IMG/VR virus record: IMGVR_UViG_3300048768_000066
Coordinates: 1 to 50,668 of that record
Source of the DNA: a virus
Lineage: Duplodnaviria > Caudoviricetes
Strand: one strand, 5' to 3'
Length of the DNA: 50,668 bases
Shown here: positions 1 to 50,668 of the stretch, piece by piece
Numbering within the stretch: the first letter of the stretch is position 1
How the letters are laid out: the number at the start of each line of letters is the position of its first letter
Program-made: the position numbers and the translations under genes
The notes under the pieces: model-generated
The model's input: the letters and a program-made list of their open reading frames with translations, nothing else
Database searches by the model: none
Told to the model about the DNA's origin: nothing

Positions 1-127
1 ATCTTTTTTCACGCGCGATTGAAACGTTTCAAAAGGTGGGTTTGATTACTATATCCCAAGAAGGATATATTGTAATAACTAATTGGACTAAAAGACAATT
101 CAAATCTGATAATGCTTATGAACGGGT
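1..127. repeat. Terminal direct repeat, copy 1 (identical to 50542-50668); circular contig
   Basis: The first 127 nt match the last 127 nt exactly and fall inside a continuous ORF; typical assembler k-mer overlap. Confidence 0.95.
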
Positions 128-677
128 GAAGAAATTTAGGGAAGTCAACGCAAAAAGAAACGTTTCAAACCCCGTTTCTGAAACGGCACCAGATACAGAT
201 ACGGATACGGATACGGATAAACCCCCTTTACCCCCCAAAAAGAGGGGGGATGAATACAGCACTGATTTTCTTATTTTCTGGAACCACTATCCCAAAAAAG
301 CGAAAAAGCCGAACGCATATCGGGAGTGGCAAAAAGTAAGAAAAAAAATGCCAGATATGGAGCACATTATTGAGTGTGTTGAAAAACAAAAGACATGGAG
401 GACATGGATTGAGGGATACATCCCGGACCCGGAACGATGGATAAAAAATGAACGATGGACGGACGAAGAACCACCAGTAGGAGGAAATAATGGACGAGGA
501 ACGCGAGACAGCGGCGGAAGACCAGGGATATCGTATCCAAAGGAATGGGCCGGAACAGAGTTACCGCCCCCTGTTTCAGAAGCCGAAAGAGTATCCGCCC
601 TCCGTCGAGTACGAGAATTTATCGGAGAAGGGCCTGATGAGGGTGACGTACCTCCGGGGATCGTTGAAGGGACTTGA
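1..677 (+). CDS. Replication initiator / replisome organiser, C-terminal part (gene starts at 50364 across the junction; ~284 aa total)
   Basis: In frame with MKWFRFWTD... at 50364; NWTKRQFKSDNAYERVKKFR, DTDTDTD linker and FLIFWNHYPKK...YIPDPERWI C-terminal domain typical of phage O/DnaD-like initiators. Confidence 0.8.
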   Translation, partial: LFSRAIETFQKVGLITISQEGYIVITNWTKRQFKSDNAYERVKKFREVNAKRNVSNPVSETAPDTDTDTDTDKPPLPPKKRGDEYSTDFLIFWNHYPKKAKKPNAYREWQKVRKKMPDMEHIIECVEKQKTWRTWIEGYIPDPERWIKNERWTDEEPPVGGNNGRGTRDSGGRPGISYPKEWAGTELPPPVSEAERVSALRRVREFIGEGPDEGDVPPGIVEGT

Positions 678-764
678 GTATGTTTTGTTTGAGGATAATG
701 CGAATCACAAAATAAAACACGGATGGGCCATAAAGAGTGAAAATCAAAGGAGGATTAAATAATT

Positions 765-1001
765 ATGAAAAAGAAAGGGGTAAAGATGAAAATTAAGGAT
801 TTACCGGGCAATCCTAATCTGCGAGGGATTAAATTTCATGATCCCAAAACAGGGACAACCGGCTATTGGTATTCTCAGTGGGGATATCCAGACGGGAAAG
901 CAGGGATCTGGTGGAAGAAAGACATGAAATCTGGTGCTATTTTTCCGCTATTTTTAGACGATCTTAAAGAAGCCCTTGAATTTGAGGTCATTAAGGAGTG
1001 A
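765..1001 (+). CDS. Hypothetical protein
   Basis: ORF coupled to the downstream gene. Confidence 0.6.
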   Translation: MKKKGVKMKIKDLPGNPNLRGIKFHDPKTGTTGYWYSQWGYPDGKAGIWWKKDMKSGAIFPLFLDDLKEALEFEVIKE

Positions 1002-1180
1002 ATATGCTTGAGGTATATGTGCGTAATATCAAAACCGTAAAAGACATCGCTGATTACGAATACATTGTCATGATAAACGCCGAGCAGATCGCAGAGGGGA
1101 AGATTTTGAAACACAAACGGTCGGATGGATGGGGTCCGCTTGTTGAAAGGATAGGAAAGCAAGGGGAATTGAAAAAGTGA
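998..1180 (+). CDS. Hypothetical protein
   Basis: AAGGAG RBS; overlapping start/stop. Confidence 0.6.
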   Translation: MNMLEVYVRNIKTVKDIADYEYIVMINAEQIAEGKILKHKRSDGWGPLVERIGKQGELKK

Positions 1181-1359
1181 CCGAAAAAATCTCAGTCAAT
1201 TCCGTTCCTGCACTGGTCGCCATGAAATTCTGGCTACTGCGTGAACGGCAAAGGCACTTTGACGACATTTGGCAGATCGACAAGGATTTGGATAAGCTGA
1301 AGGAAATCAGGGTGCCGGACAGCCTTGACATTAACGCATGGTATGAGATTGACGTATGA
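1177..1359 (+). CDS. Hypothetical protein
   Basis: GTGA overlap with upstream stop, ATGA overlap downstream. Confidence 0.6.
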   Translation: MTEKISVNSVPALVAMKFWLLRERQRHFDDIWQIDKDLDKLKEIRVPDSLDINAWYEIDV

Positions 1360-1619
1360 AGAAAATGACCGCTATTCTTGTAACGTGGCTTGACGCGAAC
1401 TCCCCCGCCGACAAGTGGATGAATTTGCCAGATTTCAAGGAATCTAATCCTGCGATGAAAATCGAATCGTTAGGGTTTTTCGTCGAGCAAAAAGATAATT
1501 ATCTACGAATGGTGGGAGACCACAGCATCACAAAAGGGGTGGTAAGGGTCACAAACCGCGAATTTAACATCCCCTTGGGGTGCATTTTGACGGTGGAGAA
1601 ATTACATGGAAAAAAGTAA
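1356..1619 (+). CDS. Small conserved-looking phage protein
   Basis: VTWLDA...ESLGF...IPLGCI pattern common in small phage beta proteins. Confidence 0.6.
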   Translation: MKKMTAILVTWLDANSPADKWMNLPDFKESNPAMKIESLGFFVEQKDNYLRMVGDHSITKGVVRVTNREFNIPLGCILTVEKLHGKK

Positions 1620-1776
1620 GCCATGTCCTATTTGCCAAGGTACCGGATTTGCGAATGGCAAACTTTGCCCGTGCGTGACCGGAGAGAAGCCGGCGGTTGA
1701 TTTGCCGGAAGGATGGCAAGACATTTTTGGAGATATCTTTTCCGCTACAAAGGGGAAGAAAAAAGGGGGAAAGTAG
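1606..1776 (+). CDS. Small Cys-rich protein (56 aa), not in ORF track
   Basis: MEKSKPCPICQGTGFANGKLCPC..., CxxCxGxG motif, GGAG RBS. Confidence 0.55.
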   Translation: MEKSKPCPICQGTGFANGKLCPCVTGEKPAVDLPEGWQDIFGDIFSATKGKKKGGK

Positions 1777-1830
1777 TGGAAAGTTATATTTTAAGGGCCG
1801 AAAATAGGCCACACAGAACACAAATGGCGC

Positions 1831-2127
1831 ATGGAGTATAACATGGATAAAAAAACCATCAAAAGTAAATATGTGCCGGTAAGTCTTACCGAACAATTCA
1901 TTTTGAACTATGCCGCCCTGCCCCCGGAATTTGACAGTTGGCGATATTATCGCGTTGAATATGGGGGCTGCAATGAGGATTGCTTCAAGGAGATGCCAAT
2001 TTTTCTTCCCCCCGCAGCAGACCCCGAGATTATTGAATTGCTGTTTGAATTATGGCAGGCGCGGACCCATAACCGTCGGAAAAAGATAAAGCATAAAATC
2101 ATTGAGGAATTGGAGATATACTTATGA
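1831..2127 (+). CDS. Hypothetical protein
   Basis: ORF coupled to the phosphoesterase start. Confidence 0.55.
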   Translation: MEYNMDKKTIKSKYVPVSLTEQFILNYAALPPEFDSWRYYRVEYGGCNEDCFKEMPIFLPPAADPEIIELLFELWQARTHNRRKKIKHKIIEELEIYL

Positions 2128-3092
2128 CAAAATCTGAAATTGTCCAAGATGCAATCAGGAGGTTTGAACATTTACCAACGCGGACGCTGGCCCGTTACAT
2201 CCTACATAATTACGGGCCTGTCTTTGATGGAAACCTCGAAAATATTCGAGGGATAATTCGTTATCATGTCGGCAAAAGTGGAGGTGGAAACAGGAAATCA
2301 AAAAAAGACTTTATCCACCACTCCCCCCAAGCGTTACCTCCAACGTGGCGCAAAACCCGGAATCCTTACAAGCTCCCCGTTGGCCTCTGGCTTGTCCTGT
2401 CTGATCTCCATATCCCATTTCATGAACCAAAGCCCATTGAAACCGCCGTGAAGTTCGGGCAGGCGGAAAAGGTGACGGGAATTCTGTTCAATGGGGATCT
2501 CCAGGACTGCGCGTCGATCTCCTACTGGCCTTCGGGCAGGAAACGGGATTTCGATAAAGAGGTTGAAATATTCATTGATTTCCTTGATTTCATTGACCAC
2601 GAATTTCCAAAAGTCTTGAAAGTTTACAAACCCGGAAATCATGAATATCGCTTGCCGCGTTATTACCAGCAGAAGGCCCCGGAAATGATCGGCCTCCCCC
2701 TCCAGGCCGTCGATGATATCCTCGGCCTTGAATATAGGGGAATCGAGTTTTTAGACTACCATCAAATCGTTATGGCGGGGAAACTGCCCATCATTCACGG
2801 CCATGAAATCGCAAATATCAATCGTGCCGTCAATCCAGCTCGCGGTTTATTCATGCGCACAAAATCATGGGCGGCGTGCTCGCATTGCCATACCACGAGT
2901 GAACATACAGCTAAAAATATACAAGGGAATTTACTTACCTGCTGGTCATTCGGCTGCCTTTCGGATCTTTCCCCTGATTTTAACCCTTATGGAAACGATT
3001 GGAACTGGGGCGTTGCTTTAGTAAATGTTGAGAAAAATGGAGATTTTGAAGTTCAAAACAGGCGCATCCTCCCGAGCGGGAAAATTGCATAA
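2124..3092 (+). CDS. Calcineurin-like metallophosphoesterase with N-terminal helical extension
   Basis: SDLH, NGD, GNHE, HGH and HCH motifs in canonical order. Confidence 0.85.
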   Translation: MTKSEIVQDAIRRFEHLPTRTLARYILHNYGPVFDGNLENIRGIIRYHVGKSGGGNRKSKKDFIHHSPQALPPTWRKTRNPYKLPVGLWLVLSDLHIPFHEPKPIETAVKFGQAEKVTGILFNGDLQDCASISYWPSGRKRDFDKEVEIFIDFLDFIDHEFPKVLKVYKPGNHEYRLPRYYQQKAPEMIGLPLQAVDDILGLEYRGIEFLDYHQIVMAGKLPIIHGHEIANINRAVNPARGLFMRTKSWAACSHCHTTSEHTAKNIQGNLLTCWSFGCLSDLSPDFNPYGNDWNWGVALVNVEKNGDFEVQNRRILPSGKIA

Positions 3093-3122
3093 AAAAAGGG
3101 CGAGGGATTTCTCCCCCGCCCT
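3091..3122 (-). terminator. Intrinsic terminator between convergent operons
   Basis: Minus strand AGGGCGGGGGA-GAAA-TCCCTCGCCCT followed by T7. Confidence 0.8.
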
Positions 3123-3177
3123 AATTCTTGTCAGAAAAACTGATCTATATTTCTGACAAATATTTTCCACTCCCTCT

Positions 3178-3450
3178 CTATTCGGCCTTGGCGATTGCGG
3201 CGCGAATACGGTCAATGACTACCTGTCCCGGCAGTGCCATGAGGTTCGTCACGGCCAGGACGTCGGGATGCTCAAGATAACGTACAGCCATCATCAACGC
3301 CTCAAGTAGCTCCGGCGAACTTGCGATGAGGCGGGCGTCCTGTTGTCTTTCACATCGGGCGATATATTGATGATTCCCACCGACCTCCTCGATAGTCCAG
3401 GTGCATTTCCCATTAAAACTCACTCCCCACGGTCCCGCTGTTGCTTTCAT
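3178..3450 (-). CDS. Small early/accessory protein
   Basis: TAGPW...DARLIASSPELLEAL...RAAIAKAE, a widespread phage accessory motif. Confidence 0.75.
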   Translation of the reverse strand: MKATAGPWGVSFNGKCTWTIEEVGGNHQYIARCERQQDARLIASSPELLEALMMAVRYLEHPDVLAVTNLMALPGQVVIDRIRAAIAKAE

Positions 3451-3475
3451 ATTCCCGTCCTCCCTTTCCTTTGCG

Positions 3476-3742
3476 TTATTTCACCGCCATTTCAAGCGCG
3501 GCCTTGGCCTGCTCAATCGGGTGCTCCATACTGACATGGTTCCATCCGTCAAAATAGCCGGCTGATTCTCGTGCCAGTACCGCAAGAAGCAACTTCCGCA
3601 ATGCCTCGACCAGCACCACGTTCTCGTGGACCATCTTGTCAATCAGGGATTGCTTGCCCTCGATGTTAAGGGCCATTTCGTCGTGGACCTTTCGCAAGCG
3701 GTCCACTTCTGCCGTCCATTCGTTTTCAAATGGCTCTGTCAT
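3476..3742 (-). CDS. Small coiled-coil accessory protein
   Basis: GGAGG RBS; LVEALRKLL...AKAAL motif. Confidence 0.65.
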   Translation of the reverse strand: MTEPFENEWTAEVDRLRKVHDEMALNIEGKQSLIDKMVHENVVLVEALRKLLLAVLARESAGYFDGWNHVSMEHPIEQAKAALEMAVK

Positions 3743-3924
3743 TGTGTCGCCTCCTTCAATTCATCAATGAGTTTGTCGCATTTTAACCCATATCGAGATT
3801 GCACCTTAACCCAAAACCGCTTTCCCCCAGAGACGGATGGGATGTCATTATCCTTAAACAGTTTTCTGCATTTTTTCACTTCATCCGAGTTGTCCAAAAG
3901 GTATCTGATTCCGTGGTGTTTCAT
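3739..3924 (-). CDS. Hypothetical early protein
   Basis: GGAGGAG RBS; coupled to the next gene. Confidence 0.6.
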   Translation of the reverse strand: MKHHGIRYLLDNSDEVKKCRKLFKDNDIPSVSGGKRFWVKVQSRYGLKCDKLIDELKEATQ

Positions 3925-3968
3925 AACTCCTCCTCTCCGCGCTTCCGGGGGCGCGGTCCCCGTGAAGG

Positions 3969-4208
3969 TTAGGCTGTTATAAGCCGATCATTCCACCATT
4001 TCAGGGCGTCTGCCCCTGATTCCGTCGTCATTGTCGCGTGTCCCTGCAACCGGAGGCGTCTCAACGCTACCCGGTCCGCGTCGTTGATATCCTCGGCATT
4101 GTTTAAGCATGTCCAGCCGCAACGCGCTACCGCCTCCTCGATATCCTCCGGCGCAAGCCTAAGCCGTCGTATTTTCCCGTCGTCGCCATATCCTGCATTG
4201 ATTATCAT
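3969..4208 (-). CDS. Hypothetical early protein
   Basis: AAGGAG RBS. Confidence 0.6.
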   Translation of the reverse strand: MIINAGYGDDGKIRRLRLAPEDIEEAVARCGWTCLNNAEDINDADRVALRRLRLQGHATMTTESGADALKWWNDRLITA

Positions 4209-4235
4209 CGTCTTTTCTCCTTTCAGGGTAAGAGG

Positions 4236-4496
4236 TTAATGAACATGTTCCCAGGTAAAATCTACCAACCTCAAAATATGGATATTGTCAAACCTTGCTT
4301 TGTGTTCCTCTGAAAGCGCATTATAAACGGTCCTCATGGCGTTTTTCGTGAAGGCGTCCATATAAACAAAGCCCTTCTTGCTGCCCGTAAACGCCTCCTT
4401 GACGTCGTATTGCCACGGCGTCCCCTTTACATGGTCAACCTTTCGCGGTCTGATAAGTTGCAGCCCTTCTGATTTGATGATTTCCGATGCTGTCAT
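4236..4496 (-). CDS. Hypothetical early protein
   Basis: AAGGGGGA RBS. Confidence 0.65.
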   Translation of the reverse strand: MTASEIIKSEGLQLIRPRKVDHVKGTPWQYDVKEAFTGSKKGFVYMDAFTKNAMRTVYNALSEEHKARFDNIHILRLVDFTWEHVH

Positions 4497-4531
4497 GATG
4501 TCCCCCTTCTCCCCGTCGTGCCGGGGTGTTG

Positions 4532-4669
4532 TTATGTGTTTTTCTTTTTATGGCTGTCATGCCATGCCGTCATTTGTTTGTCAGTCGTTTCATATTTGAT
4601 CTTCCGTGACCATTTGCCGCAAGTGCAACCGATTGTTTCTTCATCAATGACCGTCATCTCATGTTTCAT
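4532..4669 (-). CDS. Small early protein (45 aa, CxCG motif), not in ORF track
   Basis: MKHEMTVIDEETIGCTCGKW...; starts at the repeated leader/RBS element. Confidence 0.6.
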   Translation of the reverse strand: MKHEMTVIDEETIGCTCGKWSRKIKYETTDKQMTAWHDSHKKKNT

Positions 4670-4730
4670 TTTCCTTCCCTCCTGTTTTATGTCCTGCACC
4701 TTGCAGGCTGTGAGGCCAGCGTGATGTTCT

Positions 4731-4952
4731 TTACTTCCAAATCAGTAAACGATGTTCGGGTGCCGCTCCATGCTCTAACGCAAACCGCCCTTCTTTGGGG
4801 CATACGGATAGATGAACAGCAATCCCGTACCCCGGATGATGTTCTATGCCTGTGGCGTATCTCATGAGACGCTTGGCTCTATCCCTGTTGATGGGTGAGG
4901 CATATCCGTACCCGCTCCAAGACCCCGTCATTGCGATGTAATGCTTTTTCAT
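4731..4952 (-). CDS. Hypothetical early protein (start revised to MKKHY)
   Basis: Start follows the repeated AAAACAGGAGGGAAGGAAA leader. Confidence 0.6.
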   Translation of the reverse strand: MKKHYIAMTGSWSGYGYASPINRDRAKRLMRYATGIEHHPGYGIAVHLSVCPKEGRFALEHGAAPEHRLLIWK

Positions 4953-4969
4953 TTTCCTTCCCTCCTGTT

Positions 4970-5155
4970 TTATTTGATTTCGCCGCCGTACATACAATTT
5001 AACAAAATACTCTGCTCATATCGCCGCCAGACATCAGGAGCATTTTCCTTCATCCAGCCCCTGATTGATGTATTGGATTCCTTTGCGCTCTGGTAGCATT
5101 CCCTCCAATAATCCCGATCCGCTGTTAGGTTTTTTATTGTTGTATCTTTTGTCAT
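4970..5155 (-). CDS. Hypothetical early protein (start revised to MTKDT)
   Basis: Start follows the repeated AAAACAGGAGG leader. Confidence 0.6.
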   Translation of the reverse strand: MTKDTTIKNLTADRDYWRECYQSAKESNTSIRGWMKENAPDVWRRYEQSILLNCMYGGEIK

Positions 5156-5212
5156 GATGTCCTCCTGTTTTATTTCCTGCACCTTGCAGGCTCTAAGATG
5201 TGCCGGTGGCTG

Positions 5213-5404
5213 TTAGGTAAGGGAGTCATTTAAAAATGCTTTTGCTGCGTCTATATCCGCTTGGAATGTTTTGTTTTGCGATAATGCAGCAATCGCTCCC
5301 TTGATTGCAATCACCATCTTATCGTTTTTCTGTTTCAATTCAACAACTTTATAATGATACTCGCTCAGATTTCCCGTGGTCATGCCTTCCATAATATTCT
5401 CCAT
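5213..5404 (-). CDS. Hypothetical early protein, first gene of leftward operon (start uncertain)
   Basis: GGAG RBS candidates before ATG 5404 and 5392. Confidence 0.55.
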   Translation of the reverse strand: MENIMEGMTTGNLSEYHYKVVELKQKNDKMVIAIKGAIAALSQNKTFQADIDAAKAFLNDSLT

Positions 5405-5546
5405 TTCTCCGGCACATTTCACAGCCTGCAAGCTGTATTCCCTGCCATCCGCCCCGCCGTTTCTCCCTGGACTAACCCCAGGTGCCCCCGGTCAAGTGGT
5501 TCTGGATTCTCTTGATTTGGTTGTGAATGAGCTTTGCCTTATATGA

Positions 5547-5562
5547 TGCAACGCCCATGCCA
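5547..5562 (-). promoter_or_regulatory. Sigma54 (-24/-12) promoter for leftward early operon
   Basis: Minus strand TGGCATGGGCGTTGCA fits TGGCAY-N5-TTGCW; intergenic and correctly oriented. Confidence 0.75.
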
Positions 5563-5646
5563 AACCATAGGCCAACATCAGGAAAGCCGCGCCAGTCCTA
5601 CAAAAGAAAATTATCGTAGAACGAAAATAGAACGGATGCCATATCG

Positions 5647-5659
5647 TAAACGCTTGATA
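5647..5659 (-). promoter_or_regulatory. IHF-binding site
   Basis: Minus strand TATCAAGCGTTTA fits WATCAANNNNTTR. Confidence 0.6.
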
Positions 5660-5660
5660 C

Positions 5661-5795
5661 TGGATACAAAGTATCCGAAAACTGTTCAATAAGTATCCAA
5701 AAAGGTGGATACAAAGTATCCGAAAATAGTTTACATAACATCCGCCCATAATTAATTTCTTCAAAACTGGATACTAAGTGGATACTTTTTCCCCA
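5661..5795. promoter_or_regulatory. Array of 17-bp operator/enhancer-like palindromes
   Basis: TGGATACAAAGTATCCG at 5661 and 5706; degenerate copies at 5683, 5728 and 5779; 22-23 bp period. Confidence 0.75.
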
Positions 5796-5797
5796 TA

Positions 5798-5832
5798 ATT
5801 CCCCTTGACATGATACCAAAACGGCGTATGAT
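5798..5832 (+). promoter_or_regulatory. Sigma70-like promoter with ATTCCCC-extended -35
   Basis: TTGACA-16 nt-TATGAT. Confidence 0.6.
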
Positions 5833-5839
5833 ATAGGCC

Positions 5840-6082
5840 ATGGATCTGGAAGGGACAAGACAGGATCTGGTCAGGCTATTTCGTCAAGGGCGATTAGGTA
5901 TTGACGCCGAAGGTCTGCTTGAACTCCTGGACGACATCTATCAGGCCGACAGTGAATACAACTGGCCAACCGACAGGGATCTCATGAGACGGTGCCCATC
6001 ATGCCGGATACGGTATAGGATCACCGAAGCTCACCGCGAGCCTAAACTCTGCCCCTATTGCCACTTTCAAATCTTTTCTTAA
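5840..6082 (+). CDS. Zinc-ribbon protein, possible regulator
   Basis: CPSC...CPYC. Confidence 0.6.
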   Translation: MDLEGTRQDLVRLFRQGRLGIDAEGLLELLDDIYQADSEYNWPTDRDLMRRCPSCRIRYRITEAHREPKLCPYCHFQIFS

Positions 6083-6083
6083 A

Positions 6084-6119
6084 ATTCCCCTTGACAAATC
6101 AAAAAAACCGTGCTAATAT
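6084..6119 (+). promoter_or_regulatory. Sigma70-like promoter for the packaging/structural operon
   Basis: ATTCCCC-TTGACA-17 nt-TAATAT with TGn extended -10. Confidence 0.75.
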
Positions 6120-6234
6120 GTAATCATAAGACAGATGAAAATAGTGTCAATACCCTTTTCGAGTGCGTAAACCTTGTTCTTAATGCTGGCCCCAGCAGTA
6201 GCAAAGCGTTAGCGGAGCGAATAGGACCTCAAGC

Positions 6235-6666
6235 ATGACCCCAGCCCAACAGGCCATCGTCGCACAAAAGACCCTCGAGGGGGTCCCTGGCTGCACTATC
6301 GCGCAATCCCTCGGTGTACATCCTTCCACCGTCACCCGAAACCGTCAATCAGTCCGAGCTTACATAGAACAGGAAATATCCGCCCTCATGCAACGAGGGC
6401 TGAAACCCGCCCGACGTACCCTCTGCCGGCTGGCTGCGATGGGAACCACCAAACAAGCAGACAAAGACACCCTGACCCTCTCTCTCAAAGCCTCCCAGAT
6501 CATCATCGGCCATGCGAACCCCCAGCCAGGAACAGTCGTCTACAACCTAACTCAGATCAACCAACATGAAATGCCGGAAAGTATAAGCAGACTATTCCAG
6601 CAGATCGCACACAACGACACCGGCACCGGCTCTATGCTCCAAGTGGAGGATGCTATTGATGTTTGA
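6235..6666 (+). CDS. Probable terminase small subunit
   Basis: N-terminal HTH (IAQSLGVHPSTVTR), helical core, size, and position at the head of the late operon. Confidence 0.55.
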   Translation: MTPAQQAIVAQKTLEGVPGCTIAQSLGVHPSTVTRNRQSVRAYIEQEISALMQRGLKPARRTLCRLAAMGTTKQADKDTLTLSLKASQIIIGHANPQPGTVVYNLTQINQHEMPESISRLFQQIAHNDTGTGSMLQVEDAIDV

Positions 6667-6736
6667 TCGATCTCAGTTGTTGATAACTTCTCCATCAACC
6701 TATCTCCACCCTGTTCACAACTCCCTCCACCAATCA

Positions 6737-6749
6737 TATCAAGGGGTTA
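6737..6749 (+). promoter_or_regulatory. IHF-binding site
   Basis: TATCAAGGGGTTA fits WATCAANNNNTTR. Confidence 0.6.
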
Positions 6750-6758
6750 GGTGATGAT

Positions 6759-6799
6759 AGTTGACATAATTGGTTGTCATAATGTATGTTATAAGACAT
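6759..6799 (-). other. dif-like XerC/XerD recombination site with duplicated XerD-type arm
   Basis: Minus strand ATGTCTTATAA-CATACA-TTATGACAACC-AA-TTATGTCAACT; 11-6-11 geometry like dif. Confidence 0.6.
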
Positions 6800-6924
6800 T
6801 GGCTGTTGATAGTGGAGCGTGATGGTTGTTTAGTGGCGTGCGGTGGAGGGGAGGGGATGACCGGTTTTAGGGGAGGTAGAGGTGCCACAGATACCAATCC
6901 CGTTCAACACGCAAGGGGTAAAAT

Positions 6925-7272
6925 TTGAGATCTACTGCGCAACAGAGAGAGAATCATAGGCGGCATGACAGGAAATGTCGTCATGAGATTCGTGATTACA
7001 TTGATGCTATCAAGGCAACTGGTTGCGTATTGTGCGGTTATGTGAAGTGTTTGTCAGCGATAGAGTTCCACCATATAAGACGCGATAAAGAGCAGACAAT
7101 ATCGGACATACAGAAGTCTTTAAAAAAGGTAAAGGTTGAAATTGCTAAGTGTATTATTGTCTGTTCCAACTGCCATCGTGAGATTCACGCGGGGAAAATT
7201 GAAGTACACAACCATACCGAGACAGGGGTGGTTGAGGAATTGCCGTTATTGAAACTTATCAGTAATACTTAG
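6925..7272 (+). CDS. HNH endonuclease
   Basis: CVLCG...EFHH...EIAKCIIVCSNCHREIH. Confidence 0.85.
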   Translation: MRSTAQQRENHRRHDRKCRHEIRDYIDAIKATGCVLCGYVKCLSAIEFHHIRRDKEQTISDIQKSLKKVKVEIAKCIIVCSNCHREIHAGKIEVHNHTETGVVEELPLLKLISNT

Positions 7273-7280
7273 GAGTAAAG

Positions 7281-8930
7281 ATGGCCAGGTATAGGTTTCC
7301 GAAGGAACTGAACGGGATCACGAAGGACCAGAATGGGCGTGTACTGGAAGGGGTGACGGTGAGTGTCTTCTTGGCGGGGACGACTACGCCTGCGAAGATA
7401 TATGCAACTGCGGTGAGCACGCCTGCGGTTTACAGTGTTTTGAGTGATGCTTCGGGGTCTTTCGTATTTTATGTAAGTGATGGGGATTACACCTATCCAC
7501 AGGCGTTTGACATTGTTTATTCAAAGTCGAGCGGGGGTGTTGAGTACACGACCACGACGAGCAGCAATGTAGGGATACTGACAGCGCCGTCGGCTTCCGG
7601 GAATATTGTTTACAACAACACCACGGCGATAGCCGGGAACTTCGCGTCTTTTTCCGGGGGCACGGGTAAGTTGATAGAGGATTCGGGGACGGCGTTGGCC
7701 GGGTTTGTGACTCTGACGGCGGTGCAGACGCTTACCAACAAGACCCTGACATCCCCGAAGATTAACGAAGCTGTTGCGCTGACAGCCACCTCGACGCAAC
7801 TTAACGCTTCAGCTGCGGCTACACATGCCGCTGTGACGGTATCGGCCCCGATCGTTGTTACCGGGCAGGCTCTTTCCATTGTCAATAGCGCGGCGGCGAC
7901 GGTAACGGCGGTGGATACTGGGACGCTGGCAAGTTCCGATACGGTGATTCCGACAAGTAAGGCGGTTGTGACGGCGATAGCGGCGGCTTCCGGGGCGGTT
8001 GTCGCGTCGGGCGCGGAACTGGATACCGGCACGGACAATGCCAAATTCGCTTCGGCCAAAGCCTTAAAAGACAGTCACAACGTTCCGAGCGTCGTGCCCG
8101 GAACGGCAAGCAATGTTTTACAAAGCGACGGAACAGACTGGATCAGCGGGGCGGCTCCTGCTGGCGTTGTGGCCACTGGCGCAGAGTTGGACACGGGGAC
8201 AAACAATACTAAGTTTGCCTCTGCGAAGGCGTTGAAGGATTCCCACAACGTGCCTTCGGTTGCGCCTTCCACGGCAGGTAATGTGCTGACTTCTGATGGA
8301 ACCGACTGGACAAGCGGGGTGGCGCCCGGATGGAAACAGACCGTCGGAACGTTCACCGCTACCCCTGCATCGACTTCCACTTTGACCATGACTTCCGATT
8401 TGACGGCGACCATTTTAGCGAATATGCCGCTGAAGTATGTCATCGGCGGCGTGACAAAGTACGGAATGGTTGGAACCATTGTCAGCAACCTTTTGACCGT
8501 CAACGGCGCGGCCCTGAGTGGGGACGTGACGGCCCTGTATTACGGCGGAGGCACTATCAGGCAGGTAGTCATCATCATCCCGTCAACTTACGAGGATGCG
8601 ACCAATACCGCCCTGATTACTTCTGACCTGAAATCGTCTGTGATATGGGCCTTGCCTCTTTCGTATTGCGTTCATTTCAAAATATATTCCGACACGGTGG
8701 ACAGCAGCACGAAAGGCACAGCTTCGGTGAGGATCAACGGGACCGAGCTTTGCACGACGGCAGGAGGGTTGACGCTCACGGCCGCTAAAACATGGTATGC
8801 AACGGTCGTGGACATTGCGACTGCGGCCTATGACATCAACCCGAGCGAAGCGATTGAAATAACGGCGGTGAAGAACGGAGCCGGAGATGCTTCGGATCTC
8901 ACCGTTGAGATGATCTTCGTGACCCCGTAG
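7281..8930 (+). CDS. Fibre-like virion protein with internal ~56-aa tandem duplication
   Basis: N-terminal Ig/head-binding-like domain, QTLTNKTLTSPKIN fibre motif, T/A/G/S-rich, repeat at ~7998-8327. Confidence 0.7.
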   Translation: MARYRFPKELNGITKDQNGRVLEGVTVSVFLAGTTTPAKIYATAVSTPAVYSVLSDASGSFVFYVSDGDYTYPQAFDIVYSKSSGGVEYTTTTSSNVGILTAPSASGNIVYNNTTAIAGNFASFSGGTGKLIEDSGTALAGFVTLTAVQTLTNKTLTSPKINEAVALTATSTQLNASAAATHAAVTVSAPIVVTGQALSIVNSAAATVTAVDTGTLASSDTVIPTSKAVVTAIAAASGAVVASGAELDTGTDNAKFASAKALKDSHNVPSVVPGTASNVLQSDGTDWISGAAPAGVVATGAELDTGTNNTKFASAKALKDSHNVPSVAPSTAGNVLTSDGTDWTSGVAPGWKQTVGTFTATPASTSTLTMTSDLTATILANMPLKYVIGGVTKYGMVGTIVSNLLTVNGAALSGDVTALYYGGGTIRQVVIIIPSTYEDATNTALITSDLKSSVIWALPLSYCVHFKIYSDTVDSSTKGTASVRINGTELCTTAGGLTLTAAKTWYATVVDIATAAYDINPSEAIEITAVKNGAGDASDLTVEMIFVTP

Positions 8931-8939
8931 GAGAAGGGA

Positions 8940-9464
8940 ATGGCGGTATATTCGCATAATCCACTTTGCATAACGGATGTACAAATCTCTGATACCAGTC
9001 CGTGTGTCATTACGTTTTCTGCGGAATACGCTCCAGGCTATGAAGCATATCGTTCTTTCGATCATTTAAATATAATTACAAATTCTTGGTATTCCTATCT
9101 TGCTACGACGGGTTGGATTGAGGTTGATTTGGGAGAGGGAATTACTAAGAGTATTACTTCATACACCGTGTCTTTCCCTTATGATTATGTTGACTTCCTT
9201 GATGGACCTAACGCTTGGACTATTAGAGGAAGCGCTAACGGGACTTCTTGGACAACGGTTGATACTCAAACCGGACAATCCTGGTCCGGCGCGAATGAGA
9301 TGAAAACTTTCACACTCGGTTATACCACGTCTGCTTATCGGTATTGGTTGATGGACATAACGTCGAATTGCGGCGGCAATTCTCTGATGATGGGAGAATT
9401 GGAATTGATAGGACCGGCGGTCGGACCAGTGAGTTACAACAGAAATAACATCATGATCTTTTAA
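8940..9464 (+). CDS. Discoidin (F5/8 type C)-like carbohydrate-binding protein
   Basis: WIEVDLG...PNAWTIRGSANGTSWTTVD...YRYW...ELELIG. Confidence 0.8.
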   Translation: MAVYSHNPLCITDVQISDTSPCVITFSAEYAPGYEAYRSFDHLNIITNSWYSYLATTGWIEVDLGEGITKSITSYTVSFPYDYVDFLDGPNAWTIRGSANGTSWTTVDTQTGQSWSGANEMKTFTLGYTTSAYRYWLMDITSNCGGNSLMMGELELIGPAVGPVSYNRNNIMIF

Positions 9465-9481
9465 TAAAGGGAATTTTCATT

Positions 9482-10144
9482 GTGGATTCAGAAGCTATAA
9501 AAGCAAAATTAGATACCATATCGTCATTAATTGCAGACCTTTATGTTCTGACAGCAGTGACTCCTCCTTCTACTTCGTCTCCTGCCGATCCACCTATCAC
9601 GGCTCCGCCTATCACGGCTCCACCCATCGCGGCGTCGCCTGTTAACGGCAGTACTATTGTTAAGATTGAGGATTCGGATTATATTGAGTTTCATGGACTT
9701 AATCAGTATCTTGCAAAGGAATATCTCGACCAGTTGACTATTTTGATGCAACAAAATATCATACAGTTTCCTGATCGGCAATTCAAAAAACTGTATATCC
9801 TCGATGCGGGTACTTCTGATGGAAGCGATCCGCCGAACCATCCCATAGGAACTCATTGCAAGGGATGGGCTGTTGATGCAAAGTATTTCTCTCTTGATGG
9901 AAGTTTCAAAATCTTTGGATCTGATGGAACGATAACAGAGAATTTTGACATTAAGCGAGCGCTGAATTTCATCCTTGCGTTTATAAAAGTGTTTCCTTTA
10001 TGTTATATCTTTATGGATGATCGGATATACTTGGCCTTGTGGAATCTTGCTGCATGGAGTGACAAACAGATTCTTCAAGATAATGTATTTAAGGGATTGG
10101 GACATGATACTCATATTCATCTTGGATATCATGGGCCAAGATGA
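9482..10144 (+). CDS. LAS-type zinc metallopeptidase (M15/MepA-like) with Pro-rich linker
   Basis: H-x6-D (HCKGWAVD) and HxH (HDTHIH); PPITA repeats. Confidence 0.6.
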   Translation: MDSEAIKAKLDTISSLIADLYVLTAVTPPSTSSPADPPITAPPITAPPIAASPVNGSTIVKIEDSDYIEFHGLNQYLAKEYLDQLTILMQQNIIQFPDRQFKKLYILDAGTSDGSDPPNHPIGTHCKGWAVDAKYFSLDGSFKIFGSDGTITENFDIKRALNFILAFIKVFPLCYIFMDDRIYLALWNLAAWSDKQILQDNVFKGLGHDTHIHLGYHGPR

Positions 10145-10156
10145 AAGGATAAAACC

Positions 10157-10357
10157 ATGCCGCTCAAGAAGGGGTCAAGTAAAAAAACGATCAGAAAGAA
10201 CGCGAAGGAGATGAGTTCTCATCCTTCGGAGAAGACAAAGAAGGCGGCCAGGACGTATGCAAAGAGGACGGGAAAGCCGTTGAAGGCTGCCTTGGCGAGC
10301 ATAGCGACTGCGGCGGCTCATTCATCGGCGAGAAAGGCAAAGAAGAAAAAGAAGTAA
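10157..10357 (+). CDS. Small basic K/A-rich protein
   Basis: MPLKKGSSKKTI..N motif common next to terminase genes. Confidence 0.7.
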   Translation: MPLKKGSSKKTIRKNAKEMSSHPSEKTKKAARTYAKRTGKPLKAALASIATAAAHSSARKAKKKKK

Positions 10358-10370
10358 AGGGAGGGGTTGG

Positions 10371-10553
10371 ATGTCTGCTCCTTGGGAAGAGAATTTTGAT
10401 AAGTACGTTCATCCCGTAAAAGATGACGGGACCCTGGGAGTTCGTCCTTTGAAAATAGGTTTTGAGAGAATAAAACAGGGTACGTCCAGGATGCGGCGGT
10501 TTTTGCGGATGGTAGATGGATTGAAAAACCCGGCAAGGCGGCAGGATGGTTGA
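10371..10553 (+). CDS. Hypothetical protein
   Basis: GGAGG RBS; overlaps the terL start. Confidence 0.5.
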   Translation: MSAPWEENFDKYVHPVKDDGTLGVRPLKIGFERIKQGTSRMRRFLRMVDGLKNPARRQDG

Positions 10554-12207
10554 GCAGGACCTGAGCGACATTGATCTGACCCCGTACATTGGCCTTGCTG
10601 ACTTCATTCCGACGGATGTTTTTAAGACTATTCTGGAGATTCGGAATAAGGTTCTTTTGTTTGTCACCGGCAACCGATTCGGGAAAACTAAGGCTCTGGT
10701 GCGGGCGAAGGCAATATATCCTATTTTAGGCCAGTGTCCGATTTCGGAACACAACATTAAACCGGAGGACAAGTGCCGGGTGATTAGATTTGCGGCGGAG
10801 CTACTTCCAGAGGACAAGGAGAACGAGGTAAGGAACACGGTATATCCGCAACTGAAGTACCAGCTTCCGAGTACATTGATACGGAAAGACATAACTGCAC
10901 GGGTTCCGACGATTTCTGTTCAACCTGTCTTGGGGGGCAAACCGGCGACGATTGAGTTTGTTTCGTATGGGCAGAGTACGCAGGCTGGCGCCGGGGTGGA
11001 TCGACGAACGATCATAGTTGATGAGGTATGTCCCTACGAGTTTTATGAAGAATCCCTGCCTCGTCTGGCCACGACAAACGGGCAATTCTGCGCGGGCCTG
11101 ACCCCCGTGGAGGCTGGATGGATGTTTACGGAGCTCTACGAAAGAGCCAGGATGTATATTAGGACGCCTTGCGTGAGGGCCTTCCTGAAGAAACAATATG
11201 GGCAGGTAGTAAAGCAGGTCGAGAAAACGGACTCCAGGCAGGATATTTGCGTATTGCAGGCCGCTTCGGACGATAACCCGATATTTGCTTTGATGATAAA
11301 GCGGAAGATGCAGGAGATCAATGATGGGAAGATTAAGAGGGAAGATTTCCCTTACGAGTCTGTATCTGATTACCTCGACTCTGTTTTTATGTACGATGAT
11401 CCTGACACTGTTGCGATGCGTCGTTATGGGGTGTTTAGACAAATTACTGGAGCTGTTCACAAAGAGTTTCAATGGTCTGTGCATGTCATACCAGAAAAAA
11501 AGTACTTCGCAGAAGGACTACCGGCGAGTTGGAGATTTGCTCGGATGATCGACTACCACCAGTCCGTCCCGTGGGCTATTGTCTGGATTGCTCTTTCGCC
11601 GGACGATGAGGCTTTTGTCTGGCAGGAGATGAACCCTGATCCACATACCTGGACGACTTTGGGAATCTGCAAAGAGATGTTTGAGAGAAGTCTTGAGTAT
11701 TCTTACCGGATAAATCTCATAGATAAATTAGCGACTGAGAAGCAGACGATTACGAACACCAGCACCGTAGAGGATATGAACCGCATGTTCCGGGAGGCTG
11801 GCCACTTGGGGTACGATAAGGCGACCGCTTGGGAATCCTGGGATGACAAGACGACTAAGGGTGAGGACAAGGTGCGAGAACGGTTGATAAATTCCAAAAT
11901 ATGCGGTAAGCCGTTCAACAACCTCCAGATGTCTGCGGGGAAGAAACAGAGACTTCCAACACTGTGGATCTTTGACAACTGCCAGGAGACGGCGAGGAGC
12001 CTCAAAAACTGGAAAATGGAGGAGTGGCTTGACCGGGATGCAATCATAACCAAAGAGAAGAAAGACAAAAGGGAAAGTAAATACTCCCATTTTAATAGGT
12101 GCTTAGAAGCCATTTTTAAGGATTCTCGATTCAAGGTGCCGAATGCCTATATGTCGGCAAGAGAGGAATTTCACGCGCCGAGGTTCTATCAAGGGAGAGC
12201 AGGGTAA
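10546..12207 (+). CDS. terL: Terminase large subunit
   Basis: Walker A GNRFGKT, Walker B IIVDE, LTP coupling motif, RNase H-like MIDYH. Confidence 0.9.
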   Translation: MVEQDLSDIDLTPYIGLADFIPTDVFKTILEIRNKVLLFVTGNRFGKTKALVRAKAIYPILGQCPISEHNIKPEDKCRVIRFAAELLPEDKENEVRNTVYPQLKYQLPSTLIRKDITARVPTISVQPVLGGKPATIEFVSYGQSTQAGAGVDRRTIIVDEVCPYEFYEESLPRLATTNGQFCAGLTPVEAGWMFTELYERARMYIRTPCVRAFLKKQYGQVVKQVEKTDSRQDICVLQAASDDNPIFALMIKRKMQEINDGKIKREDFPYESVSDYLDSVFMYDDPDTVAMRRYGVFRQITGAVHKEFQWSVHVIPEKKYFAEGLPASWRFARMIDYHQSVPWAIVWIALSPDDEAFVWQEMNPDPHTWTTLGICKEMFERSLEYSYRINLIDKLATEKQTITNTSTVEDMNRMFREAGHLGYDKATAWESWDDKTTKGEDKVRERLINSKICGKPFNNLQMSAGKKQRLPTLWIFDNCQETARSLKNWKMEEWLDRDAIITKEKKDKRESKYSHFNRCLEAIFKDSRFKVPNAYMSAREEFHAPRFYQGRAG

Positions 12208-12380
12208 TGAATACATTCCAAGTGGGGCAGTTTGTTCGTCTAAATAGTGGTGGTGCGCTAATGCAAGTCATTTCCGTGAAACCCATGAGGGGGTTTGTGA
12301 GATGTGCATGGTCAGGTGGCATCAATAAAACATACACAGACGACTTTGATTATAGGGTATTAACAAAAGTAGAAGAGTAG
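12207..12380 (+). CDS. YodC/DUF2158-like small protein (57 aa), not in ORF track
   Basis: FQVGQFVRLNSGGALM...VRCAW. Confidence 0.7.
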   Translation: MNTFQVGQFVRLNSGGALMQVISVKPMRGFVRCAWSGGINKTYTDDFDYRVLTKVEE

Positions 12381-12395
12381 GGGGAGGGCGATGTA

Positions 12396-12545
12396 GTGCC
12401 TTTGTACTGTTTTGTCTGCAAGAAATGTGAGAAGATGTTTGAGGCGATTGTCCCTCTATCCGATTCTGACAAGGAAGTTAAGTGTCAGTACTGCGGGAAA
12501 CCGTTGAAAAAACTCATTACTGGTTGCGCGTTTAAGGTGAATTGA
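12396..12545 (+). CDS. FmdB-like zinc-ribbon protein (49 aa), not in ORF track
   Basis: MPLYCFVCKKCEKMFE...CQYCG...KKLI; GTG start, coupled to portal. Confidence 0.75.
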   Translation: MPLYCFVCKKCEKMFEAIVPLSDSDKEVKCQYCGKPLKKLITGCAFKVN

Positions 12546-14557
12546 TGTCTAAAAAGAAATCTCCACTCGAAGGCAAATTCGGACTGGCAGAGGGAATCAT
12601 AAAGAATCTCGTCATAGATTCCGAATATACTACGTGGAAATCGAATAACAACCAACAATATTCGGACTACGAAAGCGTGCTCGACATGGTTGAACTTGTC
12701 CGGTCGGAAAAGAATTACGACTGGAATTCAGATATTTTCATCGGGCTCCTTCTTTCGCACATGCTCACGGATTCCGCGACATGGGCTCAGCAAGACTTTC
12801 AGTCCCGCGACTTCGTTGACATTTACCTTGAAGGGAATCAGCCGGACGACAAGATGAAGGCGAAAGCTGCGAAGACCCTAATCAATCAGCTGTTGAATAT
12901 TAAAGATGTTTACCACTTCCATAAGAGGATCAGGGCTCGCACGATAAACTGGCTCTACGGCCAAGTATATGCGATCATGTGGCCCGAGCAGGAAGTGATG
13001 ACGAGAACGGTTCAACCGCCTCCGCTATCTGTTATTGTACGGGATTTTGATGAGATGGGGAATGTTGTCCCGAAGCAAGTGAGTGTCCCGCAAGAACCGC
13101 AACAAGTAGAAAATGTGGTCGTGGATCGGATCAATTATGATGTGTTTGACGCTCGGAATGTTTTTACCGATTTTAGCTATTCGTATTCAATCCAGCAGAA
13201 ATCCTCTGTGATATTGAGGTCAGAGAAGCGATTTAGTCAGATCAAAGCGGACGGGGCAAAGTTTGGATACTTCAATATGGACGTTTTGCAGGAGAAGTTA
13301 TTCAGCGGTGAAAAGAACCGCAGGGTCAAGTCTTCCGTTGAAACGGATACTTCAAAAGAATCATTCAATAAATTAGGCGGAAGAGAAGGGACAAAACAGA
13401 CTGTATTCCAGCAGGTTGACCCTTCCATGGATATTCTGGATCGGTACGGGTCAATATGGGCAAAAGTAAAAGAACGAGACCCGGAGACTCAACTGCCCAT
13501 TACAATCGAGCCGGGATATGATGATAATGGAGTCCTGGCGGACAAAGCTGAAATGGTTGAGGCTATCATAACCTTTGCCGGAAGCGGATCTGACTTTACC
13601 TTGATCGGGTTCCGGCCCACCTGGGCAATAGACGCTAAAGGGAAACCCTACAAGCCCATCATCCGAGGATGGTGTTACATCCACCCGACAAAGGATACTG
13701 GACTGAGCGACGGCAAAAACCTACGGGAAATGAACATCGCTGCAAACGATACGTTCAATATCTCCAACGACCGGGTAATGCTGGCCACCCTGCCGTCCAT
13801 GATCGGGCGGCGGGATGCTATCGAAAACAATCCAACGGTATTAATCAAACCGGAACACATTACCCTTGTTGAGAATATTGAAACAGACTTGAAGGAATTG
13901 AAGATTCGGGACAACGTGCAGGGAGCAATGGAGACCCTTTCCTTCATCAAGTCCCAATCTTCAGAACTCGATGCGATATTCCCTACCACGATGGGCGGAC
14001 TGCCCGAAAAGACCTCCACGACGGCGACGGCTATCGCGGGTGCCGAGGGAAGGACAAACGCTCGCGGGAATCTAAAGGGACTCACTTGGACGTACACTTT
14101 TGATGTTGAGTTCTATCAGATGATGCTCCAGATGGCGTACAGGTTTATGCGCCCGGAGACCATAGAGAAGATGCTTGGAAAAGAGCTCTCTCAGTTCTTC
14201 GATCCGAATTCCGACTATACCTATGTGCCTATTTCTGAGAACATCGAAGGCGAACACCAGAAGATGCGGAAAGTACAGGTGTGGGACCAAATGATGGGCC
14301 GGATCATGGGCCTTGCAAAGATCGTGCCAAAAGAAATGCTTCCTATTATTTCCATGATAATCGGTGAAGAGGCTCTGTTGATGGGGAGCGAGTATCGGGA
14401 GATTGCAACGATGCTAAGGCAACTTTCTAAGGCGCAACCTCAACCGGAAGGACAGGGAGCGACATCGACAGAAGACGGGAAACCTCCGGCGGTGAGTAAC
14501 CAGAATCAGGTCGAGCAGTCAACCCCGGAGATGGGCGCGAGAGGAACAATGCAATGA
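12545..14557 (+). CDS. Portal protein
   Basis: ~670 aa, follows terL, TTATAI motif of P22/T7-like portals, low-complexity C-tail. Confidence 0.8.
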   Translation: MSKKKSPLEGKFGLAEGIIKNLVIDSEYTTWKSNNNQQYSDYESVLDMVELVRSEKNYDWNSDIFIGLLLSHMLTDSATWAQQDFQSRDFVDIYLEGNQPDDKMKAKAAKTLINQLLNIKDVYHFHKRIRARTINWLYGQVYAIMWPEQEVMTRTVQPPPLSVIVRDFDEMGNVVPKQVSVPQEPQQVENVVVDRINYDVFDARNVFTDFSYSYSIQQKSSVILRSEKRFSQIKADGAKFGYFNMDVLQEKLFSGEKNRRVKSSVETDTSKESFNKLGGREGTKQTVFQQVDPSMDILDRYGSIWAKVKERDPETQLPITIEPGYDDNGVLADKAEMVEAIITFAGSGSDFTLIGFRPTWAIDAKGKPYKPIIRGWCYIHPTKDTGLSDGKNLREMNIAANDTFNISNDRVMLATLPSMIGRRDAIENNPTVLIKPEHITLVENIETDLKELKIRDNVQGAMETLSFIKSQSSELDAIFPTTMGGLPEKTSTTATAIAGAEGRTNARGNLKGLTWTYTFDVEFYQMMLQMAYRFMRPETIEKMLGKELSQFFDPNSDYTYVPISENIEGEHQKMRKVQVWDQMMGRIMGLAKIVPKEMLPIISMIIGEEALLMGSEYREIATMLRQLSKAQPQPEGQGATSTEDGKPPAVSNQNQVEQSTPEMGARGTMQ

Positions 14558-14877
14558 TAACCCCGGAAGACACTCGCAAATATCTTACAGTAGTCGGCAA
14601 GCGCGGTCTGACGACCCTTTCCACGATTGAGAAACTACGCCCGTTTGTCGAGATGATGCAGTCCGAGATGGGTGCGGAGTTCTTACGGGATGATGTCCAG
14701 CAACATTCGGAATTGATTAACAAGATATATGAGGGGCTTATCGACAAAGGGGAGGCGGCGCAGAGGGATGTAATCGCGCTTCAACTTCTCCACAAGAGAC
14801 TTCAGAAAATATATGATCGACTATCCATATACAAGGATAGCGTAAATAAAGTGAAAGGAGGTTCTCAAAATGAATGA
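14554..14877 (+). CDS. Hypothetical head-module protein
   Basis: Coupled between portal and scaffold. Confidence 0.6.
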   Translation: MITPEDTRKYLTVVGKRGLTTLSTIEKLRPFVEMMQSEMGAEFLRDDVQQHSELINKIYEGLIDKGEAAQRDVIALQLLHKRLQKIYDRLSIYKDSVNKVKGGSQNE

Positions 14878-15688
14878 CGCCGATAACCAAGATGAAAAAG
14901 CAATTTTGGACGCCGAAAGACTTTTGAAGACCGAAGAACCAGTCAAGAAGGAAGAAGTACCAGTAAAGACCGAGGAGGAGATAGCCGCCGAAACAGCCGC
15001 ACAAGAAGCCGAGGCCGCAAAAGCCGCCGAGGCCGCAGCTGCGAAACCGGAAGAGGAAACAGAGGAAGATGCTCTGATTCCTCATGGCGAGAAATCAAGA
15101 CTCGGAAGGAAGGTAAAACGGCTCGAAGACACACTGGGAGAGATCAAGGGGTCTCTCGATTTTCTCAAGGAACGCAGTCAAGTTGCCGCTCCAGAAGTGG
15201 AAGAGGAACTTGCATTGCCGGAAAATCCTACCGCAGAGGAAATCAGGGACTTCGTGAAGCAAGACCGGGCAAGACTCCTGAAGGACATCGAAAAACAGGG
15301 CGCCGCCAAATCCAAGCAGGAGCAGGAGTCAAACCAGAAGTACGGTATGGAATACGCCAAGATGGTGGAGGACATGCTTGATCCCGAAGAAGATGCGGAG
15401 GTTTACAAGCTCATGACCGACACCAAAGACTTGACCTACAACCAGGTTTACAAGCGCGATGCTAAGGAAGATTTTCTCATTAATTATCGCAATGCGACAA
15501 AATCTATCCTTAGAAAGCAGAAGCCTGCAAAGGTCGTCAGTCTCGGCAAGCCTGCCGGTGGGGTGAATGTTCCCGGCGCGACCAAGGTTGAGGCCAAAAA
15601 AGCCGATACTTCAAAATGGTCGGGACCGGAACAGGACATGGCCCGGCTTCTGGGTGAAGATGCTCTTGCGGAGATGGGAATCGGATGA
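14870..15688 (+). CDS. Probable scaffolding protein
   Basis: Acidic, E/A/K-rich coiled coil upstream of the capsid genes. Confidence 0.7.
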   Translation: MNDADNQDEKAILDAERLLKTEEPVKKEEVPVKTEEEIAAETAAQEAEAAKAAEAAAAKPEEETEEDALIPHGEKSRLGRKVKRLEDTLGEIKGSLDFLKERSQVAAPEVEEELALPENPTAEEIRDFVKQDRARLLKDIEKQGAAKSKQEQESNQKYGMEYAKMVEDMLDPEEDAEVYKLMTDTKDLTYNQVYKRDAKEDFLINYRNATKSILRKQKPAKVVSLGKPAGGVNVPGATKVEAKKADTSKWSGPEQDMARLLGEDALAEMGIG

Positions 15689-16107
15689 ACCAGAGTCGTT
15701 ACACTCGATATGACAAGCGTCGCCTTCCGGTACAGAAGCGCACTATCCCGATCTTCGGGGCCGCTTCTTACATTGATGGTCGCGTTGTCAAGGATCAGTC
15801 GGACACGTTTTTCAGGTGTTGGAACTGCGGGTTTATATGCAGGACCGACAGGGACAAGTTAGGCAATGGCGTAGGATACGTCGTCAAGGATCAGGCGGAT
15901 GTGCCTTCCTATCTGAACTTGGGAGCTTCGGCATTTGAGTTTCCCGGTTCGGACAATGGCCGCGATGTTCGCTTGGCCGTAGAAGACGGCGCGACAATGA
16001 ATTTAATGCAACTCGACTCAGACGGGAATCCGGTGACGGTAATGCACAATTTTTACAGCAAGGTCACGTCAGGGTGTCCGTTTTGCGGGACGAGACAATA
16101 TAAGTAA
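15685..16107 (+). CDS. Zinc-finger protein in the head module
   Basis: CWNCG ... GCPFCG. Confidence 0.6.
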   Translation: MNQSRYTRYDKRRLPVQKRTIPIFGAASYIDGRVVKDQSDTFFRCWNCGFICRTDRDKLGNGVGYVVKDQADVPSYLNLGASAFEFPGSDNGRDVRLAVEDGATMNLMQLDSDGNPVTVMHNFYSKVTSGCPFCGTRQYK

Positions 16108-16118
16108 AGGAGAGAATT

Positions 16119-16943
16119 ATGGGATTCAAAGTGGTCGGTGGAACTCCCACCATTTACAGTTTGTGGATGCCTGTTGACAGGGTTGTAGGAGCTACCTCGC
16201 TTTATGTCGGGCAGCTCGTACAGTGCCTGGGCGTAACCCACAATGGCGCGGCCCCGCTGATCGTGTCTACCACACTGGCGGATACGGGCAAGCAGGTAAT
16301 CTTTGGGGTTGTCACGGGTATGAATAACTACCCGATGACAGAACTAACCGATGCGACTTACGGACAGTACATCACATCCGTTCAGACGCAGGCAGAACAG
16401 AAAGCGATTATGAAGATGGGGAATGAGGGCATGTTTGTAAAAGGTGATCCTCAGCCTCTGGTTCAGATCGCTCGTATTTTCCCCGGTACGGTATTGCAGG
16501 GTCCGATCTTTATGGGGACTTATGGAACTGCGCCTACCGTTCTTACGCCGACGGCAGTTACGGCGGCGGGTGTTGGTATGACGACCAATTCCGACGGGCT
16601 CACGATGGCAAGCATGGCACAGTGCAGCACGACATATTGCCGCACAGGAGCTAACGCCGGGATTTACCGCGTTGATTTGGATGTCAGTCAGACAGTCAAG
16701 ACGTTTACGACCTACTGGCCCTATGATCTGGCGGTAACGGATACGTTCGTTAGGGTTCCGTTCAAGGTTGGTACTTGTTATGCGAACCTAAATACGGCGC
16801 CCATCGGGATGGGTTTTGATTGCGTCGCAGATGTTATCACGGCCAACTACATGGTTGACGTGCATTCACTTGATCTGAAGGAAGCTGGAAAAGAAAAGGT
16901 CACCTTCACGTTCAATGCTTCACACTTCTGTGGTAGAGCGTAA
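16119..16943 (+). CDS. Probable capsid decoration/cement protein
   Basis: Beta-rich protein immediately upstream of the MCP, strong RBS. Confidence 0.5.
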   Translation: MGFKVVGGTPTIYSLWMPVDRVVGATSLYVGQLVQCLGVTHNGAAPLIVSTTLADTGKQVIFGVVTGMNNYPMTELTDATYGQYITSVQTQAEQKAIMKMGNEGMFVKGDPQPLVQIARIFPGTVLQGPIFMGTYGTAPTVLTPTAVTAAGVGMTTNSDGLTMASMAQCSTTYCRTGANAGIYRVDLDVSQTVKTFTTYWPYDLAVTDTFVRVPFKVGTCYANLNTAPIGMGFDCVADVITANYMVDVHSLDLKEAGKEKVTFTFNASHFCGRA

Positions 16944-16956
16944 GGAGGTAGTTTAG

Positions 16957-17898
16957 ATGAGTAATCCTATGAATCAGTCAAGATTTCAGGAGTTAGTACG
17001 GAAGGGGTGGGATAAAGTTACCGGCGAGGTCACAGAGGAACTGCATCAGCGCGAGTCGCTGCGGGAAACCCTCTATACCGAAGCGGGACTGGATTCCGCA
17101 TATTACGAGAAATACGGCGTCAGCGATCTACCGGATATCCCGCGTTTCAATGGGACCTTAACATATCTGGATGTGGCTCCAGGATTTGGGGTCAGAATCG
17201 AACCTGGCGAGTTTGCCGCTGGCGTAGAAGTGGAAAGGAAACTCTGGGAGAACAATCTTTATCCGGTCATGAAAGACTGGCCAAGAAAGTTTACTATGGC
17301 TTCACATCGCACCAAGGAGAAAGCGGCAATCAAAGGGTATGCAAAGCTCAATTCAGCAGCCTTTGATTTCATGCCGTGGAATGAGGAAGGCGTACCCATT
17401 GCCAGTTCCAGCCATACGACGAAGAATGATTATGTCACGACTTCGGCGGGTGGTTATAGCAACTTGGGCAGTTCGGCTTTCAGCCCGACGGCGGTTGAAG
17501 CTACCAGAATCCTGATGAGGGGATTCCGGGGTCTGAATGGTGAAATTCTTGCCATTACCCCGGACGGCTTCATCGGTCCTACGACTCTCGATCAGAAGTT
17601 CGAGGAAGTGACGGCAACGCCGTTAGGACTTTACACGGCGAACCATACCGTCAACGTACAGCACAACCGCAAGTGGGAGTATAAAACCTCCCAGTATTTC
17701 AATGATTACAGCACGAAAAGCTGGATCATGGTTGATTGGAACCTTCTGAAGCAATTAGCGGTATGGAAAACGAGGATAGAAGACCAGGGTGGGGCAAAGA
17801 TCGACTTTGAGACCTACCGTCTGAAGTTCTCCCTGTACAGCTATTGGGGTTACGGCTTCCTTGGATGGCAAGCGTTTTACTTCCATCAGGTGAGCTAA
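16957..17898 (+). CDS. Major capsid protein (HK97 fold, Mu gpT-like)
   Basis: 313 aa, AAGGAGGT RBS, EGVPIASSSH and DFET...YWGYGFLGWQ C-terminal pattern. Confidence 0.75.
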   Translation: MSNPMNQSRFQELVRKGWDKVTGEVTEELHQRESLRETLYTEAGLDSAYYEKYGVSDLPDIPRFNGTLTYLDVAPGFGVRIEPGEFAAGVEVERKLWENNLYPVMKDWPRKFTMASHRTKEKAAIKGYAKLNSAAFDFMPWNEEGVPIASSSHTTKNDYVTTSAGGYSNLGSSAFSPTAVEATRILMRGFRGLNGEILAITPDGFIGPTTLDQKFEEVTATPLGLYTANHTVNVQHNRKWEYKTSQYFNDYSTKSWIMVDWNLLKQLAVWKTRIEDQGGAKIDFETYRLKFSLYSYWGYGFLGWQAFYFHQVS

Positions 17899-18032
17899 GT
17901 TTTCAACATTCGGGTAGGGGGTAACTCAAAAGCCCCCTGCCCGGATCAACCGTGTAAGTGTCCGTTAGAGTCGGGCAGGCAGCGCATGAGAGTAAAGACA
18001 GGGCGGTGTCACATACAGAAAGGAGTAGTAAA

Positions 18033-19016
18033 ATGAGTATCACAAATTTTCCATACGGGGTTTTTGCAACGCCTAATATCGGCGGTGCAAGACTCGCAGA
18101 TATGTGGAACACCGAAAACATTTTCTTTGTTGACGGGGATAATGGACTTGCCGGTAATGGCGGGCAGTCACCGGATGATTCGGCTGATATTCCTTCGACC
18201 GCTGTCGCATTAGCGTCGAGAGGTGCGACCATATATGTGCGTCCGAGGACGACCGCCGCATCTGCACAGAGTTACTATCTCGACAATATAGTCGTTCCAA
18301 TAACCAAGCCCCAGATTGCCATTATCGGTTGTGCTCAAGATCGGGATCGCCCGTATTTGGGTCCGGCGGTCAAAACAACGGTAGCGGGAGCCGCTACATC
18401 CGTATTGATTGTGAAAGCAGCCGGGTTTCTCACCGAAGGCATGGAATGGACAGGCACGAGTCAGACCGGGGATATAAGTGTCATCTATGCAGCTAATGAT
18501 GGGACTTTATCTCTAAGCAGCGGGCTAACTGTTCGTAACTGTACGATTCGTAATGTCAAGGGACATGCGGCGACAACGGGAGGCGGGATTCATTTTGAAA
18601 CTCCCATATTCTCGAAAGTCCAGAATTGTCTCTTTAAGGACAATTTGAACAGTATTATGTTTCGTTCGACTTCCGCAGCCATCAATTCTCTTATTATTGA
18701 AGGCTGTATTTTCAGCGGCATAAATACGGGACGTGATACTGACATTTATTCCAACGCGGATTCCGGTTATGGGCTGGTAATTAACAACTGTCAATTCAAT
18801 GATAACCTGCCCAGCCATGGAACCAACAAGTTCATTGCACTTTCCGCCGGAATTGCCGGGATAATTTCAAATTGCCGTTTTGCTTATACCAGCGCAACGG
18901 CAGATGCTTTACTGGCCGCATCGGGGACGATTGGCAATGTTCCCACTACTGTTTTGACTGTAAATTGTATGGTCGAACAAACGGTTGAGGGTCAGGCTTC
19001 TGTCATTACTCGCTAA
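18033..19016 (+). CDS. Right-handed beta-helix virion protein
   Basis: FFVDGDNG...GQSPD start; repeated I/V-x-N/G-C-x-F/I rungs; AAGGAG RBS before 18033. Confidence 0.7.
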   Translation: MSITNFPYGVFATPNIGGARLADMWNTENIFFVDGDNGLAGNGGQSPDDSADIPSTAVALASRGATIYVRPRTTAASAQSYYLDNIVVPITKPQIAIIGCAQDRDRPYLGPAVKTTVAGAATSVLIVKAAGFLTEGMEWTGTSQTGDISVIYAANDGTLSLSSGLTVRNCTIRNVKGHAATTGGGIHFETPIFSKVQNCLFKDNLNSIMFRSTSAAINSLIIEGCIFSGINTGRDTDIYSNADSGYGLVINNCQFNDNLPSHGTNKFIALSAGIAGIISNCRFAYTSATADALLAASGTIGNVPTTVLTVNCMVEQTVEGQASVITR

Positions 19017-19059
19017 CCTTTTGAAGCGACGGGGGACGCTATATTCCCCCACCTAAAAT

Positions 19060-19254
19060 ATGCTGATTAAAATCAAGGGTAGAAACCGAATGGGTAAAAG
19101 CCGTTCGGAAACAGAGGCGAATCTTCATAAGGAATGGGGTAGTGCTTCACTAACTCATGAAGAAATTGATAAGTGCCGGTTCATCGAAAAGAAGACAGGA
19201 GCAGGATGGATAGATAAATCACTCATAGAACACGTGGAAGAAATAAGGCGATAA
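19060..19254 (+). CDS. Hypothetical protein
   Basis: Short ORF in an intergenic gap. Confidence 0.4.
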   Translation: MLIKIKGRNRMGKSRSETEANLHKEWGSASLTHEEIDKCRFIEKKTGAGWIDKSLIEHVEEIRR

Positions 19255-19288
19255 GGCGAAAGCCACCCAGATGAAAGGAGAACGAAAG

Positions 19289-20059
19289 ATGGAAGAGATA
19301 GCTTACAAAACAAACGAGGAAGTAATGGCAGTTCCGGATACTAAGAAGCAAGCGGCCAGGGAACGTATGGCAAACGCAAGGGCAAGCAAGAAGAGGCCGA
19401 GCAGGTCAAAAGACATCGAACTTGCCAGACTGAAAGAGCAAGTCAAGGAACTGAAGGAGAGGCTGATTGTTCCGGTGACGGCAGTATCAGCGCCGGGGGA
19501 ACTGCCTAAACCAAAAATTGCATCTGATATTAAGTGGTTCACGGAAGTGGATTTGAATGATAAGGGCAAAGTGGCCTCTGACTACCCCGCTTGGTACTTC
19601 ACGGAGAATGTGAAGGAACTCGCAGAGGATATTCGAAGTCTTGAAAACGGGATCGACGAGGGGATCTACATCGGCAAGAAGCGCCGGGATGCCGTCAAGC
19701 AGCTCGAGACAAAGAAGCAACGATATAGCCAGATCGTAGACGGAAAGCCGAAGATGACCGACGTGAACAAAGACAAGGTTATGAGGTCATTCAAGGAACT
19801 CGGCGGCAAGATCGGGGAATCCATGTTTAGTCACGATGACATGTGGAAGATGACCGCAGACGCCCACGCAGAGGCCGAGCGCATGGTCATGCCGTGCATC
19901 GAGGTAACTGATGCTGTTGCTGGTTCCTTTGTGAAAGAACGCGGCATGAAGGTAGTAGATGGGAAGATTTCAAGGAACGATGCCAGTATAGTTTGGAAAT
20001 GTATGGCAAAAGCCCTTGGTGAACAAACTGACGTGGAGGCTCTTCGGAGGATCAAGTAA
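19289..20059 (+). CDS. Hypothetical charged protein
   Basis: AAGGAG RBS; coupled to the adaptor gene. Confidence 0.65.
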   Translation: MEEIAYKTNEEVMAVPDTKKQAARERMANARASKKRPSRSKDIELARLKEQVKELKERLIVPVTAVSAPGELPKPKIASDIKWFTEVDLNDKGKVASDYPAWYFTENVKELAEDIRSLENGIDEGIYIGKKRRDAVKQLETKKQRYSQIVDGKPKMTDVNKDKVMRSFKELGGKIGESMFSHDDMWKMTADAHAEAERMVMPCIEVTDAVAGSFVKERGMKVVDGKISRNDASIVWKCMAKALGEQTDVEALRRIK

Positions 20060-20970
20060 TGCTTGGGATTGATTACATTAGCCGCATTAACCAGCAGTTG
20101 AGTGAGTTCAATTCGTCTTGGATTGATTTGAAGACCAGCTTTGACTATCTGTACGAGGCGTCAAAGGACTTTGCCAAAGAGACCCGTTCATGCAGTAACT
20201 CTCAGACGATCACCACGATTGCAAATACGGCGGCATATAACCTCAATCCCGACTTCCTGGAGATCATGACGACTGACGATCACAACGATGCGGTTATCAA
20301 GTACTACGACGGATCGAACACGGAATGGTTGAACTGGGAATCTTATTCGGACTATCTCCAGAACGGCAATGACCCCGGAACGCCGCAGAGTTTTGCGGTG
20401 GTGGACGCTACGCCGCCCACAAGACTTACGGGAACAAATTTCGCCACAGCAGCCGCTTCGGGTGGAGAATCCTTGCTATCGGCCTATGGCGTCTCTTTTG
20501 TTTCATCCTATCCGGGCGACATGGTGGTGAATACGACGGCAGGAAAGGAATATGTCGGCGTGGCCTTAGTACCTGGAGCACATCTCACGACGGCAATGTT
20601 TGATTTGACGGTAAGGGGTGGAGCGTATGCGGGTTGGACCGCGGGCGATACTTACATGATCCAACCTTCTTCTCGATACCAGATCGTGTTGGACCCTCCT
20701 CCTGACACGTCTGGCGAAACTGTCACCGTCGCCTACTACGCTCGCCCCTTGCCTGTTTACTCTGATTATGGCACTTATCCTTTTGCGACTGGCTACGAAG
20801 AAGCGTTAATCAAGTATGCAGTATGGCTTTATAAATACAGAGATTCTAAGCAGAACATGGGCGATCCTCTTTATCTCGCCTATGAACGTGAGATGCGTAA
20901 GGGGAAAAACGTGAACAGAAAAGCTGTGGGCGGGGTGGGCTTTCGCGTGAATTTCATGAAGAGTCGTTAA
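20059..20970 (+). CDS. Probable head-tail adaptor / tail tubular protein A with beta insert
   Basis: Helical ends (YLYEASKDF; YEEALIKYAVW) around TITT..YNL.PDF and LDPPPD...VAYYARP. Confidence 0.6.
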   Translation: MLGIDYISRINQQLSEFNSSWIDLKTSFDYLYEASKDFAKETRSCSNSQTITTIANTAAYNLNPDFLEIMTTDDHNDAVIKYYDGSNTEWLNWESYSDYLQNGNDPGTPQSFAVVDATPPTRLTGTNFATAAASGGESLLSAYGVSFVSSYPGDMVVNTTAGKEYVGVALVPGAHLTTAMFDLTVRGGAYAGWTAGDTYMIQPSSRYQIVLDPPPDTSGETVTVAYYARPLPVYSDYGTYPFATGYEEALIKYAVWLYKYRDSKQNMGDPLYLAYEREMRKGKNVNRKAVGGVGFRVNFMKSR

Positions 20971-20971
20971 T

Positions 20972-23900
20972 ATGCCAACTAAAGGGCTTGAAAGACAAAC
21001 AGGCCACCAGAGATTCGACTGGCCACTGACAGGCAAACTTCGGAAGGATGTCGATCCTGCTTTGATCGGTGAGACGAATTTCCGCGAACTTATCAACCTG
21101 AGGCCCACAGCGGACTACCCGAAGGGTATCCAGGGGATGACGAAGATAAATGTTGCGTCGTTAAGGTACCTTTGGGGATTTATAGTTAGAGTCCTGTCGG
21201 TTGTGAATGGGTTCCATTTCCGCAAGGATCAACCCGCAGAATCCCATATCTTTGTTCAGGGGAATTACTTTACGGTGCCGTGGTTGTTGAAGTCGGACAA
21301 TACGACGGCGATCCCTAATCAGGATACTTTCTGTGCTACGACATCCGCGCAATTATTGGAAAATACCAATGCGGTGCTTTTCAGCGAAGCCCCGAATGGG
21401 GCCATGTGTGCCATGAATGGGGCGGTGAACCGGATATGGGCTGGGAACGAAGATAGATGCGGCCAGTTCATCGTCTATGATCCTGCCGGGTCTTTCTGGT
21501 ATGACTATACCGACAAGGTGAATAACACCCTTTCCGATGCAGCAAACGTGGCGACCATGCACTCCGCAGCGGGAACAGTAGATTCATCTACAAAACTCCT
21601 GATCCACGCGGGTGAAGCAAATCACACAGCGGGAACAAGCATCATTGATTCTGAAACCTCGGCGAAGACCATAACCGCCCACGGGAATGCTCAGGTTGAT
21701 ACCTCTCAAGCAAAATTTGGAACCGGCTCGGTCGCGTTTGATGGAACTAACAGCTATCTTTCTCTTGCCGATTCTGCCGATTGGTATATGGGAACCGGAG
21801 CATTCACGATTGATTTTTGGTGGAAGCCCAATGGTTCAACTAATCCGCAAGGCTTATTTCAGCAAACCGTCGATACAAATAATTGGGTTGTTTGTATTTA
21901 CGTCCCTATCAGTAGCGTATTAGGCCAACTATCTATTTCCGTAAAGTCAGGAGGGTCATTAACTGTTAATGTAAGCTATGTCGCCGGGATCATAGATGGG
22001 GCGTGGAATCATATAGCTCTTATCAGGGGATGGGGCGGGGATGCAAACAAATGGGCATGGGCAATTAATGGCACGTTAGCTTATGCGGCAGACACAAATG
22101 TGAATCCCTGGCCCGACTTGGCGGCTGCTTTTGAAATAGGAAGATATTACAATTACGGCACAACGACATATTCTTATTTGAAGGGGTGGATAGACGAGTT
22201 CCGCATTTCCAAAGGAGTAGCGAGATGGACGGCCAATTTTCTTCCCTCTTCGTCTGCTTACGGAACAGCAGACACAACCAATGTTTATATCGGGTCCGTC
22301 AGGCCAATCCAGGGAGTTAAATTTTATGTCGGAACGGCAAACACTAACGCCTCGGTTGCGTCCGGGTATGAATGGACTGGCGCAGCCTGGTCTCCTCTTA
22401 CTCTTTACGACGGCACTTCTGCTACGGGCGGAAAGTCACTCGGCAAGACAGGGGAAATAATTTTTAACTCTACGGTGACCACATCAAAGGTCAAGGCCGT
22501 TAAAAGATCAGTAGCCTATTTTTACCAGTTTGTTTTCACAACCCTTACGACTGGAACTACGGTGTATTATTGCACCCTTGACGCTCCCATGCAGGCGGTC
22601 ACAGATATTTGGGACGGCGTGGGAAGATATTGCTTGCAATGCTTTCAATCCGACGGGACATCATATACCGATTTAACTACCAATGTTGCGCCTTCGACCA
22701 CAAGCAACCCGAAAGCCTATCAGGCCGCAAGCGACATGACCTATGCTCAGCTCGGCGGTCAAACAGTATCCCAATGCCTGTACTGCGGATTCAGCGAACG
22801 AGTGTTGGGAATTGAATGGAGTCTACCGGATGCTTTGTATACAAACAATTCCCTTCCATCAACCATGGATTTTATAGATGGTACTGTTGACCCTACTGCT
22901 CAACTAATATTTACCAGCACGGGAAGTGCCTATGCGATGGTAGCTTCAGTAACAATCACAAGCGGTTCATGGGCTGGTGGAGATGCAGCAGGAAAATTTC
23001 TTATAACCGGGTGGAATGGCCAGCCCTTTGATATAGGGGCGGGAACTCATGTTTATTACCAGTCCTTTGTCACGGTCGCTGAAGCAACTTCTCAACCTGT
23101 AAGCCCTGTAAGCCCCGCAACCGTGTCAATATATTACTGGAATGGTTCTGCTTGGGTTTCGGTCGGAAATGTAGATGATAGCACGGCGACAGGGGGAATA
23201 AGTCTAAGCCATTCCGGTTTGATGACTTGGGCTCCTCCAGCCGAAAACATTGAGTTCAAGACAGCAATTGCAAACGATTATGAGTTTTACTATTACAAAG
23301 TTTCATGGGACACTACGTTGGCTTCCGACGTGAGGGTTGACAATATTGGCGGGATCACAGTCCAAAAAACATTAAGACCGTATAGGTTTTCGGTTCTATG
23401 GCAGAATAGATTATGGATGTTTAACGATCAGGCGGATAGAAAAAATACTGGTATCTGCTCTTCTTATGGGACGAACTGCGTTTTCAATGGTGATGATTTC
23501 TATGAAATGGAGTTTGGCGACGCAAAAGAACTTATTTGCGGTGATTCGCTATTCAGTCGGTACGGGAGCAACATTTACGATAACATGATTTTATGCAAAA
23601 GAGGAGCAACTTATTTAATCGACGGGTATGGACCATCGACATGGACGATCTATACCATTTCCGACAAGGTTGGATGTCTTGCGCCTCTTACCATGAAACG
23701 ATGCGATATGAGTTTTGAAGTTGCCGCCGGGATGACAAAGCACGTTTTAATGTGGAGGTCTGCGCGTGCGATAGAATTCTTCGACGGGAATACGATTGCC
23801 CCCGTCACGGACGATATTAAGAACTTCTTCGATCCCACGTCGAGCGACTACATTGATCCCACTATTTATGATGTAAGTCTGGAATCTGGTTGCTACGATG

Positions 23901-24463
23901 AAATAAACTTTGGGTATCACTGGATATTCACTAATATAAATGGGAAGCAGGAGTGGGAGTATTCCCTGAGATACAAGAAGTGGTTTCAAGTAAACAGGGG
24001 AACGGGCAAAGCGTTGACTTGCGGTTTCAACGTACAGGATACGAACGGCGACACGTTCCTTTTTGGCGGGACTGCGGACGGGTTTATTGAACGTCTTGAG
24101 AATGGCACTACTTTCGACGGAAACGCTATTGTCCATACTTTTTGGTTTGGCGACATTCTGCTTGCAAAGACGGGAGATTATGTTTGCACATTGAGGCATG
24201 TAAAATTATTCGCAAAGGCAAAGAATATATCCTCCGCAACGGTAGCTGTCACGCACTATGCCGATACCGCATCAACGGGAGAATCTTTAGCGGCGATATC
24301 TCAGGTAGATGCAACGCACAGGCTGTATCAGGCAAAACATAGCATAGGCATGGATGCCGTATTGCACTCACTAAGATACGACATTACTACGAATGATGAA
24401 GTAATCGGGTTTGAGCCTTTAATGGTTTCGGGACTGTATGAAGTTAAGAGAGAAGATTTATGA
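20972..24463 (+). CDS. Tail nozzle/hub (tubular protein B-like) with inserted LamG/ConA-like domain
   Basis: Propeller-like C-half (WQNRLWMF, VGCLAP); insert FGTGSVAFDG...FTIDFW...GWIDEFRISKGVARW. Confidence 0.7.
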   Translation: MPTKGLERQTGHQRFDWPLTGKLRKDVDPALIGETNFRELINLRPTADYPKGIQGMTKINVASLRYLWGFIVRVLSVVNGFHFRKDQPAESHIFVQGNYFTVPWLLKSDNTTAIPNQDTFCATTSAQLLENTNAVLFSEAPNGAMCAMNGAVNRIWAGNEDRCGQFIVYDPAGSFWYDYTDKVNNTLSDAANVATMHSAAGTVDSSTKLLIHAGEANHTAGTSIIDSETSAKTITAHGNAQVDTSQAKFGTGSVAFDGTNSYLSLADSADWYMGTGAFTIDFWWKPNGSTNPQGLFQQTVDTNNWVVCIYVPISSVLGQLSISVKSGGSLTVNVSYVAGIIDGAWNHIALIRGWGGDANKWAWAINGTLAYAADTNVNPWPDLAAAFEIGRYYNYGTTTYSYLKGWIDEFRISKGVARWTANFLPSSSAYGTADTTNVYIGSVRPIQGVKFYVGTANTNASVASGYEWTGAAWSPLTLYDGTSATGGKSLGKTGEIIFNSTVTTSKVKAVKRSVAYFYQFVFTTLTTGTTVYYCTLDAPMQAVTDIWDGVGRYCLQCFQSDGTSYTDLTTNVAPSTTSNPKAYQAASDMTYAQLGGQTVSQCLYCGFSERVLGIEWSLPDALYTNNSLPSTMDFIDGTVDPTAQLIFTSTGSAYAMVASVTITSGSWAGGDAAGKFLITGWNGQPFDIGAGTHVYYQSFVTVAEATSQPVSPVSPATVSIYYWNGSAWVSVGNVDDSTATGGISLSHSGLMTWAPPAENIEFKTAIANDYEFYYYKVSWDTTLASDVRVDNIGGITVQKTLRPYRFSVLWQNRLWMFNDQADRKNTGICSSYGTNCVFNGDDFYEMEFGDAKELICGDSLFSRYGSNIYDNMILCKRGATYLIDGYGPSTWTIYTISDKVGCLAPLTMKRCDMSFEVAAGMTKHVLMWRSARAIEFFDGNTIAPVTDDIKNFFDPTSSDYIDPTIYDVSLESGCYDEINFGYHWIFTNINGKQEWEYSLRYKKWFQVNRGTGKALTCGFNVQDTNGDTFLFGGTADGFIERLENGTTFDGNAIVHTFWFGDILLAKTGDYVCTLRHVKLFAKAKNISSATVAVTHYADTASTGESLAAISQVDATHRLYQAKHSIGMDAVLHSLRYDITTNDEVIGFEPLMVSGLYEVKREDL

Positions 24464-25005
24464 CCATTCCGAATGATACCTATGCCGCCCCACAAAGGGC
24501 CATAACGGGCGGTACTGCCGGTAAAAGGACCGAAACTACGGGATACCAACAATTTGCCACGGGTGGTGGTGGGGGTGCGGGTAATGTTGTTGGTCCCGCA
24601 TCAGCGGTTGATTCGGATATTGTTGAATTTGATACTACGACAGGAAAACTGATAAAGGATGGTGGCATTACTCATGCGCAGCTCGTGGCAGCCATAAATG
24701 CAGCTAAACTTGTCGGGTATCGTGAGGGCATGATTGTCACTGTCAAGGATGCCACGAATCTTTATGTTGATGGTGGTGCGTTGGAGATAAATGGGGATGT
24801 GTGGCAACTTTCCGCTCAAACAACTGTGCCGATGGGAACAACTGATCCAGACACGCTTTATTACCTCTACGCCTCGGTTGCGGCGAGTGTATGGACATTC
24901 ACAGTATCCTTGACCGTCCCTCTTTTTTCCGACACTTTGGGTGCGGCATACATGACAGGGGACACGACGAAACGGTGGTTAGCGAACGTAAGAACGGCGG
25001 CTTAA
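24460..25005 (+). CDS. Tail fibre-associated protein
   Basis: GNVVGPASAVDSDIVEFDTTTGKLIKDG fibre motif. Confidence 0.65.
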   Translation: MTIPNDTYAAPQRAITGGTAGKRTETTGYQQFATGGGGGAGNVVGPASAVDSDIVEFDTTTGKLIKDGGITHAQLVAAINAAKLVGYREGMIVTVKDATNLYVDGGALEINGDVWQLSAQTTVPMGTTDPDTLYYLYASVAASVWTFTVSLTVPLFSDTLGAAYMTGDTTKRWLANVRTAA

Positions 25006-25896
25006 GTGGGAATCGAATCGGTATCACAACCCAGTGGGCAGAGCATCAACCTTCGGAAGGCTACATCGGTAGGTGTGGGTTCTGGATGGTTTATCGACGG
25101 TGTGTTGTGGACAGGATTGACCAAGACCGTTGGTAGCGGAAAGCAGTATGCCACGATAAATCTGGCTATAACTGCTGCCGCAGGAGTGACTTGTCTCTAT
25201 CTGGTTGATGCGGGGACGTATAATGAAGATGTCGGTATTCCTGAAAACACGACTGCATATATTCGAGGGCTTGGCACAAGTCCCCTCGATACTATAATTC
25301 ATGGTACATTCAACCAAGCCATAGCCAATACAACAGGGAGCATCATATTAGAGAACGTATGGGAATATTTCTATTCGGTAGGTGGGGAGTCTCCATCAAT
25401 CCTTAGGGCAAAGGGAGGCGTCAACAAGTGCGTAGTTGGTTGTGATGGAGGCCCCGGCCAGAGTGGACAAAACGCATTTAGTTATACAACGGGAGATTTA
25501 TTAATCAGCTATACTTACGTAATAAGAACCGTGACGGCTGGTCCTAATTATTCCTGGTGTTATGATCTCGCATACATTGATTTATCGACTGTATCATTGG
25601 ATCATGTTTCGTATTCAGTTTATCACAAAGGTCTGCCTGATGAGCAGGGTGGGTGGGGCGAGAAAGATTGTACTGGAACATTGGCATTGGATATCAAAGC
25701 CGAGTCCCCAGCGGCGGGTTATGGTCCGGGATATGGTGCTTTCCGTATTACGCAGGGAGACTTATTTGGTGCACTGTCAGTATCGCAATCTATAAAAGAA
25801 ACGAGACTTCGCAGGGCGACATCTTACACTGGAAGTGGAGAGATTGTTTCAGTATCACAGCCGATTAACGACGTGAGATTAAGGAGACCAGCATAA
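25006..25896 (+). CDS. Tail spike/adhesin-like protein
   Basis: TVGSGKQYATINLAI...VDAGTYNE beta-helix cap; SVSQ..LRR repeats at both ends. Confidence 0.6.
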   Translation: MGIESVSQPSGQSINLRKATSVGVGSGWFIDGVLWTGLTKTVGSGKQYATINLAITAAAGVTCLYLVDAGTYNEDVGIPENTTAYIRGLGTSPLDTIIHGTFNQAIANTTGSIILENVWEYFYSVGGESPSILRAKGGVNKCVVGCDGGPGQSGQNAFSYTTGDLLISYTYVIRTVTAGPNYSWCYDLAYIDLSTVSLDHVSYSVYHKGLPDEQGGWGEKDCTGTLALDIKAESPAAGYGPGYGAFRITQGDLFGALSVSQSIKETRLRRATSYTGSGEIVSVSQPINDVRLRRPA

Positions 25897-27347
25897 TGTC
25901 TGATACTCTGGTGTATCATGATGATTCAGAAGATGAATTAGCATACGATAAAACCAATGCGGAGTTGGGAGTGCCGAGTGGAGTGAGTGCAACTGATTCT
26001 CCAATTTTTGTTACTGTCAAACTTACAGGACTTACAGACGGTTATATTCCCTATCATGTAAACGATGCAACCGGATTGGCAGATGGACCCACTAAATCGA
26101 ATGTTGATAGTGCCGTATCTCTGAAACATACTCAGGGAACGGATACCACGTTAGGAACGATGGCCGCCAATGTTGCGATGGGAACTCATAAACTGACCGG
26201 TTTGTCTGTTCCTGCCAGCAATGGAGATTCTGTTAGAGCAACTACTAAAATTACAGAAGCACTACTTGAAAGTGCAACGGATCTGAAACATGCCGCCGTT
26301 ACGGTATCTGCTCCTATATCGCTCTCTGGTCAGGCCGTTTCCCTTGTCAACAATGCCGTGTCGCCAGCAACCATCACGGCGATTGATGTAGGTGCATTGG
26401 CAAATTCGGATACGGTTATACCTACGAGTAAGGCAGTGCAAACGGCAATCGGAGGCGCTGGCGGGGGAAATGTTTACGGTTCGGCATCTGTGACTGATGG
26501 TCACATGGCTGTTTTTGACACGGATGGATACCACATTAAAGACGGAGGGGCACCAGGCGGCGGTAGCGCTCACGTCATCCAAGACGAAACTACCCCCTTG
26601 ACCGCAAGGGCGGCTTTGAATTTCACGGGGGCGGGTGTGACGGTAACGGATAACGCAGGTACGGGGGCAAGCGATGTCACGATTCCGGGCGGCGGGGCTG
26701 GTTCTGATCTTGTGCAAGTCGCCACTGGTGCTGGCAGTATTGTTATTCCCGGATTGAAAGGATCTCCTGACGCAGTTCCGGCATCTCCAAGTGCATACGA
26801 TGACGAATTTAATGCATTTTCTGGTTGGACAACACTCGGGGCGCTTGATGTTCTAAATGTAACAGACTGTCCAAGCCATGTTCATATGAAAAAGAATACA
26901 AGCGGGAGTCAAATCGATGGTATTTATAAAGCATGTCCTACTCCGCCATTTACTGTCACAACCAAATTTTCTGATTATTTGAATGATGTCAACTATCAAT
27001 ATATTGGGTTAATGCTTTTGGATGCTACTCCTACAGCCCTGTTTACATTTGGATATTTTGCGGTCGGGGCTGGTAATTCCTATATTGGCTATTATCCATG
27101 GACAAACAGAACTACGAGAGGCGGGGGTACTGAAGTTGCAAATGTTTTTACTCGACAATATTTGAGGATGGTTGTTACGGCAGGGAATAATATTGGTCTT
27201 TATGCATCATTTAACGGGTATGTCTGGAGCGTAGTGGGAACAGGAAAGAACTCTGGATTAACACCAGTTTATGTTGGTCTTCTTGTCAGTGGCAATGGAG
27301 GCACAGTTGTGATGGAGGCAACCGTGGATTGGATAAGATTCACATAA
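25896..27347 (+). CDS. Tail fibre with C-terminal ConA-like receptor-binding domain
   Basis: Fibre modules, Gly hinges, PSAYDDEF...VDWIRFT C-terminal domain. Confidence 0.7.
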   Translation: MSDTLVYHDDSEDELAYDKTNAELGVPSGVSATDSPIFVTVKLTGLTDGYIPYHVNDATGLADGPTKSNVDSAVSLKHTQGTDTTLGTMAANVAMGTHKLTGLSVPASNGDSVRATTKITEALLESATDLKHAAVTVSAPISLSGQAVSLVNNAVSPATITAIDVGALANSDTVIPTSKAVQTAIGGAGGGNVYGSASVTDGHMAVFDTDGYHIKDGGAPGGGSAHVIQDETTPLTARAALNFTGAGVTVTDNAGTGASDVTIPGGGAGSDLVQVATGAGSIVIPGLKGSPDAVPASPSAYDDEFNAFSGWTTLGALDVLNVTDCPSHVHMKKNTSGSQIDGIYKACPTPPFTVTTKFSDYLNDVNYQYIGLMLLDATPTALFTFGYFAVGAGNSYIGYYPWTNRTTRGGGTEVANVFTRQYLRMVVTAGNNIGLYASFNGYVWSVVGTGKNSGLTPVYVGLLVSGNGGTVVMEATVDWIRFT

Positions 27348-27427
27348 TGAAAGTTTGACTAATTTGATTTAAGGGGGACTCAAAATGTTAAACCCTATCG
27401 AAGAAAAGAAATTTGAAGATCTGAAAG

Positions 27428-27511
27428 ATGTATGAATTCATTCTCATAACGGCTGCTGTTGTCATTTACTTCGTAGTCTTTGTGTGGATGAGAATAAGGA
27501 GACTGAAATGA
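27428..27511 (+). CDS. 27-aa single-pass membrane peptide, not in ORF track
   Basis: MYEFILITAAVVIYFVVFVWMRIRRLK; ATGA overlap with the next gene. Confidence 0.5.
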   Translation: MYEFILITAAVVIYFVVFVWMRIRRLK

Positions 27512-28512
27512 ACGATTATCTTCAACAAATTCTTTCTGGCCAAGCCCAGAGGAAGATAGCGGGGCAAGGGGCTTTTACCGGGTCTCAAATTGAAGCTGCC
27601 TTCCAGGGGGATATTGCGGCAAGGTATCAGGCCGAAAGCTCCAACCGCGCTCTTGCCTTATCGGAAAAGAGTGAGGCGGCGCGGGAAAGCGAATTTACGG
27701 CAAGTCAGGCTCAGTCGCAGTCGCAGTTTACAGCCTCTCAGGCGCAGCAAGCGTCGGAATATGGTCAAAGCCTTGCATATCAGCAGCAACAACTTGCCTC
27801 ACAGGAAAAGCTTGGCCAGACCCAAGCTGTCATAAGCGGGGTGGGGTCGGCGGCGTCTTTAGCTTTAGGAACTGCCGCTTTGGGGAAAACCTTTCCGGGG
27901 CTTTTTGGCGGCACGCCTAAAGTAGTACCCCCCGTGACGGATGCTGGAGCGGCGGCTGGTACTGCTGCATATACAGGTGCAGCGGCTGAAGGTACGGCAG
28001 CGGCGGCAGGCGTAGAAGCAACTGTTGCGGGATCGGAAGAGGCGGCAGCGGCGTTGTCGGCTTCCTATGCCGGTGAATACGTCGGTGCAGCTACCTTAGC
28101 CGGTGGAACAACCGCCGCGGTAGGAGAGGCAGCCGTAGCAGGTGAAGTTTTGCCTCAATTCGTTGAAGGTATCGCAGCAGCGATTGCCGCATGGGTTCTT
28201 TGTTCTGAATTGGTACGTCAGGGCAAACTTGACGCGGAAATTGTAGATGACGAATGGTCTTATATCAAACAGATTATCACATATCAAGAGTATATGGGAT
28301 ACCGGGTGATTGCCGATCCTTTGGTTAATCTCATGCAGAAAAGCAAATTATTCACGTTGTTTATGACCCCACTTATCAGGGGCTTCGCATACGAGATGGC
28401 AAGCAGGGTCAATCCAGAGATCGAAGGAAGCAAGTTAGGGAAGTTCATTTTATGGTTTGGGAGGCCGCTCTGCCGGATTTGTGCGCCTGAAACCATAAGG
28501 GTGGAGGTGTAA
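27508..28512 (+). CDS. Probable ejection/pilot protein
   Basis: Q/A-rich then hydrophobic A/G-rich segments; C-terminal LCSEL...GY...PLC domain; AAGGAG RBS before 27508. Confidence 0.6.
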   Translation: MNDYLQQILSGQAQRKIAGQGAFTGSQIEAAFQGDIAARYQAESSNRALALSEKSEAARESEFTASQAQSQSQFTASQAQQASEYGQSLAYQQQQLASQEKLGQTQAVISGVGSAASLALGTAALGKTFPGLFGGTPKVVPPVTDAGAAAGTAAYTGAAAEGTAAAAGVEATVAGSEEAAAALSASYAGEYVGAATLAGGTTAAVGEAAVAGEVLPQFVEGIAAAIAAWVLCSELVRQGKLDAEIVDDEWSYIKQIITYQEYMGYRVIADPLVNLMQKSKLFTLFMTPLIRGFAYEMASRVNPEIEGSKLGKFILWFGRPLCRICAPETIRVEV

Positions 28513-28513
28513 T

Positions 28514-29662
28514 ATGGCAAATCCAGCGTACAGTCTTGATTTTAGCCCGATAGCGAATGTTGGCAATCAGATGATGGATATCGCTAAAGAGACACGAGAG
28601 GCGGCATACCAAGGCGAGAAAATGAAAGGTATGCAGCAGCAGGCGGCGATGAACGAAATAACCCTGAAGAAGATGCAGTATGAAGAGGGACAACGACAAG
28701 AGGAAGAGAAAAGAGGCAATACCGTAAGGTCAGTTAATGATTACATTAAATCCAAAGGTCTTGACCCAGATACTGCTGAATATATGATGAATCTGGTCAA
28801 GTCTGAGGGTATGGGAGAAACAATGCCATCGGGCGACCTGGGCATAAAACAAAAAAATATTGATCCACTTATACAGAAAGTTCATGGGGACATTCAAATC
28901 CACCTGGATCTCGATAACCTTGGGTTAGCAGACACGCAGAAAAAAATAGGAGCACTTGAACAGGCTGCAAAAGACCCTAAGTTAAAGGACGACGATAAAC
29001 AGAAAATTGCCGAGCAGCTAAGGGGACTTACTAACAGGAAAGGGGTTCTTGAAGCTTCTATCATTGGATTGGATAAAACCTTGAAAGCAAAGCAGATGGA
29101 GGAAAGAAACAAGGTCGGTATAGAGGCGCAAAAAGAGACCGCCGCGCAAACGCTCCAAACACAGAAAGATACTGCTGCTATGGAACGTGAACAGGTGAAA
29201 GAAAAGGCAACGGCGGGCGTTGAGGCCACAAAAGAGACAGCAGCCGATAAACGAGCAAGGGAGGCTAATGCTTCACGGGAGAAGGCGGCGGGGATTAAGG
29301 CTGCGGCAACCCAAGTTGAAAAGCCATTATCTCGAAAGGATATTTTGGGTATGAAAAAGGATAAACTAAATTATATCCAAAAGGGGATGAAGACTTTCTC
29401 GGAATCCAACCCACTCAAGAAACCTACCACAGAAGAGCAGGATGCTGAACGTGGGCGATTGGGGCAAGAGTTTGATTCCGGAATGGGGAACGAGCCCCCT
29501 AAAGTATCGACAGGCAAGAGAAGTATTAAAACCCTAACCGATTATTTTAACGGTGCCAAAACAAAAGATGCGGCAATAGTGCTAATCAAAAAAGCGCAGC
29601 AGCAAGGTTGGACGGTGGATGAATTAAAGCAAGCGGAGAAGGAAGCCAAATGGGCTTGGTAG
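28514..29662 (+). CDS. Probable ejection protein
   Basis: Helical K/E/Q/A-rich; synteny. Confidence 0.55.
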   Translation: MANPAYSLDFSPIANVGNQMMDIAKETREAAYQGEKMKGMQQQAAMNEITLKKMQYEEGQRQEEEKRGNTVRSVNDYIKSKGLDPDTAEYMMNLVKSEGMGETMPSGDLGIKQKNIDPLIQKVHGDIQIHLDLDNLGLADTQKKIGALEQAAKDPKLKDDDKQKIAEQLRGLTNRKGVLEASIIGLDKTLKAKQMEERNKVGIEAQKETAAQTLQTQKDTAAMEREQVKEKATAGVEATKETAADKRAREANASREKAAGIKAAATQVEKPLSRKDILGMKKDKLNYIQKGMKTFSESNPLKKPTTEEQDAERGRLGQEFDSGMGNEPPKVSTGKRSIKTLTDYFNGAKTKDAAIVLIKKAQQQGWTVDELKQAEKEAKWAW

Positions 29663-32600
29663 ATCAGGTTATACAACAGAACAATTCAGGCAATTCATTA
29701 GTAGATGAAGCTCTCCGCCCCGGACCTTCTCTGGTTGACGAGGCCCTTGCCGGTCCTTCGTTCAAGGCGAAGGCTATTGATTTTCTTACCGGTGGACATG
29801 TCCCGGCTGAACCAACTTATGCGGGGAGCGAACTGACAGCGCAAGGAAAGCTCGACCCTCGCGTGCAGACTGGCGATCCCGGATTCTTTAATGATCCTAT
29901 TGTGTGGGGGGCAATGGGAGCAGTGGCAGGAGTCCGTGCGGCTGGCGGAGTGGCGGGGAAGGCACTGGCAGCAGGACGCGAGGCCGTTGGATGGATGACA
30001 GGCGGCGCTTCCGAAGTTCCTGCTATGGCTAAGGGTGGCGTGGAAACGATTCTGAAAGGAACAGAGGCAAAGAACCTGGGGAAACTGGCCGAAGCAAGGG
30101 CCGGTAAACCATTTGCAGAAGTGGCAAGGAAGGTTGAAGCTCCCACGGCAAGTCTTGTTGACGAGGCTTTGAAGGTAGGGCCGAAGGTCGCGCCGGTCGT
30201 TCAACCTGGGGCACCGTCGGGAGGCAAGCAGCCGTGGGAGATGACCGCGGATGAGTGGACAAATAAGGTTTTGGCAGAAGGTGAAGCGAAAACACAGTTT
30301 GGAAAACTTGACCAACAGACAAGAGATATTGCTTCTGCTAATGCACAAGATTATCATTATGGTGCGGTAGAGGATGCCGTGAAAGCAGGAAAACCCGTTC
30401 CCCCCGAAGTCCTGGCGGACTACCCCGATCTGAAGGCCCCGTCGGGAGGCAAGCAGCCGTGGGAGATGACACGGGAGGAGTTTAAGTCAAATCCGCCAGA
30501 AGGGATGATCTACAAACCACAGAAGGGGGAAATCATTTCTGGTGTTGAATCGGACGGGACTATATCGGTAGGGGATAGTTTTTTTGAACATGGATTGAAA
30601 GATAGAAAAGATATTATTGCACACGAAAAAGCGCACTTACTTGAAGGGACAATTACGCCGGAGTATAAGGCAAAGCTCTTTGATAACAAGACGGTGATGG
30701 ATTATCGGGGCAAGAATATAAACGAGAAGTTGGCGAATATGATTGTTGACGGAAAACTTCCCCCCGAAGTCCTGAAGGACTACCCCGACCTTAAGGCCCC
30801 GGCAGCGGGGGCGAAAGGTGGCCTTTCCAACGAAGCCGGTGCAATCGACCCGGACCTCCTAACGCTCGGTACGACAAAATTCCTGAAAGAAGATGTTATC
30901 CCTACATCTAAAACCCTTGCCAACATCATGAGGCAATCCGGGAAGGACATACGCAATGTCTTGTCTCCCGTAAGTGCAGGCCCACAGGCCGCACAGACAG
31001 CCGGGATCATGCGGAAGAACCTTGCTGAAATGGCACGGTCAACCGATCGGGCACAAGAAGCCCTTAAACAGGCAAGAGGATTCTTTGTATCGAAAGACCC
31101 GCAATTCAACTATGATTTTATCCACAGCATCGAAACAGGAGCGAAAAAAAGGTTTGGCTTAAAAGGCCCGAATCCAGACGATTCCTTCTTAGATCATACC
31201 GCCTCAGTCATGCGAAGTTTGATGAACAAAAAGGTTGATGAGGTTCGTGCGCTCGGCACGGGGAAACTTGAAGAGGTTATTGAAAACTATTTCCCTCACA
31301 TGTGGCAAGATCCGAAAAAGGCGAATGAAGCCTTTATGAATTGGTATGCGAAAAGACCGATGGAGGGAAGCAAGGGGTTTCTGAAAAAGAGAACCATCCC
31401 TACGACTCAAGAAGGTCTCGAGATGGGCCTTACACCTATCTCTAACAATCCTGTTGACTTGACCATCCTAAAACTGCGAGAGATGGACAAATACATCATG
31501 GCGCAAAAGACCATGAAGTCCATGAAGGATACTGGTCTTGCGACGTTTGTACGGGCGGGACAGAAGGCCCCGGACGGTCTTGTTCCTATCAATGACAGAA
31601 TCGCAACGGTGTACGCCCCCCCTGAATTACAAGGTCCTGTTGGCAGAACAATTCTCGGTGCTTACTACGCCCCCGAAGATGCGGCCCGGATCATAAATAA
31701 CTATCTCTCGCCGGGACTCCGGGGCAATCAGGGCTTCAGGGCGTACCTTGGAGCGGCAAACATATTGAATCAGGCACAACTTGGATTGTCTGCTTTCCAC
31801 CTTGGCTTTACCTCTGTCGATGCTATGACCTCGAAAATGGCCTTGGCATTAGGGCAAGCGTCTCATGCCGATGTGGGCAAGGCCGTTGTGTCGATGTTGC
31901 AAGTTCCTATCGCACCAGTAGAAAACATCTTGCGAGGCCGGAAACTCTACAAAGAATGGATGACTCCCGGCAGTCAAAGCACGGAAATAAGCAAATTGGT
32001 AGATGCGGTAGTAACCGCTGGCGGCAGGGCGAGAATGGATAATTTCTACCGGACCGAATACGCTCGCAAAGCTGCCGATGCTTTCAGAAGTGGAAACATC
32101 ATCGGCGGACTTATTCGTGCTCCCTTTGCGGCTGTTGACTTGGCTGCAAAGCCCATCATGGAGTATATTGTTCCCCGTCAAAAACTCGGCGTGTTTGCCG
32201 ACCTTGCGAGATATGAATTAGATCGTCTCGGAAAAGCAGGGGCCACTGAACCGGAAATCCATACTGCATTGGCAAAGATATGGGATTCGGTTGACAACCG
32301 GATGGGACAACTTGTTTATGATAACCTATTTTGGAATAAGATGGGTAAGGATTTAAGCATGGCCTCTGTCCGGTCCCTTGGATGGAACCTTGGAACTTTC
32401 AGGGAACTCGGCGGCGGAGGCATTGATTTAGCGAAACAGGTTTTTGACATTGTTAATCGCCGTTCGCCGGAACTTACCTATAAGATGGCTTATACGGCGG
32501 CACTTCCTATCACTACCGGGATCTTGGGGGCCACATTGTATTACCTTTATAATGGGAAAGCACCCGAAACATTAAAGGATTATTACTTCCCTAAAACGGG

Positions 32601-33411
32601 ACAGTTGGATGAGAATGGCAGGCCCGCAAGGGTGGCTTTGCCGTCGTACATGAAAGACCTTGTTCATTATTACGAAACGCCGGGGAAAACATTAGTCAAT
32701 AAACTGCATCCTGCTCTTGCGGAGTTAGGGCAAATGCTTGAGAATGAGGATTTTTACGGGGTCCAAATAGCCGACTGGTCGGAAGGTGTCGGGAAGACGT
32801 TATCCAATCCTCAAATATACAAAGACTATGCTTCATATTTAGGTAAGTCTGTACTACCTTTTGGCGTGAGATTCCTTCAAAGAGAACGGCAATTAGGCGG
32901 TAGTTTGGTGGATCAAGCATTGCCTTTCGTTGGCATTACTCCCGCTCCGGCATACGTCAACAAGACATCTGCCGAAACGCTTATGTCAAATTTGGTTCAA
33001 AGCCGAATGCCAAAAGCAACTATCACAAAAGCCCAGTTTGAACAGTTTCAGGCCAAAAGACAGGCGAAGGCATCGCTTCGGAGAGGGCAAGAAATAAGTC
33101 CAGAGGTCGAACATGAGTTGGGAAAGATGTCTAATAAGCAATTAAAGACTATGGTTTCTGATGTTAGGAAGGGAACCTTTGAAAAGCAATTTGGCATTCT
33201 TACTTTGAAAGAGGGAATCCAAGTTTATAAAAAAGCCAATGCAGAGGAACAGCCGATGGCTGCGGTCTTGTTAATGCAGAAGTTAAAGAACACTGCTAAA
33301 AACAATCCTTCTAATATTGAGTCATTGACTAAGAATGAAAAGGAATTCTTACTGGAAGAACTCTACCACACAAAACCATCGGCAGTGGAGTCCGTAGGAA
33401 CGAGGCAATAA
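29650..33411 (+). CDS. Large internal virion/ejection protein (polyvalent-like)
   Basis: 1253 aa, helical; modular N-terminal repeats including HExxH (AHEKAH). Confidence 0.6.
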   Translation: MGLVDQVIQQNNSGNSLVDEALRPGPSLVDEALAGPSFKAKAIDFLTGGHVPAEPTYAGSELTAQGKLDPRVQTGDPGFFNDPIVWGAMGAVAGVRAAGGVAGKALAAGREAVGWMTGGASEVPAMAKGGVETILKGTEAKNLGKLAEARAGKPFAEVARKVEAPTASLVDEALKVGPKVAPVVQPGAPSGGKQPWEMTADEWTNKVLAEGEAKTQFGKLDQQTRDIASANAQDYHYGAVEDAVKAGKPVPPEVLADYPDLKAPSGGKQPWEMTREEFKSNPPEGMIYKPQKGEIISGVESDGTISVGDSFFEHGLKDRKDIIAHEKAHLLEGTITPEYKAKLFDNKTVMDYRGKNINEKLANMIVDGKLPPEVLKDYPDLKAPAAGAKGGLSNEAGAIDPDLLTLGTTKFLKEDVIPTSKTLANIMRQSGKDIRNVLSPVSAGPQAAQTAGIMRKNLAEMARSTDRAQEALKQARGFFVSKDPQFNYDFIHSIETGAKKRFGLKGPNPDDSFLDHTASVMRSLMNKKVDEVRALGTGKLEEVIENYFPHMWQDPKKANEAFMNWYAKRPMEGSKGFLKKRTIPTTQEGLEMGLTPISNNPVDLTILKLREMDKYIMAQKTMKSMKDTGLATFVRAGQKAPDGLVPINDRIATVYAPPELQGPVGRTILGAYYAPEDAARIINNYLSPGLRGNQGFRAYLGAANILNQAQLGLSAFHLGFTSVDAMTSKMALALGQASHADVGKAVVSMLQVPIAPVENILRGRKLYKEWMTPGSQSTEISKLVDAVVTAGGRARMDNFYRTEYARKAADAFRSGNIIGGLIRAPFAAVDLAAKPIMEYIVPRQKLGVFADLARYELDRLGKAGATEPEIHTALAKIWDSVDNRMGQLVYDNLFWNKMGKDLSMASVRSLGWNLGTFRELGGGGIDLAKQVFDIVNRRSPELTYKMAYTAALPITTGILGATLYYLYNGKAPETLKDYYFPKTGQLDENGRPARVALPSYMKDLVHYYETPGKTLVNKLHPALAELGQMLENEDFYGVQIADWSEGVGKTLSNPQIYKDYASYLGKSVLPFGVRFLQRERQLGGSLVDQALPFVGITPAPAYVNKTSAETLMSNLVQSRMPKATITKAQFEQFQAKRQAKASLRRGQEISPEVEHELGKMSNKQLKTMVSDVRKGTFEKQFGILTLKEGIQVYKKANAEEQPMAAVLLMQKLKNTAKNNPSNIESLTKNEKEFLLEELYHTKPSAVESVGTRQ

Positions 33412-33497
33412 TGGAAGACCCTCATTTTAATGATGCAGAAGAGCTATCGGAAGACGACGACAGCGGGGACCCGGCTTTCATGGATGACGACGAATGA
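33411..33497 (+). CDS. 28-aa acidic peptide, not in ORF track
   Basis: MEDPHFNDAEELSEDDDSGDPAFMDDDE; TAATG and ATGA overlaps at both ends. Confidence 0.6.
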   Translation: MEDPHFNDAEELSEDDDSGDPAFMDDDE

Positions 33498-34738
33498 CCG
33501 ACTATTCTAAAAAGAATGTGCTGTTTATCGGATCGGGTATCGACTGTACCCATGCCGAAAGGATGGCGCAGGATGTCCAAAATCTTTGGTACTTCACTCC
33601 GGTATTCAACGGCTTCCCGAAGATCGAGGACTATGCCAATGGCTTTGGTTTGCCGGGTGTCGAGAAGATCATGCGGCCCCACAAGTATATCAACAAGGCG
33701 GATCTGATTGTCTTCGGGGATATTGGCAACGGGGACTGGGCGGACAAATTGAGAGAGGAAGGTCATACTGTCTTCGGATCTGGAGAAAAGGAAGAGGACT
33801 TAGAATTAGACCGATTCAAGGCAAGACAAATACAGGACAAGCTCGGCCTTCCTATTCAATATACCGAGAAGAAGAAGGGGATGACTGCTCTTACAAAGTA
33901 TCTTGAAAAGAACAAGGATGTGTACGTCAAGCCCTTCATCTTCCGGGGGACCAGGGAAACGACCCATGTCACTAACGACCGGATTATGAAAGAGCTTTTG
34001 AAGAAGTTGGCTGCGCGGTTTGGGCCGATGGGCGAAGAAGTTACATTCACTTGCGAAGATCCGGTGAAGGATGCGATAGCCGAAGTGGCGTATGGTATCG
34101 TATTTAACGGGAAGGAAGCGATCAAACCTTATGAGTTTGGACTTGAAAAGGATGGTCCGTATATTCTTCATTACAGGGATGAGCTTCCGGCACCGATTCA
34201 AAATTCCCTCAATAGAATTTCTAAACTATTGGCGAAAACAGACTACCGGGGGGCTTTCAGCGACGAGGAGCTTGTTGTCAGTAACAAGAAAAGCTATCCG
34301 ATAGATTTCACGGTGCGTTGGGCGTTTCCGCTTTCGACTATTTACTGCGAGACGTGGAAGAATTACACAGAGGTCATTTTCAAGTGCGCTCAAGGTGAGG
34401 ATGTAAAAATTGATGTGATTGCGCCTTTTGCCGGGTGTCTTTCGCTTGCTTGCGAAGAAGCCGAAAAGGATTGGGTATGGGTTGACATCAACAAGGAAAA
34501 CGAGAGGCACGTCAGGCCGATATATGGATGTTGCACAAAAGACGGGTACTATGCCGTCAAGGGTTATTCCGTGGGGATCAACCTGATAGCGTGGGGGGGC
34601 TCTGTTGAAAGCGTGGTAAGCCAGTTGAAAGATTTAGCGGGCAGTATTGATTCGCATGATCTACGTGTCGAATATTCACGCTTGGACGACATCGTAAGTG
34701 ACATTGAAAAGTTAAACGAAATCGGGATCGAATTTTAG
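33494..34738 (+). CDS. ATP-grasp ligase, divergent PurD/GARS-like
   Basis: VLFIGSG, VFGS...LELDR...LGLP, VYVKP, YRGAF...IDFTVRWAFP (PurD has IEFNCRFGDP). Confidence 0.75.
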   Translation: MTDYSKKNVLFIGSGIDCTHAERMAQDVQNLWYFTPVFNGFPKIEDYANGFGLPGVEKIMRPHKYINKADLIVFGDIGNGDWADKLREEGHTVFGSGEKEEDLELDRFKARQIQDKLGLPIQYTEKKKGMTALTKYLEKNKDVYVKPFIFRGTRETTHVTNDRIMKELLKKLAARFGPMGEEVTFTCEDPVKDAIAEVAYGIVFNGKEAIKPYEFGLEKDGPYILHYRDELPAPIQNSLNRISKLLAKTDYRGAFSDEELVVSNKKSYPIDFTVRWAFPLSTIYCETWKNYTEVIFKCAQGEDVKIDVIAPFAGCLSLACEEAEKDWVWVDINKENERHVRPIYGCCTKDGYYAVKGYSVGINLIAWGGSVESVVSQLKDLAGSIDSHDLRVEYSRLDDIVSDIEKLNEIGIEF

Positions 34739-34744
34739 GGAGGT

Positions 34745-35338
34745 ATGAAAATGTTTTATGTAACGAGTTACTTAGGAAGGGCGTTGACGAGCCAGAAGAT
34801 TGTCCCTGGGAACACCCCCACGGGGATCGCTCCATTCGTATATGAGTATAAGGAGCAGTTAATCACATTCACTGGCGGCGGTCCTACGGTGATTGCCATA
34901 GGAACCGTAATCTATGGGGCAACGAGTCACGTTACCGGCATCGTCGTTTCAACGCCTGTTTTGACTGGGGGAACTTTCGGGGGGAGTGACGCGGCTGGTT
35001 CTTTCCGCATCAAATCATCCACGGGGACATGGACGTCGGGAGAGAAACTTACCGTAGCCGCGACTGCCGACGATGGAGATATGACGGGCCTTCCCGTTGA
35101 TTGTGCCGACAATTATCTCTACAAGGGCATGACCGCACGGGCCGCCATGGTATCGGTAAGCGGGAATACGGCATTGATGTCTGAAACGAGTACGCCGGAT
35201 CAGACGTACCTCATGGGGCATTCTATGACCGTTCCCTCTTCGTATATCTTGTATGACATAGGCGACATAATGGCTGTAAGGTTTGTTGATTATGCTTCGG
35301 GAAGTGCATCAGTCATAAACGTAACGTGTCGTTTTTAA
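34745..35338 (+). CDS. Virion structural protein (beta-rich)
   Basis: GGAGGT RBS; VLTGGTFGGSDAAGSF resembles TITSGSWAGGDAAGKF in the nozzle protein. Confidence 0.55.
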   Translation: MKMFYVTSYLGRALTSQKIVPGNTPTGIAPFVYEYKEQLITFTGGGPTVIAIGTVIYGATSHVTGIVVSTPVLTGGTFGGSDAAGSFRIKSSTGTWTSGEKLTVAATADDGDMTGLPVDCADNYLYKGMTARAAMVSVSGNTALMSETSTPDQTYLMGHSMTVPSSYILYDIGDIMAVRFVDYASGSASVINVTCRF

Positions 35339-35349
35339 GGAGAATGGTG

Positions 35350-36474
35350 ATGAAAAAACTACTTGTTTTACTTTGCATTGTGCTCATGTTTGCGGCAAAT
35401 GCACATGCTCAACTTGCCGGGGACGGGATACATTATGGCGGCGGGGGCACAGGTTCCATGACTTACCCCGGAGTCGGTATCCCCTACACAGCCAATGGGT
35501 CAAGTTGGGGAACGTCCTTTGGTGTGGGAACCATGACGGATACCTTTCTCTGCTCCTATGCCACAAGCGGGAACACACTTTCCTGCAATACGAATCTGGC
35601 TGCGCCCGGTCCCATCGGCGGCACTACACCATCGGCGGTCTATGCGAAACCGGCTGTCGTTAAAGGTCCGGCTGTCATATCTTCCTTTGCCGGGACGGTG
35701 AGCACTTCGGGTTCTTCAACAACGGTTACTTTCACCTCCACTGCCGATGCGATCCTTGCCGGCTATAACGCCACTAATCCCATCCTTGGTTTTACGTTGA
35801 TAGCGGGTGGGTTCACCCGGTATATTCAGTCATGGACGAACTCCACGACCTGCGTTGTTGACACAGCGGTCACGCTGGCAGGGAGCACAGCAATAACCTC
35901 TGTTCAAGCTCCAATAGCGGTTTATATTACCTCTGCCGGAACGATCATGGGTTACATGGATGCGGCAGGGATCATGCACTTACTGGGAGGTGCGGTTCAA
36001 ACTGGTTCTTTCACCTTCTCCAATGGAGCATCCGCTGGCTGTATCTATTTACAAGAAGGTTCGGGCGGCGGAACTGATACCTCTGCACTGTGTGGGGCGG
36101 CAGCAGTAACTGGCAACCAGGTCTTCACGCTACCAACCTCTACGGGAACAATGGCCCTAACCACTGAAAACGGTCTAACCTCGTATCGGTATGGGGCGGT
36201 TGTCAACAACAATGCCACGCTTACACTTCCCACGGTGACGGCAAGTTCGGGTGGCAGGGGAACGATAGTCGTAGGGGCGAATGTTGATGAAGCAACCTTC
36301 ACGACGGACGCTTCGGGGAATGTCACTCTGAGTGAATGGACGGGAGGAATTGTAGCTAACGCTTCGACGGCTTACAAAGTTCAGATCGGAGCTGCGGCTC
36401 CGGCTAATCCGGTAGTCATAACCAATGCGTCTGGCGGAAATATAATGATTCAGGTCACATTCTTGTACAATTAA
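35350..36474 (+). CDS. Fibre-like protein with Sec signal peptide
   Basis: MKKLLVLLCIVLMFAANAHA; fibre motifs PGPIGGTTPS and FTLPTSTGTMALT. Confidence 0.7.
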   Translation: MKKLLVLLCIVLMFAANAHAQLAGDGIHYGGGGTGSMTYPGVGIPYTANGSSWGTSFGVGTMTDTFLCSYATSGNTLSCNTNLAAPGPIGGTTPSAVYAKPAVVKGPAVISSFAGTVSTSGSSTTVTFTSTADAILAGYNATNPILGFTLIAGGFTRYIQSWTNSTTCVVDTAVTLAGSTAITSVQAPIAVYITSAGTIMGYMDAAGIMHLLGGAVQTGSFTFSNGASAGCIYLQEGSGGGTDTSALCGAAAVTGNQVFTLPTSTGTMALTTENGLTSYRYGAVVNNNATLTLPTVTASSGGRGTIVVGANVDEATFTTDASGNVTLSEWTGGIVANASTAYKVQIGAAAPANPVVITNASGGNIMIQVTFLYN

Positions 36475-36481
36475 GGAGAGG

Positions 36482-36949
36482 ATGATGAAAAAGAAACTAT
36501 TTACAACTATTGAACTGATAGCTTTCCTGCTGATCCCGGTAATCTGTTTCTCGGCAGCGGCGCATTACGGGGCGTTTGACGCTATCACCAGTAGCGGGGG
36601 AAGCACCTTGACCATTGACGCCGCTCAATCTCTTTCCGCAATGAAGGACAAGGTTGTCGCTGCGGGGAACTGCGTGAACAGTTATTCGGTCAACGCCGCT
36701 AATGGAGCGCTTATCCAGCTCACGTTGGCTGGCAACTGCGCTATTACCACGGCCGCCCCGGTAGCTGGTCAGAGTTTCGCTATCGAACTTTCACAGACCA
36801 ACACGGCAGCTCCGGTTTTTAACGGCACATACTTCAAATGGGGCAATCAACCGACGTGGAGTGCTGCGGGAGGTCTGTATGACTATGCCGCCTGTACATA
36901 CTTCAACACGACGGCTTGGTGGTGCGCGGGTCAGGCTAATATCCATTAA
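36482..36949 (+). CDS. Fibre-tip-like domain protein with signal peptide
   Basis: MMKKKLFTTIELIAFLLIPVICFSAAA; NG..IQLTLAGN...FAIELSQ...KW..PTWS...D...W pattern of fibre C-terminal knobs. Confidence 0.65.
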   Translation: MMKKKLFTTIELIAFLLIPVICFSAAAHYGAFDAITSSGGSTLTIDAAQSLSAMKDKVVAAGNCVNSYSVNAANGALIQLTLAGNCAITTAAPVAGQSFAIELSQTNTAAPVFNGTYFKWGNQPTWSAAGGLYDYAACTYFNTTAWWCAGQANIH

Positions 36950-36960
36950 AGGGGGATAGA

Positions 36961-37572
36961 ATGAAGAAAAGCATTTTAGCGATACTTTTAGCAATTTGCT
37001 TATTGCTTCCGGTTGTTGGTTACTCTAAAACGGGAGCGGAGCGGATGCTTCAGGGGATAGTGGGGGGAAGTGTGGCAGGTGCGGCACCACAAGCGGCGGA
37101 CTATTTTGGCTACAATCAAATTGGTCTGTCCTCTTATATTGACGGTACACCCAGGTGGGAGAAAAATAAAGGATACAGTACGGGGTATATCTGCCCAGGC
37201 ACGGGGACACGGACAGTCGATATGCTTGAACAATATTCTTCAGGGTATTACGGTACATATGCGGTAAAGATTGCTCTGTACACCACGGGAGATATGTTGG
37301 TTTGCCAGACAAATAATTTTAATGTCACGGAGGCAACTCCAGCTTGGTATGGGGCTGCTCCAAATGCAGTCTGTCATTGTACAGGCGGAACATCATATAG
37401 ACTGGCTATGTCGAGTTACAATACCTATATGTATTATAATTCAGGTTCTTCCGGTGATTCAGGAATCGGAACAGATGATTACGTGACAGCGGCTTTCCCG
37501 GGCTCAATCGGTGCTGGTGCGGATAATGATAGTATATTTTCTATGAGGGCGCATGTGGCGGCCATACCATGA
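36961..37572 (+). CDS. Adhesin-like protein with signal peptide
   Basis: MKKSILAILLAICLLLPVVGYS; Tyr/Gly/Cys-rich, VKIALY...SYRLA beta-sandwich pattern. Confidence 0.65.
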   Translation: MKKSILAILLAICLLLPVVGYSKTGAERMLQGIVGGSVAGAAPQAADYFGYNQIGLSSYIDGTPRWEKNKGYSTGYICPGTGTRTVDMLEQYSSGYYGTYAVKIALYTTGDMLVCQTNNFNVTEATPAWYGAAPNAVCHCTGGTSYRLAMSSYNTYMYYNSGSSGDSGIGTDDYVTAAFPGSIGAGADNDSIFSMRAHVAAIP

Positions 37573-39089
37573 AAAAACTATACCTGATAATTCTGCTTTT
37601 GCTCCTGCCGACCTTATCTTGGGCGGCGTGTACTGGTTCAAGTCCTAACTGGGCGGCGACCGGGGCTTATGCTGATGTTGCAAGCTGCGTATCGCAAGCC
37701 ACGGCAGGAGATACGATCACCATTACTGGAAATGCTACGTGGACAGGTAGCACCCTTACAGTTGACAGGGGGGTGAATCTGGTTGGCGCAAGCAATCCCG
37801 TTATTACATCAAAAGGTACTGCTATCCAATGGACACCTGGAACGGCGGCAAGGGCAGCCCATGACACGCTAAAGATCATCGGCATAACCCTTGACGGCAA
37901 TAGTGCGGCGATGGCCGACTGCGGATACATGGGCCTCATCAATGTTGACAGCGCTTCATCTACTAATTATGTGACCCTTATCGTCGGGAACAACACCATC
38001 AAAAATACCTCAGATTGCCGGGCCTTGTATCTCCGCCATGGCGCAGTGAGAGGCGTTGCCTATCAAAATGATTTTGACACCATTGGGTATCTCCTATTTT
38101 CTGGAGAAAACGATTCTGGCGCGTGGGCAGGTAGAACTCAGTCGTTTGGCGCAGCCAACAACGGGGATAACTTTTACCTTGAGGACAATTACATTCACGG
38201 AGGTGGAAGTTATACTGAAGTTGGCGACGGTGGAAGAGCAGTTCTGAGATACAATACTTGGGATTTCGCAGGGCATGATACTCTTTGGGACGTTCACGGG
38301 TTACAGTCAATGCAGACCACGGCCGGAGGAGAATGTCAATCAGCGGGAGGCTGTGACCCGACAAAGACAGTATGCGGACAACACTCCGCGATGGTATATG
38401 AAAATTACGGCAATGTTGCACGGGGCAGAGATGACGGTTCTGATGGCTACCAGTGGTTGTATTTAAGGGGTGGCTGGTCGCTATGGTTTAACAATACATA
38501 CACTTCTACCACAGGAAAAACGCCGATAACGGTGTGGTTAAACTACGCTTGCGATAGTTGCCAAGACTCAGGAAGCGCAAGTGAGCATATCCAGAATACT
38601 TACCAGTGGAACACCTTTGCCAATGGCACAAGAAGAACGCTGGCGAAAAGTTTCGATATGTGCGCCGATGCTTTTTACACAAACCAGACAACTTACGCGG
38701 CCCAAGTGGCCGCCTCTGCCATACGAGAAGATTATGAGTTTTTTAATGACAAGTATGCTGCCTACGATGGGACAAGCGGGGTTGGCTGTGGGTCAACTCT
38801 TCCAGCCACCTGCACGGCGAATAAGACGGCATACTGGTTGACGAATCAGTCCTGCACCGATGTTTCAACATTCTCAGGTGCGAAGGGCATTGGCTCTGAG
38901 AATAGGAGTGCTAATATCTCCGGCACCCTCTACAAATGCACAGGAACAAACACTTGGACAAGTTACTACACCCCCTACACCTACCCCCACCCGTTGAGGG
39001 GAGCAACAGCAAGTTCTGGCACAGCCACCCTCGGCGGCACCGGAACAGTGACTATTGGCGGGAGTGGAACGATCACGATCACTCCGTAA
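37569..39089 (+). CDS. Cys-rich beta-helix protein with signal peptide
   Basis: MKKLYLIILLLLLPTLSWA; ATAGDTITI cap, NNTI/EDNYI/RYNT rungs, YTPYTYPHPL motif. Confidence 0.7.
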   Translation: MKKLYLIILLLLLPTLSWAACTGSSPNWAATGAYADVASCVSQATAGDTITITGNATWTGSTLTVDRGVNLVGASNPVITSKGTAIQWTPGTAARAAHDTLKIIGITLDGNSAAMADCGYMGLINVDSASSTNYVTLIVGNNTIKNTSDCRALYLRHGAVRGVAYQNDFDTIGYLLFSGENDSGAWAGRTQSFGAANNGDNFYLEDNYIHGGGSYTEVGDGGRAVLRYNTWDFAGHDTLWDVHGLQSMQTTAGGECQSAGGCDPTKTVCGQHSAMVYENYGNVARGRDDGSDGYQWLYLRGGWSLWFNNTYTSTTGKTPITVWLNYACDSCQDSGSASEHIQNTYQWNTFANGTRRTLAKSFDMCADAFYTNQTTYAAQVAASAIREDYEFFNDKYAAYDGTSGVGCGSTLPATCTANKTAYWLTNQSCTDVSTFSGAKGIGSENRSANISGTLYKCTGTNTWTSYYTPYTYPHPLRGATASSGTATLGGTGTVTIGGSGTITITP

Positions 39090-39095
39090 AGGAGA

Positions 39096-39494
39096 ATGCG
39101 AATGGAATATACCGGCAAAGAGAGACGAAATGCAGTCATCCCAGTATGCGGCTTACATAAGAATATTGATGGAAAACTCGACCGAATCTTGGAACGTCAG
39201 GAAGGTCATATTGCCGATATCCAGCATATAAAGGATGTTGTCGAGAACGGACTCAAGACCGCTGTCATTAATACAAATGGCAACGTCGCTGAGTTACGGG
39301 ATCGCGTCACCAAAATAAAAGAATCCCTTAGTTTGTTGGAAGAGGGTTTTAAGACATTCAGTTGGTTCCGAACATGGGTTACTGAATTACGGGACAAGCT
39401 CTTTAAGCGAGTAATGCAGATTGCGTTTGTGGGGGCGATAGTATGGTTCATCCTCAATTTTGGGAAACAGGCGATTTTTAAGATTTTATCATAG
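39096..39494 (+). CDS. Coiled-coil protein with C-terminal TM helix (lysis-associated)
   Basis: Y.GKERR start, heptads, IAFVGAIVWFIL; precedes the endolysin. Confidence 0.6.
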   Translation: MRMEYTGKERRNAVIPVCGLHKNIDGKLDRILERQEGHIADIQHIKDVVENGLKTAVINTNGNVAELRDRVTKIKESLSLLEEGFKTFSWFRTWVTELRDKLFKRVMQIAFVGAIVWFILNFGKQAIFKILS

Positions 39495-39502
39495 GTTGGT
39501 AG

Positions 39503-39919
39503 ATGAAACACTTTGCTTTATACGAACTTGTTGACCGTGTGACATATACAAAGTGGGGAGAGCTTGCTTTTGGCCTATTCGCTCCCGATCTCCTGATTGC
39601 CCTCGACGGAGTTCGTGACTTCTTCAACGTACCAATTACTGTCAACAACTGGTACGGAGGAGGGCCTTTCCAGTACCGTGGATACCGTGGACCTGACTGT
39701 CCAGTAGGAGCCGAGAATTCCTACCATAAGAAGGGTATGGCCGCAGACTTCGACGTTCAAGGGTTGGATGCGGATGTTGTACGGGGGATGATTATGGAAC
39801 ACCAGAATGACCCTCTGTTGGAAAAGATTCAACGTCTTGAGGCGGATGTAAATTGGGTTCACATGGATGTAGGGAAGGTTCCAGAAGGCAAACAAAGGAT
39901 CTATGTTTTCAAAGCATGA
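39503..39919 (+). CDS. Endolysin, peptidase M15 family
   Basis: HFALYELV, GYR, SYHKKGMAADF, WVHMD. Confidence 0.85.
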   Translation: MKHFALYELVDRVTYTKWGELAFGLFAPDLLIALDGVRDFFNVPITVNNWYGGGPFQYRGYRGPDCPVGAENSYHKKGMAADFDVQGLDADVVRGMIMEHQNDPLLEKIQRLEADVNWVHMDVGKVPEGKQRIYVFKA

Positions 39920-40077
39920 AAGGAAACATAATGAATGATTAAGCCGCAATAGGAAAGCTAACCACCCATTGCAATGGGAATCTGAAAGCGGCTTATTGGG
40001 ACATAAGAAGGTTGGCCCGTGCGCACGGTTCTTATGTTTAAGAAACAAGAAACATTTAAGGAAAGGGATGAAGATGG

Positions 40078-40305
40078 ATGATGACCCTGGCGGTTTTTGT
40101 TGCGAACATAGCGACAGACATTTTGGCCGTCCTTTTTATCAGAGAAGTAACGGCGCATCATCGCATAAGGGCGGCTCTGGTAAGTATGCTGATCGTGGCC
40201 CTGTCCTACTTCTCAATCATCTATATCGTAGCCAACGTGTATTATATGATCCCTGCAATGTTGGGCGCGGGGGTAGGCTGTTACATAACTGTGGGGCGTA
40301 AATGA
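40078..40305 (+). CDS. Small three-helix membrane protein
   Basis: Three hydrophobic segments, GAGVGCY. Confidence 0.6.
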   Translation: MMTLAVFVANIATDILAVLFIREVTAHHRIRAALVSMLIVALSYFSIIYIVANVYYMIPAMLGAGVGCYITVGRK

Positions 40306-40706
40306 AAGGAGATACCATGACAGTAGCAAAGACATTAGCAAGTATGGACGCGAAACTGGACAAGATTCTGGCGGCAGTGGTGAAAGATCCGAATGCGATT
40401 ATTCATACCCCCTTCGGGGATGTTGATCCAAGCAAACCGGCACCGGATCCGCTTCCCGCAGTCCCTCCCGTAACGCCGGTTACGGTAATCCCCGTTACGG
40501 TTCCACCCGTAGCAAAATCGTATGATTGGGAACTCGCGCAATTTATGGCGAATGGTCGAACAGTGGAGCAATTTGCACAACAGCTTGAATCGACATACCC
40601 GCCGATTGGAGAGGATTACCGATCGGACATAGGGGATTTCATAAGGGATCACCAGGAAATGTTCAGTCCCACGTTCAAGGCGGCATTTCCACAGTATTTC
40701 AAATAA
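40302..40706 (+). CDS. Hypothetical protein with Pro/Val-rich linker
   Basis: AAGGAG RBS before Met at 40317. Confidence 0.6.
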   Translation: MKGDTMTVAKTLASMDAKLDKILAAVVKDPNAIIHTPFGDVDPSKPAPDPLPAVPPVTPVTVIPVTVPPVAKSYDWELAQFMANGRTVEQFAQQLESTYPPIGEDYRSDIGDFIRDHQEMFSPTFKAAFPQYFK

Positions 40707-40719
40707 TAGGAGGTATCGT

Positions 40720-40833
40720 ATGAGCATCGCAAAGTTATTGGAAATTTTGAAGTTGATTGCCCCGCTCGCCGGGGTGGACGCGGCAAAGTTGCAGATCGTA
40801 TTGGCAATTTTGGAAATCCTAAAAACGGAGTAG
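40720..40833 (+). CDS. 37-aa amphipathic helical peptide, not in ORF track
   Basis: MSIAKLLEILKLIAPLAGVDAAKLQIVLAILEILKTE; AGGAGGT RBS. Confidence 0.7.
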   Translation: MSIAKLLEILKLIAPLAGVDAAKLQIVLAILEILKTE

Positions 40834-40846
40834 GAGGTAAGAAGTC

Positions 40847-41047
40847 ATGGATCAGTTAGTAAATTTGTTAATTATGGTTGTTGTTTTTGGCAGTATTGCT
40901 TATGGGTTGTATTGGGTGCTGACCCATTTCAAAGCCCCCCTTCCTGTGTTTTGGATCGTGGGAGTGATCCTGTTGATCTTCCTGTTGTATTTCCTCATGG
41001 GGCAGTTCGGGGGCGGAGGCTACCATCTGCGTTTCGGAAGGTGGTGA
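40847..41047 (+). CDS. Two-TM membrane protein, holin candidate
   Basis: AGGAGGT RBS; two long hydrophobic helices, basic C-tail. Confidence 0.6.
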   Translation: MDQLVNLLIMVVVFGSIAYGLYWVLTHFKAPLPVFWIVGVILLIFLLYFLMGQFGGGGYHLRFGRW

Positions 41048-41048
41048 A

Positions 41049-41594
41049 ATGAACGATCTCTCAAGCTATATGGCTGTCCGGGATAAGATCCAGACGGGTG
41101 ATCTTATCCAATGGCATAGTAACGATATGGTCGGTTCCGCTATTATGTTCATTACGGAGAAATATCGTAGAAAGTATGAAATTGACCACGATGTCAATGT
41201 TAGCCATACAGCCAGTGTCATTCGTTTACCATCGTTTGAACGGGATCGAAGATATACCCTTGAGTCGTTGGAATCTGGTCCTTCCCTACATATCCTAAGC
41301 AAACGCCTTGAAGCCTACAATGGGAAGGTTTACTGGTATCCAGTCAACGCCACCGAAGAGGAACGTAACGTATGGGGAGGAAATGCCCTTGACTGCATTG
41401 GGGATGGGATCTCCTATGGATACACCGACATTCTGAAATTCATCGTGGAGAGGCCAAAAATCGACATCAAAAATGGTCTGATTTGCTCAGAGTATTGGAT
41501 GTATTGTTGGGGTTACGCGGGAACGTCTCTCAGTCCGAATGAATTGCCTACCCTTGACCGGCTCAAGGATTCGATCCCGGTTAGGATACTATAA
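41049..41594 (+). CDS. Permuted papain-like (YiiX/YebB, NlpC/P60) amidase
   Basis: IQTGDLI, SH before YxY and ICSE (permuted His...Cys order). Confidence 0.75.
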   Translation: MNDLSSYMAVRDKIQTGDLIQWHSNDMVGSAIMFITEKYRRKYEIDHDVNVSHTASVIRLPSFERDRRYTLESLESGPSLHILSKRLEAYNGKVYWYPVNATEEERNVWGGNALDCIGDGISYGYTDILKFIVERPKIDIKNGLICSEYWMYCWGYAGTSLSPNELPTLDRLKDSIPVRIL

Positions 41595-41607
41595 GGAACG
41601 GGATGGT

Positions 41608-41826
41608 ATGAGAACCGAGGCGGAAATTAAAAAGTTTCTGATTCGATGTAATAAAGCGCGGGGTTTTGGGATGAGTGAAAAGAGATGTCCTGCCGAGAAT
41701 GGGCGGCGAAAAGGATGTTGTGCTGAGTGTTCGATGCCGTCGTCACTGACATGGGTACTTGGAAAGGAGACAAAACCATCGGCAAATGGCCAAGATTTTT
41801 TGATTGAAGTTTTCAGGAATATATGA
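41608..41826 (+). CDS. Small Cys-rich protein
   Basis: MRTEAEI...CCAEC...LTWVLG. Confidence 0.55.
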   Translation: MRTEAEIKKFLIRCNKARGFGMSEKRCPAENGRRKGCCAECSMPSSLTWVLGKETKPSANGQDFLIEVFRNI

Positions 41827-41829
41827 GGG

Positions 41830-42162
41830 ATGATTATGCAACACATTGACCTTTTCAAGTTGATCTTCATGGCCGCCTATGCCGCCGGCGTGACAGCGGC
41901 TTCGTTTTACTTTTTCTTCCAAATCGTATTCGGAAAAATCCCGGACGATAACCAACAGTACGCCAACCTCATCCTCGGCTTCCTGATAGGTTAGGGGATA
42001 CCAACTTTTCTTGGATACTATTTCGGGATGAGTCAAAGTACAAAGGCCCGTGGCGCTATGGATACCATGCCTCCCAACGGCAGTCATACGCAGACGCTAA
42101 CCGAAACGACAACGCAGAGCAAGACGGATGAACCAGATGCGAAGGCAGAGATAAAAACATAG
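41830..42162 (+). pseudogene. Holin-like membrane protein interrupted by in-frame TAG at 41992-41994 (read-through or nonsense allele)
   Basis: ...KIPDDNQQYANLILGFLIG*GIPTFLGYYFGMSQS...; frame stays open to 42162, abutting the convergent gene. Confidence 0.65.
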
Positions 42163-42639
42163 TCACTCATCTTTGGCCGCCTTGAGGGCGTCTTTCACAG
42201 CAGAGGGAATACATAAAGTTTCTTTATCCCTCATGCGAAGGGACATTGACTTCTCTACTAACTCAGCTAATTTATCCGTTGGCAAAGCACCCCAAATCAC
42301 TAAGTATGATACGACATCCTCAGCAACCTTTAGTCTTTCCCTCAGCCGTCCATTCTCGGCGGTCAGGACATCGATCTGCTTGTCCTGTTCCATCACTGTC
42401 CCATTACAGGCATATAAACTCCTCTGCGTCGCTGCGTGGTTTGCAATTTCGAGAGATAAATCTCTCTGCGTAACCAGTTTTTTGCGTTCCGCTTCTCGTG
42501 CCATATCGCATTGTCGAGCAAGCATGGTGGCATTTGCGGATAAGTCGGCACTAAGCCGCTCAACCTCCTTATTCTTCGTTTTCACCTCCGCTTCGAGGGC
42601 GGCGATTTCCCCATTCAGTGTAATGATTAAGTCACTCAT
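42163..42639 (-). CDS. Coiled-coil accessory protein (start revised to MSDLII)
   Basis: IAALEAEV repeat; overlaps the upstream stop. Confidence 0.65.
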   Translation of the reverse strand: MSDLIITLNGEIAALEAEVKTKNKEVERLSADLSANATMLARQCDMAREAERKKLVTQRDLSLEIANHAATQRSLYACNGTVMEQDKQIDVLTAENGRLRERLKVAEDVVSYLVIWGALPTDKLAELVEKSMSLRMRDKETLCIPSAVKDALKAAKDE

Positions 42640-42787
42640 CTTGTCCGTCCTCTTCTTCCCGTGGATCTTCCGGTATCTGGCAGTTCGTCCCGCCGCAATT
42701 CGGGCAGTAGGTATAAGGCGAAATACCCGTAAGATTTTTCCAATAGATTCCGTATCGCCCACAGATACTACAAATCATCGTACTCAT
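42632..42787 (-). CDS. Small zinc-finger protein (51 aa), not in ORF track
   Basis: MSTMICSICG...YCPNCGG; GGAGG RBS; coupled at both ends. Confidence 0.65.
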   Translation of the reverse strand: MSTMICSICGRYGIYWKNLTGISPYTYCPNCGGTNCQIPEDPREEEDGQDE

Positions 42788-43167
42788 CTTCCCCTCCTTG
42801 CCCTATCGAGTTCTCGTTCAAGGGCGGCGATCTGCTCATCCTTCTCCTTCACCTCCGCTTCGAGGGAGTCGATGTGCTCTCCTCTTCCTTCCCATTGTCG
42901 TTTATAGTGTTCAACATCTTCCTTTAATTGGAAACATTCAATGCTATCTTCTTGTTTCAGGGCCGCCGCCTCAAGGGTGGCGATCATTTTCCCTAATCTG
43001 TCCACTTCCTTCAGCACCAGTCGGTAGTCGGAGATGAATTTGTGATTACTTTCTTGACAATGCTCAGCAACAATTTGGTCATGGCGGCGATCTGCTCCTC
43101 TTTGGCACCTATTGCCAAAAAAATTGCATTGATTATGTCGGGTCCGGCAATATCTTTTGGCACCCAA
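42784..43167 (-). CDS. Coiled-coil accessory protein (true start probably near 43005)
   Basis: IATLEAAA, IDSLEAEV and IAALERE repeats. Confidence 0.5.
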   Translation of the reverse strand: MGAKRYCRTRHNQCNFFGNRCQRGADRRHDQIVAEHCQESNHKFISDYRLVLKEVDRLGKMIATLEAAALKQEDSIECFQLKEDVEHYKRQWEGRGEHIDSLEAEVKEKDEQIAALERELDRARRGR

Positions 43168-43544
43168 AATCCTCTTTTTTGTAGCCCTTCCCTAATTTCT
43201 TGTGCCAAAGATATCCTATCTTCCGAATATATGGTCTTCCTTTCCCTCACCTCCGCTTCGAGGGCGGAAATCTGCTTGATATAGCCATCTGCTATCTTTG
43301 CCCATGTTGCAATATCACACTCTCTGGATTTCACCGCCGCTTCGAGGGCGGCGATCCTGTTTTCGTACTGTTCTTCGATGCTATCCATCGTACTCATCTT
43401 CTCCTCCTTCCCTGGCCATGTCTCCAGTGCAATCGGTAACGATTTCTCCGCCAGCAAGTTATTTTCAGAAGCCATCGCCTCATAACCCTTTGCCAAAAAT
43501 ATTGGTTGCCAGCGGATTTCACCTGCCGTATCTGTTTTGTACAT
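43011..43544 (-). CDS. Coiled-coil accessory protein (second strong start at 43397)
   Basis: AAGGAGGAGAAGATG at both starts; IAALEA repeats. Confidence 0.55.
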   Translation of the reverse strand: MYKTDTAGEIRWQPIFLAKGYEAMASENNLLAEKSLPIALETWPGKEEKMSTMDSIEEQYENRIAALEAAVKSRECDIATWAKIADGYIKQISALEAEVRERKTIYSEDRISLAQEIREGLQKRGFWVPKDIAGPDIINAIFLAIGAKEEQIAAMTKLLLSIVKKVITNSSPTTDWC

Positions 43545-43564
43545 CTTCTCCTCCTTCATAAGTC

Positions 43565-43738
43565 GGTTGTCATGATCGGATTCCCCACCCGACACCTGTC
43601 CTGTTGCCTGTCAGACCAACAGGCGCTTAATGGCCCTCTCGATTCCCCGTCCCGAACCTCTGCCGGTCGCAGCCATTCTCCATGCAATTTCACAGGCGCA
43701 TGAACTCTTACCCGACGCTGACACGCCGCATGACAACC
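43565..43738 (-). ncRNA. Candidate structured RNA
   Basis: 10-bp closing stem GGTTGTCATG/CATGACAACC with several internal hairpins; fills the intergenic gap. Confidence 0.45.
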
Positions 43739-44263
43739 TTAGATTAAGTTTACCTTGGCTCCTTCCCCGAAATATTTGATAGCTGCATTATTATAAGCCA
43801 TTGCCGCATCTTTGGGATTATCGAAATATCCAAGATGAAATCGCTTTCGTTTGACACCTATTTTACTTGTAAATTTTTGCTCTTTAATATTCCAACTTAC
43901 TCCTTGATATTTTGAACGTATCATGTTTTGGGTATTTTGTGATTGTGTGCAATTCCTCAGATTTACCTTTTGGTTATTTAGGCCATTATGGTCAAGATGA
44001 TCGACCACGAATCCGACAGGTGTTTTCATAATTATTCTGTGCATAAAAATTACCTTTTTGTTTTCGACCCTGACCGCATATTTGTATTTTTCCCGACCAG
44101 CAAGACACCATTTCCATTGGGATAATAAATTGTAATCATCAGCATCTACTATCGCTACCTTTCCTTGCGATAGGGATATTTCTCTGAATCCTGTCCCGAT
44201 TCCAGTAGGGGCTATGGCATTTTGGACATACATTGATTTTTGGCTTCCGGGGAGACCATTCAT
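43739..44263 (-). CDS. HNH-AP2 homing-endonuclease-like protein
   Basis: ISLSQGKVAIVD, MHRII...VDHLDHNGLNNQKVNLR, AP2 motif SKYQGV...HLGYF...AAMAYN. Confidence 0.9.
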   Translation of the reverse strand: MNGLPGSQKSMYVQNAIAPTGIGTGFREISLSQGKVAIVDADDYNLLSQWKWCLAGREKYKYAVRVENKKVIFMHRIIMKTPVGFVVDHLDHNGLNNQKVNLRNCTQSQNTQNMIRSKYQGVSWNIKEQKFTSKIGVKRKRFHLGYFDNPKDAAMAYNNAAIKYFGEGAKVNLI

Positions 44264-44306
44264 GTTGACACCTCCGACAAGTTAATTTTAGTATCTTGAT
44301 TTTCAT
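44139..44306 (-). CDS. 55-aa zinc-finger protein overlapping the HNH-AP2 5' end, not in ORF track
   Basis: CRRCQHEWSPR...CPKCHSPYW; AAGGAG RBS. Confidence 0.7.
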   Translation of the reverse strand: MKIKILKLTCRRCQHEWSPRKPKINVCPKCHSPYWNRDRIQRNIPIARKGSDSRC

Positions 44307-44546
44307 GATCTCTCCTTATCATAGTCATATTACTATTGTCAAGTTTTATTTTAAGATCGGGCGGCGCAGGATCACAGTGATTATGAGCCAGAGCCCTGCA
44401 CAGGTCAGATCACTCGTTACCGCCCTTTGCTTTCTTCTCCCATACCGGGCAATCCTTAAAATCCTTGCACTTTTTGCAAAACGAGGCGAAAACCATATCC
44501 CCCTTGTGCGTGAAATGAGGGCATTTGACCAGTGGGCCTCTATGCT

Positions 44547-44717
44547 TCAGGATTTTATTTCCCACCCGCGTATCCATACCAAACAGTCATCCTCATGCTC
44601 GTCTGGAGCTATCTGCCATTTTGCCGGTTCAAACCAATCGTTGAAATTATCCATTACGTCTTTTTCCGTAAGTCCGTCGCCCTCGATTTCAATATCAAAT
44701 TCAACAAGTAGTTTCAT
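44547..44717 (-). CDS. Small acidic protein (56 aa), not in ORF track
   Basis: MKLLVEFDIEIEG...; GAGG RBS. Confidence 0.55.
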   Translation of the reverse strand: MKLLVEFDIEIEGDGLTEKDVMDNFNDWFEPAKWQIAPDEHEDDCLVWIRGWEIKS

Positions 44718-44725
44718 TTATTCCT

Positions 44726-45907
44726 CTATGCTTCTGGATTGCTTTCATGCGCCTCTGATTTTCCTATATTCAACGGAACGTCCTCATCCGGCGGTTCAAG
44801 GATGATCCCCGCCGCTACGTTGTCAATCGTATTTTCCGGCACGCCCAACAATGTCTTCACCCGACGCAATCCCTGTTCGAGTACGCCAAAAGACATCCCT
44901 TCGATCTTTGTTGACGATGATGTTCCAAACACCTTCTCCATGACCTTGATTCGGGCCTGCTTCTCTTTTGCAGAGGATGATGGGTACACCTTATCCACTT
45001 CCGCTTTAAGTTCCTCCAGCGCAATCGTGGCGCGTTTTTTGGCTATAACCCAATCGGGTCGTCCCTCGCTGTCGAAAAGTCCCTGGCTGTCCCCCGACTC
45101 AAGAGGTTTATGCTCCCCGCCGATGTTGATGGATTCCCAATGGGGGGCGAAGTCGGCATAGGACGGGTTATAGAAAACCTTACCATCCATGATGTCGGAA
45201 CGGTCCTTCAGGACGGTCGCCATACGGACAAATTCACGTTCAGCCATCATCTGCTTTGCGGCCTTCATCTTCGCGTCTTTTGTTTTAGCTTCCCGGTAAC
45301 TTTCGTTTGCCTCCGGGTTTTTGATCCGTTCCATCTCTATCAGAAGGGAAGGTTCAAATCCAAACTCCCCTTCTGCTTTCATTTTGGTTCCGGTCTTGTA
45401 AAGTTCCATCTTGCCGTCGTCGCCTTCAAAATAATCATACTCAAAACCGGCACGACCACAGACTATGATGTGCAGGGCCGACGTAACGAAAGGTGTAGCA
45501 AAATCACCGCTCCACATTGGTTTGAGTATTCCCCAGTCCTGAAAGGACAGGCGGTTTACATTCTTTTTCTTCCGGTAGGATTCCACGATATCAACCCAAA
45601 AATGGGAAACGCTGTCGATTATAAGGATGTCAAAGATTCCCGGTCCTTCCCGTAACCCTTCGGCTAAGTCACGAAAAGCCCTCGTTTTAGATACCATCAT
45701 TTCGATGCCATGTTTTTGGAATATTGGCAGAACAAAGTCCGACCCCGTTTCCGTGTCGATGAAGCCAATAGGTTTTATGGATTTTATTGCCTTATGCAAT
45801 CCGACCGCTATTTCCGTCGCTGTCCTCGTCTTTCCCGATCCAGCGAATCCGAGAATCCCCACCTTGGCAAAGGCCATCGTGTTGCTTGCCTTTTTGAATA
45901 TACTCAT
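44726..45907 (-). CDS. AAA_24-type P-loop NTPase (Sak4-like recombination protein)
   Basis: GFAGSGKT, FIDTE, LIIDSVSH; start revised to MSIFKKA. Confidence 0.8.
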   Translation of the reverse strand: MSIFKKASNTMAFAKVGILGFAGSGKTRTATEIAVGLHKAIKSIKPIGFIDTETGSDFVLPIFQKHGIEMMVSKTRAFRDLAEGLREGPGIFDILIIDSVSHFWVDIVESYRKKKNVNRLSFQDWGILKPMWSGDFATPFVTSALHIIVCGRAGFEYDYFEGDDGKMELYKTGTKMKAEGEFGFEPSLLIEMERIKNPEANESYREAKTKDAKMKAAKQMMAEREFVRMATVLKDRSDIMDGKVFYNPSYADFAPHWESINIGGEHKPLESGDSQGLFDSEGRPDWVIAKKRATIALEELKAEVDKVYPSSSAKEKQARIKVMEKVFGTSSSTKIEGMSFGVLEQGLRRVKTLLGVPENTIDNVAAGIILEPPDEDVPLNIGKSEAHESNPEA

Positions 45908-46086
45908 ACTTCCATTGCCTCCTCTAGTCTGAGATAATCCGGGTGTGTAGCCCCTTTGAGAAAGTTCTGCCATGCCTCTTCTTTCGTCTCGCCCTCCACT
46001 CTCGTTCCCTCAAGGGGGATGTGCAGATACGGTGTATGATAATCATAAGGGGCGATATATCTGAACCTCAATAGCCATAAACTCAT
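45904..46086 (-). CDS. Hypothetical protein
   Basis: Coupled ORF, GGAGG RBS. Confidence 0.6.
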   Translation of the reverse strand: MSLWLLRFRYIAPYDYHTPYLHIPLEGTRVEGETKEEAWQNFLKGATHPDYLRLEEAMEV

Positions 46087-46280
46087 GCCGCCGCCTCCTT
46101 AATTTTCTCAGCCACTTCGTAAATCCTCACGGTAATGTTACCGAGTACGATCTCCCTTGCCGCCACGCGGTTAGTCATGTCCGCTTCAACTGGTGTGAAA
46201 ACCGCAGGGTCAAAGACGCTCATGACTTCGATCAACAATGGATCGTTTTCATGAATCGTGATGTTGATGTTGTCCCTCAT
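46083..46280 (-). CDS. Hypothetical protein
   Basis: Start revised to MRDNI; ends KEAAA with the RBS for the next gene. Confidence 0.55.
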   Translation of the reverse strand: MRDNINITIHENDPLLIEVMSVFDPAVFTPVEADMTNRVAAREIVLGNITVRIYEVAEKIKEAAA

Positions 46281-46388
46281 CTCTCTTTTCCCTCTCTTTC
46301 TTTGTTGCCTCGGCCCATTTGTAGCCTTCTGGGTCGAGGACTGCGACAATCCCCTTGATATCTTCGATCAGCTTGTCAATCTCTTCGC

Positions 46389-46604
46389 TCACGGTGCTAC
46401 CTTTGCAGTACATATCCAGGTCCGGGGATCGGCAAATTCACCCTGCCATTCTAAGGGGTAGTGAGGATCGTCTTTTTCATACTTAAATGACGCTGCAATC
46501 AAGGGGCAGAAGAGGTCCTTTTGTGGATCATCCTTCACGCATTGGAAGCAATTTCGTTCCATGAATATATCCCCTTCGGCACCGTTGGATGGTCTGAATT
46601 TCAT
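46389..46604 (-). CDS. Cys-rich phage protein
   Basis: FRPSNGAEG..F...C..C...CP...W...CT pattern; GGAGGT RBS. Confidence 0.65.
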   Translation of the reverse strand: MKFRPSNGAEGDIFMERNCFQCVKDDPQKDLFCPLIAASFKYEKDDPHYPLEWQGEFADPRTWICTAKVAP

Positions 46605-46630
46605 GCATCCACCTCCTTTCCTATCCTCTG

Positions 46631-46885
46631 TCATAAATCGAAAAATTCTCTGTAGTTTTCCAGGATGGCAAGATCGTACTGATCTACTTTTGCCGCTATA
46701 AGATCATCCCATTTTAATCCAGATTCACTTATTAGTAATTCTGGCCCGTCAGATCCCAGAAGAAAGAGCGTTGCGATACAATAAGCAATCCCTTGAGTAA
46801 ATTCGTCTCCTTTATTCTTACGACTCGGACCCTTTTGCAGGTTCTGATAACATCTCCAGAGCTCATCTTTTGACATGACGTTCAT
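46631..46885 (-). CDS. Hypothetical protein
   Basis: GGAGG RBS before MNVMS. Confidence 0.55.
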   Translation of the reverse strand: MNVMSKDELWRCYQNLQKGPSRKNKGDEFTQGIAYCIATLFLLGSDGPELLISESGLKWDDLIAAKVDQYDLAILENYREFFDL

Positions 46886-46887
46886 GA

Positions 46888-47142
46888 TTATTTCCCCTCC
46901 TCGTATGGAACTTCTTTCAGCGGCTTCCCGCAGTAGCAGCAGAATTTCATTCCATTTTCTGTGGGTCCGCTGTCGGTGAAAACGAAGGCATTGTCGCAGG
47001 ATGTAAACCATGTTCCCTCGTCATCCTCTTTCCATTCACAAGGGATCATGGGGGCTTTCTCCTTGCCGAGTTCCCGCCATAGCCGGTCCTGATTTTTCGG
47101 ACTCCGTCGCGTTCTCATTTTATTTCTCTCCCATACATGCAA
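46888..47142 (-). CDS. Zinc-finger accessory protein
   Basis: CEW...WFTSC...F...KFCCYCGK. Confidence 0.65.
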   Translation of the reverse strand: MHVWERNKMRTRRSPKNQDRLWRELGKEKAPMIPCEWKEDDEGTWFTSCDNAFVFTDSGPTENGMKFCCYCGKPLKEVPYEEGK

Positions 47143-47527
47143 TTCAACAGGCGGTTTTCCTCATATCGCCTCCAGATGTCAGGAGCATTTTCCTTCATTA
47201 TTTCCAACGGATTCTTCATATTTCCTCACCGCCTTCTTGATTTCTTTTGCCGTCTGTCCTTCCAATGCTTCCGCCTGTCGGTATGCGCGTCACTATGGAA
47301 AATGAGCCACAAGGCGATTGAAATTCCAATCGAAGCCATTAAGTAGTAATACCATTCAGGAAACATTTTTCACCCCCTCCTCACCGTCCTGCCGATCATC
47401 CCCGTGTTGCCAAAACAGTCCCTGATCCACTGGCACAACAGGCCGAGCCCGTGGAGGAGCAGGATACCGCCGCCGATGCCGATCAGGATCACTCCGCAAA
47501 CTAAGATTGCTTCGCTGAATTCTGGAT

Positions 47528-47737
47528 TCATAGCCCTCTCTCCTTTGCCAGTTGCGTCATTTTAGAGTGAAAAGCGCGACTCCATTTTGCAAACCACGCC
47601 GCCCTTGCCGCCTCGTGGCCGCCGGGGAAGCGCACTCTATGCGCCTTGTTGGCGTATCGTTCCGCCTCCGGGATCAGGAGATTCCTGGCCCTGCTGTATG
47701 CAATATCCCGGTCATCGCATTTTTGAAAATTCCTCAT
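47528..47737 (-). CDS. Hypothetical protein
   Basis: Coupled to the YopX stop, GGAGG RBS. Confidence 0.55.
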   Translation of the reverse strand: MRNFQKCDDRDIAYSRARNLLIPEAERYANKAHRVRFPGGHEAARAAWFAKWSRAFHSKMTQLAKERGL

Positions 47738-48141
47738 TTTGCCTCCACCAGTTCCAAGTTCTCGTAGATATTGCCGATGACCTCCATGTTCCAATTCCCC
47801 GCTTTTCCTGTGCAGACATTTTCACCGAGAATCATGTTATAGAATCCGCACCGGAACGCCCCATCCTTAAAATAGACGGTGTTGGGAGCAGAATCTACCG
47901 GCTCGTCCGTTTCGTATTGGCTTTGAACACGGACAATATCCCCCTCGTAAATCTCCTTTCCGTTCTTGTCCAAAAGGCCGGTGAACTGCATGAGAACCGC
48001 ATCATCCCAATCTATCCATCTGAACCCATCATCATTAACTTGCACCCCCGCCCTTTTCCCCCATTCAGTAAAGACAATCTGTGTAACAGATAAGATTTTC
48101 TTTTGTATTTTATCCCACGCCTTGAACTTAATTTCCCTCAT
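47734..48141 (-). CDS. YopX family protein
   Basis: MREIKFKAWD...MQFTGLLDKNGKEIYEGDIV...EVIGNIYEN. Confidence 0.9.
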   Translation of the reverse strand: MREIKFKAWDKIQKKILSVTQIVFTEWGKRAGVQVNDDGFRWIDWDDAVLMQFTGLLDKNGKEIYEGDIVRVQSQYETDEPVDSAPNTVYFKDGAFRCGFYNMILGENVCTGKAGNWNMEVIGNIYENLELVEAK

Positions 48142-48336
48142 CCCAGCCTCCTTTAAGTGGGGAAGGCGGCTACTACTCCGCCCTCCCCGTTCACAGGTAC
48201 TTCCGCTTCAACCTCAAAGAACAAAGATTCGACGCGAGCCCTCCTCTCCTAATCTGGGCGACCGCTGGTGATGCTCTAAACATCTGCTTGTCCTGACTTG
48301 CTCCAGGCAACGAATCGCCCATTTTCCGTTTTATCC

Positions 48337-48352
48337 TGCAATCAGTGTGCCA
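48337..48352 (-). promoter_or_regulatory. Sigma54 promoter for the leftward recombination/accessory operon
   Basis: Minus strand TGGCACACTGATTGCA, full consensus. Confidence 0.8.
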
Positions 48353-48380
48353 GGTTGAGTGATTTGTTGGCAATCAATAT

Positions 48381-48393
48381 AATCAAATGCTTA
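48381..48393 (+). promoter_or_regulatory. IHF-binding site
   Basis: AATCAAATGCTTA fits WATCAANNNNTTR; lies between promoter and palindromes. Confidence 0.65.
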
Positions 48394-48425
48394 TGAATTT
48401 TTCGTGTTGCAAGCCGATCACTATG

Positions 48426-48464
48426 TGGGGAATTATTACCCGTTTTCTGGGGAAAAATACCACA
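48426..48464. promoter_or_regulatory. Tandem 17-bp enhancer (UAS)-like sites
   Basis: TGGGGAATTATTACCCG and TGGGGAAAAATACCACA, 22 bp apart. Confidence 0.55.
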
Positions 48465-48527
48465 CTTTATGCCACAATACCATAGACCATAAAACATGCG
48501 TTTCAATGATATTCGCCGTTTGCGCAA

Positions 48528-48543
48528 TGGCATAGTTATTGCT
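48528..48543 (+). promoter_or_regulatory. Sigma54 promoter for the rightward operon
   Basis: TGGCATAGTTATTGCT fits TGGCAY-N5-TTGCW. Confidence 0.7.
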
Positions 48544-48556
48544 TAAGTTATGGGTC

Positions 48557-48751
48557 ATGAAATCACGCCATACTAAACCACCAACAAAGAAATGTCCCAA
48601 GTGCGGCGGCTTTTTGGTTTTTGGAGGAGTAATATACGGACGACCAGCTCCCCATTTAGGGACATGCGTTAATTGCGGGTTTTCCAGTGACTCTGAAAGT
48701 TTCTACGACGCCGTTCACAAGGTCCGGCGCAGCGTGAGAGGGGATGAATGA
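48557..48751 (+). CDS. Zinc-ribbon protein
   Basis: CPKCGG...CVNCG. Confidence 0.65.
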   Translation: MKSRHTKPPTKKCPKCGGFLVFGGVIYGRPAPHLGTCVNCGFSSDSESFYDAVHKVRRSVRGDE

Positions 48752-49098
48752 ATAATCGTGTCCCTTCAACTCCTTGGAATGTTGGGTATCAAAAGAACCC
48801 TCTTCCCTCCTTAATGGGAGACATTTTTGATAACCAAAAGGAACCGCGAAAGCGGTTGTCTGGTGTGCGCCGTGCCGGATGTAAAATAGAGTTAACGGCC
48901 AAAATTAAACCCAAACCTGCCCCTCACGCCTCTGGCATTGCTAAGAACCAGAAAAGTCCAAGCGAACCACGAGGGGCACCCGTTGGCCATAAATGCAACG
49001 GCAATATGCGGTATCGCAATCTCATATTTTGGCGGGAAGATGGGTCGTTATGGAAAAGGGGAGGGAAGGGCAATGAAAAGATATATCCTCGGGATTGA
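48748..49098 (+). CDS. Hypothetical basic protein
   Basis: Coupled ORF. Confidence 0.45.
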   Translation: MNNRVPSTPWNVGYQKNPLPSLMGDIFDNQKEPRKRLSGVRRAGCKIELTAKIKPKPAPHASGIAKNQKSPSEPRGAPVGHKCNGNMRYRNLIFWREDGSLWKRGGKGNEKIYPRD

Positions 49099-49555
49099 TC
49101 CGGGCACGGTCCAATCGGCTTTCGTCTATTGGGACGCGGACCAGAAGCGCATCATCGACAAGGGAATCCTGCCTAACGAAGACATGCTTCATTATATCAT
49201 CAATTATTACAAACTGGGATCAAATATGGATGTCATGGTGATTGAGGGCATCGCCAGTTTCGGGATGCCTGTCGGCAAAGAGGTCTTCGCCACCTGCATT
49301 TGGATAGGACGTTTCTGGCAGGCTTGTCAGTATCCGGTCCGCCTCCTCTACCGCCGGGAGGTCAAAATGTTCCTGTGCGGCAATATGAGGGCAAAAGACG
49401 GCAATATCCGGCAGGCATTGATGGATATGCTTGAAAAGGATGCCTGTAAGGGCGTCCATAAGGATATGTGGAGTGCCCTTAGCATATGCATAACTTATGC
49501 ATATAAAGCACAGCGCGAGACGGACGGGGAAATCGTTAAGGAGACGGGAATATGA
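49073..49555 (+). CDS. RuvC-like Holliday junction resolvase
   Basis: ILGIDPG, VIE, HKDMWSAL acidic triad layout. Confidence 0.8.
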   Translation: MKRYILGIDPGTVQSAFVYWDADQKRIIDKGILPNEDMLHYIINYYKLGSNMDVMVIEGIASFGMPVGKEVFATCIWIGRFWQACQYPVRLLYRREVKMFLCGNMRAKDGNIRQALMDMLEKDACKGVHKDMWSALSICITYAYKAQRETDGEIVKETGI

Positions 49556-49719
49556 ATGCACTTTATGATGAAATCGACAAGCTTAGGGCGGATATTGAAC
49601 ACTTAGCACGGCTTTGCCTATCCCACGGCCTGATCTCCCGTGGAAAGTTTGCATCCCTGCTGAAAATCGACAGGTGTGATGTCGATGAAAAAATGAAGGA
49701 GATAGCGGAGAGAATATGA
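49552..49719 (+). CDS. Small possible HTH protein (55 aa), not in ORF track
   Basis: GLISRGKFASLLKIDR; ATGA overlaps at both ends. Confidence 0.55.
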   Translation: MNALYDEIDKLRADIEHLARLCLSHGLISRGKFASLLKIDRCDVDEKMKEIAERI

Positions 49720-49964
49720 TAAACACTATATCGCGCAAGGTGAAAAGACAAGAGGATCATGTAATTTCCGTCACTTGCGACAAATGCAAAAAAGTTATAC
49801 ACACCGATGATTACACGGAAATTCAAGAAATGCACCATGTACGCTTTACGGGGGGATACGGATCGGTCTTCGGCGATGAATCCAAAGTCGAGTGTGACTT
49901 GTGCCAGCAATGCCTCAAGGAAGTGATCGGGCAATATTGCAGAGTGGACGGCGAGGCCCTATGA
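49716..49964 (+). CDS. Zinc-finger protein
   Basis: CDKCKK...GGYGSVFGD...DLCQQC. Confidence 0.7.
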   Translation: MINTISRKVKRQEDHVISVTCDKCKKVIHTDDYTEIQEMHHVRFTGGYGSVFGDESKVECDLCQQCLKEVIGQYCRVDGEAL

Positions 49965-50194
49965 CTCGCCGCTACCTTGCTCTCCTCGGCGCCATCATCC
50001 TCCTGGTGGCGATCTACTGCGGCCTGATGTGGATGCTGCTCCAGCCAGCGCCGAAGCCGACCAGACCTCCTGAATGGTCGCCTGCGGAGAAAGGGTGGGT
50101 CATTCACCGCATGCAGGTACACGGGATCTGGGGCTGTGAATGCGATGGAAATAATTGCTACTTTTATCGTAATGGCAAGAAATGTCCATTGTGA
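49961..50194 (+). CDS. Small N-anchored membrane protein
   Basis: MTRRYLALLGAIILLVAIYCGLMWMLL; Cys-rich C-terminus. Confidence 0.6.
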   Translation: MTRRYLALLGAIILLVAIYCGLMWMLLQPAPKPTRPPEWSPAEKGWVIHRMQVHGIWGCECDGNNCYFYRNGKKCPL

Positions 50195-50196
50195 AG

Positions 50197-50231
50197 ATTC
50201 CCCTTGACAATGCCATTAAAGGGAGTATTGT
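50197..50231 (+). promoter_or_regulatory. Sigma70-like promoter upstream of the replication gene
   Basis: ATTCCCC-TTGACA-16 nt-TATTGT. Confidence 0.6.
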
Positions 50232-50283
50232 GGATCTGCAACGATAAATGAGGCTGAGTGTGATTAACCAAAAACCAACAATT

Positions 50284-50344
50284 AAGGCCCGCCCAGATGA
50301 TAGACTCATCCTCTATCGTTGCAATCTGACGCGGGTCTTTTTTG
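50284..50344 (+). terminator. Terminator/attenuator hairpin in the replication gene leader
   Basis: AAGGCCCGC...CAGAT.../...ATCTG...GCGGGTCTT followed by a T-tract. Confidence 0.6.
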
Positions 50345-50363
50345 TTGGTGAAGGGTTGTCGCT

Positions 50364-50668
50364 ATGAAATGGTTTAGGTTTTGGACTGATACCGTGAACG
50401 ATGTTAAAATGCTCCAATTATCAGATTATGAATACCGGATTTGGACATATCTTTTGGCTTACGCTTCCGAAGTCAACTCACTTTCAGGTGAACTTCAAAT
50501 CACTTTCACATTACTTTCACTTCACTTTCACCAGCGTTTCAATCTTTTTTCACGCGCGATTGAAACGTTTCAAAAGGTGGGTTTGATTACTATATCCCAA
50601 GAAGGATATATTGTAATAACTAATTGGACTAAAAGACAATTCAAATCTGATAATGCTTATGAACGGGT
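50364..50668 (+). CDS. Replication initiator, N-terminal part (continues into 1-677)
   Basis: MKWFRFWTDTVNDVKMLQLSDYEYRIWTYLLAYA..., phage replisome-organiser N-terminal pattern. Confidence 0.8.
   Translation, partial: MKWFRFWTDTVNDVKMLQLSDYEYRIWTYLLAYASEVNSLSGELQITFTLLSLHFHQRFNLFSRAIETFQKVGLITISQEGYIVITNWTKRQFKSDNAYER
50542..50668. repeat. Terminal direct repeat, copy 2
   Basis: Identical to 1-127. Confidence 0.95.

Follow-up and report, generated by a model that had tools for sequence, protein, structure and literature searches.

Chromosomal dif sites consist of two 11-bp arms that end in ATAA and TTAT around a 6-bp centre, and they are present in a single copy per replicon (relevant passages of PMC3025954). 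The site described here shares both properties, and it is in the XerD-type arm that the motif of this class of phage sites comes closest to the published dif seeds. It differs from dif in its location, which is a phage genome of 50.7 kb and not a chromosomal terminus, in the possession of an extra XerD-type arm, in a core XerD-type arm that keeps 8/11 positions, and in a centre that is unconserved across the class of phage sites.

Several phages are known to use the XerCD recombinases of their hosts without an integrase of their own, as described for the attP sites of CTXphi, VGJphi and TLCphi and for the dif-like motifs of gokushoviruses (PMC4246890, PMC6744903 and PMC7062461). Xer-like enzymes encoded by the element itself are also known, from plasmid prophages (PMC8026635). 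For small filamentous phages, and for microviruses, integration at dif by exploitation of Xer is already established. The phage analyzed here resembles such IMEX phages in lacking an integrase of its own and in carrying a dif-like site suited to the XerCD of a host. However, the IMEX phages are small ssDNA phages integrated at dif, whereas the present phage is a tailed dsDNA phage with the site in its packaging or terminal-repeat region.

The plasmid sites cer and psi are defined by accessory sequences of ~200 bp next to the XerC arm, to which PepA binds together with ArgR or ArcA. They share with the phage site an Xer core with a free centre that acts between copies on one replicon, the difference being that the replicon of the phage site is a virus. 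Phage P1 cyclises its terminally redundant DNA by Cre-loxP and encodes the recombinase itself. As in P1, a site near the packaging start can sit at both DNA ends, and recombination between the two copies closes the circle; in contrast to P1, the enzyme would here be that of the host. In the literature searched, which was mainly openly accessible article text, we found no report of host-type dif sites at tailed-phage genome ends, and a prior description may exist.

The dif-like core and its extra arm

The window analyzed in this study, that is, the whole stretch of 50,668 nt, is a complete virus record with a circular assembly. Since its 127-nt end overlap, judged by length, looks like an assembler overlap, the circular assembly is uninformative on the real genome ends. 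A sequence-only reading had placed a 28-bp dif-like core, a second XerD-type arm and an IHF match in non-coding DNA of this genome. All three are indeed present (Table 1), and all of them fall within a 258-bp gap free of ORFs (6667-6924), which is bounded by a 143-aa ORF, hereafter p143 (6235-6666), and by the ORF of an HNH endonuclease (6925-7272).

Table 1. Features of the site and its surroundings, with positions in the 50,668-nt window
Feature	Position	Strand	Sequence or remarks
Candidate small terminase subunit or DNA-binding factor, 143 aa (p143)	6235..6666	+	N-terminal helix-turn-helix, helical middle, acidic C-terminus
IHF consensus match	6737..6749	+	TATCAAGGGGTTA
Extra XerD-type arm, 2 bp from core	6759..6769	-	plus strand AGTTGACATAA; minus strand TTATGTCAACT
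Sigma-70-like promoter match	6761..6790	+	TTGACA-18 nt-TATGTT; 10/12 positions; overlaps extra arm and core
dif-like core, 28-mer	6772-6799	+	GGTTGTCATAA TGTATG TTATAAGACAT; read from the sequence
Core arm, XerD type, weak variant	6772..6782	-	minus strand TTATGACAACC; 8/11 to B. subtilis XerD arm
Central region, 6 bp	6783..6788	.	TGTATG on plus strand
Core arm, XerC type	6789..6799	-	minus strand ATGTCTTATAA; fits the right arm of the family pattern, TTATNRGACRT
G-rich conserved block, candidate genome-end or terminal-repeat boundary element	6838..6924	+	GGTGGAGGGGAGGGGATGACCGG ... AATCCC ... AACACGCAAGGGGTAAAAT
HNH endonuclease gene, directly 3' of G-rich block	6925..7272	+	phrog_2255, E=3.3e-22
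Large terminase subunit (terL)	10546..12207	+	144 relatives, some named terminase in their source or carrying PF03237

The core has the layout of dif-type sites (6-8 bp spacing), with two inverted 11-bp arms, inner ATAA/TTAT and a 6-bp centre. Aligned on the plus strand, it is identical to E. coli dif in 20/28 positions (8+5+7, counted by eye). The minus-strand reading, which is the orientation favoured by the family evidence, agrees with E. coli dif in 15/28 and with B. subtilis dif in 19/28 positions, and neither may be the dif of the actual host. The dif seeds of E. coli, B. subtilis and F. alni are in print (Kono et al. 2011, relevant parts of PMC3025954). Compared to these seeds, the core XerD-type arm matches those of B. 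subtilis and F. alni in 8/11 positions and that of E. coli in 7/11, and for the extra arm the agreement with the XerD arm is 10/11 in B. subtilis and likewise 10/11 in F. alni (by eye). The predicted DNA fold of the gap is unremarkable (z = +1.31, with 182/200 shuffles folding at least as well). A scan of the whole window against Rfam gave zero matches at the gathering score, and the interval 6600-7000 gave only chance-level ones (E 6-10).

A family pattern, GTTNACATAWNNNNNNTTATNRGACRT, was taken from the site and its relatives and was used to scan the window with up to three mismatches. It matches once, at 6773-6799 with one mismatch, compared to 0.07 matches expected and to 7/100 shuffles that give a match. 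An arms-only weight matrix assigns the site 25.0 bits, the next best position in the genome 6.7 bits, and the maximum over 30 shuffles 10.6 bits. The site in the window is no chance match. Its single mismatch to the pattern falls in the core XerD-type arm at an otherwise invariant position, and its matrix score is below that of every training site, all of which reach at least 31.3 bits. Because the core arm departs from the family and the score is the lowest, the window copy could be decayed.

Genes and elements around the site

The sequence-only reading labelled the 143-aa ORF as terS. Its position and architecture fit this label, making p143 a candidate small terminase, and no family hit exceeded the cut-off. 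Specifically, all HTH and Pfam hits of the p143 in the window and of nine family members are sub-threshold, no PHROG match was obtained, and a PDB profile search with p143 returned generic HTH hits only. The AF2 model of p143 is all-helical and of low confidence (pLDDT 61.7), and it has no Foldseek match at E<=0.001.

Homologues of p143 are located within ~1.5 kb of the G-rich block in nine other loci, either upstream of the block or between the block and terL. The block consists of a G run with CCGG, followed by ATCCC and then by ACACACGGAGG and TAAAA, and lies 18-130 nt downstream of the site. A search by nhmmer with a limit of E<=1 recovered it from 13 loci besides the window. The contig of one locus (L047) begins within the G run of the block, and in the phages Blastoid and phiM5 a C/G-rich run is found at the inner edge of the annotated terminal repeats. 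The block probably marks a genome end or a terminal-repeat boundary.

Downstream of the gap and on the same strand are a 549-aa tail-spike-like ORF, an ORF with a galactose-binding domain, terL and an endolysin, as well as a weak capsid match at 16957-17898. Near and distant BLAST searches of positions 6200-7300 against cultured phages returned a short HNH match only.

The IHF consensus, which we take to be WATCAANNNNTTR, matches the window at 6737. On both strands of the genome it has five matches against a shuffle mean of 1.9, and five or more occur in 8/200 shuffles; the match is real and only mildly unusual. No IHF motif was found beside the site in the four relatives checked (L005, L010, L015 and L035). 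Among the viral sites listed as matches to the pattern, the IHF consensus occurs nearby in 24/105 cases versus 10/515 control windows, lineages not being de-replicated in these counts.

Conservation of the site in related viruses

Single-protein searches of viral_contigs identified no relatives with terL or p143 and two weak partial matches with the tail-spike-like ORF, and an alignment of terL homologues used as a query yielded 80 viral loci. Conservation of the site in relatives, which the sequence-only reading had proposed as a check, differs among them. The same two arms are kept in L005, L010, L015 and L035 despite ~40-70% terL identity, with a centre of 6 or 7 bp. The closest relatives, L004 and L007, lack the site and possess other direct repeats in its place. 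Judged by eye, looser copies are present in L048/L052 and L038, L008 carries the site in the opposite orientation, and the presence of the site is independent of p143-family subgroups. No site was found in the first 5 kb of phiM5, a terL relative that belongs to a marine lineage.

The loss in the nearest relatives bears on the possibility of a decayed relic, in which the family once used the site and the window copy became non-functional through its variant arm and the duplication. The mismatch at an invariant position and the lowest matrix score of all sites compared point in the same direction. Nevertheless, the copy retains 26/27 positions of the pattern and has an intact, canonical arm of XerD type at a distance of 2 bp. 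Extra arms are recurrent in phage sites (see below), and we consider a relic quite unlikely.

The comparison with relatives also bears on a regulatory role, in which the site would be a late-operon promoter or operator that drives the HNH, tail-spike and terminase genes, the repeated arms being operator half-sites. The hexamers of the sigma-70-like match agree with the consensus in 10/12 positions, the site stands at the head of a long series of ORFs on one strand, structural genes among them, and the only two 151-nt contigs that an RNA library provides for a 5-kb stretch fall at 6583-6867. However, the -35 hexamer is within the extra arm, which the relatives lack, and no comparable match was found at the sites of L005, L010, L015, L035 and L052. 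The RNA library, moreover, may contain DNA and has a depth of 2 here. Taken with these observations, a promoter or operator is a very improbable explanation.

Distribution of the motif in viral and metagenome contigs

The family pattern is present in at least 119 viral contigs, compared to 6 for the reversed control, and in at least 120 metagenome contigs. As the pattern was derived from dif-like sites, part of the resemblance between its hits and dif follows from its design; this does not apply to the excess over the control or to the chromosomal settings of the hits.

The flanks of the viral sites, by which alone lineages were compared, are unrelated, and 74 distinct centres occur among the 105 distinct viral sites within the matches listed. 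Most of the listed viral sites (101/119) are located outside any ORF of at least 100 aa. We assigned families to 102 neighbouring ORFs (270-575 aa, at most 3.5 kb from 100 distinct viral sites listed), among which terminase and portal families are the commonest: Terminase_6N (12 ORFs), a DEAD-like terminase from a single marine lineage (10-11), Terminase_6C (9), portal families (8) and Terminase_3 (5). Integrase is absent from the 25 commonest families shown. In the marine lineage the gene order is primase-helicase, SSB, exonuclease, site, Sf6-type small terminase and large terminase. A single site was found in 9/10 other virus records searched, as in the window. The tenth, a 61.9-kb viral contig (G003), contains two sites 36,139 nt apart, one in each of two diverged tandem units.

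Eleven of the 47 whole viral contigs listed have the site at most 300 nt from a contig end, compared to 3.7 expected (p=0.0007), whereas the proximity to contig ends in metagenome contigs (18/63 listed versus 14.9 expected) is not significant. Assemblies that break at the G/C runs nearby could account for the enrichment in viral contigs.

An additional XerD-type arm at most 45 nt away accompanies 10/105 viral sites, 3/120 metagenome sites and 1/521 control windows among the matches listed. The suggestion that the duplicated arm in the window is a recombination scar is weakened by the excess over the controls: as extra arms recur at viral sites, an accessory role is as likely as a scar.

Among the metagenome contigs, one identical 27-mer recurs with unrelated flanks. 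All ten neighbouring ORFs tested, from seven of these contigs, are cellular genes, including class I and alanyl tRNA synthetases, exonuclease VII (XseA), CCA/poly(A) polymerase, acetyl-CoA synthetase, LptF/G, an AsmA-like protein, a dehydrogenase and MmeI. Read on the minus strand, the commonest metagenome form is identical to the XerD arm of B. subtilis dif in 11/11 positions and to its XerC arm in 7/11.

We also considered the pattern as the usual dif of Elusimicrobiota and rejected this assignment, with 7/81 genomes matching versus 3/81 for the control.

Cultured phages with host-matched arms

BLAST of one site against cultured phages led to Bacillus phage Blastoid, with matches at two places in the record. 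The Blastoid site, read on the minus strand as ACTTCCGAGAA TATATA TTATGTAAACT, is identical to B. subtilis dif in 27/28 positions. It is located at 738-765 of the record, inside the annotated 830-bp terminal repeat, where gene 1 is directly followed by the site and then, at the repeat's inner edge, by a C/G-rich stretch. The paper on the Blastoid genome determined the 830-bp repeat from raw reads and nowhere mentions dif. A total of 21 Bacillus phage records share this region, mostly at two places per record, and two of these records name the counterpart of Blastoid gene 1 a small terminase.

The order of a small-terminase-like gene, the site and a G/C-rich block is common to Blastoid and the window, although hhalign gives a probability of 0.1% for the relationship between p143 and Blastoid gp1. 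By analogy, the window phage may carry its site in a terminal repeat.

In the cultured phages the arms follow the dif of the host and the 6-bp centre varies. The arms of Blastoid, Andromeda and PS1 are identical to those of B. subtilis dif in 21/22 positions, with three different centres. Similarly, E. coli phage rV5 has both arms of E. coli dif exactly (22/22) and 3/6 positions of the centre, and its site lies in a 2.6-kb gene-free gap. The sites of the Bacillus Andromedaviruses and of rV5 have host-matched arms, a divergent centre and a non-coding location in common. They differ from the window in that their arms agree with the dif of a known host in 21-22/22 positions, whereas the core arm of the window is weaker.

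These phages are also informative about a purely viral function, in which the motif would be a packaging or end-processing signal read by phage proteins (the small terminase, HNH or the terminase complex) with no involvement of Xer. The placement of the Blastoid site in a terminal repeat agrees with such a signal, as do the terminase genes near the site in other lineages, the enrichment near contig ends and, in the family of the window, the constant proximity of the site to a terS-like gene and the G-rich block. However, the same arms are found beside unrelated small terminases (Sf6-type, the p143 family and Blastoid gp1) and on metagenome contigs beside housekeeping genes, and a packaging signal leaves both observations unexplained. 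Furthermore, the arms follow the dif of the host and not the phage lineage, and in the family of the window the site is independent of p143 subgroups. A signal of this kind without Xer is therefore regarded as unlikely.

Recombinases, FtsK and integration

The claim that the phage has no integrase was confirmed by profile searches. The window translated in six frames has no match to the tyrosine recombinase family PF00589 at E<=1, and no match to the serine recombinase family PF00239 was found in it. PF00589 is also absent from all 11 site-bearing virus records, the window included. Neither an FtsK-like gene nor a tRNA gene was found in the window. An FtsK homologue is encoded in one of five complete site-bearing records, and the Blastoid genome paper reports an FtsK/SpoIIIE homologue, the role of which it calls unknown. 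A Pfam search with ten small ORFs, nine of them in the early region, assigned zero families, and no repressor or lysogeny gene was recognized among them.

A phage without its own recombinase could use the site as attP, with the host XerCD integrating the circular phage genome at chromosomal dif as in the IMEX phages. Several records are compatible with this type of lysogeny, namely a provirus-class record (G005) that is devoid of PF00589 and whose site is 1.4 kb away from one of its ends, the 61.9-kb contig with a site in each of its diverged tandem units, and microvirus records among the BLAST hits to the site query. However, no second site was detected in the left 6 kb of G005 by a relaxed pattern (at most two mismatches). 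Joining of the site to chromosomal DNA, as proposed in the sequence-only reading, found no support: contigs from three DNA runs contain neither a joint nor a loose end at the site and no integrated form of the phage, and among 185,579 species genomes a terL relative was found in one distant MAG contig. The centres, too, vary between phages that share a host and deviate from the host-type centre, and differing centres of Xer sites disfavour exchange with dif. In view of these data and of the ten small ORFs devoid of any recognized lysogeny gene, an IMEX-like lysogeny appears improbable, and integration at the host dif is less likely than recombination between phage copies.

Proposed role of the site in genome joining and resolution

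In our preferred reading, which we hold at even odds, the 28-mer would be a real XerCD core for phage-to-phage recombination by the packaging start, serving end joining, circularisation or multimer resolution. Of the two Xer roles put forward in the sequence-only reading, the resolution or joining of genomes near the packaging start fits the data, and integration is less supported. The case for the window copy is weakened by its variant core XerD-type arm, by the lack of an FtsK-like gene and by the nearest relatives, which have no site.

In such a process, the host XerD would bind the left arm, perhaps together with the extra left arm, and XerC would bind the right arm. The host XerCD would then recombine one phage-borne copy of the site with another, the partners being located either in both terminal repeats of an injected genome or on sister or concatemer units. 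A circle would result if the partners belong to the repeats of a single genome, whereas partners on different molecules would yield head-to-tail joints or the resolution of multimers.

If a single phage site supplies both partners, the centre always matches itself and is free to drift, whereas the arms are bound to the requirements of the host enzymes and would therefore stay host-matched. Recombination of own sites by XerCD could thus explain the free centre, the host-matched arms, the phages without recombinases and the location of the site by the packaging start.

The occurrence of dif-like sites in many unrelated phages suggests, from the sequence patterns, that host XerCD is borrowed to join or resolve their genomes. 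As a tentative generalization, many tailed phages of unrelated lineages, in habitats that include peat, sea, soil and gut, may each carry one host-matched dif core by the packaging genes or inside the terminal repeats, at which the host XerCD, in some cases together with a phage FtsK, would close, concatenate or resolve genomes without any integrase, as a counterpart of P1 Cre-lox that the host powers; the window phage would be a member of this group with an accessory second XerD arm.

Cultured systems are at hand in the Andromedaviruses on Bacillus pumilus and the rV5-like phages on E. coli. If the proposed role is true, the closing and joining of linear, terminally repeated genomes without a phage recombinase would gain a testable mechanism, and the role of the phage-encoded FtsK/SpoIIIE of Blastoid would be explained. 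The arms of the site would also provide a clue to the hosts of uncultured phages from sequence alone.

Conserved G-rich block and candidate transcription signals

A conserved non-coding block lies 3' of the dif-like XerC/XerD core of the window and was recovered by nhmmer (E<=1) in the window and 13 related loci (see table). Within the block, a G run with CCGG is followed by ATCCC and then by ACACACGGAGG together with TAAAA. The G-rich block may mark a genome-end boundary, since in two cultured phages, Blastoid and phiM5, the inner edge of the annotated terminal repeat coincides exactly with a C/G-rich run.

One related contig (L047, positions 1-62) opens with a poly-G run of ~60 nt that leads into the conserved block. 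Such a start may have arisen during sequencing or assembly, or it may point to a physical end.

Only two contigs of a single metatranscriptome library, 151 nt each and at depth 2, fell on the 5-kb stretch 4500-9500; they span 6583-6867, i.e. the end of the 143-aa ORF and the non-coding gap up to the G run. These contigs could represent a transcript or carried-over DNA. Two sigma-70 promoter matches are located near the switch from minus-strand small ORFs to the long plus-strand block.

Features of the window and of related viral sequences
Feature	Location	Strand	Details
Near-consensus sigma-70 promoter match	window 5805-5832	+	TTGACA-16 nt-TATGAT, 11/12 positions
Near-consensus sigma-70 promoter match	window 6150-6123	-	TTGACA-16 nt-TATGAT, 11/12 positions
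Conserved non-coding block 3' of site	window 6838-6924		nhmmer
Same block in relatives	L004 ~1070-1170; L005 ~90-180; L010 ~8610-8700; L015 ~1915-2010; L035 ~8830-8920; others		
Tail-spike-like gene	window 7281-8930		
Two sites in one viral record	G003, 21290 and 57429		loci L085 and L150
FtsK/SpoIIIE homologue	viral record G087, 64483-64824		
Long terL homologues	P0037, P0038, P0044, P0047, P0082, P0087, P0096		intein/LAGLIDADG families

Site-bearing contigs and FtsK/SpoIIIE homologues

The 61.9-kb viral contig G003 carries two sites 36,139 nt apart, each within one of two collinear units that share only 74-86% identity; two related phages in tandem, a cointegrate and an assembly chimera are the candidate explanations. 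Two whole contigs with differing record names (L094 and L115, positions 1-131) share their first nucleotide, which lies 104 nt upstream of the site; in both, an additional XerD-type arm in inverted orientation precedes the core by 25 nt.

At dif, XerCD is naturally activated by FtsK/SpoIIIE. A homologue of this protein was identified in one of the five complete site-bearing records tested; the window has none. Blastoid, which also bears the site, encodes a homologue according to its genome paper.

Shared and apparently exchangeable sequences

A 39-nt stretch of the window (5015-5053) recurs with three differences in a second contig of 11.5 kb from run X1. Identical loose ends occur in all three DNA runs, suggesting a short element that another genome also carries. 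Several homologues of the large terminase (terL) reach 720-890 aa and contain intein or LAGLIDADG families (PF14890, PF14528).

In the tail-spike-like protein, the first ~100 residues (N-terminal) recur upstream of terL in many relatives (L008-L011, L017, L040 and others), where the remainder of the protein differs, having been replaced. This pattern resembles an exchangeable receptor-binding module located between the site and terL.

Follow-up and report, generated by a model that had tools for sequence, protein, structure and literature searches.

Analysis of the window, a 50,668-nt stretch that represents the complete 50.7-kb genome of an uncultured peat phage with direct terminal repeats detected, revealed a cassette of four consecutive genes (positions 35350-39089, plus strand) whose products are each predicted to carry a Sec signal peptide and appear to be directed at host sugars. 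It is very probable that this set of proteins folds outside the cytoplasm, because all four neighbouring genes bear secretion signals. In our estimate, the chance is somewhat better than even that the four genes form one late module, made outside the cytoplasm, which recognises and cuts a host glycan.

Organization of the cassette

The four genes run in one direction and are tightly packed, and the ORFs were judged real. Gene 1 (35350..36474) encodes a fibre-like protein of 374 aa, gene 2 (36482..36949) a knob-like protein of 155 aa, gene 3 (36961..37572) a jelly-roll, lectin-like protein of 203 aa and gene 4 (37569..39089) a right-handed beta-helix protein of 506 aa, all predicted to be exported. 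Strong Shine-Dalgarno sites precede three of the four genes (that of gene 1, AAGGAG, is located 7 nt 5' of the start), and the start of gene 4 overlaps the stop of gene 3 as ATGA. The cassette is translationally packed into the late operon with no promoter-like gap, and a contig from an RNA library matched 36470-36912, in the gene 2 region, with zero differences. Directly 3' of the cassette lies the lysis region (39096..41047, plus strand), containing genes for a 132-aa coiled-coil protein with a C-terminal transmembrane (TM) segment (39096-39494), an M15 endolysin without a leader (39503-39919; PHROG 894 endolysin, E 1e-20; Pfam Peptidase_M15_3) and small multi-TM proteins (40078-40305 and 40847-41047), the TM segments being read from the translations; a spanin pair was not recognised in this region.

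Predicted signal peptides

The signal peptides were predicted to comprise 20 aa in gene 1 (35350..35409; n-h-c pattern, cleavage after AHA), 27 aa in gene 2 (36482..36562; after AAA), 22 aa in gene 3 (36961..37026; after GYS) and 19 aa in gene 4 (37569..37625; after SWA, before a conserved ACTGSSP), all on the plus strand. The respective N-termini up to the predicted cut were MKKLLVLLCIVLMFAANAHA (followed by Q), MMKKKLFTTIELIAFLLIPVICFSAAA (H), MKKSILAILLAICLLLPVVGYS (K) and MKKLYLIILLLLLPTLSWA (A), and all of them had a positive n-region, a hydrophobic core of 10-16 residues and small residues at -3/-1. A canonical lipobox was present in none of the four, LAIC and WAAC being disqualified by I at -1 and W at -3, respectively; in the gene 4 homologues, Q or E precedes the conserved Cys. 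When all non-overlapping ORFs of at least 50 aa were considered, a hydropathy and charge rule picked exactly these four genes, and a second rule, which additionally demanded a cleavage-type site, picked 5 of the 55 ORFs of at least 80 aa, namely the four and 49901-50194. Thus, the four Sec-type leaders without a lipobox claimed in a preliminary description of this DNA were borne out by both rules and by the N-terminal features, the calls being based on our own heuristics, visual inspection and conservation in homologues. Four leaders in a row are far beyond chance, since leader-like N-termini away from such cassettes were found in only 8 of 398 ORFs from 31 unrelated viral loci.

An alternative is that these N-termini do not serve for export and are uncleaved membrane tethers or buried helices, the proteins entering tail assembly from the cytoplasmic side like ordinary fibres. 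Assembly in the cytoplasm is established for all known tailed-phage fibres and speaks for this possibility; we nevertheless regard it as quite unlikely, given that classic cleavage-type c-regions occur in all four proteins and that the N-terminal helices of the modelled ones (genes 3 and 4) are detached and of low confidence.

Proteins encoded by genes 1 to 3

In the gene 1 protein, the N-terminal stretch is Gly-rich, the shaft module (residues about 95-225) is conserved and the C-terminal part is variable. Its 14 relatives have only the central module in common, with 50-78% identity, and they include modules of signal-less phage tail fibres, a finding that also favours assembly without export. 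In viral contigs, the module was found in 10 signal-less ORFs (344-1392 aa, three of them ending at a contig edge), most of which lie among tail genes, and in 3 ORFs with a leader. When residues 75-374 were modelled in three copies, an intertwined trimer resulted with an ipSAE of 0.90, as compared to a best value of 0.02 for three controls; the partner pLDDT was at least 82 and at least 92% of the contacts were common between runs. Of 30 solved one-chain pairs, 20 reached the mark used, as did 1 of 23 single chains; this calibration employed two copies and other alignments, so that its counts apply only roughly to gene 1. The gene 1 product thus models as a trimeric fibre.

For gene 2, no sequence relatives were found among proteins of 85-272 aa, and no Pfam match was found at E<=0.1. 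Viral clusters with PF26209 (Phage_phiTE_241_C) were retrieved from the ESM Atlas with a feature score of 0.91 (176/256 in common), and viral clusters carrying the same family gave structural TM values of 0.64-0.76. As a lead that comes solely from this language-model and structure look-up, which does not assign a family, the predicted fold resembles the C-terminal knob of a tail fibre.

The AlphaFold2 model of gene 3 (pLDDT 89) is all beta, with a domain at residues about 45-200 preceded by a detached helix (residues 3-14) and a linker (25-32) of pLDDT under 50. Foldseek matches in the PDB were weak (E 2e-4 to 1e-3, TM 0.4-0.5) and comprised a cyanophage capsid-associated chain, domains of phage baseplates or central fibres, and domains that bind polymers or sugars. 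In Pfam, 27 of 28 aligned family members were unmatched and the 28th had one weak, unrelated match. The protein is described as a jelly-roll, lectin-like domain. It was matched by 87 representatives at E<=1e-3, one being a fragment of the window's own protein, and the other 86 were divided heuristically into 19 with Sec-like leaders, 6 with twin-arginine-like leaders and 61 without a leader. With the gene 1 module leaderless in 10 of 13 loci and most gene 3 relatives leaderless as well, it follows that these domains also fold in the cytoplasm, which weakens, for these two proteins, the notion that they must be exported to fold.

The beta-helix protein of gene 4 and its cellular relatives

The AlphaFold2 model of gene 4 (pLDDT 85, pTM 0.87) predicted a beta-helix from residue 21 to about 470, which begins right behind the leader with no adaptor domain between, and the C-terminal tail (about 480-506) is Gly-rich and duplicated. 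PL6 alginate lyases, the AlgE4 epimerase, the HK620 tailspike and phage pectate-lyase-type proteins were retrieved by Foldseek, and the PL6 lyases AlyGC and BcAlyPL6 by a profile search (E 1e-4, residues 28-155 only), all as weak matches (E about 1e-3 to 1e-4, TM about 0.3). As far as could be tested with structure models and searches, the four fold classes described previously hold. The gene 4 family is large and uncurated, with more than 455 relatives, and Sec-like leaders were called heuristically in 85 of the 119 relatives listed. Among viral homologues, a leader was called in 26 of 38 loci; of the 12 remaining loci, four are truncated 5' and one (L004) carries a leader that escaped the rule, and 5 of the 31 full-length homologues (L016, L017, L018, L023 and L024) start at the mature domain.

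The closest cellular relative (45% identity) is located on the chromosome of Syntrophus buswellii, flanked on one side by genes for a Wzx-type flippase, PGA_cap, a TupA-type ATP-grasp protein and an Asn-synthase-like protein, and on the other by genes for exosortase EpsH, a histidine kinase, a sigma-54 regulator and a PEP-CTERM protein. In all six loci checked, the cellular relatives were inside exopolysaccharide (EPS) loci. For each of the remaining five, which belong to other phyla, the two adjacent genes were scanned and one or both proved to be EPS genes (GT1, polysaccharide deacetylase, a Wzz-type kinase with a fucosidase, an AlgX-like gene or Wzx), and a family match was absent for 4 of the 10 neighbours. 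By context, the cellular relatives are stand-alone exported enzymes of EPS loci, and gene 4, in which catalytic residues were not recognised, is a candidate EPS-active enzyme, its activity and substrate being suggested by genomic context only. The leader and the junction WA/ACTGSSP (slash, predicted cut) are common to the cellular homologues, whose products must be exported to act, and this argues against a membrane tether or buried helix.

Exported beta-helix and glycanase genes of the AlgG, AlgL and PslG types belong to EPS operons. In Pantoea stewartii, WceF is described as a tailspike-like right-handed beta-helix protein with an export signal, encoded in an EPS cluster and acting on that EPS (PMC7949094), and it sets a precedent for exported EPS enzymes of the tailspike type. 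It resembles gene 4 in that the cellular relatives of the latter also sit in EPS clusters, and differs in having a Tat signal and 736 aa, whereas gene 4 is phage-borne and encodes a Sec-type leader and 506 aa; the likeness is one of fold type and setting.

Kinship with cellular EPS-locus genes would also suit a moron or conversion cassette of secreted adhesins or EPS-remodelling factors. These would benefit a host that is lysogenic or in the carrier state, for instance when it forms aggregates, and would have no role in infection. In lambda-type late regions, the leader-bearing genes lom and bor are such insertions. Leader-bearing genes of unknown function in Porphyromonas prophages have been proposed as host-surface modifiers (PMC10367356). 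A moron or conversion cassette appears highly improbable: a scan of 28 ORFs of the window, too few to establish absence, turned up neither an integrase nor a repressor; the genome has direct terminal repeats; the portal was not found in the 151 Syntrophales genomes searched; the cassette is embedded in the late operon; and the fibre-type mosaicism tracks phage tail fibres.

Cysteine content of the cassette proteins is 1.6-3.2%, versus 0-2% for most structural proteins of this phage. The gene 4 protein has 14 Cys, and its family gains and loses cysteines pairwise: C407 and C429 were found together in 104 of 104 sequences having either, C415 and C457 co-occurred in 115 of the 116 sequences carrying each, C40 was never found without C21 (77/77), and the C118/C150 pair was seen only in the window's protein. 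This pattern bears out the earlier view of the cysteines as disulfide pairs, and export followed by oxidative folding is therefore the natural reading. An oxidising compartment, as indicated by the paired cysteines, is also at odds with the proteins remaining in the cytoplasm.

Related gene arrangements in other phages

Leader-bearing runs that end in a gene 4-type beta-helix recur across unrelated uncultured phages: in the 31 viral loci, leaders were found in 38 of the 116 ORFs that lie at most two positions away from the beta-helix gene, versus the background given above for ORFs elsewhere. In a related phage (L007), the equivalent slot has three leader-bearing genes with the mature domains swapped, and leader-bearing fibre-like proteins reach about 1,300-2,100 aa in other phages.

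A signal-less gene of 197 aa immediately before the cassette (34745..35338, plus strand) had been considered a virion-side anchor. Its homologues (33-47% identity, five viral loci) follow a giant protein in all three loci with upstream DNA, and it had no match in Pfam, PHROG, NCBIfam or PDB. The genes downstream of this family vary: they may be fibre genes without signals, genes with leaders or the terminase gene, the last directly 3' of the homologue in L180, which has no cassette. The anchor function is not supported, as the gene is a conserved core gene of the phage group even without a cassette and the mature N-termini of the first leader-bearing proteins of the window and L007 are unrelated.

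In Cellulophaga baltica phage phi10:1 (GenBank KC821618), gp091-gp095 are five consecutive leader-bearing genes. Both this run and the window's cassette are late runs of Sec-type leader genes at the distal end of the tail module, ending with a pectate-lyase-type beta-helix and directly followed by small TM proteins and a lysozyme. They differ in host phylum and in the phi10:1 leaders, which end in ...AQ or ...GQ (Bacteroidota type), and sequence similarity to the window's four proteins was undetectable. The record annotates gp091-094 as 'structural protein ... experimental MS/MS', and the annotation of the phi10:1 genome lists no further large gene of the fibre type. Cytoplasmic assembly would be the simplest account of leader-bearing proteins being recorded in these virions, which counts in favour of non-exported N-termini.

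Phage tailspike and tail-fibre depolymerases (P22 and HK620 tailspikes, Klebsiella phages) are similar to the window's proteins in beta-helix, mosaic modular fibres, trimeric shafts, proximity to lysis genes and a presumed target in host surface glycans. Classical tailspikes, however, are leaderless, fold in the cytoplasm and have an N-terminal particle-binding domain, whereas all four window proteins have leaders and gene 4 has no domain before the helix. T4 Spackle, T5 Llp, Cor-type lipoproteins and lambda Lom and Bor are phage proteins that reach the periplasm or outer membrane via the host Sec pathway; unlike the lipobox-free window proteins, these are small proteins that stand singly and are not fibres, most of them lipoproteins or outer-membrane barrels, without tail-fibre or beta-helix homology.

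By analogy with Spackle and Llp, the cassette might act in superinfection exclusion or against readsorption. In the infected cell, the exported fibre, knob and lectin would attach, at the surface or from the periplasm, to the glycan that this phage uses as its receptor, and the beta-helix would trim that glycan. The proteins would never enter virions, and later phages and released progeny would not be wasted on infected cells or debris. The same domain families are signal-less, presumably in virions, in other phages and leader-bearing here, as expected if a receptor-binding domain were present in an exported version. No adaptor region is recognisable in genes 2-4, and, as stated previously, the genome encodes a distinct fibre/lectin set without signals (7281-9464), which includes a discoidin-type domain. 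Still, we consider exclusion unlikely, since the cassette is in the late structural/lysis operon and exclusion genes are usually early or constitutive, masking needs no trimeric shaft, leader-bearing proteins of the largest sizes mentioned above would be a large cost, and those of the cultured analogue are recorded in virions.

Proposed mode of action

Our preferred explanation remains a late glycan-targeting module made outside the cytoplasm. The unfolded products would be threaded through SecYEG, as the leaders suggest, signal peptidase I would cleave at the small-residue site, and folding and disulfide formation, to which the paired cysteines point, would occur in an extracytoplasmic space, assumed to be the periplasm. 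Gene 1 would yield the trimeric fibre, gene 2 the fibre-tip-like knob, gene 3 the lectin-like jelly roll and gene 4 a beta-helix enzyme from a family whose cellular members are encoded in EPS biosynthesis loci. The leaders may have been retained because the folds suit an oxidising compartment and would fail to mature in the cytoplasm.

An exported, disulfide-stabilised appendage had been proposed earlier; leaders, folds and paired cysteines agree with it. Within the preferred explanation, the chance is only just short of even that the proteins dock onto virions upon lysis or later and serve there as an accessory set for receptor binding and depolymerisation; docking is favoured by the MS/MS-based annotation of the phi10:1 tail-end proteins. 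Against it are the lack of an adaptor in gene 4 and the stand-alone nature of its cellular relatives; tailed-phage particles assemble in the cytoplasm, and we know of no docking route for exported proteins. That the proteins act free or associated with the envelope is a substantial possibility, though below even. In either case, once the cell is opened by the adjoining lysis cassette, the module would meet the progeny and the surrounding EPS, and may then bind and trim EPS, both that of the lysing cell and that of hosts nearby.

Sec-type leaders on four consecutive genes

Four co-directional genes on the plus strand, gene 1 (35350-36474), gene 2 (36482-36949), gene 3 (36961-37572) and gene 4 (37569-39089), formed the cassette, with strong ribosome-binding sites in three of them and an ATGA overlap with gene 3 at the start of gene 4. 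Their deduced products began with MKK or MMKKK, followed by a hydrophobic core and a small-residue site (AHA/Q, AAA/H, GYS/K and SWA/A, respectively), and all four N-termini fitted the Sec (signal peptidase I) pattern, in which a positively charged n-region precedes 7-15 hydrophobic residues (h-region) and a polar c-region whose -3 and -1 positions are small. A rule based on hydropathy and charge flagged exactly genes 1-4 out of all non-overlapping ORFs of at least 50 aa, and a second rule, which adds a cleavage-type site and the absence of a further transmembrane (TM) segment, flagged 5 of the 55 ORFs of at least 80 aa, namely genes 1-4 and 49901-50194. The Sec-type leaders proposed for these genes in the preliminary description were therefore recovered by the pattern and by both rules, which are heuristic and are backed by conservation in the homologues. 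Its remark that no clear lipobox is present also held, since the canonical motif ([LVI][ASTVI][GAS]C at the end of the h-region) was absent from genes 1-4, LAIC of gene 3 having I at -1 and WAAC of gene 4 having W at -3; the gene-4 homologues had Q or E at -1, before a conserved Cys. The ORF at 49901-50194 (97 aa), leader-like by the second rule, has an Arg-rich start and then an internal hydrophobic stretch, and is probably a small membrane protein outside the cassette.

No family was assigned to genes 1-4 by Pfam, PHROG and NCBIfam scans, and tblastn of genes 1, 3 and 4 against 50,697 GenBank phage records gave no match.

Gene 4 encodes a beta-helix with paired cysteines

Gene 4 (506 aa) had more than 455 relatives at E<=1e-3. 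Among the 119 relatives listed, 85 possessed a Sec-like leader, 8 a twin-arginine pattern (possibly false) and 26 none, some of these 26 being fragments, and the family shared a conserved junction, ...WA/ACTGSSP..., right after the leader. A reading of the four N-termini as non-exported tethers would have to accommodate this junction as well as the cleavage-type sites; we consider it quite unlikely. The AlphaFold2 model (21-sequence alignment; pLDDT 85, pTM 0.87) was a right-handed beta-helix of stacked short strands, extending from residue 21 to about residue 470, the N-terminal helix being detached and the tail disordered. Foldseek matches were weak (E ~1e-3, TM ~0.3); beta-helix carbohydrate enzymes or tailspikes occupied the top rows and made up most of the named viral ones, including PL6 alginate lyases, the AlgE4 epimerase, the HK620 tailspike and phage pectate-lyase-type proteins. 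Among PDB sequences searched with a profile, PL6 lyases alone matched (E 1e-4), over residues 28-155 only. Pfam and NCBIfam gave no match for gene 4 itself; PF12708 was carried by a few of its relatives. Invariant acidic, His and Arg columns of the family were E205, R227, H243 and E278.

The 14 Cys residues of gene 4 behaved pairwise across 120 family members: C407 and C429 occurred together in 104 of 104, C415 and C457 together in 115 of the 116 sequences carrying each, and C40 never without C21 (77/77), with the C118 and C150 pair being confined to the window protein. Such pairing is expected of disulfides, and therefore of an exported protein.

It was also noticed that most family members (gene-4 C-terminus, 39030-39089, and homologues P0002-P0120) end 15-35 residues past a conserved ...YPHPLR in one of two short tails. 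One type is a 'P-x-N/G-L-x-I/V-x' strand resembling the first strand of an FN3 domain, and the other, the type found in the window, consists of a Gly-rich 10-mer present twice (TLGGTGTVTI / GGSGTITITP); other members extend into Ig-like domains, dockerins or PT linkers. The tail of gene 4 had low confidence in the monomer model and could be a sorting, trimerisation or strand-donation tag.

Cellular relatives of gene 4 in exopolysaccharide loci

Scanning of species-representative genomes revealed 313 stretches encoding a gene-4 relative, in many bacterial and archaeal phyla. The closest was on the Syntrophus buswellii chromosome, with 45% identity over residues 3-477 and a leader. On one side it was flanked by genes for a Wzx-type flippase, a PGA_cap protein, a TupA-type ATP-grasp protein and an asparagine-synthase-like protein, and on the other side by genes for the exosortase EpsH, a histidine kinase, a sigma-54 regulator and a PEP-CTERM protein; this is an exopolysaccharide (EPS)/exosortase locus. 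Relatives of its EPS-synthesis or exosortase genes were found in 11 of 77 other cellular loci and in none of 93 viral loci. Counted gene by gene, relatives of the Syntrophus neighbours occurred in 2 to 7 of the 77 cellular loci, except that the PEP-CTERM protein had none, and again in 0/93 viral loci.

Five further cellular loci were chosen from other phyla, and the two immediate neighbours of the gene-4 relative in each were scanned with Pfam. At least one polysaccharide gene adjoined the relative in all five (glycosyltransferase 1; polysaccharide deacetylase; Wzz-type kinase and fucosidase; AlgX-like SGNH protein; Wzx-type flippase), 4 of the 10 neighbours being without a family, so that EPS genes lay next to the homologue in 6/6 cellular loci scanned with Pfam. 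From these neighbourhoods it follows that the cellular gene-4 family is an exported beta-helix of EPS loci. Its role may be likened to that of Pantoea WceF, a comparison of role and not of sequence; WceF is described as a Tat-exported tailspike-like trimer that trims stewartan (PMC7949094).

Genes 1 to 3

Gene 1 (374 aa) had 14 relatives sharing only a central module (about residues 95-225, 50-78% identity), the rest of these modular proteins being unrelated. The module was also found in ORFs of 13 viral loci, with 42-66% identity in the best segment; in 10 of them it lay in leaderless ORFs of 344-1392 aa, most in tail-gene contexts, and in the other three (L091, L092 and L093) in leader-bearing ORFs. 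In L092, another leader-bearing ORF precedes the module ORF, and genes for a small TM protein and a lysozyme-like protein come after it. When residues 75-374 were modelled in three copies, the chains formed an intertwined trimer with a score of 0.90, compared with 0.02 for the best of three controls; the partner pLDDT was 82 or higher, and the runs had 92% or more of the contacts in common. The trimer modelling suggested earlier thus came out in favour of a fibre-like assembly at the level of prediction. In calibration the mark was reached by 20 of 30 solved one-chain pairs and by 1 of 23 single chains; these used two copies and other alignments, which makes the counts rough here. On the basis of the module homology to tail-context fibres together with the trimer model, gene 1 is a fibre protein in which the usual N-terminal part is replaced by the leader and a Gly-rich stretch. 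This stretch, the mature N-terminus of about 60 residues, was unrelated to that of the counterpart in L007, a related phage contig, and contained no recognisable adaptor. An ESM Atlas look-up of gene 1 gave viral matches at the 0.84 level only, which is not evidence, and PDB sequence-profile searches yielded nothing usable for the gene-1 family, the gene-3 family or the signal-less gene upstream of the cassette (34745-35338, hereafter 34745).

Gene 2 (155 aa) had no sequence relatives among proteins of 85-272 aa and no Pfam match at E<=0.1. Its nearest neighbours in the ESM Atlas were viral clusters with the tail-fibre C-terminal domain PF26209 (Phage_phiTE_241_C), with features of 0.91 and TM of 0.64-0.76. 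This gives a lead towards a fibre-tip-like knob; since the similarity is from the Atlas only and Pfam gave no match, gene 2 was not filed under PF26209. Homology of gene 2 to the C-terminal domain of the first leader-bearing protein of L007 was also considered, and was dropped as BLASTP returned nothing.

For gene 3 (203 aa), 87 representatives were retrieved at E<=1e-3, including a single fragment of the window protein itself. The conserved domain spans about residues 45-200 and was modelled as a beta sandwich (pLDDT 89). By fold it was weakly matched with baseplate, central-fibre and capsid-associated chains of phages and with domains that bind sugars or polymers. By heuristic calls, 19 of the 86 relatives had a Sec-like leader, 6 a twin-arginine-like one, and 61 had the domain at the very start. 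Twin-arginine-type leaders (e.g. ...NRRAFIRS...) were seen in P0147, P0150, P0153, P0155 and P0206. As some relatives have twin-arginine instead of Sec leaders, one domain occurs with a Sec, a Tat or no signal. In locus L003, a signal-less member lies two genes past a leader-bearing gene-4 homologue.

The shaft, knob, small adhesin and beta-helix initially recognised in the four mature proteins were thus borne out as fold classes, on the strength of good models for two of them, of module homology together with the trimer model for the shaft, and of a look-up only for the knob.

Recurrence of leader-bearing runs in other phages

Full-length gene-4 homologues were present in 31 viral loci, 20 of them leader-bearing by the strict rule. 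Within these loci, 38 of 116 ORFs at most two positions from the homologue were leader-bearing, compared with 8 of the 398 remaining ORFs; the survey of related phages proposed in the preliminary description thus revealed that leader-bearing runs recur beside gene-4 homologues. Five homologues (L016, L017, L018, L023 and L024) were leaderless, starting at the mature domain. The leader-bearing neighbours formed a mosaic network, 45 of 154 clustered proteins falling into one component, the members of which, some of about 1,300-2,100 aa, swap N-terminal, middle and C-terminal modules. When 10 of the leader-bearing neighbours, taken from other viral cassettes, were scanned with Pfam, a single weak FlgD_ig match was obtained. 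Fibre-like ORFs of about 1,300-2,100 aa with Sec-type leaders, exchanging modules among themselves, were observed in L004, L051, L052, L055, L059, L074 and L080; these loci had been fetched for the beta-helix relative, and some hold only its C-terminal domain.

L007 had 40%, 43% and 40% identity to the window in the large terminase, the portal and one capsid protein, respectively. It contains a 34745 homologue, then three leader-bearing genes and then the terminase gene. The first of the three is fibre-like, with a C-terminal domain matching that of the gene-1 relatives (E 6e-9), the second is unrelated, and the third is the gene-4 homologue. The slot and the leaders are conserved between the window and L007, with the mature domains swapped. 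It is very improbable that the four genes are simply a moron cassette, a reading that could appeal to the cellular relatives of gene 4 and that is to be weighed against the fibre-type mosaicism and the direct terminal repeats of the genome.

The 34745 family was found in five viral loci; upstream DNA was available in three, in which it came after a giant protein (1,253-2,260 aa) or a fibre-like ORF. Downstream of the homologue were a signal-less 570-aa fibre and then two leader-bearing genes in L176, signal-less genes and then small leader-bearing ones in L177 and L179, and directly the terminase gene in L180. The role of virion-side anchor earlier assigned to 34745 was therefore not supported, as the downstream content varies over the five loci and L180 is without a cassette; 34745 is a core gene beside a variable host-range slot and no specific partner of the exported proteins. 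Pfam, PHROG and NCBIfam gave no family for it. Between the giant protein and 34745 lies a 414-aa gene (33494-34738) with no family match, a relative of which (26% identity over 353 aa, E 6e-20) was seen in the unrelated L092, just upstream of its leader-bearing pair.

The signal-less fibre set noted before at 7281-9464 was present, as signal-less fibre/lectin genes. The N-terminal domain (residues 12-110) of its 549-aa protein shares 37% identity with the region just behind the leader in a leader-bearing protein of L012, and 42% with the beginning of the signal-less fibre that comes after the L176 homologue of 34745; its 174-aa protein has an F5/8 type C (discoidin) domain.

A similar gene run in Cellulophaga phage phi10:1

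The tail module of the cultured Cellulophaga phage phi10:1 (KC821618) ends in five consecutive genes, gp091-gp095, each with a Bacteroidota-type leader. The record names gp095 a pectate lyase; behind it come genes for small TM proteins and a gene of the lysozyme family. According to the record notes, gp091-094 are each a 'structural protein; annotation based on experimental MS/MS proteomics analysis', a note otherwise attached only to expected virion proteins (portal, minor and major capsid, connector, gp083, gp087, gp088 and gp090). In several further Cellulophaga phages, gp093 homologues have a structural annotation, and the other 30 kb of phi10:1 contained no further fibre-type gene. No sequence similarity was detected between the phi10:1 and window cassettes. 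They are alike in having a run of leader-bearing genes with the beta-helix last and lysis genes after it; they differ in that the Bacteroidota-type leaders are a feature of phi10:1, the window being a non-Bacteroidota case.

Genome setting and host clues

With its 50,668 bp and direct terminal repeats, the window represents a complete viral record, that of a tailed phage. A lysis cassette lies directly downstream of gene 4, comprising a 132-aa coiled-coil protein with a C-terminal TM segment (39096-39494), a leaderless M15 endolysin (39503-39919) and two small multi-TM proteins (within 40078-41047); no spanin pair or lipoprotein was recognisable in this region. Among the early genes, 43739-44263 on the minus strand encodes an HNH endonuclease with an AP2 DNA-binding domain, likely a homing endonuclease.

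Near-identical DNA was present in peat metagenomes of several studies, and for the region 33400-41100 zero-difference contigs were found in those of two further studies. Two peat RNA libraries contained short zero-difference contigs over pieces of 34745, genes 1, 2 and 4, and 40302-40706, which are no proof of transcription since such libraries can contain DNA; uncovered parts, likewise, carry no meaning. No tRNA genes were found in the window, and its portal had no match in three genomes holding gene-4 relatives nor in the 151 Syntrophales genomes searched; naming Syntrophales as the host would be a guess from the best gene-4 match.

Export and fate of the cassette proteins

The leaders, the fold classes, the EPS-locus setting and the recurrence of the runs are solid, and we infer from them that the proteins are exported by Sec, cleaved and disulfide-bonded and that they target EPS. 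Most simply, the leader would be kept because the beta-helix, at least, would be a fold of an oxidising compartment, an argument that is weaker for genes 1 and 3, the relatives of which are mostly leaderless. After export, the proteins would wait in the envelope until the downstream lysis cassette opens the cell. We somewhat favour this combination of Sec export, oxidative folding and targeting of host EPS, with docking onto particles and free action sharing it almost equally, docking slightly ahead. Docking is favoured by the Cellulophaga annotations and the fibre-type mosaicism. Free action is favoured by the finding of no adaptor regions, by cellular relatives that are stand-alone proteins and by a signal-less set encoded elsewhere, at 7281-9464. 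Of the exported appendage envisaged in the preliminary description, the export part is thus supported by the predicted leaders, and the evidence is split between docking and a fate at the host surface. Pure receptor masking or exclusion would also suit proteins lacking adaptors, and would have to be reconciled with the phi10:1 annotations; it seems unlikely. It is a tentative and rather doubtful proposition that some tailed phages, with this phage among them, build a part of their host-recognition apparatus extracytoplasmically, with trimeric fibre, tip proteins and EPS-cutting beta-helix passing through Sec, acquiring periplasmic disulfides and joining completed particles only at lysis.

Significance

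Tailed-phage assembly is taught as purely cytoplasmic, an assumption that underlies how receptor-binding proteins and depolymerases are predicted and engineered. Our targeted literature searches found nothing on Sec-leader-bearing tail fibres or depolymerases of tailed phages, a result limited to those searches; leader-bearing phage genes of unknown function receive passing mention in two papers (PMC10367356, PMC5723332). Cassettes of this kind are already visible in database annotations, and the window adds a clean non-Bacteroidota case and a link to EPS-locus enzymes. It provides a complete genome in which fibre, knob, lectin and beta-helix are all predicted to have secretion signals. In many unrelated phages, all uncultured, leader-bearing runs recur around one beta-helix family, which is the counterpart, on the phage side, of an enzyme family that is widespread in bacterial and archaeal EPS loci and uncurated.

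If the cassette proteins join virions, this would be a new assembly route, and extracytoplasmic pick-up at lysis, if true, would constitute a second branch of tailed-phage morphogenesis. If they stay free, phages would secrete a dedicated EPS-remodelling kit before lysis, which would bear on biofilm and peat-aggregate ecology, and also on the common habit of labelling any beta-helix of a phage as 'tailspike' or 'auxiliary metabolic gene'.

Follow-up and report, generated by a model that had tools for sequence, protein, structure and literature searches.

Sigma-54-type promoter elements at the divergent control regions of an uncultured peat phage

Introduction

How are the operons of a phage switched on when they are headed by sequences of the sigma-54 promoter type, and the phage itself carries no recognisable gene for the activator that such promoters demand? 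Textbook phage programmes run on host sigma-70, on phage sigma factors or on phage polymerases, and sigma-54 promoters stand alone among bacterial promoters in being completely silent unless an ATP-driven activator acts on them. Here, we analyze a phage from peat in which back-to-back elements of the sigma-54 type were predicted to flank a shared central enhancer and to place phage transcription under a host enhancer-binding protein. The window is the whole IMG/VR record of this uncultured virus, 50,668 bp in length and rated 100% complete.

Results

The phage record and its two divergent control regions

The ends of the record share a 127-bp repeat; 127 is a common largest assembly word size, so we take the repeat to indicate a circular or permuted assembly and not the physical ends of the genome. 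Near-identical contigs are found in several peat metagenome runs and in one bioreactor run. The control region near 48 kb is identical to the window in contigs from four runs (compared over positions 46500-50668), the one variant being a G>T change at 48267 in a single low-depth contig, and these contigs thus supply no informative natural variation.

The genes form four blocks. A rightward block (plus strand, 5840 to about 41594) encodes a small-terminase-like HTH protein, a capsid-like protein, large ORFs without an assigned family and an M15 peptidase, and is faced by a leftward block (minus strand, 48141 down to about 41743) encoding a YopX-family protein, a Sak4/AAA_24 ATPase and an HNH-AP2 endonuclease. 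A second rightward block starts at 48557 and runs across the record end on the plus strand, with genes for a zinc-ribbon protein, a RuvC-like resolvase, a replication initiation protein (50364 to 677) and a metallophosphoesterase (2124-3092), and a leftward block of nine small ORFs occupies the minus strand from 5431 to 3178. This arrangement leaves just two divergent control regions, 48142-48556 and 5432-5839, which together measure 823 bp. No tRNA genes were found in the phage, and no family reached its gathering score in an Rfam search.

Sequence, number and placement of the sigma-54-type elements

Direct reading and a pattern search both place two elements of the form TGGCAY-N5-TTGCW where they had been predicted: a leftward -24/-12 element, TGGCACACTGATTGCA, at 48337-48352 on the minus strand, with a predicted start near 48326, and a rightward one, TGGCATAGTTATTGCT, at 48528-48543 on the plus strand, with a predicted start near 48554. 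Exactly 175 bp lie between them. A third element, TGGCATGGGCGTTGCA, at 5547-5562 on the minus strand, heads the block of nine small ORFs and has a predicted start near 5536. The original prediction counted three such motifs, all of them intergenic and at operon heads. This description is accurate for these three, but the genome also holds a fourth exact match, TGGCACGATCTTTGCA, at 14314-14329 on the minus strand, which lies antisense within a 671-codon ORF (12542-14557) and may be either a chance match or an intragenic binding site.

The pattern search thus returns four exact matches to TGGCAYN5TTGCW over both strands of the 50,668-bp genome. The number expected by chance had been put at about 0.1; it is indeed low, at 0.19 in 100 dinucleotide shuffles, none of which reached four or more matches, and at 0.06 in 50 block shuffles. 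In a near-miss test that held GG and GC fixed and scored the seven remaining consensus positions, four sites match at 7/7 and none at 6/7, and the 13 sites matching at five or more of the seven (the four perfect ones counted in) are at background level, with 11.1 expected. Such an all-or-nothing distribution is the pattern expected of selection on a defined site. Three of the four motifs fall within the two divergent intergenic regions, each pointing toward its adjacent operon, and the Poisson chance of finding three or more in those 823 bp is about 5e-9. The motifs have GG and GC exactly 10 bp apart. Their 5-nt spacers differ (ACTGA, AGTTA and GGGCG) and the consensus positions alone are common to them, which shows that they are not copies of duplicated DNA, and they occur singly in this genome, without arrays. 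We conclude that the sites are real and selected.

Gene starts and predicted leaderless messages

The first rightward gene, 48557-48751 on the plus strand, encodes a 64-aa zinc-ribbon protein and has no Shine-Dalgarno motif. We regard the gene as real because its product matches a protein of the related phage locus L001 (40% identity over 47 residues, E = 2.7e-7). Its ATG lies 15 nt past the C of the -12 GC, at about +4 of the sigma-54-type element, in agreement with the earlier caution that the rightward transcript would be nearly leaderless. A Shine-Dalgarno motif precedes 36 of the 43 other gene starts examined, by a crude string test in which one start was mis-set by 3 nt. On the leftward side, the ATG of a putative 43-codon ORF (48191-48322, minus strand) is at 48322, 16 nt past the C of the -12 GC; the first clear gene of that operon is the YopX-family gene (47734-48141, minus strand), which has a strong AGGAGG ribosome site. 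The intervening leader, 48142-48326, folds with z = -1.86 into a strong hairpin that has no terminator-like tail.

Similar spacings recur at sigma-70-type promoters. The ATG at 5840 is 7 nt past a TATGAT -10 hexamer and lacks a ribosome site, from which a leaderless message is predicted, and the first rightward gene of L001 begins 7 nt after TATCGT. Leaderless geometry is, to judge from these gene starts, a habit of this lineage. As the -12 element sits where the promoter of a leaderless message should, the point originally raised as a caveat is better taken as weak support.

A separate class of sigma-70-type promoters

The 13-mer ATTCCCCTTGACA occurs in three copies in the genome, each followed after 16 or 17 nt by a TAnnnT hexamer (TATGAT, TAATAT or TATTGT), giving near-consensus promoters of the sigma-70 type, all on the plus strand. 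One copy, at 5798-5832 (promoter at 5805), reads ATTCCCCTTGACA-16-TATGAT, matches at 11/12 positions and stands at the head of the structural block, where the first product is an 80-aa zinc-ribbon protein. Another, with a 17-nt spacer and TAATAT, lies just downstream at 6084-6119 (promoter at 6091), also for the structural operon, and the third, with a 16-nt spacer and TATTGT, is at 50197-50231 (promoter at 50204), before the replication-initiation gene at 50364. No copy lies within the 48-kb control region. The genome therefore appears, from the motifs, to have two promoter classes that differ sharply, each with three members.

Within the 48-kb region, a sigma-70-like site, TTGAGT-17-TATAAT, matches at 10/12 positions on the plus strand (48355-48383) and abuts the leftward -24 element, and the best intergenic sigma-70 candidates for either leftward operon reach 9/12. 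Sites of at least 10/12 number 16 genome-wide, with 9.8 expected (30 shuffles, maximum 18). The original prediction described the sigma-54-type sites as the developmental switch of the phage. This goes too far, since the structural and replication genes have sigma-70-type promoters of their own and are independent of the sigma-54-type sites.

IHF consensus sites and repeats upstream of the elements

The predicted IHF site is present at 48381-48393 on the plus strand (AATCAAATGCTTA, matching the consensus WATCAANNNNTTR), with its centre about 61 bp upstream of the predicted start at 48326. A second site, TATCAAGCGTTTA, lies at 5647-5659 on the minus strand, about 117 bp before the predicted start at 5536. 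The genome has five matches to the consensus, with 2.8 expected, and two of the five are just upstream of the two leftward sigma-54-type elements. Local dinucleotide shuffles contain an IHF site in 3.5% of cases for the 48-kb region and in 0.45% for the 5.5-kb region; the second site was sought after the first had been seen, and is thus supportive rather than a blind test. No IHF consensus was found on the side of the rightward element in the 48-kb region.

Two related 17-bp sites are present about midway between the 48-kb elements, as had been noted: TGGGGAATTATTACCCG at 48426-48442, at distances of about 108 and 120 bp from the leftward and rightward starts, and TGGGGAAAAATACCACA at 48448-48464, about 130 and 98 bp from the respective starts. 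They are 22 bp apart, start to start, and agree at 11 of 17 positions, with a 7-nt core in common. The pair is centred on 48445, 5 bp away from the midpoint of the predicted starts, 48440. The proposal that they form a shared central enhancer holds up as to the sites and their spacing, but the enhancer role is a positional reading, and their core, GGGGAAW, is frequent for a 7-mer in this genome, where it is present 37 times.

The 5.5-kb region contains a perfect 15-bp palindrome, GGATACAAAGTATCC, twice, at 5662 and 5707 (spanning 5662-5721). Measured from the predicted start at 5536, the copies lie 133 and 178 bp upstream, and the IHF consensus falls between them and the third element. Further GGATAC/GTATCC half-sites extend to 5790, as far as the neighboring sigma-70-type promoter, and together these make up a candidate regulator array between a sigma-54-type and a sigma-70-type promoter. 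Both regions thus have repeats at enhancer-like distances, which match no activator consensus that we could name. Beyond GGGGAAW, no enhancer-like motif common to the two regions was found; the candidate enhancers differ between the regions, and so a single activator for all three promoters is not evident. A search of the viral contig collection for a sigma-54 motif joined to a GGATAC palindrome gave no matches.

Activator, sigma factor and repressor genes

Six-frame searches of the record gave no match to the activator domain Sigma54_activat (PF00158) at E 0.001 or better, the profile search that had been proposed for this genome, and none to Sigma54_DBD (PF04552), Sigma70_r2, HTH_3 (PF01381), HTH_8, Bac_DNA_binding (IHF/HU) or Phage_integrase. 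A string search found nothing resembling GAFTGA in the phage, and a family search found no Cro/CI-type HTH among the flanking proteins. Profile and string searches thus agree with the first reading of this genome, which had noticed no GAFTGA protein, sigma factor or CI-like repressor. The only Walker-A motif in supported genes belongs to the Sak4-like (AAA_24) recombination ATPase, and the early proteins mostly lack a Pfam family. Two candidate explanations were rejected on these results: a phage-encoded sigma-54 regulon with its own canonical bEBP, given that neither PF00158 nor a GAFTGA-like string is found, and a lambda-type CI/Cro switch on sigma-70 promoters, given that PF01381 is absent in six frames and no HTH occurs among the flanking proteins.

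Relatives and host

The collections searched hold no close relative of this phage. The YopX query found no loci among the viral contigs; the RuvC-like query found two there and two among metagenome contigs (L001's own contig and a 1,081-bp fragment), the Sak4-like query eight, and a 549-aa ORF two remote ones. Through the RuvC-like and Sak4-like proteins we identified ten related phage records, six of them at least 93% complete. The protein of the neighboring gene is at most 61% identical to that of any relative; at the DNA level, single genes align only, and a blastn comparison of the control regions with the related loci gave no alignment. One relative, L001, is syntenic, with the zinc-ribbon gene, the RuvC-like gene and then further genes in common, and carries at the equivalent place TTGACA-N17-TATCGT together with a leaderless gene for a Cro/C1-type HTH protein.

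The exact sigma-54 motif is found in none of the ten related records, and the reversed control pattern has one match. Non-conservation of this kind had been named in advance as evidence against the prediction. The control region is not homologous in any of the relatives, which makes this a weak test; the change is a replacement of the region, not drift, and we therefore count the result as mild evidence against.

A host in the Desulfobacterota, as suggested originally, finds no support. Bacterial assemblies hold homologues of the Sak4-like protein at 17 loci (34-44% identity) spread over several phyla, including Proteobacteria, Elusimicrobia and Bdellovibrionales, and this distribution is not decisive. 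Among cultured phages, the best tblastn match to the Sak4-like protein is in Cronobacter phage phiES15 (42% identity), and a 670-aa ORF has none.

Divergent motif pairs in other viral genomes

An IMG/VR scan for pairs of motifs placed back to back at a distance of 160-190 bp returned at least 118 loci and a convergent control at least 120, so that the raw counts say nothing about orientation. When isolated pairs that lie wholly intergenic (wholly outside ORFs of at least 70 codons) are compared among the matches listed, they make up 15 of 38 divergent and 3 of 27 convergent pairs (Fisher p = 0.013); counted by sequence cluster, again among the matches listed, the figures are 11 of 28 and 3 of 23 (p = 0.058). 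Isolated intergenic divergent pairs occur in at least 11 other lineages. In several, tandem repeats lie between the two motifs (L072, L092 and L041/L127), and some have an IHF consensus. In five other records with intergenic divergent pairs, two of which are at least 98% complete, PF00158 has no match, and we found no proteins common to this phage and those five. The listed matches are dominated by dense arrays of the consensus at 20-40 bp spacing, alternating or in tandem (L054 and L073, for example). Such arrays cannot all be promoters. They point to further uses of this consensus among phages, and a match to it is thus not by itself proof of promoter function. A literature search, conducted mainly outside subscription journals, found no published account of sigma-54 promoters driving phage operons.

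Discussion

The number, placement and orientation of the sigma-54-type elements, the all-or-nothing character of their matches and the IHF consensus upstream of both leftward motifs all fit the reading of these elements as sigma-54 promoters, and we consider it likely that they are real promoters of this class, whichever activator serves them. The phage has no recognizable activator gene, and the activator is therefore presumably encoded by the host. We lean toward a fuller version of this model, in which the promoters are fired by a host enhancer-binding protein that loops from the central sites, with IHF aiding on the leftward side.

In the mechanism that we propose from the sequence, host RNA polymerase with sigma-54 would bind the three intergenic elements as a closed complex, which would stay silent until an AAA+ enhancer-binding protein made contact with it through DNA looping. 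In the 48142-48556 region, the back-to-back promoters would be served in common by activator sites close to their midpoint (48426-48464), and an IHF-induced bend would aid the leftward promoter. The leftward promoter would then transcribe the recombination block with its YopX, Sak4-like ATPase and HNH genes, the rightward promoter would give a message almost without a leader for the zinc-ribbon and RuvC-like resolvase block, and the promoter at 5547-5562 would serve the nine small ORFs. The sigma-70-type class would separately serve the replication and virion genes, leaving only accessory and early blocks under the condition set by sigma-54. Part of the gene expression of this phage, then, probably awaits a signal from the host cell. 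Against this model, it is biologically odd that a phage without lysogeny genes should tie early-looking blocks to a conditional host activator, and the sigma-70-like site at 48355-48383 could serve the rightward operon.

That last site is the starting point for a reading to which we give very little weight, namely that sigma-70 promoters transcribe these operons and that the -24/-12 matches either stay unbound or bind sigma-54 holoenzyme without leading to transcription. Besides the 10/12 match at 48355-48383 and two weak leftward sites at 9/12, there is a strong leftward TTGACA-16-TATGAT at 6150-6123, upstream of the 5.5-kb region, and the relative L001 has a sigma-70-type promoter, with the sigma-54 motif missing from all ten relatives. 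This reading must nevertheless leave three perfect operon-head motifs to a chance of about 5e-9, and sites of at least 10/12 are barely above chance in this genome. A start at 48390 would also give the ATG at 48557 a 167-nt leader with no ribosome site, and transcription from the site at 6150 would have to pass through a leader of about 680 nt, antisense to an ORF. The elements might instead have no promoter role, being operators for a phage protein, or parking sites at which sigma-54 holoenzyme blocks or insulates promoters or by which sigma-54 is titrated. The dense arrays of the same consensus in many unrelated IMG/VR contigs would suit such a role, as would the perfect site inside an ORF and the position of the leftward -24 element next to the -35 of the sigma-70-like site. 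Here, however, the sites are single, each is oriented toward the operon downstream, their distance to the first ATG mirrors that of the leaderless sigma-70 arrangement, and the IHF sites and upstream repeats fit promoter architecture; we judge a non-promoter role highly improbable.

A different question is whether real sigma-54 promoters could be switched on by a phage factor that we do not recognize, the sigma-70 class acting first and the sigma-54 class with a delay. The strong sigma-70-type promoters need no activator, and candidate factors are available among the many small proteins that have no assigned family, for instance the zinc-ribbon products of the first gene in each rightward operon, one of them the 80-aa first product of the promoter at 5798; most early proteins lack a Pfam family. 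The repeats, which differ between the two regions and include perfect palindromes, look phage-specific. In a preprint, a phage AAA+ protein resembling bEBPs, described there as having neither GAFTGA nor a DNA-binding domain, is put forward as a hypothesis (10.64898/2026.10.06.757011). Telling against such a factor, the Walker-A motif in supported genes of this phage is limited to the Sak4/AAA_24 recombination ATPase, and PF00158 is absent at the threshold used. We also know of no activator of sigma-54 holoenzyme outside the AAA+ class. For these reasons we regard a phage factor as unlikely. We would be similarly doubtful of a more general proposal, that the phage itself switches on the host's sigma-54 polymerase for its early and accessory blocks without a canonical activator gene, by means of an unknown kind of activator or of a host activator that infection triggers, and has near-leaderless transcripts made from these promoters.

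Should this last proposal prove true, the presence of the same layout in other uncultured phages would make the hijacking of sigma-54 a general and so far undescribed mode of phage control. Whole gene blocks placed behind sigma-54 promoters would either tie the phage to a physiological signal of its host or reveal a new route to the opening of sigma-54 promoters, and in either case would represent a new control principle for phages. This phage offers a clean test case, since its three operon-head sites are single and perfect, a class of sigma-70-type promoters stands beside them for contrast, no activator gene is present, and the layout is met again in unrelated uncultured phages.

Known bacterial systems show how such a region could be organized. 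Divergent pairs of sigma-54 promoters that share an activator region, often with IHF, include E. coli hyc/hyp with FhlA and zraP/zraSR with ZraR. Like these, the phage region has back-to-back -24/-12 promoter elements a couple of hundred base pairs apart, repeats about 100-130 bp off and IHF on one side. Unlike them, it is borne by a phage, has no activator gene nearby or elsewhere in the genome and no activator consensus that can be named, and its first ATGs lie 15-16 nt past the -12 C, so that near-leaderless messages are predicted. NtrC promoters of the glnAp2 type have two tandem upstream sites, at about -140 and -108; the phage likewise has two related sites, 22 bp or two helical turns apart and about 98-130 bp upstream, whose candidate sequence, GGGGAAWWAT...ACC, is not the NtrC dyad. 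Compared with a lambda-type control region, as found in L001, the 48-kb region lies in a genome with no HTH_3-type gene. It shares with that region its place on the map, between a leftward recombination block and a rightward block of zinc-ribbon, RuvC-like and replication genes, as well as the leaderless geometry of the first gene, and it carries -24/-12 elements where L001 has TTGACA-N17-TATCGT.

Results and Discussion

Three copies of a 13-mer, ATTCCCCTTGACA, lie within 5798-5832, 6084-6119 and 50197-50231, each followed by a -10-like hexamer at a spacing of 16-17 nt (3/3 copies). Judged by sequence, these copies are a distinct sigma-70-type promoter class, found at the head of the structural block and of the replication gene, and the ATTCCCC conserved 5' of their -35 element may serve as a regulator site. 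On the minus strand, a further sigma-70-type match, TTGACA-16-TATGAT (11/12; 6123-6150), coincides in part with the region where transcription from the plus-strand promoter at 6091 would start, and the transcript predicted from this site would run antisense to ORF 5840-6082. An array of GGATAC/GTATCC half-sites occupies 5655-5795, flanked by a sigma-54-type promoter on one side and a sigma-70-type promoter on the other; within the array, a perfect 15-bp palindrome (GGATACAAAGTATCC) occurs twice, at a distance of 45 bp.

In the leftward leader, directly 5' of the YopX ribosome site, a strong GC-rich hairpin (GGGGAAGGCGG ... CCGCCCTCCCC; 48160-48190) lacks a U-tract and is therefore not terminator-like. 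The leftward block also encodes, on the minus strand at 43739-44263, a fusion of an HNH endonuclease to an AP2 DNA-binding domain (PF13392 + PF00847). At the record ends, positions 1-127 and 50542-50668 form a 127-bp terminal repeat, probably a sign of circular assembly rather than of true genome ends; its length is a widely used upper limit for the word size in assembly.

A fourth perfect sigma-54 motif (14314-14329, minus strand) lies antisense within a 671-codon ORF (12542-14557). It may have arisen by chance, bind sigma-54 within the gene or act as a promoter for antisense transcription. Unrelated IMG/VR contigs carry dense arrays of 8-13 perfect sigma-54-consensus motifs spaced 20-40 bp apart (L054 4790-5010; L073 2040-2480; also L079, L084, L209 and L252), with motif orientation alternating in some contigs and uniform in others. 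Such packing is too dense for ordinary promoters; the arrays could act as sponges or decoys for sigma-54, or serve as clustered sites for protein binding. In another phage contig, L030, the DNA between the motifs of a divergent sigma-54-type pair (2901-3111) carries GTTATCCACA three times, twice in one orientation and once in the other; this sequence includes the DnaA-box consensus, which suggests an origin-like region.

The syntenic relative L001 differs from the window at the position of the rightward sigma-54-type element, where it instead carries a sigma-70-type promoter, TTGACA-N17-TATCGT, and a leaderless gene for a Cro/C1-type HTH protein (L001 2549-2776; PF13443, E = 9.5e-6).
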